Shown here: piece after piece, positions 1 through 29,030 of the stretch | How positions within the stretch are numbered: the first letter of the stretch is position 1 | How the letters are laid out: each line of letters opens with the position of its first letter | Assembly (NCBI GenBank): GCA_005191425.1 | Contig: SUPR01000039.1 | Span: forward strand, 1 to 29,030 | Length of the DNA: 29,030 nucleotides | Direction: 5' to 3' | Source of the DNA: Candidatus Helarchaeota ASGARD archaeon Hel_GB_B | Lineage (GTDB): Archaea > Asgardarchaeota > Lokiarchaeia > Helarchaeales > HEL-GB-B | Translations under genes and position numbers: made by a program | The notes under the pieces: generated by a model | Database searches by the model: none | Told to the model about the DNA's origin: nothing | What the model saw: the letters and a program-made list of their open reading frames with translations, nothing else

Positions 1-1
1 A

Positions 2-277
2 GAAAATTACTTAATATTATATAGGAGACGTTCAGTTATTGAGTCATTATTTGGAACTCTAAAAGAGTATTACAAAATAGCTGGAAATAGTAATTCTAAA
101 TTAATGCTAAAAAAAGGAGAAGATATTGGAGTATTTGCATTATTAATCTGTATAGGACTACAAATCCACTCAATAACTAAATATAGATTAATAAGACATA
201 ACATAGCACCGATAAAATCACTTTATGCCGTAAAGCTCTCTGAAATGCTCCTATATTATGAAAAAGAAAATGGTTAA
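2..277 (+). mobile_element. C-terminal part of an IS4-superfamily (IS4/IS5/IS701/ISH3/IS982-like) DDE transposase, truncated by the window edge
   Basis: Frame 2 is open from base 2 to TAA at 275-277 and reads ENYLILYRRRSVIESLFGTLKEYYKIAG..., which contains the Y(2)R(3)E(6)K signature around the catalytic Glu. Not in the ORF track. Exact family and element end not determined. Confidence 0.8.
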
Positions 278-340
278 AAATAATAAATTCACATTAAAAG
301 ATATAAAAAAAGCATAAAATTAAGTTTCAGTAAACGATAT

Positions 341-387
341 GTCAGAAAGTAGAATAAAAGAAAAGAGGGAAAAAGAGGGGTAGTAGT
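341..387 (-). terminator. Probable archaeal oligo-U/polypyrimidine terminator of the MFS gene
   Basis: The minus strand directly after the stop at 388 reads ACTACTACCCCTCTTTTTCCCTCTTTTCTTTTATTCT, with several T4-T5 runs. Confidence 0.4.
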
Positions 388-1620
388 TTATTTAAATTTT
401 TTTATAGCAAAAATACACATACAGATTGCGAGGAAAATGGAGGAGAATGTGAAGGCAAAAGAGTAGTTAAAGAATTGGTAGAAGTAGCCGAATAGAATAG
501 ATTCGGGCAAAGTTACGAGTCCGATAGTTAAATAATAGAGGCCATATGCTTTATCTTTTCGGTTATTTCCGACGATATCAGAGACCATAGCGCGGGATAC
601 TGGGTCAACTAATCCGTGGTACATTCCAAACAGGACAAAGATGCTAGTTATGAGTGGGGCGAGGTAGAGTCCTGGGGGGTAATTGAAGATAAGAATGACA
701 GAGCAAATTAGGAGGATACCGAGTCCTGAGAGTATAACATTTTTTCTGCCGATTTTATCGGAAATTTTGCCGCCGATGATGGAGAAGAGGACATATACAA
801 TATTTGAGAGTGCTACGATAAGGGGGATAAATTGGAATGAGATAAAGTCTCTTGCTCTTAAGATAAAAAAAGCCAAATCGATGGAAGCGAATTCAGCGAA
901 TGCCATAATGACTACAAGGCTTACGAATTTTTTATTCATGGTGATTGAGTTTGGTCTGTGTTCCAATTTTTCGCGTTCACGTTTAATATCTTTTGCGAGG
1001 ATTACAAAAACAATAGCGATGATGCCTGGTATTAAAGAGAGACCGATAATGAATTGGTAAATAAGAGTGATATTAGTGGAATTAGTAAAGACATAGATTA
1101 GGAGTAGTGAGGCGGTTAGAGGGCCAAGAATAGCGCCGGTAGTGTCCATGGCTCTATGAATGCCGAAGGCAGCTCCAGTTTTATGGCTAAGGGTGCTGCT
1201 TTCGGCGATAATTGCGTCTCTAGGTGATGTCCGGAGTCCTTTACCGATTCGGTCGGTAAATTTCAGGACCAAGATAGATTCCCAATTTGGAAATAAAGCG
1301 ATTAGTGGTTTAGAGATATTTGACAGGGCATAGCCGCCGATGACCAAGGATTTTCGGTTTTTGATTTTGTCGCTAATCCAGCCGCTAACACCTTTTAGGA
1401 TATTACCGACGGCTTCAGAGACTCCTGAGATTGCGCCAATAATAGTTTCTCCGGCGCCAATAGACAGGAGGAAAAGTGGTAGAACGGAGTTTACCATATC
1501 GGAGCTATAGTCAGTGAAAAGGCTAACAAGTCCGAAGAGTAAGATATTAACAGTGACTCCGAAAATTATTTTTTCTTGGAAGGGTATTTTATTTTTCTTT
1601 TTATTTATATCGTCAGTCAA
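388..1620 (-). CDS. MFS transporter (about 12 TM)
   Basis: 410 aa hydrophobic protein with MFS motif-A-like loops GWISDKIKNRK and GKISDKIGRK, plus the DRIGKGLRTSPRDA and GIHRAMDTTGA segments. TTG start. Confidence 0.9.
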   Translation of the reverse strand: MTDDINKKKNKIPFQEKIIFGVTVNILLFGLVSLFTDYSSDMVNSVLPLFLLSIGAGETIIGAISGVSEAVGNILKGVSGWISDKIKNRKSLVIGGYALSNISKPLIALFPNWESILVLKFTDRIGKGLRTSPRDAIIAESSTLSHKTGAAFGIHRAMDTTGAILGPLTASLLLIYVFTNSTNITLIYQFIIGLSLIPGIIAIVFVILAKDIKREREKLEHRPNSITMNKKFVSLVVIMAFAEFASIDLAFFILRARDFISFQFIPLIVALSNIVYVLFSIIGGKISDKIGRKNVILSGLGILLICSVILIFNYPPGLYLAPLITSIFVLFGMYHGLVDPVSRAMVSDIVGNNRKDKAYGLYYLTIGLVTLPESILFGYFYQFFNYSFAFTFSSIFLAICMCIFAIKKFK

Positions 1621-1845
1621 TTTAAAGTCTCATTATATTTAGGTAGTGATAATAAAGGGAGTTAAATTTGAAATATGAGGTAGATTAAATAAAATTTATA
1701 GTAAAAGAGTTGAGAAATGTATTTTAAAATTTTAGGGTTTTGAATTGGAATAATATATTTAAAAAGAATTTGGAAGTAAATATTTAAAAGGGTTAAGAAT
1801 GTGTTTTAAATTAAATTTTAAAATAATTAAATAAAAGTGCAGATA

Positions 1846-3105
1846 ATGAATGAGATCAATTTTTTGCAACCAATAATGCTTTCGATAGGAGAGTTAAGAG
1901 GGATAGTGGAGAAGGAGTTTAAAATAGTGAAGAGTTATTATGCAATGGGTACGAACATTCCGACATTTATAGTGGAGCGGATAGGAGATGCAAAAAAGTT
2001 AAATGGTGCATTTAACAGAGTTCAGGAGGAGGTTTCTAGTAAGGAGACATTTGCGTTATTGAGGGAGGTTGTGAAGACAGAGAGACTCAAATTAGATACA
2101 AGTAAATATTTATCATTAAAGTTCATACCTGCCAGAAAGGAAGGTAAAAGTAGGACGTGGTTAAATGTAGTCCTTTTGATAGCGACTATAGGAACAGTAT
2201 TTATAGCAGCGACATTTAATCTTTGGAGTGACCCGTTATATTTTCCGAATTTTATAAATACGATGCCCGGGTTATTTTTTTTAATTAGTTATACATTAGC
2301 GATCTTGGGTATAATAGGAATTCATGAGTTAGGGCATTTATTTGCAGCAAGGAGGCATAGGATAAAGTCGACGTTGCCATTTTTCATTCCATTTATTCCG
2401 CCCATAGGGACAATGGGTGCGGTAATAATCCAAAAGACTCCGCCAAAAAATAGAGATGAGTTATTTGATTTAGGGCTTTCAGGTCCATTAGCTGGTTTTA
2501 TTATATCATTGATAGTTGCAATAATTGGATTTTTAATTTCAGGAATTTTTCTAAAGATGGACTATATGAGTGCCTTAATGACGATTTATTCTCGGCTACC
2601 GATATGGTTAGCAGGTCCGCCAATCCATGATTGGGTAAATGTATCGTCAAATTCGCCCGACCCATTAATATTTTACTTATTGTCATGGGCATTAACGAAG
2701 AGTCCGGTAAGTGTATCTCCGACGGCGTTAAATTTGATTGCATTTAATAATTCATCAATGTATGTTACGGTTTTGCACACGATAACATTTGCAGCGTGGA
2801 TTGGTTTTTTTGTGACGGGTTTAAATTTGATGCCAATTTCGCAGTTGGATGGTGGGCATGTTATTAGGGCATTGTTAGGGAATAAATATTACAAGTATGC
2901 ATCATATGTAGCGTTAGTGGTATTATTTTTAATTAACTTTATATTTGCGATATTGGTGTTGGCACTTTCGAGGTTTAATTTAACACATCCTGGGCCTTTA
3001 AATGATGTAACACCGCTTTCAAAATCGAGAAAAATAATTAGTATTGTATTCTTTGTCATCTTAGTAATGACAATTCCATTAGGGTCTTTATTATTTATGT
3101 ATTAA
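1846..3105 (+). CDS. Site-2 protease family (peptidase M50) intramembrane zinc metalloprotease with soluble N-terminal extension
   Basis: HELGH (HExxH) follows a TM helix, and NLMPISQLDGGH supplies the third Zn ligand. Also FDLGLSGPLAG. Start taken as ATG 1846; the in-frame GTG at 1837 is an alternative. Confidence 0.92.
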   Translation: MNEINFLQPIMLSIGELRGIVEKEFKIVKSYYAMGTNIPTFIVERIGDAKKLNGAFNRVQEEVSSKETFALLREVVKTERLKLDTSKYLSLKFIPARKEGKSRTWLNVVLLIATIGTVFIAATFNLWSDPLYFPNFINTMPGLFFLISYTLAILGIIGIHELGHLFAARRHRIKSTLPFFIPFIPPIGTMGAVIIQKTPPKNRDELFDLGLSGPLAGFIISLIVAIIGFLISGIFLKMDYMSALMTIYSRLPIWLAGPPIHDWVNVSSNSPDPLIFYLLSWALTKSPVSVSPTALNLIAFNNSSMYVTVLHTITFAAWIGFFVTGLNLMPISQLDGGHVIRALLGNKYYKYASYVALVVLFLINFIFAILVLALSRFNLTHPGPLNDVTPLSKSRKIISIVFFVILVMTIPLGSLLFMY

Positions 3106-3110
3106 ATTTA

Positions 3111-3180
3111 TGTAAAAGAATAAAAAAGAATAAAAAAGAATTAAAAAGAATAAAAAATGAAAATAAAACGAAAATAAAAT
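3111..3180. repeat. 10-bp tandem repeat (TAAAAAAGAA) x4-5 followed by degenerate copies, between convergent genes; probably the terminator of the minus-strand gene
   Basis: 3111-3160 reads TGTAAAAGAA TAAAAAAGAA TAAAAAAGAA TTAAAAAGAA TAAAAAATGA, giving repeated T5-T6 runs on the minus strand. Confidence 0.75.
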
Positions 3181-3182
3181 GT

Positions 3183-3851
3183 TTAAACATTCAGGACTGA
3201 TTCCATTAACATTTCTGCTTCTTTTTTAATTGATTGGAAGGTCCATTCATTAGCCATTATATCATCATCGTTAACATAAAATTCGATACGATATTTCAGA
3301 ATATATAAGGTATCGATTGTCCTATCAACGGTTTGGATTTTTTCTAAAATACTATCTCCTTTTTCTTTCCAATTAAGATAATCTTTATTGATGTTAGCTT
3401 TCATTACGTCATATTTATTAAGTAAATATGAGCCGCCAAAAATTTCAGGTATACTGGCAGCGCCGATCCATGTGGCAGCGGCATATCCGAAGGTAGTCAA
3501 AATAGCAGCGAATACTGGGATTAGAGCTGCGATTATAGATGAAATGATTGCGCCATAAAGGATTGCCTGTGCTTTAGCTGTAGTTTTAGGTGGAGCTTCA
3601 GTTTTTTTCCATTCTTCATATTGTTTTTCAAAATCCTTTTTATTTTCGCTCAAAATTTTTTCAGCTTTAGGGACAAAATCAGCGAACCTTTTTAAAAAGT
3701 TTTCCTTTTCCTTTTTAGATTCTTCTACTTGTTCAGCTGTATACGAAATACCTCTAAGAGCGTCCTTGTCCTTCATGGGTATTTTTTTAATTTCGGACGG
3801 GACGGTATTAAAATAAGAGATAATATTTTCTATCAATTTAGATTTCGCCAT
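3183..3851 (-). CDS. Hypothetical helical protein with a central hydrophobic hairpin (probable membrane protein)
   Basis: 222 aa with an ATG start. Charged helical N- and C-terminal parts flank the Ala/Gly-rich hydrophobic segment AILYGAIISSIIAALIPVFAAILTTFGYAAATWIGAASIPEIFGG. Confidence 0.8.
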   Translation of the reverse strand: MAKSKLIENIISYFNTVPSEIKKIPMKDKDALRGISYTAEQVEESKKEKENFLKRFADFVPKAEKILSENKKDFEKQYEEWKKTEAPPKTTAKAQAILYGAIISSIIAALIPVFAAILTTFGYAAATWIGAASIPEIFGGSYLLNKYDVMKANINKDYLNWKEKGDSILEKIQTVDRTIDTLYILKYRIEFYVNDDDIMANEWTFQSIKKEAEMLMESVLNV

Positions 3852-4359
3852 AATTTTTTCACTCCGATAAGGAATTTAACAAACAAATTTTTTGTAAATT
3901 TAATATTATTTAATTTTTCAATTATAAATTTTTATCTAAGAAATCCAAATATTAATCCAAATTGATTAAAAATTCGGTTAAAAAATATGAAAATAGAAGT
4001 ATTATAATGTTTGTTTTTGAATTCATGTAAAATAAAATGATAATTTTTACAGATTTAGATATTGAAATTTATTTTTTATTAAGATCAAATCTGTGAATTT
4101 TTAAATAGAGTAATTAATTTTATCAAGATAATAGTTGATAGCAAAATATATTCGGAGAAGTTTAGATTGTTTGATGATATTAAAAAAGTTTGGAATAAGG
4201 TAAAATAAAATAAATTTTATGGGGTAGGTTATAGGAGAAAAAAAAAGATTTAGAATGAATATCAAAAAAAATTTATGGGCAAGATATTTTGATGAATGAT
4301 TAAATTTGTTTACATACAGCAATAAAATAATAATATGAATGGAAAGTGTTGTTTTTAAA

Positions 4360-4803
4360 ATGAATAGCGACAAACGAATGAGAATTATAGAAAAAATATC
4401 TAAGTTGCCGAGAGAAATAGGTCCAGCAAGTGGTAAGTATTAGTATTTAACGTGTAAAAAGTTATTTGTATTAGAGCAAGCCAAATGTCCAAATATGACA
4501 AAAATGTGTGTAAATACGCCTATTGCGGTAGAAACGAGTCTTCCGGATTCAGTAGCGGGTTTAAAGCGGTTTGGGCTTTATTATCCCAAGATTGCACAAA
4601 AATTGATGAATATCAGTGTTATGGAAGCGATAAAAGGTGAGAAATCGAGTTATAAGTCCAATAATTTGGTCAATAATTCGTTAAGTATCAATAACGGATG
4701 GACTAGAAAGTTGAGAGAAATAGGGGAAAAAATTGTAGTTGAATATCTTAATTTTTTAGATGATTGAAAGATTAATTATAAAAAAATAGGCTCTGAGTTA
4801 TAA
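4360..4803 (+). pseudogene. Interrupted Cys-cluster (putative Zn-binding) protein gene, apparent paralog of the next gene
   Basis: ATG 4360 is in frame with the track ORF 4495..4767 and reads MNSDKRMRIIEKISKLPREIGPASGKY*YLTCKKLFVLEQAKCPNMTKMC..., with TAG at 4441-4443. TGA at 4765-4767 is followed in frame by KINYKKIGSEL and TAA at 4801-4803. Confidence 0.6.
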
Positions 4804-4877
4804 AAAGTCTGATATTAATATTGAGTGGATGTGAAGCAGCCCACAAGAACACTGAGGATGGTTTTATATTTCTGATA

Positions 4878-5339
4878 ATGGACATTGAAAAAGTTTGGAA
4901 GAAAGAGATTTTTATTGAGGTCATAAAATCAGCAGTAGTGGTATTATCAGAGAAATTAGCGATTAAGGAGAAAATAAATAAAGAAGTTAAAGTTGATACG
5001 ATTGATTTATTTATGCATTTAGAGGTCGGAAAATACTTTTGCTCGATGTGCTCAATGTTTTTCGAGTATGGTACTAAAAAAGAGAGGGTAACTTGTCCAT
5101 TAATGCCTCGAAAATGCATGTTCATGTCAATAGATATAAATCAAATGAATTATTCGATTGAGATGCTTGATAAATTGTATAAGATAACGCCAGATATATA
5201 TATGAGGTTATTTTTGTTTCCGAAATTAAGTGAGCCAAAAAAAGCATTATTAAAAATTTTAGAAGAGGATTGGGGATTTAAAATTGACTTACAAGATAGA
5301 TATTTAGAGAGTATAGGCAGGAGTATAGGAATAATTTAG
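4878..5339 (+). CDS. Hypothetical protein with CxxC...CPx5C putative Zn-binding cluster
   Basis: GKYFCSMCSMFFEYGTKKERVTCPLMPRKC. ATG 4878 is preferred over the track's TTG 4821. Ends in TAG. Confidence 0.75.
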   Translation: MDIEKVWKKEIFIEVIKSAVVVLSEKLAIKEKINKEVKVDTIDLFMHLEVGKYFCSMCSMFFEYGTKKERVTCPLMPRKCMFMSIDINQMNYSIEMLDKLYKITPDIYMRLFLFPKLSEPKKALLKILEEDWGFKIDLQDRYLESIGRSIGII

Positions 5340-5628
5340 CAAAATAAATACGAAAATCAGTGTTTTGTATTAATCGGTGAATATTTAAATAGATAAAATT
5401 AGTAGTGGAGATTATCAATTTAAGTAAAGGGGAAATGGTATTATAAAATGAGATCGGAATTTATAAAAATAATCTAATATAGAAGTTTATTTTGAAAATT
5501 AGAAATAAAATGTCCCAAGTCCATAAGTTCATGAGACCATGAGTCAATAGTTCAACAAGCCCAAAGGCTATAAGTTTAAATATTAAGAGGAAAGATTTGG
5601 TCTAAATAAGTATTAGTAGCAAAATATT

Positions 5629-7176
5629 TTATTTTTTATAAATATATTGGTTATTAATTGGATTTCTTAGTTCAAGATAATAATTTTTAGTTCTGTTGAA
5701 CAGGATTTCCAGAATATGTTTTTTTACATAGCTACTAAATGCCCATCTATGTCCACCAAATTCTATATCGTTAGGGTATTCACTTTTTACGAGTTGGAAG
5801 ATTTTTCTACCATCGGACAGTTGGTTTGAATTATCGATGCTTTCCCAGATTTTATCTCTTGCTCTGACGCTTACTTTTATAAGTTCGTCATCTTTAGCGC
5901 AGGCGCTTAGAATAATTTGGATATTTTTATTAGCTTTCATAATGACTCCAGCTACTACTCCAACTTCGTCATAAAAGATATGTCCTGAAAAATCAAGGAG
6001 AATAACTTGGTCTTTCCATGATTTATGTGGTATTTCTCCGCGGCTATAAAGGTCTAAGGCAGTGGCAACTTCTGAGTCCCCTTCTTTATGCAAAGACTCG
6101 ATTTGTTCCAATATAAATGGGTCTACTTCCTTGTTATTTAATAGTTCAATAGCCAAATCTGCATAACCACGTCTACAGCAATAATTAATTCTGTGTAAAA
6201 TTTCTCTTGCGTCAAGGGTATATCTACCGTCTTCTAAATAGGTGCAATCAAAGCCATAAAGTCCAATCATGTCGTATACCCATCCGATTATTTCCTCTTT
6301 AATTAGTTTGGACGGGTTTTTAACTTTAACTTCCATTAAGCGGTTTAATATTATTTCCATTAATTTTGATTTTTCGGAAATATCAAGGTCTATAATTCTT
6401 TTCCATTTATTTTCGGACAATTTAGCTTCAATTTCGCTATTAATAAGGATATTAGCAATTTCTTGGTCTTCGAACCCGGGGATATTTGCATAATGAATTG
6501 CAAGGTAAATTGGATAAAGCGATCTACCAAATATTGCGATATCTTTCTTAATTTCGACTGCTTTATTTTTAGTTGCAAATTCCAGTACAAATTTATTAAC
6601 GCAATGTGCTTCTTTATTGGGCTGAAGTTGGAAGTCGCTTATTGCTCCTGATATTGCATAACAAAGAATGATTTTTCCAACTTGAGTAAGCCAGAATTCA
6701 GGTTTAAATAGTGGGTATATAACAAAAAAGACAGTAGTAGAACCACTGGCGTCATTTTCGTCATTAATATCAAAAGGTATAGGATTTAGTTGATTTTCGT
6801 GATATTTATTGTCTTTACTGGGGTGATGATCAGTTATGATATAATCATCAACTTCAGTATTCAAGATATCTTCAAAATCTGCTCCTATATCAGAAGTAAA
6901 GACGTAGTTTGGTCTTAATTTTTTGATATAATTTAGAAGTTCATCAAGGTCTGGAGATAACATAATTTTTATATCGAAGTTAGAGAAACCTAGTGATTTT
7001 AATGCCTGATAAATTATGCTTACAGCTGATATACCATCGCCATCTCGATGTGAGATGACCAGTACTTTTGAAGACCTATTCCAATTATATAGTTTCTCTG
7101 CCAACCGCTCTGCTTTCTCTGCGAATTGCTCCGGTATACCATATGATGCAAGGATTTCTCGGTTAAATTTATTCAT
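5629..7176 (-). CDS. Archaeal RecJ/Cdc45-like DHH-DHHA1 phosphoesterase (ssDNA exonuclease family; GAN/HAN-like)
   Basis: DHH motifs SHRDGDG, SDIG, TDHHP, NDASGS and GAISD, C-terminal DHHA1 FGGH, and an archaeal RecJ-type internal insertion ending in DAREILHRINYCCRRG. Confidence 0.85.
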   Translation of the reverse strand: MNKFNREILASYGIPEQFAEKAERLAEKLYNWNRSSKVLVISHRDGDGISAVSIIYQALKSLGFSNFDIKIMLSPDLDELLNYIKKLRPNYVFTSDIGADFEDILNTEVDDYIITDHHPSKDNKYHENQLNPIPFDINDENDASGSTTVFFVIYPLFKPEFWLTQVGKIILCYAISGAISDFQLQPNKEAHCVNKFVLEFATKNKAVEIKKDIAIFGRSLYPIYLAIHYANIPGFEDQEIANILINSEIEAKLSENKWKRIIDLDISEKSKLMEIILNRLMEVKVKNPSKLIKEEIIGWVYDMIGLYGFDCTYLEDGRYTLDAREILHRINYCCRRGYADLAIELLNNKEVDPFILEQIESLHKEGDSEVATALDLYSRGEIPHKSWKDQVILLDFSGHIFYDEVGVVAGVIMKANKNIQIILSACAKDDELIKVSVRARDKIWESIDNSNQLSDGRKIFQLVKSEYPNDIEFGGHRWAFSSYVKKHILEILFNRTKNYYLELRNPINNQYIYKK

Positions 7177-7500
7177 AGATTAATTTCCTCGAATATTTTA
7201 ATTAAATTCCAAAATTTGTCATAATTAGATTATCAAATTTTATTTATTAATTTATACATTCTTTAGATTATCAAAATTAGGAGATATCGATAAAATTACG
7301 TATCAAAATCATAAATAATTAAGCATATTTAAGATTTAAATTTTTTTAAATTAGCGGATAATATAGATAAAATCAAAATAATAATCAAATAATTTCAAAA
7401 AGAGTTAATACCATATGATTTTTAAAGTAAAGATTTGAATTATATCAAAATACATTTTTAATGAAAGCTAATGTATTTTAAGAAATAGGTGTAACCATTT

Positions 7501-8538
7501 TTGAGACATAATAAACTTAAAATTGCAGCAATATTTTTTATATTTTCGGTATTTTTCACGTCGCTTTTACAAGTGAACGGATTTACTAATGTGAAATATA
7601 ATGTAAACATAGGATCATGGGTCAATTATTCAACAAACGAATATTTTAGGAGTAAAATTATAATCAATTCATCTACTCCCATTTCCCATAATGGTTCTGC
7701 AAGTTATTATACAAAAGTGACTATAACTGGAATGAACAGTTCTTTTATAGTTCCTGGGGTATATAACAAGTCATTTGGAGTGATAAATGGAACAATTGCA
7801 AGTATTTCAATGGGACAGATATTTCAGACAATTAATCAGATAAATGTAGGTCCATTTCTTGGGTTCTTTTATCCAATAACGAATATAACATTAATTAATA
7901 GTACAATGAATGATTTTAACGGTAAAACATATCATATGAGCATATTTAAAAATAATTTAAGCAAGCTCCCTTCAGAAATTCGGTATTTCTTAAATCCATC
8001 CAGTAATAGGAAAATAATTAATTTAAGTTCTGATTTAAGGTATCAATTTTATAATATTTCTTATGATATTATTACTTTACAACCTTTATGGTATTTAAAT
8101 GCAGTTAGCTTTCATGAATTAGTATTAAATTTTACTTTAGGTTTGAATATTTCCTCCTATATGAATATTTCATATAATGGGCTTACTTGGTTGCCTACGG
8201 AAGTAAAATCTACAATTGAATTAAACTTTTTAGTTTTCATAGATACAATTTCAGGAGTGGTCTTAAAAATGCAAGAGCAGGGAAATATAGATTACTTTGA
8301 ATCTCATTCTGAAAATGTCCAGCCTTATTTTGGGCAGCCATACAATTTGACCCTATTTTTAAGAAAATCCTATATATTTTTCAGTTCAAATGTAATAAAC
8401 TTCGGTTTTTCATTTTGGTTCTGGTTAATAATAATTTTAGTGATAAGTGGCGTTTTATTTGTCCTTTTATACTTAGTTTTTACGCGTCCAAAGAAAAGAA
8501 AAAAGAAACCAAGTTATTTTGGAAATATATTAGAATAA
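7501..8538 (+). CDS. Type I membrane-anchored cell-surface glycoprotein
   Basis: Signal-peptide-like N-terminus, Asn/Ser/Thr-rich beta-like ectodomain with 15 N-x-S/T sequons, C-terminal TM helix followed by RPKKRKKK. AGGTG precedes the TTG start. Confidence 0.8.
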   Translation: MRHNKLKIAAIFFIFSVFFTSLLQVNGFTNVKYNVNIGSWVNYSTNEYFRSKIIINSSTPISHNGSASYYTKVTITGMNSSFIVPGVYNKSFGVINGTIASISMGQIFQTINQINVGPFLGFFYPITNITLINSTMNDFNGKTYHMSIFKNNLSKLPSEIRYFLNPSSNRKIINLSSDLRYQFYNISYDIITLQPLWYLNAVSFHELVLNFTLGLNISSYMNISYNGLTWLPTEVKSTIELNFLVFIDTISGVVLKMQEQGNIDYFESHSENVQPYFGQPYNLTLFLRKSYIFFSSNVINFGFSFWFWLIIILVISGVLFVLLYLVFTRPKKRKKKPSYFGNILE

Positions 8539-8586
8539 ATAAATATTTTATCATTAAATAAAAAAAGATATACAATGAAAAATTTT

Positions 8587-8823
8587 TTATAATTTTTCTA
8601 AATCTTCAAGTCTAATTGTTTTTCTTTTTATATTACCCTTTTTGGCCCCTCTAGACCATTTTGGTAAAGTATCAATAATTTCATTAATTTTTTCATAAAC
8701 AGCCTTATTAAGTATTTGGACAATTTTTGGTTTAGCTTCAGCCGAAATTCTAATTTCTTTTTCTCTAAATGTACTAACAATTTTGGATATTCTAATATAG
8801 TCAGGTATTTCTTCATTGATCAT
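8587..8823 (-). CDS. Histone-fold protein (short alpha3, basic insertion before loop L2)
   Basis: 78 aa, basic. RISAEA matches histone L1/alpha2 start (HMf RVSDDA), and RKTIRLED matches the L2 RKTxxxxD motif. Confidence 0.8.
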   Translation of the reverse strand: MINEEIPDYIRISKIVSTFREKEIRISAEAKPKIVQILNKAVYEKINEIIDTLPKWSRGAKKGNIKRKTIRLEDLEKL

Positions 8824-9067
8824 ATTATTTCATCTTCAATTTTTACGAAATTATTTTTTAATAATAGAAAACATTTGTAATAATAGTTATAATAACAATT
8901 TAATATAAATTAATTTACTCTTTTATTCTATCTTTTTTTTAAAATTTTCTATTTTATTATGATAAATTTTAGAAAAATAAAGATCAATTAATATTAAATT
9001 AAATAGAAAATGTGGGAAACGTAAAGATGGTATTAATATTTTTAAATTGAAAGAATATGGATAATTC

Positions 9068-12000
9068 TTAATTGATCCTTGCTTTTTTTTCTTTATAATG
9101 TTTAACAAATACAAAAGTAAAGGCAGCAATAATCGAAATAGTGGGTATTAGCACGCCAAGGAGGACATTATGAGTAATGGGTATAAGTGTGGAACCAATA
9201 GTAATTGTTGTTGCAATAAAAGCAAGGACACTCTGCCATTTTCTTAATAATTTACTTAATTTCTTAAAAAAAGAATCCGGTTCAATTAATATGTGTGATT
9301 TTCTATCTTCATCGGAAACAAATTCAGAAAATTTATATTCATTAGTCGCCGGGTCTATAATTCCGCCCAGTTTTTCGGAAGCTATAAGGTGGACGACTCT
9401 ATTTTTAACATGACTTTTTGGCACTTTGAGATTGCTACTGATCAGTCCTAAATCAATACTGACAGTACCGTAAGCGGTCTTTAAATTCTCAATATTTTTT
9501 ATTATAATTTCATCTTCCAGCATTTGGTATGATTGTTCAAATAGGTCTTTTAGACTTCCTAAATCTTTTTTAAACTTGTTAATATGGATTTCTGCCAATC
9601 TTTTAAAATCCATGCTGGACTGTTCGGAAACTTCTTTAACAAAATTATTGATTTCTTTAAGCGAATCTTTTACTGCGGTCTGAAAAACAGGTATCATATT
9701 GAGCAACTTTTTTTGGGCGAATTTCAAGTCAATTGAAATTTCGGGGAAAATAGTTTCTTCCATAGTTTCTCTAATTTTTTTAATTTCTTGGATTTTTGAG
9801 TTAATCAATTTTTCAAGTTCTTTTTCTTTTTCAGATAATAAGATATTTTTTATTTTATCCTCAATAGAATTTTTTGTGATAATGATTTGTTCATATAACA
9901 ATTCTTGCTTTTCTTTCCAGTTATCTATTAAATCACTGACCAGCATTTTGTAATATTTATTATCCTCCTTTTGGATGCTTTCTGCGATAGACATATCTAT
10001 TTCTTTTATAGAATTTATCAGGTTTTGAGTTCTAGTTTCAATTAAAGTTTTTGCTTTTCGGAGTTCTTTTTTTTCGATTAATTGTTCAATAGGTTTAGTG
10101 AATTCATTAATTTTTATTTTAAAAGTAGCGATAGAATCATTAATTAATTCCTTTAAGTCCAATCTTTTCTTTAATGTGTTATTTATTGTATTAAGGTTTT
10201 CTTGGAGTTCAGACCTAAAATTTTTCCATGTTTCAAGAATAATTTTAATGTCTACAGAATCCTTTTGGAGGTTTTTTACTTCATTTTTTATGATAGAGTC
10301 GTAATTGTTTGATTCAGCATAAATTTTCTTTATTTCACTAAAAATTTCAGAAGTAGCGGATTCCATTTGTCTTTTTTTACAGGATTTTAGATAGAAATTA
10401 TTAATGCTTTTGTTTTGAGCATTTAATTTATTTAAATATTTATTAATTTTATATTCAAAATCAATTATTTCCCTTCTTTCTGGAGTATATATTACTACTT
10501 CATCCTTATCAGAAAAATATTCGCCATCTGCAGTCCCTGATGTAATGATGTCTTTAATTCTTTTTCTAATTTCTCCAATTTTTTTGTTTAAAATTTCTTT
10601 CAATAGTTCTAATTTGACCCTTCCTTTTGGATAAAATTTTTGGTTTAGGATTATAGTTTTAATGATAATCTTGTCTAACAAATTACTATAAATTAGTTCT
10701 ATTTTGTCCTTCATATTATTTTTGAATGAATTCCATTTAAATACTTGGACATTTGCAGTATCAGTAAAATTAGGAAATTCAGATGTTGCAGATTTTAAAG
10801 ATTTATTGAACTGTTGATTATATGTAATTAGCATAGATTTTAAATAATTAAATTTATTTTCAAGTTCTTTAATTAGAAGGTCGATATTAACTTCTTTTTC
10901 AATCAAATCATCAATTGACTTCTTAAAATCATCGACCATGGTTTTAAATTCTGCGATATTTTTTTCAACTTGGTCATTAATTTTGTCTCTAAGGTTTAAT
11001 TCCTTTTGAGAGACGATCTTTTTTTCCAGGTCTTTTTTTAGGTTTACTACTTGGTTTTGCATTTGGACAATAATTTCATTTAACCAATAGTCCATTACAT
11101 CGTCAACAACATAATCAAATTTATCAATTAGATTAGACGTGTCTTTAATAAAATCTAAAATATATTTGTTAGTATTTTCCATAAATTTCAGTGCTTCTTT
11201 AGCTTTATCTTTAAGAATTCCAGCGGCAGCTTCAAAATTTTTAGCCGAAATATTTTTTTCGATTAGGGTTTCGACATTTTTAATTAATTCATCAAATTCC
11301 GATTTTTTATTTTGAATTATGTCTTTTAATTCGTCTCTTTTAAATAGTTTTGATTTTATTTCTGACAAAGTTTTTAATGAATAAGTCCTTTTATTAAGGA
11401 ATTCTCTTTCTAGCCATTTATGCAATGGTTCAAATTTAACGCCTGAAATTTCCATGTTTTCCATTAATTTGGCATTTTCTACTATTTTATTCAGTAATTC
11501 TACTTGAGTTTTTAGATTTGGAGTTAGTTGTTCTATTTCAGAGATGATTTTATCTACAGTATTGATAATTTCCTTTTTATTTTTTTCAAGAGTTTGCTCT
11601 TCGATTGATTTATAAAAAAAGTTTGTGATATCTTCCACTGAATTTTTAATTCCTTTAAGGTTTTTTTCGACAAAATCTTGAAAATCTTCAAGGTCTTTAA
11701 GAGCTTTTAAGGAAGCTTCTTTATCTTTAATTTTTAACTTAAGTTCTTTCCTAAGTTTATTTAATTCGATTCTAGTTTTTTCCAGGGTTTCAGACCAATT
11801 TTTTTCAATTTCTCTAATATAATTTTTACTTAAATATTTATATTTAGAAAATTTATTTTGGATTTCAGTATTTGATTTATTAATAAATTCCAACGCGGAT
11901 TTATATTCTTCTTCTAAATGTAAATTTGCTGCTACTACTTTATCGCAGCTGATCATATTGAAAATCTTGTTATAGATATCAGTAGGTATTTTATTCATTT

Positions 12001-13396
12001 TCTTTAGAATTTCATTAATTTCTTGTTCATCAATAGGAAATTGTTCGCGCTCTTCAATTACTTCAAAATAAGGGATGGAATTTTTAGGTCCGACTCTTTT
12101 TAGTCCCTTTTTTGGCATATAACCTCTAAATATATATTGCTCTTTTCTTAGAAATCTACCAACACTTTCAATTTTACCGATTATTATTTTTTTTTCAATC
12201 ATCATTTTTGTAATTTCGATGACTGAAGCAGATTTTATTCGAGTTGCATATTCTGTCAGGTTCAGGCGGTTATCTTTTTTTATCTTTTTAATAATTTCCT
12301 CGGCGAGTATCTGTTTTGTCCTACTTAGAGTCCTTAAAAATTCATTATAATGGTCTTGATTATCAATGATAGATGCATGAAACCATGATTTATCTTGTAA
12401 TTCCTTTACGATCAAATCAATTATATCTTCTTTTACAAAATAATTTTCATTAAGTTCCTTATAAAAGATCAATCCTTTTTCATATAACTGTTTAAGGATT
12501 TCTGCTTTTATATTCTCAGTCAAATCGTCGTAAATTATGGATATAGTCAATGTTGCATAACAATAGTCCTTTAAATCCATATCATAGAAAGATACGCTAT
12601 CATCTTTTTTATTATAAATTGATCTAATAAATTCCAAAATTCTGCCAAGATTTCTTGAATTTTTAAGCCAGTTTAAGCCAGAATATAATGTTATAATCCA
12701 AAAACTATCAGAAATTGAAGGTAAATTCCCTGAAAATTTAAATCCACCTGTATCATCCTCGAGCTCTAATAATTGATTTAAATAAAATTCATCTATTGAC
12801 TCTTTATCTCCCATTAAAAGTTTACTAAGCATACAATATATTAAATCATAATTTCTTTTAATTACTTTAACGTTCAATAATTTTCTATATTTTTCAATAT
12901 TGAGTTTTTCTTTTCGGTCTAATAATATTAATGTTGCAATACCATAAAATATTGATTCATAATTACTTTTACCTCCGCATTCAGGACAAGAGCTGTCAAA
13001 GCAATGAACAAATCCATTATTAGTTTCGTAGCTTAAAACTGAATTTGCAAATCCATCAATAGTTTTGTTTGAGTACTCTTTTAATCTGCCTAGAATTTTG
13101 AGTGAAGCTAAAGCACAGAATAAAGTTTTTAAATCGTCCTTTTTATATTCTTGGTTAAAGAATTTAAACCCTTTTAAATTATCTAAAATTAATTTTTCTA
13201 CCCTATTTGTATCAATTAAATTGAGTTTTTTGACTGAATCAAGGGCAAATATACACCAAAATGCATCTTGAATTGTTTGTATTTGGTTTAATTGGAATGC
13301 ATGAATGATTTCAGCTTGAATTTCCATAATATCCTTAGTAAAAGGATATATCCTTTTTGTATATCTCCAAAAAGGTAAAATTTTATTTCCCATCAT
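9068..13396 (-). CDS. Giant membrane-anchored helical-repeat protein: prenyltransferase/squalene-oxidase-repeat-like barrel, winged-helix (PCI-like) modules, ~7 helical repeats and 2 C-terminal TM helices
   Basis: 1442 aa ORF with AGGTG RBS. N-terminal alpha-barrel-like repeats (DAFWCIFALDSV, TLFCALASLKILG, EDDTGGF, SDSFW), long Lys/Glu/Ile/Leu amphipathic helices, PCI-like LIASEKLGGIIDPATNEYKF and two terminal hydrophobic helices. The CDS is secure; domain calls are by eye. Confidence 0.85.
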   Translation of the reverse strand: MMGNKILPFWRYTKRIYPFTKDIMEIQAEIIHAFQLNQIQTIQDAFWCIFALDSVKKLNLIDTNRVEKLILDNLKGFKFFNQEYKKDDLKTLFCALASLKILGRLKEYSNKTIDGFANSVLSYETNNGFVHCFDSSCPECGGKSNYESIFYGIATLILLDRKEKLNIEKYRKLLNVKVIKRNYDLIYCMLSKLLMGDKESIDEFYLNQLLELEDDTGGFKFSGNLPSISDSFWIITLYSGLNWLKNSRNLGRILEFIRSIYNKKDDSVSFYDMDLKDYCYATLTISIIYDDLTENIKAEILKQLYEKGLIFYKELNENYFVKEDIIDLIVKELQDKSWFHASIIDNQDHYNEFLRTLSRTKQILAEEIIKKIKKDNRLNLTEYATRIKSASVIEITKMMIEKKIIIGKIESVGRFLRKEQYIFRGYMPKKGLKRVGPKNSIPYFEVIEEREQFPIDEQEINEILKKMNKIPTDIYNKIFNMISCDKVVAANLHLEEEYKSALEFINKSNTEIQNKFSKYKYLSKNYIREIEKNWSETLEKTRIELNKLRKELKLKIKDKEASLKALKDLEDFQDFVEKNLKGIKNSVEDITNFFYKSIEEQTLEKNKKEIINTVDKIISEIEQLTPNLKTQVELLNKIVENAKLMENMEISGVKFEPLHKWLEREFLNKRTYSLKTLSEIKSKLFKRDELKDIIQNKKSEFDELIKNVETLIEKNISAKNFEAAAGILKDKAKEALKFMENTNKYILDFIKDTSNLIDKFDYVVDDVMDYWLNEIIVQMQNQVVNLKKDLEKKIVSQKELNLRDKINDQVEKNIAEFKTMVDDFKKSIDDLIEKEVNIDLLIKELENKFNYLKSMLITYNQQFNKSLKSATSEFPNFTDTANVQVFKWNSFKNNMKDKIELIYSNLLDKIIIKTIILNQKFYPKGRVKLELLKEILNKKIGEIRKRIKDIITSGTADGEYFSDKDEVVIYTPERREIIDFEYKINKYLNKLNAQNKSINNFYLKSCKKRQMESATSEIFSEIKKIYAESNNYDSIIKNEVKNLQKDSVDIKIILETWKNFRSELQENLNTINNTLKKRLDLKELINDSIATFKIKINEFTKPIEQLIEKKELRKAKTLIETRTQNLINSIKEIDMSIAESIQKEDNKYYKMLVSDLIDNWKEKQELLYEQIIITKNSIEDKIKNILLSEKEKELEKLINSKIQEIKKIRETMEETIFPEISIDLKFAQKKLLNMIPVFQTAVKDSLKEINNFVKEVSEQSSMDFKRLAEIHINKFKKDLGSLKDLFEQSYQMLEDEIIIKNIENLKTAYGTVSIDLGLISSNLKVPKSHVKNRVVHLIASEKLGGIIDPATNEYKFSEFVSDEDRKSHILIEPDSFFKKLSKLLRKWQSVLAFIATTITIGSTLIPITHNVLLGVLIPTISIIAAFTFVFVKHYKEKKARIN

Positions 13397-13538
13397 TCAT
13401 GCACCTAAGTTTTTAATTTTTATAATTTATGACAATATAACTTAATTCACTGAAAAATAAAATACTTGTGAATTTAAAGCAATCTGGAATTTTTATTAAT
13501 TGTTTCAAAGAGGTTTTTATTTAAGAATTGTGCAGTTA

Positions 13539-14816
13539 TTATACATCAATTAAAATATCTTTACTATTTGGAATTATATAAATGGATTTAACCCCTTTAT
13601 TTTTAATGATTTTATTAATTTTTATATTTAATTCTTTTTCATTTTTTATATAATTTAATTGGAACTTATTTATAACTTCATCTTTAGGTAAGTTGGAATA
13701 AAGATATATATTAGGAGTCTGTTTTTTTGCTAGCAACAAATAATAAACTTTATGTCCTCCCATCTTGAAGTTAGTTTGGACTTGGGCAGACACTTTTTCA
13801 AAGGTGTTATATTTTATCATCCATTCATTAAAAACTTTATGTCCCACACCTTCTTTACATTCCGCGAGAAAAAATATATAACCGTTATTTTTCACAGCTC
13901 TTCTGCAATGTTCTATTCCTTTTAAAGCTTGATATAAGTTAATATCCTTGGGATATCCACCTGCACTTATAATAATCATATCTGCTTTTGAATTTAACTT
14001 TATTCTATAATTTTTATCATAAATTTTCACTGCTTCCAAAAAGGCGTCGCCCAATGCGCCTGCCTTTATGTCTAATATTTGGTCATCCACTGTTTTAACA
14101 ACATTAACGACAAAGTCCACGCCTGCGCGTTTTGCGGCTTCCATCATATCTAGGTGAACTGGATTATTTTCTAAATTCCCTGTAAATGAGTTTGGGTCAA
14201 CTAACATAGCGTGGTTCCGATTAATTGACTTTTGTGAAGAAACACCTGGAAGGACTGATTTTCTATCTCCACCAAAACCTGCATAATAATGATATTCTAC
14301 ATCTGTCAGTAAAATTCGGACATCTGCATTTAAATATTCCTCATTTATTTCAATTGGAGTCCCGCGTTTTGTCTCGCCCAAAAATCTAAATTTAGATTCA
14401 TTAATATTATTAAAAGAGAAATTATAGCCGTCCAAAATGTTTTTACCATTTATAGTAAAAAGAGCATTTAAATGATCTAGAGTAGGTTCACTATGAGTAC
14501 CACACCCCATAATAAACGATATATTTTTCTTCTCAATACCCAATTGGTCTAATTTTTCTAATATTGGTGGGATAATCATTCGATTTGGGAATTTTCTGGT
14601 ATAATCATCAATTACAAAAACAATCTTTTTATTTTCTCCGGACACAATCTCTGAAAATGGTTTTGAATTAATTGGATATTCTAATGCATTTTCCAATAAT
14701 CTTAAATAATCGTCAACCGGCTTTACCTTTTTAGGGTTTATTTTATCGACTCTAATATTCTCTATTTCAATGGATATTTCCAGCTCTCTATTGCCAAATG
14801 GTATTTTGTATTTCAT
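13539..14816 (-). CDS. larA: LarA-family nickel-pincer-nucleotide-dependent 2-hydroxy acid racemase/epimerase
   Basis: DDYTR, GCGTH, HYYAGFGGDRK, NH, GGYPKDINLYQALKG. These match the conserved LarA Asp/Arg, His, His/Lys, His and Gln/Lys positions. Substrate not determined. Confidence 0.9.
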   Translation of the reverse strand: MKYKIPFGNRELEISIEIENIRVDKINPKKVKPVDDYLRLLENALEYPINSKPFSEIVSGENKKIVFVIDDYTRKFPNRMIIPPILEKLDQLGIEKKNISFIMGCGTHSEPTLDHLNALFTINGKNILDGYNFSFNNINESKFRFLGETKRGTPIEINEEYLNADVRILLTDVEYHYYAGFGGDRKSVLPGVSSQKSINRNHAMLVDPNSFTGNLENNPVHLDMMEAAKRAGVDFVVNVVKTVDDQILDIKAGALGDAFLEAVKIYDKNYRIKLNSKADMIIISAGGYPKDINLYQALKGIEHCRRAVKNNGYIFFLAECKEGVGHKVFNEWMIKYNTFEKVSAQVQTNFKMGGHKVYYLLLAKKQTPNIYLYSNLPKDEVINKFQLNYIKNEKELNIKINKIIKNKGVKSIYIIPNSKDILIDV

Positions 14817-15168
14817 TTTGATCTAAATAAATTTTTAATATAATTTCCTAAGTTTGACAATTCCTATATTTTAATAAATCGACATAAATCTTCATAAAAT
14901 AATTGGAGCCCTTTATAAAATATATATCTATGGTTATTTAGTTGATATTTTGGATTAAGCTGATTATTTTTTGTTGAATATATATTTTTAACTATTTCAA
15001 AGATTCTAAGTTTTTTTCCAAATTTTTTACTACTCTAGACCTATTTTTTATTACATTTTACTTTTAGTCGAGTTTTTACATTACATTTTACTTTTTTTCT
15101 TCTATTTTAGCGGTGTGTTACGGAGAGGATATTCACTTTTATATTAATTATTTTACACCAAAATTCTC

Positions 15169-16551
15169 ATGGACTATATTGACGATAAACCTTATATTAT
15201 TACCAAATTGCTAGCCCTAGACTTATCTAATATTTCATGTCCCAGGTGCAACTCTACTGATATCATTCGAGTTAACTCATATCCTTAAATTATCAAGGAA
15301 TTGGCCTCCAAAACTCGTAGAAAATTTGTGGAATTCGAAAGTATTTACCTTAAGTGAAAGTCATGTCTCTCGATTTTTCAAGTAGTACGAGACAAGATAA
15401 TCAGATGTCTATCAATTACCGGAGATGTACTTGATACAATATTGCTATTATACTATGATTTTGAGAATTCTGCCGAAAAGATAGTAAAATTAATGGAATA
15501 GTTATATTCTGTCAAGTTGAAGAGGAGTTCGGTATTAAAATGGATAAAAATTTATGGTACTGAGTATTGCCAGAAAAATAATACGGTGTTATGTGAAAAT
15601 TCTGAGGTCGTAAGTGGTCATTTCGGAACTGATGGGACATTTCCAAAATTAAAATTTCTTTCAGATACTGACTTGAAGGGCAAATATAGAGAAAAAAAAT
15701 GGATGTGCCTTGGTTATATCTGACAGAATTACAGGACGGGAGCTTATGTGCTATTTGGGAAGAGGTGAAGACCAACAAGAAATAGAAAAATTTCTTGTCC
15801 TTTTTAAAAAAAAGCTGGGTGCACAGCCGAAGTCTATCGTTGTCGATTATAAACCTGCCTGGGATGTTGCTATTAGGCGTGTTTTTCCAAATACTATGAT
15901 AATTAGGGACGGGCTTCACACTGTACAACTGATAAGCCGAGCAATACTAAAAACATACAAAAATTAACGAAACAGATATATTCAGTACTAATTAAAGATA
16001 CTATCAAATTATAATAACTTATTAAAAAGGATGATTGGTCTGGTAATATTAATAAATTTAATTCTATAAATGGACTTATTAAGGAATTTAAATATTATTA
16101 TCAAATACTCGTTAAATTATATAAAAAAGAAAGATTAATTGAATTTAAACATGGACTTAATAATATATTGAATAAATTATTGGACTTAAATTCTGAATAT
16201 TCTATATTATTACATAATGAATTGATAAGCGGGCTTCTCCTAATGGTTTAACTGAAAAAAATTTAAAATATTATAAGGTTAAGCTTAAGGCATCTCTGTC
16301 AAAAGTAATGAGGGACTTTAGACGCCAATTAGAGGTGGAAAAAAAATGTAAAAGAAATACTCAATTTCAGGCTTATAATTCACGGAAAAAATAAAGGGAT
16401 AATTCATCAAAAAATAGGGTCAAGTCCGGAATATTCAATGAGAAAAATAAAAAAGGTGGCTATGAATAGATATGGATTGAGATTAAGAAATACTACGCAA
16501 TTATATCTGGAAAATCAATTAAAATGCTCTGTAATTGTAGCACAAACTTAA
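15169..16551 (+). pseudogene. Decayed ISL3-like DDE transposase
   Basis: From ATG 15169 one frame gives the zinc finger CPRC...K*KSC and an HTH (KRSSVLKWIK) through stops at 15286, 15355 and 15499, then FGTDGT. After a frameshift at A8 (15692-15699) come IVVDYKPAW...VFP...RDGLH and, after more lesions, PEYSMRKIKKVAMNRYGLR (ISL3-like E..N.KIK...R.YGFR). Confidence 0.8.
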
Positions 16552-17126
16552 AAAAATTTAAATAACTTATTAACAAAAATTTATCAGCTTACTCTAATCG
16601 CAATTGTGATTTTGAAAAAAATATTTTGTATTCGCTTTTTTCTTAAATTTAATGGCCAATATAATAAAGTTTTTAATAAAAGTTAATAGACCAATAATTT
16701 TTAAGGTATCTGTAGAATATAATCATATTTCTTAATTAATTTTTTAAATAATATTATCAATAATTCTTATAATTGTCTAATTATAGTCAATCTTAATGAT
16801 TTTTTATGAATTATTCAAGTAAAAGCGACATATTTCTCTATATTCTCTAAATAATTAAAATTTGTGTTTATTCAATAATTTTATTGCTTTAACAAAAACG
16901 AAATTGATCAAAACAATTTCTTATTATAATTTTTGAAAAATGGAAAATAAAATAATTATACATAAATTTATCATATAAATTAAAAGAATTTTATAGTTAG
17001 AATTACTTTAAAAGATGATTTTAATATAATTTTAAAATAGAATCAATTATTTTTAAAATCAACATAATTTGATAATGTATTTTCTAAAATTTTTATATAA
17101 TATTATTAGGCATCATATTATTTGAG

Positions 17127-18311
17127 ATGACAAATATGATGTCAGAAGAAACAACTGTATTATCAGAAGAAAAAATAAATGAATTACTCAAAATTAAAGG
17201 GATTTATGACCCAAATTATATTCGTAATCTCCCAATTATTTCATTAAAAGAGGTCACGCCAAATATCAATAAATCTTTGGCTAAAATATTTGATATCCAC
17301 AAAATTAATGATTTAGCCAATCTTACGATTTCCGAAGATAAAAAGAAAGAATTAGAAGACGAAGGAATTAGCTACGAAGAACTTCAAAAATGGATTATAG
17401 CCTCTAAATTATTGACTAATACAGAAGTTCTTGAAAATAAAATAGAACGACAAAAGGGTAAAAAAATAGTATTCGTTGGTCTTGAGAATGCAGGTAAAAC
17501 TGCGATTATTCAGACAATTACAAAAAATACAACAATTGATACAATATCAAATTTAGAACCTACAATTACAATAGACAGAAAAACGTTCGTAATTGATGAC
17601 AATAAACTAATTATGTGGGATTTCGGTGGTCAAAAAGAATATCGTGAACAATATCTTAAAAACCCTGAGAGGTATTTTTTAGAAATAGATGCCTTAATTT
17701 TTGTAATTGATATTCAAGAAAGTGAGAAATTCGACGAAGCATTAAATTACTTAAAAAATATTCTAAGTATTTTGGATTATCTAAAAGAAAACCCCGAAAA
17801 AATTATATTATTACATAAAGCAGACCCAGATATTATCTGTACAGAGCAAATTATTACATCAATTGACGAGCTTCAAACAAAAGTTGCTAAAATTATGAAT
17901 AATAAAGCATATTCAATTTTTGCAACAAGTATATTTAATGCAGTCCCACAATCAAATGACATTATAAAAGCATTAAAAGAAATGGGAACTATTAAAAAAG
18001 AATGTACTTCTAAACCAAAATTAACTAATGAGGATTTGGCTGAGACGTTAGACCGATCATTAACGATTTTTGTTAAATTAAGTACGTATATTGAAGAAAA
18101 ATTAAATGATATATATGGCAGACTGACAAATCTAGAAAATTTGGTCTTGGGGATTGTAGATAATTTTATAAAAAATGGAAATATGAATGGTGAAAATAGT
18201 TATCAAATATTGCATCAGCCAGAAATGGTAGAGAAAAAAGTTGCAGCACAAAAAAGCGCAATACACGATGAATTGAAAAAAATTTTTAGTGTTAAAAAAA
18301 TAGAAGATTAA
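17127..18311 (+). CDS. Arf/Rag-like small GTPase with N-terminal helix-hairpin-helix-like domain and C-terminal helical extension
   Basis: G1 GLENAGKT, G2 EPT, G3 WDFGGQ, G4 HKAD, G5 TSIF. The N-terminal LPIISLKEVTPNINKSLAKIFDIHKINDLA resembles HhH/DUF4332-type domains. Confidence 0.88.
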   Translation: MTNMMSEETTVLSEEKINELLKIKGIYDPNYIRNLPIISLKEVTPNINKSLAKIFDIHKINDLANLTISEDKKKELEDEGISYEELQKWIIASKLLTNTEVLENKIERQKGKKIVFVGLENAGKTAIIQTITKNTTIDTISNLEPTITIDRKTFVIDDNKLIMWDFGGQKEYREQYLKNPERYFLEIDALIFVIDIQESEKFDEALNYLKNILSILDYLKENPEKIILLHKADPDIICTEQIITSIDELQTKVAKIMNNKAYSIFATSIFNAVPQSNDIIKALKEMGTIKKECTSKPKLTNEDLAETLDRSLTIFVKLSTYIEEKLNDIYGRLTNLENLVLGIVDNFIKNGNMNGENSYQILHQPEMVEKKVAAQKSAIHDELKKIFSVKKIED

Positions 18312-18331
18312 TTCTTTTATAATTTTTAAAT

Positions 18332-19096
18332 TTAATCATGAATTATTGCAACAACTCGGACCCAGCCAGCACTGCAACCTACAAGCGGGATAGGAAACGC
18401 ACACACCTTAAACCCATAGGGCGGCAATTTGTCTAAATTCGCTAATTTTTCTATATGTAAATATTCTTTTTCTCTCCCTGCAAAATGAGCAGGCCATAAA
18501 TATTTATTATCACCAGTTTCTTTGTATTCTTTAAACATTAAACTAAAAGGAATATCAAATCCATATCCGTCAGTACCAATAATCTTAACTCCTTGATTAA
18601 CTAGATATAAAGTACTTTCCCTTGTCATTCCAGGGTGCATTTCTGTATATTTAGATTTCTTATCAAAAAATTTATCTCGATCAGTCCTTATTAAAACGAT
18701 ATCAAAAGGTTTAATTTTATAGTTAATTCTTTCAAGTTCCTTTTTTATATCATTTTCAGTTATTTTTTCTCCATCTTGTTTATATGAAAAATTTAATACA
18801 ACTCCATCACCATAACACCATTCAAGAGGTATTTCATCGATAGTTTTTGATTTAATACCTTCACTTTTTGGCCCAAAATGGTAGGGTGAATCCAAGTGAG
18901 TTCCACAATGCGTATTTATGGTAATATTTTCCATGGCTAAGCCCATACCTTCTGGAAATTCTTTAGCCTTAACTTGAAATAACATCCCTAATCGATTTGC
19001 ACCAGCGACATGGTCAATGAATTCTATTTTTGCTGGAATTGGCTCTGACCTAGAGCGGTGCCTAATTTTAACAGATAAATCAATTAATTTTACCAT
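18332..19096 (-). CDS. Cyclase family (kynurenine formamidase-like) metal-dependent hydrolase
   Basis: HCGTHLDSPYHF (HxGTHxDxPxH), IVLIRT, GTDGYGFD, HIEKLANL and terminal VRVVAI. Confidence 0.92.
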   Translation of the reverse strand: MVKLIDLSVKIRHRSRSEPIPAKIEFIDHVAGANRLGMLFQVKAKEFPEGMGLAMENITINTHCGTHLDSPYHFGPKSEGIKSKTIDEIPLEWCYGDGVVLNFSYKQDGEKITENDIKKELERINYKIKPFDIVLIRTDRDKFFDKKSKYTEMHPGMTRESTLYLVNQGVKIIGTDGYGFDIPFSLMFKEYKETGDNKYLWPAHFAGREKEYLHIEKLANLDKLPPYGFKVCAFPIPLVGCSAGWVRVVAIIHD

Positions 19097-19280
19097 AATA
19101 TATCATCTTTACATTTTAAAAAATAAAAATTTAATTTATTATAAATTTTAGCATAAATTTTTAATATTAAGTAAGTTTTGGCATTAGGATAAAAAATTAA
19201 AGATTATAAATATAGATATTGTTAAAAATAAGAATTTAAAAAAATAAATATTAAAAAACGATGAAAATTAAATTTAATTA

Positions 19281-19802
19281 TTAGGGTTTAGAATCTTGAT
19301 TTTTCATTTCAAGGCCCATTTTACGCCAGGACTTTCGACCTATTTCCCACATTTGACCTTGAGTATTTTCACCTTTTAATTCTAACCCGATCCATTTTTT
19401 TCCTGCAGGTACTTTTTTCATCATCGGTACGAAACTATTTGCCCCGACTAATGCATCATCTTCAACTTTAACACCAGTCATCAAGACTGATTTGATCCCA
19501 ATAACTGAATTGTTTTTTACAGTTGCGCCATGTACTAATGCATGAAACCCAATTAAATTATTGTCCCCAATCTTGGTTTTGAATCCTTCTGCGGTATTAA
19601 TTATTGCACCATCTTGAATTACATTTTTAGCACCTATTTTGACTTTGGCGAAATCACCTCTAATAATAGCGCCTTGATATACCACCGTTTCTGATCCAAT
19701 AGTAACATCACCAATTACAAGTGCATGCTCAGAAATCCAAGCTGATGGGTCAATTTCTGGGCTCAAAACTTTTTCTCCTTTTTTAATTGAAATTATTGTC
19801 AT
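19281..19802 (-). CDS. Gamma-carbonic-anhydrase-like (YrdA/PaaY/CaiE family) left-handed beta-helix protein with degenerate Zn site
   Basis: Hexapeptide repeats, IGDVTIG, IRGD, IQDG and VHG, plus a C-terminal helix. Confidence 0.88.
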   Translation of the reverse strand: MTIISIKKGEKVLSPEIDPSAWISEHALVIGDVTIGSETVVYQGAIIRGDFAKVKIGAKNVIQDGAIINTAEGFKTKIGDNNLIGFHALVHGATVKNNSVIGIKSVLMTGVKVEDDALVGANSFVPMMKKVPAGKKWIGLELKGENTQGQMWEIGRKSWRKMGLEMKNQDSKP

Positions 19803-20057
19803 AATAAAACATCCTAACTTACAATTTCTATTTAATACAATTTGAATAACTATAATTGTATTTAAAAAATAAATCTTTCTCCTAAAAAGAGTAATTTTAA
19901 TTTAAATAATAATATTTTTCTAAAATATAACCAGATAATTCATAAATAAGAATGAATTTTAATTTTAATAAAATATAAACATAATATTCCAATAAAATGG
20001 GAAAAAATATGTAATTTAGCATTGAATTTAATTTATAAATAATATTTTACTTAAATT

Positions 20058-20510
20058 TTAATTTTTATTTGGTTTTAATTTCATAACTTGGTAAGCAGGT
20101 TTAAATCCTAATTCTTTATATAAATTTAATGCTCTCTCAGTTGTTGATCTAACATTGATTAAAATCTCGTTTACTTCCATTTCTGATAAATATTCAATAG
20201 CTTTTTTTATTAACAATTTTCCGATTCCTTTGCCTTGTTCATTAGCATCTACAATAACATTTCGGATATAACCTGTAGAAATGCCAGTTGGGTCAATAGA
20301 AATATCGGCAAATGTGAGTCCAACGATTTTTCCATCTTTTTCTGCTACAAGCATTCCGTTTCTTCGAAGTGCATCATATAGCCGCATACTTACACCCCAA
20401 TGCCATTTCTTCTCATCAAATGGGACATTTGTAATTTCGCATAATTGATACATTAGATTTTTGGCTGCTTCTTCATCTTCTTTTTTGAATCTTCTTACGA
20501 CTATACTCAT
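20058..20510 (-). CDS. GNAT family N-acetyltransferase
   Basis: Acetyl-CoA motif VIVDANEQGKGIGKLL and terminal ALNLYKELGF. Confidence 0.92.
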   Translation of the reverse strand: MSIVVRRFKKEDEEAAKNLMYQLCEITNVPFDEKKWHWGVSMRLYDALRRNGMLVAEKDGKIVGLTFADISIDPTGISTGYIRNVIVDANEQGKGIGKLLIKKAIEYLSEMEVNEILINVRSTTERALNLYKELGFKPAYQVMKLKPNKN

Positions 20511-20679
20511 TTTAATAATCCTCTGAAGTATTTTATTTTCCTTTTTAAACTTAATAATTCAATTTTTTAATTCCATTAATTAATTTAAATTTATAAATTA
20601 GAATATTTAATTCTTATTTAAAAAGTTAGGCATTATAATAATAAAAGAATTAGAGAAAAATAAGGACATATATACATTT

Positions 20680-22056
20680 CTAATAATTTTTATGTAATAA
20701 TGCAAGTTGTTTTTTCATCTCTTGAGTTTCCTTTAGATTAGGATAGAAATAAATGAATATTAAACTAATATAAAGAGCAATACTTGGAAATAATCCCATA
20801 ATCATTTTTATTCCAAGAATTGCAGATGCAGGTTGTATATTTGGAGTACCACCTTGAATGTATCCCATAAATAATAGTGTTGTCGATAGAACCGCATGTG
20901 CCAGACCAATTGCTGGTTTCGTGAAAAGTGCATTTGTCCCAAAAAACATTGCTTCACGTCGTTGTTTCGTTTTCAATTCATCAAAATCTGTAGATTCTCC
21001 GATCATAACATTTGTAAAAATTAAAGCACCGCCCAATCCAAATCCCGTTATTAAAAAACTAATTAAAGAAAAAATATACGAATTAGAAAAAAATAATAAT
21101 AAAAGTCCAGTAGCTAATAAAATAGTACCAATCATTACTGAAAATTTAACACCTTTCGCCTTACTTAATTTTGGATAGATTATAAAACCTGGTAAAATTG
21201 TTCCAAATAAAACTAAAAATAATATTAGCGATTCTGTATCATTTGCCATCAATACATTTGATGCATAAAAAATTATATTTGCAACTACAATAGCTGTAGT
21301 AAATTGTATCATGAAATTCCAGCCAATAAAAGCCATAAAAGGTTTATTTTTTATACTTTCAATTAATGCTTTTATAAGCCCCAATTTTTTCATTTCTTTA
21401 TAATTTATTTTACGCTCTTTTAAAAAGAAACTCGGAATAAATAGTACCACCATAGCAGTAATACCACCAATTATTACGAAAATAAAAAAACCATTAATAT
21501 TATCCTTCAACAATAATGGAAATATAAATGACAAACCTACTCCTATCATTCCAAAAATTTGGCTTATTATATTTATTTTTGTCCTTTCATTGGTCAAAGT
21601 GGTCAATTCAGGCATTAATGAATTATAACAGCCAGCTACAATAGTATAACACCCATCAAATAATACTATAAAAACAGTAAACCAAATTGCAAGCCCAAAT
21701 TGCTCAAATGATAAATATGGAAAGAACAATAAAATAGTTGTTACTAACCATACTGGAGAGAAAAACCTAATCCATGGAATTCGGCGGCCCCACCGTGATC
21801 TGGTTATGTCTGATAACCATCCAAAAATTGGATCATTTAATGCATTCCAGATATTATATATAACTAACATAATAAAAGTGTACAACCCATAATCAAGTTT
21901 CATTATATCAAGCCAGAACCAAGCTGTAGCAGCAGCTTGAATTCCATTGAACATCTGGGTACCATATAGACCAATCCCATAGAGTATCTTTATCTTTAAC
22001 GGAACTATTGCAGCCATTGGGTCACTATTTAATTCTGGATTAATATCTTCATTCAT
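20680..22056 (-). CDS. MFS transporter, glycoside-pentoside-hexuronide (MelB-like) cation symporter family
   Basis: WNALNDPIFGWLSDITRSRWGRRIPW, YNSLMPELT...ER, and ESTDFDELKTKQRREAMFFG. Confidence 0.92.
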   Translation of the reverse strand: MNEDINPELNSDPMAAIVPLKIKILYGIGLYGTQMFNGIQAAATAWFWLDIMKLDYGLYTFIMLVIYNIWNALNDPIFGWLSDITRSRWGRRIPWIRFFSPVWLVTTILLFFPYLSFEQFGLAIWFTVFIVLFDGCYTIVAGCYNSLMPELTTLTNERTKINIISQIFGMIGVGLSFIFPLLLKDNINGFFIFVIIGGITAMVVLFIPSFFLKERKINYKEMKKLGLIKALIESIKNKPFMAFIGWNFMIQFTTAIVVANIIFYASNVLMANDTESLILFLVLFGTILPGFIIYPKLSKAKGVKFSVMIGTILLATGLLLLFFSNSYIFSLISFLITGFGLGGALIFTNVMIGESTDFDELKTKQRREAMFFGTNALFTKPAIGLAHAVLSTTLLFMGYIQGGTPNIQPASAILGIKMIMGLFPSIALYISLIFIYFYPNLKETQEMKKQLALLHKNY

Positions 22057-22367
22057 TTTATAAAACCACTTTAAAATTTTATCAATTTGCCATTTAATTT
22101 GATCAAATTAATTAGAAAGATACAAAATAAATTAATTTGAATTTTATATTCTTTATTTAATTCATTTTTTATATTAATAATGGGTTGTAATCAATTTTTC
22201 AAATTCCAATAAATAGAAATCTTGCTATAACAAATTCAATAAAGTATGGTAAAGGAACTCTGAAATTGAAATATAATTAACCTTCAAAATAATATTCAAA
22301 TCCAATATAAGTCAAATTATTAAGTTAGAAAAACTCAAATAAAAAATAAATCAGATGTAATTCAATT

Positions 22368-22880
22368 ATGATACAATTTACGTTTGAAATTTTTGTTTAT
22401 TATATATCATTTCTATCAATTATTCCAGTTATAATTTTAACAATTTATTGGATTGTTAAAAAAGAATATTATTCTGTAATTTTAAGACATGTCGCTGGGT
22501 TTATAGTAGGAATCTTAGACCAATTTTTAATGGTACTCTTCAATTGGCAGTCTTCAATTATTTCAATAGTAATTTTGTTTGATTATGGTCTATATAGCAC
22601 ATGGTTTTTATTAATGCCTTCCTGGAAAAAATTTAATCCTAAAATTTGGATGCCGATTTGGATAATTTTTTCTGGAATATTAAATACTATTTTGGAAAAT
22701 GTAGTCCGTATTTTGACTTATGGAAATTTGAATTATCCAATTTATTGGACTCAAATACATACATTGGTTTTTTATCTTTTTATGCATTTAATTGGAACAA
22801 TAATAGCTTCTTTAAATTTTATAATAAGTAAAAAATCGCTTCACATCAACAAAAAATCTGAAAAATTGACTAAAATTTAG
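22368..22880 (+). CDS. Hypothetical integral membrane protein (about 5-6 TM)
   Basis: 170 aa ORF with an ATG start, successive hydrophobic helices and a basic C-terminal tail. Confidence 0.7.
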   Translation: MIQFTFEIFVYYISFLSIIPVIILTIYWIVKKEYYSVILRHVAGFIVGILDQFLMVLFNWQSSIISIVILFDYGLYSTWFLLMPSWKKFNPKIWMPIWIIFSGILNTILENVVRILTYGNLNYPIYWTQIHTLVFYLFMHLIGTIIASLNFIISKKSLHINKKSEKLTKI

Positions 22881-22940
22881 TTTAAAGCAATTTTTTATTA
22901 AAATTTTTGAAGAAATTATGAAGTATTAGATATCACAAGT

Positions 22941-23870
22941 CTATAAGAAACCTAATTCATTCATTTTATCAATTACTTGCTCTCTTATTGGCATTCCTTT
23001 TAATCCTTCTTGTTGAATTAAAAATGAAACAAATGTTGCAGCATACAGTCCAGAGTGTTTTAAATTATTGGTTTTATAATATTCGGATAAAAAACTTGAA
23101 AAATAAGTATCACCTGTACCTGTAATATCAATTATTTTTTTTGGTATTACAGCAGGAATTGTGTAATAACAATTGTTTTTTGAATCATATATCAAACTTC
23201 CTTTAAACCCACAAGTAATAATAACTATTTTTGGGCCTAAATTCGAAGTTAATTTTGCAATATTCTTGAGGTTATCAGAATTAATTAATATTTTAGCTTC
23301 ATAATCTGCCATTTTTATTATATCAATAGATTTGAGTAATTTGATTATTTGATCATTTCTAGCTAAATAGATACCTTTATCTTCTTTTTTAAAACGTAAA
23401 ATTCCTTGTATATCAAGACAAATTAATTTATCAGGAAAATTTATTTTAATCCACTCAATAGCACTAAAATCTATTTCGTTTGCAATTAAAGCAAAATAAA
23501 TAATATTACTCTCTTTTATTAATTGAATAGGAATATCCTCTCTTTTAATTTTTTCACAAATGTTTTCAAGTTTTAATGCAATTCGTTCGTCCTTTTCATA
23601 AATTAATTTGTATCTTGTCGATTTACAATTTACTTTATATATATAGTCAATAGGGACATTATTATTTTTTAAAAAATTAAGAAATGAGTCCGGGAAATCA
23701 TACCCAATTTTAGAAATTACTTTTGTTTTAAGCCCATTTTTATAATTATTTTTAACGCTAGCTATTGAGGCATATGCTACACTACTTCCTAACTGTAATG
23801 GGACACGCCGATTGTCAATAATTTTTTCATCTATGCACAAATGACCTATAATCAACATATGAATTACCAT
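22941..23870 (-). CDS. PfkB/ribokinase family carbohydrate or nucleoside kinase
   Basis: IGHLCID, SKIGYDF, LDIQG, VIITCGFKGS, and the anion-hole signature DITGTGDTY (catalytic Asp kept). Confidence 0.9.
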   Translation of the reverse strand: MVIHMLIIGHLCIDEKIIDNRRVPLQLGSSVAYASIASVKNNYKNGLKTKVISKIGYDFPDSFLNFLKNNNVPIDYIYKVNCKSTRYKLIYEKDERIALKLENICEKIKREDIPIQLIKESNIIYFALIANEIDFSAIEWIKINFPDKLICLDIQGILRFKKEDKGIYLARNDQIIKLLKSIDIIKMADYEAKILINSDNLKNIAKLTSNLGPKIVIITCGFKGSLIYDSKNNCYYTIPAVIPKKIIDITGTGDTYFSSFLSEYYKTNNLKHSGLYAATFVSFLIQQEGLKGMPIREQVIDKMNELGFL

Positions 23871-23905
23871 TTATAAAAATAAAATAAAAAAAGATCAGGA
23901 AAATA

Positions 23906-24445
23906 TTAAAATTCTATTTTTAATTCGCCTTTTCTTAGTGATTCGTAAATTTCATCCCACATTTTCTTCTCAGCTCTCGTATACAAAAATAGTCCGATAG
24001 CTAGAACAGAATAAATTATTGTTATAACAATTCCAATTGTAGTAGAAATAAACTGTGATGTGACACCAAAATAATCATAAGATGCATCTTGAAAAGTAAG
24101 TAAAAGCCAGTATTCATCCACAATAAAGCCTAAACCAGCACCAAATAAAATATGCCCAATACGGATATACCACACACCTTCAAAGAATGTCAATAAAATA
24201 CCAATAGCAAGCGCAATTATACCATAATGGAAATGATGAAAATGAATATGCGCACCAAAAAGAACAAATTGAACTGTAGTCGATGGTGAACTGTGAGTGA
24301 ATAATTTAGTGCCCCATAATGCTACACTAAATGCAATTAGACCAAAAATTGGTCCATCACGTCTTTTTGCCATACTAGTTTTTCCTTTTTCCTTAATTTC
24401 CTTTTTAAATCGGTTTATTAATTTCTCTTTTTTTGTATTACTCAT
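23906..24445 (-). CDS. Hypothetical membrane protein with HxHHxHYG and GxGxxxDE motifs
   Basis: About 4 TM helices, with HIHFHHFHYG and GAGLGFIVDEYWLL. ATG 24445 is preferred over the track start at 24460. Confidence 0.8.
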   Translation of the reverse strand: MSNTKKEKLINRFKKEIKEKGKTSMAKRRDGPIFGLIAFSVALWGTKLFTHSSPSTTVQFVLFGAHIHFHHFHYGIIALAIGILLTFFEGVWYIRIGHILFGAGLGFIVDEYWLLLTFQDASYDYFGVTSQFISTTIGIVITIIYSVLAIGLFLYTRAEKKMWDEIYESLRKGELKIEF

Positions 24446-24883
24446 TTTACAATCTTCCAAAAATTGAATTGAATTATTCTTAATAATAACTTGAATATTT
24501 CATGGATTTATTATCTTTTTAATTCTTTTTGCACAACATTATAGTTCTCTTTTTTAGTATTTTATTTTTATAATACTAAACATTATTTTATAAAAGTTTC
24601 CCGGAATCCACCATTATATCGATTATTATTAATAATTATTGTTAAATTTGGTTGATGATGATTAAAGGATTATAATTTTAACTTATTTTTCAAATTATTT
24701 TTTAAAAAATAAATTTAAAAGAAAAAAACTATCATTTTTGCCTGAAAATAAATAAAATGGCATAATAACATAAAGATCAATTTTCTAAAAATTTATTATA
24801 TAAATTAAAAAATGCTCAAATTATAAGTCTGTATTAAAGTTTTTACAATTTTATATATATTTAATAAATAAGGAGTGTTGAAA

Positions 24884-25380
24884 ATGGATATTATGAAAAA
24901 AAGAGCTTTAATTTGGATGATCATGTTTATTATAAGTATTACCGGTTCTTTAATATTAGATTACATCTTCCATTCTAGTTATTTAGATATTTTTTCAACT
25001 ATCTCTGGAATAATAATTTTAGTTATTGGATTTTTACTCTTATGGGTTTCAGGAAGAACGCTTAAAAATTTCGGTATTAGCTCTGAGGAAAAAAGTTTAG
25101 AGAAACTGATAAATTAGTAACCAATGGCATTTATGGGTGTATAAGGCACACCCATCATATAGGAATTGCTTTGTTTATTAATAGTTTTGGACTTTTAATT
25201 GGATCATTTTCGTTTATTGTTATTTTTACTTTAATATATTTGTTTATGATTGTGATTTTTGTGAAAAAGATTGAAGAAAAAGAAGCCATAAAAAAATTTG
25301 GTAATGATTATATTCAATATAAGAAAAAAGTACCGTCATTTATACCTCATCTTAAGTGTTTTAGAAGGAATAGCAAATAA
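24884..25380 (+). pseudogene. Frameshifted ICMT/PEMT-family (isoprenylcysteine/phospholipid) methyltransferase
   Basis: Track ORFs 24875..25117 and 25171..25380 join through a -1 shift at about 25085-25095. The second frame reads GKKFRETDKLVTNGIYGCIRHTHHIG...IEEKEAIKKFGNDYIQYKKKVPSFIP, matching the LVTxGxY..xRHP and EE..L...FG..Y..Y...VP.F.P signatures. AAGGAG precedes ATG 24884. Confidence 0.85.
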
Positions 25381-25533
25381 ATAGAGGAATTAATATTAAA
25401 ATAAATCATAAATATTTATCGAGATTTTATACCGATATAATAAAAATTACATTAATAGAAATACTGGAAATTTTTGTATTTTTAAGAATTATAAAAGTTG
25501 ATAACATGGATAGGATTTGTTTTTTTGGATATA

Positions 25534-26031
25534 TTAAGCAAGGTTTAATTTAGAAATTTTTAATTCATATTTTTGTAAATGTCTACTACTAAAATATCTT
25601 AAAAAGATAAAAATAGAACCTAAACTTATAATGAGAATTGTCCCAATAATAAAATAATTTTTTAGGATAATCCCAAAAATATCTAAAAATAAGCCTAAAA
25701 ATATAATGAATCGCGCTAGAAAACGGATATGCTTATATTTAAATTCTGTTTTTTTGATGAATCTGTAAATATAAATTAAATAGTTAAAACTTGTACTGGC
25801 AATTATTAAAATAGTCCAAATCATTTGATTTTCTAATAAAAAATTAATTACAAACGGAAATAATAATAAATTGAATAAAGAAAAAATTAATGCGGATAAT
25901 TCAGCTAAACAGCCAATACAAATAGCGTAATTTCTTATAATATATACATGAAATTCAAAATAAGGATTTGAATCATCATGATGCGATAAATATATAATAT
26001 TTTTTATTTTTTTCTTAATAGTTTGTAACAA
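25534..26031 (-). CDS. Hypothetical membrane protein (about 4 TM)
   Basis: 165 aa ORF with four hydrophobic segments and basic termini. No recognised motif. Confidence 0.55.
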   Translation of the reverse strand: MLQTIKKKIKNIIYLSHHDDSNPYFEFHVYIIRNYAICIGCLAELSALIFSLFNLLLFPFVINFLLENQMIWTILIIASTSFNYLIYIYRFIKKTEFKYKHIRFLARFIIFLGLFLDIFGIILKNYFIIGTILIISLGSIFIFLRYFSSRHLQKYELKISKLNLA

Positions 26032-26237
26032 TTTAGTTCATTTAACTATCTTTTAGTAAAGTATAAGAGTGATACGGATATCTAAATATATTATTTTTAT
26101 TTATACTTTTATTTTTTAGCTATATTGCTTTTAATTTAAATATATAAATAGATTATTAGAAATTAAAGATTTAAAAAAAACGATGTATTTTCCATAAAAA
26201 GATAAAATAAATTAAATAATTCTAATTATTTTCAATA

Positions 26238-27443
26238 ATGATGAAGTTTGAAGTAGTAATAATAGGTGCAGGGCCTGCGGGAAGCATTACGGCATATACT
26301 CTGGCAAAAAGAGATGTTAATGTTTTAATAATAGAAAAGCAGAGACAGATAGGTAGTTCAGTACATTGTGCTGGTGGTATTATTGGATCAATTTTAGAGA
26401 GGTTAAAGTTAATAAAAAAATTGGAAAAATATGGTGTCATTAAATCAAATATTAGTGCAATAAAATTTATCGCTCCAGATAAAAATATGGCTCTCTTTAA
26501 ATTAAATAGAACTATTGGACATGTTGTTGACCGATCAAAATTTGATGATTGTTTAGCTACATTAGCTGTTAATAAGGGTGCAATACTTTATTTGAATTCA
26601 AAATTTGTTAAAATCAATGGTTTTAATAATAATAATGGTATAAATATAAAAATAAGACAAAATAATAAATTAATTACCTTGAATACAAAAATATTAGTAG
26701 GCGCAGACGGGGTTAAAAGTCAAGTAGCTAACCAAGCAGGGTTTAATGTCCAATTAAAATATTTAGGATATGGGTATAGTTTTGATTTCGATAATGTATC
26801 AAATATCAATTCAAATATGATGGAAGTTTATTTTTCAGAAAAAATACCTGGAGGATATTCATGGATATTTCCTACAGGAAATAGTTCTGCTAATTTTGGT
26901 TGTGGTGGATTGGGGAAAAGTAATTTTTATTATAAAAAGGTTTTTGAATATTTTATTAAGAAATTTCCAGACATTAATAAAAAATTTAAATTTGCCATTA
27001 AAAAAAGGTTTACTGGGGGTATTGTACCCATTTCAAGCCCTCCAAGATCATGTGTTAAAAAGAATATTTTAATAGTTGGAGATGCAGCAAATCAAATTAA
27101 TTCAATTACTGCAGAAGGTATTCGTTTTTCACTATTATGCGGGAAAATTGCAGGATTAGTAATAAATTATGCACTACAAACAAATTTACAATTTTTAAAA
27201 AATTATGATAGATATTGGAGACAATTTTTGGGCAAGGAAGTTTTTTTCAGTAAAATTTTAAGAGATTTTTTCTTTAGATTTAATAATGATGATTATAATA
27301 CAATAATAAAAGCTGTAAGTAAGTTAAATTTTAATGATATAATGGTATCATATTGGTCTAAGGTTATTCGAGATATCGCATTAAAAACACCTTCATCTAT
27401 TAAGCTAATACGCGCAAAATTTAGGCATGTTAATTACCAATAG
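26238..27443 (+). CDS. Geranylgeranyl reductase family FAD-dependent oxidoreductase (archaeal lipid saturation, DGGR-like)
   Basis: IIGAGPAGS, GADGVKS, PGGYSWIFP (PxxYxWxFP), VGDAA...AEGI and YDRYW. Confidence 0.92.
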   Translation: MMKFEVVIIGAGPAGSITAYTLAKRDVNVLIIEKQRQIGSSVHCAGGIIGSILERLKLIKKLEKYGVIKSNISAIKFIAPDKNMALFKLNRTIGHVVDRSKFDDCLATLAVNKGAILYLNSKFVKINGFNNNNGINIKIRQNNKLITLNTKILVGADGVKSQVANQAGFNVQLKYLGYGYSFDFDNVSNINSNMMEVYFSEKIPGGYSWIFPTGNSSANFGCGGLGKSNFYYKKVFEYFIKKFPDINKKFKFAIKKRFTGGIVPISSPPRSCVKKNILIVGDAANQINSITAEGIRFSLLCGKIAGLVINYALQTNLQFLKNYDRYWRQFLGKEVFFSKILRDFFFRFNNDDYNTIIKAVSKLNFNDIMVSYWSKVIRDIALKTPSSIKLIRAKFRHVNYQ

Positions 27444-27569
27444 ATATAAAATTAATTTGGTACCATCATCAAATATCAGATTAAAAAATTAAAGAAAAAA
27501 ATCATTTAAAAATTTGATAAAATTAAACTAAATCATTGATTAAAATTATAGACAAGGAGTTTTAAAGAA

Positions 27570-29030
27570 ATGAGTCATAATGTTAAAGAAATATTTCGTG
27601 GTGGAGATGTTGTTGTTCAAGGACTAATTGAAGAAAATATTGAATATATATTTGGAATAGTTGGAGGGCAATTGCTACCAATTTACGATGCAGTTCATAG
27701 ATGGGGTAGGGAACATGGTATTGATACTATTGCGGTACGACATGAACAAGCTGCAGCCCATATGGCTGATGCTTATGCAAGATTAACTGGAAAAATTGGC
27801 GTTTGTATGGGAACAGTGGGGCCAGGAGCAACAGACATGGTCCCAGGTGTCGGCGCTGCATGGGCAGATAATATTCCAATATTGATTATCACACCTCAAT
27901 TGAGTAAAAAAGAAGAAGGTTTAGGTAGTCTCCAAGGTGGTATTGACCAAATTACCATGTACAAACCACTTACGAAATTTCAAGCACATATCCACAATCC
28001 AAAAAAGTTGAAACATTTTTTACATCAAGCAATTAATGTAGCACTATCAGGACGTCCAGGCCCAACTCATTTGGATATTGTAGTAGATGTATTAACTGGG
28101 CAATTTGAGAAGGAAGATATGCTCAAACCAAGCCAGTATAGACCATTAAGTAGACCTGAAGCCAATACTGACGAAATTAAAAAAGCAATAAAATTAATTC
28201 AAGAGTCAGAAAGACCAATGATTGTTTCAGGGGGCGGTGTTACAATGTCTGGAGCTTGGAATGAACTACAAGAATTTGCAGAATATTTATCAATCCCAGT
28301 TATTGTGACAAGAATGGGAATAGGTACTTTTAATAACAAGAACCCTACTTTTATTGGTGGGCCAGGACTTGTAGGTGGTGCTGGAGCACAAGCAGCTGCC
28401 TCGACAGATCTTATTATAGCATTTGGTACTCGATTTTCTTTAATTACTATGTTTGGACAATCACCACCATGGAACGCTGATGCAAAATTGATTCATATTG
28501 ATATAGACCCGACAATTATTGGTAAAAATAGACCCGTAGATATTGGTATTGTATCGGATTGTAAATTAGCTGCATCCAAATTTTTGGAAATAATTAAAAA
28601 ATCAGGTATTAAAAAAAGAAGCCCTTCTGAATGGGTAAATCAATTATTAGAACAGAAGGAAAAGTTTAAACAAAAAATTATCAAACGATGCGAACCTAAT
28701 AACAAACCGATTCATCCCTCAAGATTAATTAAAGACGTATTAGAATTTATGTCGGATAATGCAATTCTGGCTTTAGACGGGGGCAATATAATGGGTTTCG
28801 TCCAAGAACAAATTTGTACTATTATTGACCGCCCACCTAGATCTGTATTGCAAAGCGTAGGAATGGGGCACCTAGGTAGTGGACTACCTTATGCTATTAG
28901 TGCAAAATTAACTTTCCCTGACAGAGAAGTAATTCATATTGCAGGTGATGGAAGTTTTGGTTTTAATATTCAAGAATTAGAAACGGCTGTCAGATATGAC
29001 CTACAAATAATTAATATCATTGGAAATGAC
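27570..29030 (+). CDS. Thiamine-diphosphate-dependent enzyme (acetolactate synthase-like / 2-hydroxyacyl-CoA lyase-like), 3' end beyond the window
   Basis: Not in the ORF track. AAGGAG precedes ATG 27570 and the frame is open for 487 codons to the edge: MSHNVKEIFRGGDVVVQGL...FGIVGG...RHEQAAAHMADAYAR...GPG...GDGSFGFNIQELETAVRYDLQIINIIGND (catalytic Glu and GDG...N ThDP motif). Confidence 0.93.
   Translation, partial: MSHNVKEIFRGGDVVVQGLIEENIEYIFGIVGGQLLPIYDAVHRWGREHGIDTIAVRHEQAAAHMADAYARLTGKIGVCMGTVGPGATDMVPGVGAAWADNIPILIITPQLSKKEEGLGSLQGGIDQITMYKPLTKFQAHIHNPKKLKHFLHQAINVALSGRPGPTHLDIVVDVLTGQFEKEDMLKPSQYRPLSRPEANTDEIKKAIKLIQESERPMIVSGGGVTMSGAWNELQEFAEYLSIPVIVTRMGIGTFNNKNPTFIGGPGLVGGAGAQAAASTDLIIAFGTRFSLITMFGQSPPWNADAKLIHIDIDPTIIGKNRPVDIGIVSDCKLAASKFLEIIKKSGIKKRSPSEWVNQLLEQKEKFKQKIIKRCEPNNKPIHPSRLIKDVLEFMSDNAILALDGGNIMGFVQEQICTIIDRPPRSVLQSVGMGHLGSGLPYAISAKLTFPDREVIHIAGDGSFGFNIQELETAVRYDLQIINIIGND

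What the first reader, a model, noticed from the sequence alone, without database searches (positions are those of the whole stretch)
9470..12030. Hidden ~110-aa Trp-marked repeat: a possible spectrin-like rod in the 1442-aa protein
What looks like plain coiled coil has an aromatic at matching positions: W534, W661, W771, W888, W1057, W1160 and F1275. Spacings are 127, 110, 117, 169, 103 and 115, and the 169 gap contains a ~55-aa winged-helix-like insert. The units resemble each other, for example DLKELINDSIATFKIKINEFTKPIEQLIEKK, DKINDQVEKNIAEFKTMVDDFKKSIDDLIEKE and ELKDIIQNKKSEFDELIKNVETLIEKNISAK. Each ends in D/E-x-W...I/L..KI. Units of about 106 aa with three helices and a conserved Trp are the hallmark of spectrin/plakin repeats, and EzrA shows a bacterial analogue. 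This suggests a membrane-anchored cytoskeletal spacer or tether tens of nanometres long. Homology to spectrin is not established.
Basis: partly seen in the sequence, partly recalled or inferred. Interest (0 to 1): 0.75.

Follow-up and report, generated by a model that had tools for sequence, protein, structure and literature searches.

The report
Spectrin-like seven-repeat rod, Asgard archaea
A 1442-residue membrane-anchored protein of a Lokiarchaeia-type Asgard archaeon really contains seven hidden, very diverged copies of a ~110-residue repeat marked by one tryptophan. Each copy is predicted to fold into a three-helix bundle, joined end to end as in spectrin, but no sequence kinship to spectrin can be shown and the function is unknown.

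Summary
All six Trp of the helical region, plus F1275, fall in one column of a seven-fold repeat (units at aa 445-549, 550-676, 677-786, 787-903, 973-1072, 1073-1175, 1176-1290). The units are only 8-21% identical. Even so, unit profiles match each other in register (hhalign probability up to 98%, E down to 1e-14; reversed-profile controls score 12-25 against 25-80). A leave-out HMM also finds the untrained units ahead of every other ORF in the genome.

AlphaFold2 folds one unit as a three-helix bundle (pLDDT 96). It folds the whole region as serial bundles, with helix C running on into the next helix A at 4 of 6 junctions. The only natural multi-repeat matches are spectrin, plakin and alpha-actinin repeats (Z 9.6-13.3).

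Membership in the spectrin family is not shown. There is no Pfam Spectrin hit, and the marker Trp lies in helix C, not helix A.

The family is single-copy, has seven units in each of the 15 full-length homologues aligned, and was found in 42 of 43 sampled genomes of one Asgard class and in no other class. The same unit occurs in two or three other protein architectures. It directly precedes a PCI-type winged helix in P0001 and in two paralogues. The scan had already found this family in four other genomes.

Most likely role: a cytoplasmic, membrane-anchored spacer or scaffold about 35-40 nm long.

The parts
9068..13396 (-). Whole gene, 1442 aa (P0001): toroid head, winged-helix region, seven-unit rod, PCI-like winged helix, membrane hairpin
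   Evidence: ORF list and translation. Full-length homologues of 1394-1494 aa occur in Asgard MAGs.
12497..13396 (-). aa 1-300: prenyltransferase-like alpha/alpha toroid. It lies outside the finding and is the distal head of the rod.
   Evidence: Pfam PF00432 E 6.5e-6, 26.2 bits, just under the 26.5 cut-off. The paralogue P0030 passes at 2.7e-16.
12065..12496 (-). aa 301-444: linker and winged-helix-like region between the head and the rod. Not modelled here.
Evidence: The unit HMM has no significant hit here and Pfam finds nothing significant.
11750..12064 (-). Repeat unit 0, aa 445-549 (marker W534)
   Evidence: Unit HMM 446-548, E 4.5e-17. hhalign to units 2, 5 and 6 gives probability 87-94%. 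Predicted helices 443-483, 487-517 and 524 onward.
11369..11749 (-). Repeat unit 1, aa 550-676 (marker W661). It has a variable, low-confidence loop at 646-657.
   Evidence: Unit HMM 564-675, E 7e-18. hhalign to unit 4 gives 95% and to unit 5 gives 90%. Homologues carry a 16-column insertion after aa 652.
11039..11368 (-). Repeat unit 2, aa 677-786 (marker W771)
   Evidence: Unit HMM 680-786, E 2.7e-23. hhalign to units 3, 5 and 6 gives 96-98%. Predicted helices up to 717, then 721-756 and 760-791.
10688..11038 (-). Repeat unit 3, aa 787-903 (marker W888). This is the unit modelled alone.
   Evidence: AF2 on the pooled 112-row alignment: pLDDT 96.2, pTM 0.85, helices 790-834, 838-873 and 877-902. 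hhalign to unit 6 gives 98.3%, E 1.6e-14.
10481..10687 (-). aa 904-972: extension of helix C followed by an inserted winged-helix domain between units 3 and 4
   Evidence: The rod model shows helix to aa 921, then helix-helix-strand-strand at 929-969. Orthologues give weak PCI and HTH hits at the same place.
10181..10480 (-). Repeat unit 4, aa 973-1072 (marker W1057)
   Evidence: Unit HMM 973-1071, E 1.6e-15. hhalign to unit 1 gives 95%. Predicted helices 972-1007, 1011-1040 and 1048 onward.
9872..10180 (-). Repeat unit 5, aa 1073-1175 (marker W1160; W/F/Y in orthologues)
   Evidence: Unit HMM 1071-1171, E 1.1e-19. The leave-out HMM, trained without this unit class, finds it at 2.2e-8.
9527..9871 (-). 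Repeat unit 6, aa 1176-1290 (marker F1275; W in 10 of 17 orthologues)
   Evidence: Unit HMM 1181-1289, E 6.6e-17. Predicted helices up to 1222, then 1224-1260 and 1263-1309.
9317..9526 (-). aa 1291-1360: PCI-like winged helix next to the membrane
   Evidence: Pfam PCI E 8.8e-4, 19.9 bits, under the cut-off of 22. The model shows strand-helix-helix-strand-strand at 1313-1355. The equivalent domain in paralogue P0030 passes the PCI cut-off (29.2 bits).
9092..9241 (-). aa 1386-1435: two hydrophobic helices joined by a short T-H-N turn, forming the membrane hairpin anchor
   Evidence: Read from the sequence, with Lys/Arg-rich flanks on both sides. The model shows helices 1376-1408 and 1411-1440. 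The cytoplasmic orientation of the bulk of the protein is inferred from the positive-inside rule and the lack of a signal peptide.

Best explanation
Residues 445-1290 consist of seven anciently duplicated, strongly diverged copies of a ~100-117-residue domain. This domain is specific to Lokiarchaeia-type Asgard archaea.

Each copy is predicted to be an antiparallel three-helix bundle with helices of about 30-45 residues. A near-invariant aromatic residue, usually Trp, sits at a core heptad position early in the third helix. At four of the six junctions the third helix of one bundle is predicted to run straight on as the first helix of the next. This gives a segmented rod with the architecture of spectrin, plakin and alpha-actinin repeats.

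The rod is interrupted once by an inserted winged helix. It ends in a PCI-type winged helix and a two-helix membrane hairpin. It carries winged-helix modules and a prenyltransferase-like toroid at its far end.

My reading is that the protein stands on the cytoplasmic face of the membrane as a spacer or scaffold about 35-40 nm long. The bundles would set the distance and offer unit-specific docking surfaces. The PCI-type winged helices would mediate assembly with other proteins.

What is shown: the repeat, its register, its conservation and its distribution.
What is predicted: the fold and the helical junctions.
What is inferred: the topology, the length and the scaffold role.

The likeness to spectrin is architectural, and common descent is not demonstrated.
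For: Repeat:
- In-register profile-profile matches between units, with reversed-profile controls.
- A leave-out HMM ranks the untrained units above all other ORFs of the genome.
- The marker column holds W or F in 105 of 111 pooled units.
- The unit HMM gives full-length hits at E 1e-8 to 1e-15 in proteins that were not used to build it (P0030, P0031, the L014 ORF and the L011 ORF).

Fold:
- AF2 on a single unit gives pLDDT 96.2 and pTM 0.85, with three helices.
- An independent natural alignment gives the same helix boundaries, and long continuous helices 524-599, 658-717, 1048-1098 and 1149-1222 that span unit borders.
- Pro and Gly are five times commoner in the predicted loops, and the long insertions fall in loops.
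- The hydrophobic 3-4 spacing in all three helices places the Trp at a core position.

Tandem geometry:
- Plectin SR3-4: Z 13.3, 200 of 205 residues.
- Beta2-spectrin: Z 12.3, 278 of 301 residues.
- Plectin SR7-9: Z 11.9, 268 residues.
- Alpha-actinin R2-3: Z 9.6, rmsd 4.0 A, 233 of 248 residues (all).
- Single spectrin repeats: Z 9-11 over 105-112 residues.

Conservation:
- The same seven units occur in all 15 full-length homologues.
- Each unit is as conserved as the toroid head, 0.38-0.43 against 0.41.
- The family was found in 40 of 40 and 2 of 3 genomes of two families of one class, and in none of about 157 genomes of other classes.

Anchor: two hydrophobic helices with basic flanks.
Against: Everything structural is predicted, not measured.

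The Z-scores of 9-13 lie in the range where, by the tool's own note, helical bundles can match by common arrangement alone. Designed three-helix bundles, BAG, SPX, RRF domain I and syntaxin Habc tie with spectrin for the single unit.

The pTM of the whole rod is 0.52, so the relative orientation of the bundles, and hence straightness and length, is uncertain.

AF2 run on a monomer can fold sequences into bundles that really pair between chains.

No conserved gene neighbourhood or partner supports any specific function.

HMM-to-sequence cross-detection is uneven. The HMM from units 2, 3, 5 and 6 finds unit 0 only at E 0.05 and does not find units 1 and 4.
Confidence: 0.7

Rival explanations
1. 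The repeats are true, very distant homologues of eukaryotic spectrin repeats. That would make them an unrecognised eukaryotic signature domain already present in Asgard archaea. This rival concerns ancestry and is compatible with the predicted structure above.
For: The unit length matches, with 109 HMM positions against 105 in Pfam Spectrin. The three-helix topology and the continuous helix C to helix A connector also match. Spectrin-family entries are the only natural multi-repeat matches, and they cover nearly whole targets. The host lineage is Asgard.
Against: No Spectrin hit appears for any rod at E up to 10. The six-frame PF00435 search of the genome gives 14.6 bits, E 0.11, in this gene, and all 14 control genomes also gave only hits below the family cut-off. 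Only 3 of 112 units touch a nesprin spectrin model, at E 0.003 or weaker, among 340 equally weak families. The conserved Trp is in helix C here but in helix A in spectrin. The family is confined to one class rather than being spread over the Asgard lineages. Three-helix bundles arise easily by convergence.
Confidence: 0.1
2. The region is really a long intermolecular coiled coil, as in SMC or Rad50 arms or in golgins, and the bundles are an artefact of modelling a single chain.
For: The composition is Lys/Glu/Ile/Leu/Asn-rich with heptad-like spacing. Weak Pfam noise hits go to coiled-coil families. The scan found one archaeal protein with '105-residue periodicity' that turned out to be an unbroken coiled coil (e1-2779911; an unchecked note).
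Against: The 100-117-residue repeat has two short loops at fixed, Pro/Gly-enriched positions. The long insertions fall in those loops. The model from the pooled alignment reaches pLDDT 96 and pTM 0.85 as a closed bundle. Two different alignments give identical helix boundaries. A conserved bulky Trp sits in the core. A winged helix is inserted exactly at a unit border.
Confidence: 0.08
3. The helical region is the extended helical-repeat arm of a PCI protein, as in proteasome-lid, COP9 and eIF3 subunits, rather than a rod of bundles.
For: Foldseek on the rod model lists Rpn, CSN and eIF3 PCI subunits with probability up to 0.96 and E about 1e-3. A PCI-like winged helix follows the last unit here and in two other architectures.
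Against: Those matches have TM-scores of 0.08-0.24 and rmsd of 19-36 A. The predicted helices are 30-76 residues long, unlike the ~15-20-residue hairpins of TPR-like PCI arms (established knowledge). The exhaustive aligner puts spectrin-type tandem repeats first.
Confidence: 0.05

Closest known systems
Spectrin repeats (Pfam PF00435; spectrin, alpha-actinin, dystrophin, plakins)
   Same: The units are about 105-110 residues long. Each is an antiparallel three-helix bundle. Helix C is predicted to continue into helix A of the next unit. An aromatic core residue recurs once per unit. The copies are strongly diverged (8-21% identity) while each unit is conserved between orthologues. These are the best multi-repeat structural matches.
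   Different: No detectable sequence similarity. The marker Trp is in helix C, not helix A. There is no actin-binding CH domain, EF hand or SH3. The host is archaeal. The rod is interrupted by a winged helix.
Nesprins / KASH proteins (tail-anchored spectrin-repeat linkers)
   Same: The overall logic is the same: a functional head, a long rod of three-helix repeats and a C-terminal membrane anchor, with the bulk of the protein in the cytoplasm (the comparison rests on established knowledge; the anchor is seen).
   Different: The anchor here is a two-helix hairpin with no KASH peptide. The head is a prenyltransferase-like toroid rather than CH domains. There are only seven units. No homology is shown.
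EzrA (bacterial membrane-anchored spectrin-like repeat protein, PF06160)
   Same: It is a prokaryotic, membrane-anchored, cytoplasmic protein built from spectrin-like three-helix repeats (established knowledge). One unit gives a sub-threshold EzrA hit, E 1.8e-4 and 20.4 bits against a cut-off of 39.6.
   Different: The hit is below the cut-off, and EzrA is not among the 25 families that most of the 112 units match. EzrA is anchored at its N-terminus and has five repeats and no toroid, winged-helix or PCI modules. It was not among the top 50 structural matches.
PCI-domain scaffold subunits (proteasome lid, COP9 signalosome, eIF3; PF01399)
   Same: A helical region is followed by a PCI-type winged helix. 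Foldseek gives probabilities up to 0.96. The PCI model passes its cut-off in paralogue P0030.
   Different: P0001's own PCI score is under the cut-off (19.9 against 22 bits). The helical part is made of long three-helix bundles, not a TPR-like solenoid. The protein is membrane-anchored.
Syntaxin/Vti1 Habc, BAG domain, RRF domain I and designed three-helix bundles
   Same: They share the single-unit fold at similar scores, Z 9.8-11.8.
   Different: These are single bundles. None forms tandem arrays joined by continuous helices, and none matches more than one unit of the rod model.

Membership tests
Spectrin repeat (PF00435) | Sequence match to the family profile above its curated cut-off (29.9 bits) | tested here: not met
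   The rods of P0001, P0007, P0022 and P0030 give no Spectrin hit at E up to 10. The six-frame search of the genome gives at best 14.6 bits, E 0.11, in this gene, and no hit in the genome or in the 14 control genomes reaches the cut-off.
Spectrin repeat (PF00435) | Unit of about 106 residues folding as an antiparallel three-helix bundle | tested here: met
   Units are 100-117 aa long with 109 HMM positions. The AF2 model has pLDDT 96.2 and three helices. It matches spectrin repeats at Z 9-11 and rmsd 3.0-3.9 A over 101-112 residues. This rests on prediction only.
Spectrin repeat (PF00435) | Helix C of one repeat continuous with helix A of the next | tested here: met
   Continuous predicted helices 524-599, 658-717, 1048-1098 and 1149-1222 span 4 of the 6 junctions. 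The other two are a short break at 792-796 and a winged-helix insert. Two- and three-repeat superpositions on plectin, beta2-spectrin and alpha-actinin agree. This rests on prediction only.
Spectrin repeat (PF00435) | Conserved core Trp in helix A | tested here: not met
   The conserved Trp lies in the third helix, 3-12 residues after its start. No comparably conserved aromatic is seen in helix 1. The spectrin position is taken from PMC13133991.
EzrA (PF06160) | Profile match above the cut-off (39.6 bits) | tested here: not met
   The only EzrA hit seen, for unit 3 of P0001, has 20.4 bits and E 1.8e-4. EzrA is not among the 25 families matched by most units.
EzrA (PF06160) | Structural similarity to the EzrA repeat arch | tested here: inconclusive
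   EzrA is not among the 50 rows shown for either model.
PCI domain (PF01399) | Profile match above the cut-off (22 bits) at the C-terminal winged helix | tested here: inconclusive
   P0001 scores 17.5-19.9 bits, below the cut-off. Orthologues carry precomputed PF01399 hits, and paralogue P0030 scores 29.2 bits. The predicted fold is a winged helix.
Tail-anchored spectrin-repeat linkers (nesprin/KASH) | C-terminal KASH peptide after a single transmembrane helix, binding SUN proteins | tested here: not met
   The C-terminus is a two-helix hairpin that ends in 11 mostly basic residues, with no luminal peptide. SUN partners were not searched for.

The most novel reading that the evidence does not exclude
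The Trp-marked unit could be the archaeal relative of the eukaryotic spectrin repeat. The toroid-rod-PCI protein, together with its HEAT-type and soluble paralogues that share the unit and the PCI winged helix, could then form a membrane-attached skeleton or tethering complex in Lokiarchaeia. That would be a prokaryotic forerunner of spectrin- or nesprin-type membrane skeletons.
Probability: 0.08. Interest if true: 0.9.

Novelty: new variant of a known kind. Interest (0 to 1): 0.6.

Why it matters
As far as I know, spectrin-type rods of serial three-helix bundles are regarded as a eukaryotic invention, with EzrA as a rare bacterial analogue. My paper searches found none described in archaea.

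Here a domain with that architecture, but from a new sequence family, forms the core of a large protein. The protein is single-copy in nearly all sampled genomes and has seven units in every full-length homologue aligned. It occurs in almost every sampled genome of one class of Asgard archaea, whose named members are labelled Helarchaeota, Lokiarchaeota and Promethearchaeota.

If the prediction holds, these archaea have a membrane-anchored molecular ruler or scaffold of about 35-40 nm. It would carry PCI-type assembly modules of the kind known from eukaryotic complexes. That bears on how their membranes are organised from the inside. It also gives a concrete, expressible object for testing whether spectrin-like mechanics arose before eukaryotes or by convergence.

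The unit is also a reusable module in at least two other architectures, which points to a small lineage-specific toolkit.

Tried and rejected
- Sequence searches of the whole protein and of the pooled unit profile against Pfam, NCBIfam and PDB gave only compositional noise: designed helical bundles, apolipoproteins and assorted coiled-coil families.
- Foldseek against PDB for the single unit found nothing at E <= 0.001.
- The ESM Atlas shape search gave unrelated helical proteins. The Atlas feature search gave no usable hit.
- hhalign's self-comparison mode returned no rows, so units were compared pairwise instead.
- A homodimer prediction of aa 973-1360 in two copies returned 'no answer' (score 0.00). 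It says nothing either way.
- Gene neighbourhood gave no lead. The close relative L001 is syntenic (LarA-like, DHH, M50), but the distant relatives L002 and L003 share no neighbours.
- An Arf/Rag-like GTPase lies next to the gene in L002 and 3.7 kb away in the window. In five other genomes none of the listed Arf hits is closer than about 4.5 kb, and each genome has 46-72 such genes, though 136 further matches were not listed. I therefore rejected the linkage as chance.
- The search for related loci with the alignment failed because no conserved stretch was available. With P0008 it returned a single locus.
- A single-protein search of 201 genomes found only 2 matches. This was a sensitivity problem that the profile search corrected.
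- Paper searches ('Asgard' + 'spectrin'; 'spectrin-like' + 'archaea'; 'Asgard' + 'PCI domain') found no description of this family.

Full report
**The object.** The finding lies inside one gene, window 9068-13396 on the minus strand. It encodes 1442 residues (P0001). The coordinates 9470-12030 correspond to residues 456-1309. The window has 23-35% G+C. Every homologue that carries a name comes from Asgard metagenome-assembled genomes labelled Helarchaeota, Lokiarchaeota, Promethearchaeota or Hodarchaeota.

Pfam sees only two things. One is a borderline prenyltransferase alpha/alpha toroid at the N-terminus (26.2 bits against a cut-off of 26.5). The other is a sub-threshold PCI winged helix near the C-terminus. 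NCBIfam and a PDB sequence search add nothing.

**Checking the observation.** The Trp positions are exactly as reported. Residues 534, 661, 771, 888, 1057 and 1160 are the only Trp between residues 339 and 1386, and F1275 is present. I cut the region at the markers and compared the pieces.
- With the single sequence, several pairs scored far above shuffles (z up to 6.6).
- With profiles from 17 homologues, most of the 21 unit pairs aligned in register with the marker. Eleven pairs had probability 87-98%, and E-values reached 1.6e-14. The same comparisons against column-reversed templates scored 12-25, against 25-80 forward.
- An HMM trained only on units 0, 1 and 4 was searched against all 5245 ORFs of 80 aa or more in the genome. 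It recovered units 5 (2e-8), 3 (8e-5) and 2 (7e-3) as its best non-training hits.

In a pooled alignment of 112 units the marker column is the most conserved one: W 85, F 20, Y 3, L 3. In orthologues position 1275 is usually W. The units of P0001 are only 8-21% identical to each other, which is why the repeat is hidden.

The unit HMM cuts P0001 into exactly seven domains: 446-548, 564-675, 680-786, 793-903, 973-1071, 1071-1171 and 1181-1289. The proposed 'D/E-x-W' detail is not conserved.

**Fold.** I pooled all units as one alignment and modelled unit 3 (aa 789-903). AlphaFold2 gave pLDDT 96.2 and pTM 0.85, with three helices at 790-834, 838-873 and 877-902.

A second model covered residues 440-1442 and used the natural 17-row alignment. 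It gave pLDDT 82.8 and pTM 0.52, and reproduced those boundaries. It shows this pattern:
- Helices 443-483, 487-517 and 524-599.
- Helix 603-645, then a low-confidence loop at 646-657.
- Helices 658-717, 721-756 and 760-791, then a break at 792-796.
- Helices 797-834, 838-873 and 877-921.
- A helix-helix-strand-strand winged helix at 929-969.
- Helices 972-1007, 1011-1040, 1048-1098, 1101-1142, 1149-1222, 1224-1260 and 1263-1309.
- A winged helix at 1313-1355.
- Two hydrophobic helices at 1376-1408 and 1411-1440.

So at four of six junctions the third helix of one unit is continuous with the first helix of the next. Each marker Trp lies 3-12 residues into the third helix.

Evidence that does not depend on the model agrees. 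Pro plus Gly are five times more frequent in the predicted loops (0.095 against 0.018). The long insertions in homologues fall in loops. All three helices show 3-4 hydrophobic spacing, with the Trp at a core position.

**Structural neighbours.** For the single unit, Foldseek found nothing significant. The exhaustive aligner listed many spectrin repeats at Z 9.0-11.0 and rmsd 3.0-3.9 A over 101-112 residues. These are tied with designed three-helix bundles, BAG, SPX, RRF domain I and similar folds.

The rod model is more telling, because the only natural proteins that align over more than one unit are spectrin-family tandems:
- Plectin SR3-4: Z 13.3, 200 of 205 residues.
- Beta2-spectrin: Z 12.3, 278 of 301 residues.
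- Plectin SR7-9: Z 11.9, 268 residues.
- Desmoplakin: 289 residues.
- Alpha-actinin R2-R3: Z 9.6, rmsd 4.0 A, 233 of 248 residues.

By the tool's own note, these scores fall in the range where helical repeats can match by arrangement alone. I therefore read them as 'same architecture', not as proof of kinship. Foldseek on the rod model instead lists PCI subunits of the proteasome lid, COP9 and eIF3 (probability up to 0.96). Those have TM-scores of 0.08-0.24 and very large rmsd. I attribute them to the pattern of a helical region followed by a winged helix.

**Is it a spectrin repeat?** Two architectural criteria are met in prediction: the unit length and bundle fold, and the continuous helix C to helix A junction. 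Two criteria fail.
- No sequence match. There is none at E up to 10 for four rods. The six-frame PF00435 search gives only a below-cut-off hit of 14.6 bits here, and the 14 control genomes likewise gave only below-cut-off hits. A handful of weak nesprin and EzrA hits sit among 340 equally weak families.
- The Trp position. The conserved spectrin Trp is in helix A (PMC13133991), while this one is in helix C.

I therefore file the domain as a new sequence family with spectrin-like architecture. I put true homology at about 10%.

**Distribution and relatives.** The family is small, with 17 clusters at 50% identity. All 15 full-length members have the same seven units plus the insert.

A profile search of 201 genomes of the phylum found the family in 40 of 40 and 2 of 3 genomes of two families of the window's class. 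The full-length gene is mostly single-copy, with open frames of about 1470-1500 residues. No rod match turned up in any of the roughly 157 genomes of other classes. The one hit there was a weak match to the winged helix. Each unit is as conserved between orthologues as the toroid head, so the rod is not a relaxed spacer.

The unit also occurs outside this family:
- A 1246-residue soluble paralogue with a toroid, about 5-6 units and a PCI domain that passes Pfam's cut-off.
- Proteins of about 990-1030 residues with N-terminal HEAT repeats, 2-3 units and a weak PCI.
- A 952-residue ORF with about four units.
- In the window's own genome, a 415-residue ORF with one C-terminal unit behind a weakly Roadblock-like domain.

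**Mechanism.** The C-terminal hairpin has basic residues on both flanks, and there is no signal peptide. I therefore infer that the bulk of the protein is cytoplasmic. Seven bundles whose middle helices have 30-43 residues, at 0.15 nm per residue, give roughly 35-40 nm if the rod is extended. The low pTM leaves the joints undetermined.

I commit to a membrane-anchored spacer or scaffold (confidence 0.7 for the structural part, about 0.5 for the role). The bundles would set distance and offer unit-specific surfaces. The Trp would lock the third helix into the core near each junction. The PCI-type winged helices would be assembly points. The toroid-plus-winged-helix head would be held far from the membrane. 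A cytoskeletal role is possible but untested.

No conserved neighbour helps. The Arf-like GTPase seen nearby is a chance neighbour. A homodimer prediction gave no answer.

**Prior notes and literature.** The scan had already met this family in four other genomes. Follow-up agents there also described a membrane-anchored rod with a prenyltransferase-like head, and two of them noted spectrin-like repeats. These are unchecked AI notes. My tests here were made independently and agree. I found no description in the searchable literature.

**Verdict.** The structural interpretation is supported at the level of prediction. Spectrin membership is not supported. This is a new sequence family and protein architecture built on a known kind of fold.

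Noticed in passing
L013:1356-4436 (+) = G008:C5, protein P0031, 1026 aa: This paralogous architecture has N-terminal HEAT repeats (Pfam HEAT 3e-15, HEAT_2 4e-13), then 2-3 copies of the Trp-marked unit (E 2e-8 and 2e-6), a weak PCI winged helix and a strand-rich C-terminal ~150 aa with no family. Proteins of similar size (968-1036 aa) that carry the unit occur in several genomes of the class. The layout recalls adaptin-like proteins, but this was not tested.
   Followed up: partly
L012:629-4369 (+) = G144:C2, protein P0030, 1246 aa: This soluble paralogue has a clear prenyltransferase toroid (PF00432, 2.7e-16), about 5-6 units and a PCI domain above Pfam's cut-off (29.2 bits). Its C-terminal ~150-aa domain has no Pfam hit, and there is no transmembrane segment.
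   Followed up: partly
L011:550-1797 (+) = G000:C36:35327-36574, 415 aa, same genome as the window: This small protein carries one Trp-marked unit at its C-terminus (aa 318-410, E 4e-8). Its N-terminus gives weak Roadblock/LC7 and MP1-like hits (E 0.02-0.07, below the cut-offs).
   Followed up: partly
window 11330-11390 (-), aa 669-689: The junction of units 1 and 2 carries a cluster of basic and other residues that are invariant in the 8-sequence alignment (K669, L677, I680, S682, K683, K686, R687, E689). It is one of the most conserved stretches of the rod and may be a docking site.
   Followed up: no
window 12977-13006 (-), aa 131-140: An invariant His-Cys...Cys..Cys cluster (H131, C132, C137, C140) lies within the toroid head. 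It looks like a small metal-binding knuckle and was already noted by another first-stage finding.
   Followed up: no
window 17127-18311 (+): A 394-aa protein has an Arf/Rag-like GTPase domain (Gtr1_RagA 2e-23, Arf 7e-23) at residues 100-271. A similar gene sits next to the rod gene in L002, but the adjacency is not conserved in five other genomes, each of which has 46-72 Arf-like genes.
   Followed up: yes
L002:12431-20410: Downstream of the distant orthologue P0007 lie two ScpB-like genes, another Arf-like GTPase and an SMC gene. This was not seen at the other loci examined.
   Followed up: no
window 13539-14816 (-): A LarA-like gene (lactate racemase N- and C-terminal domains, 2e-49) lies directly upstream on the same strand. 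It is syntenic only in the closest relative, L001.
   Followed up: partly
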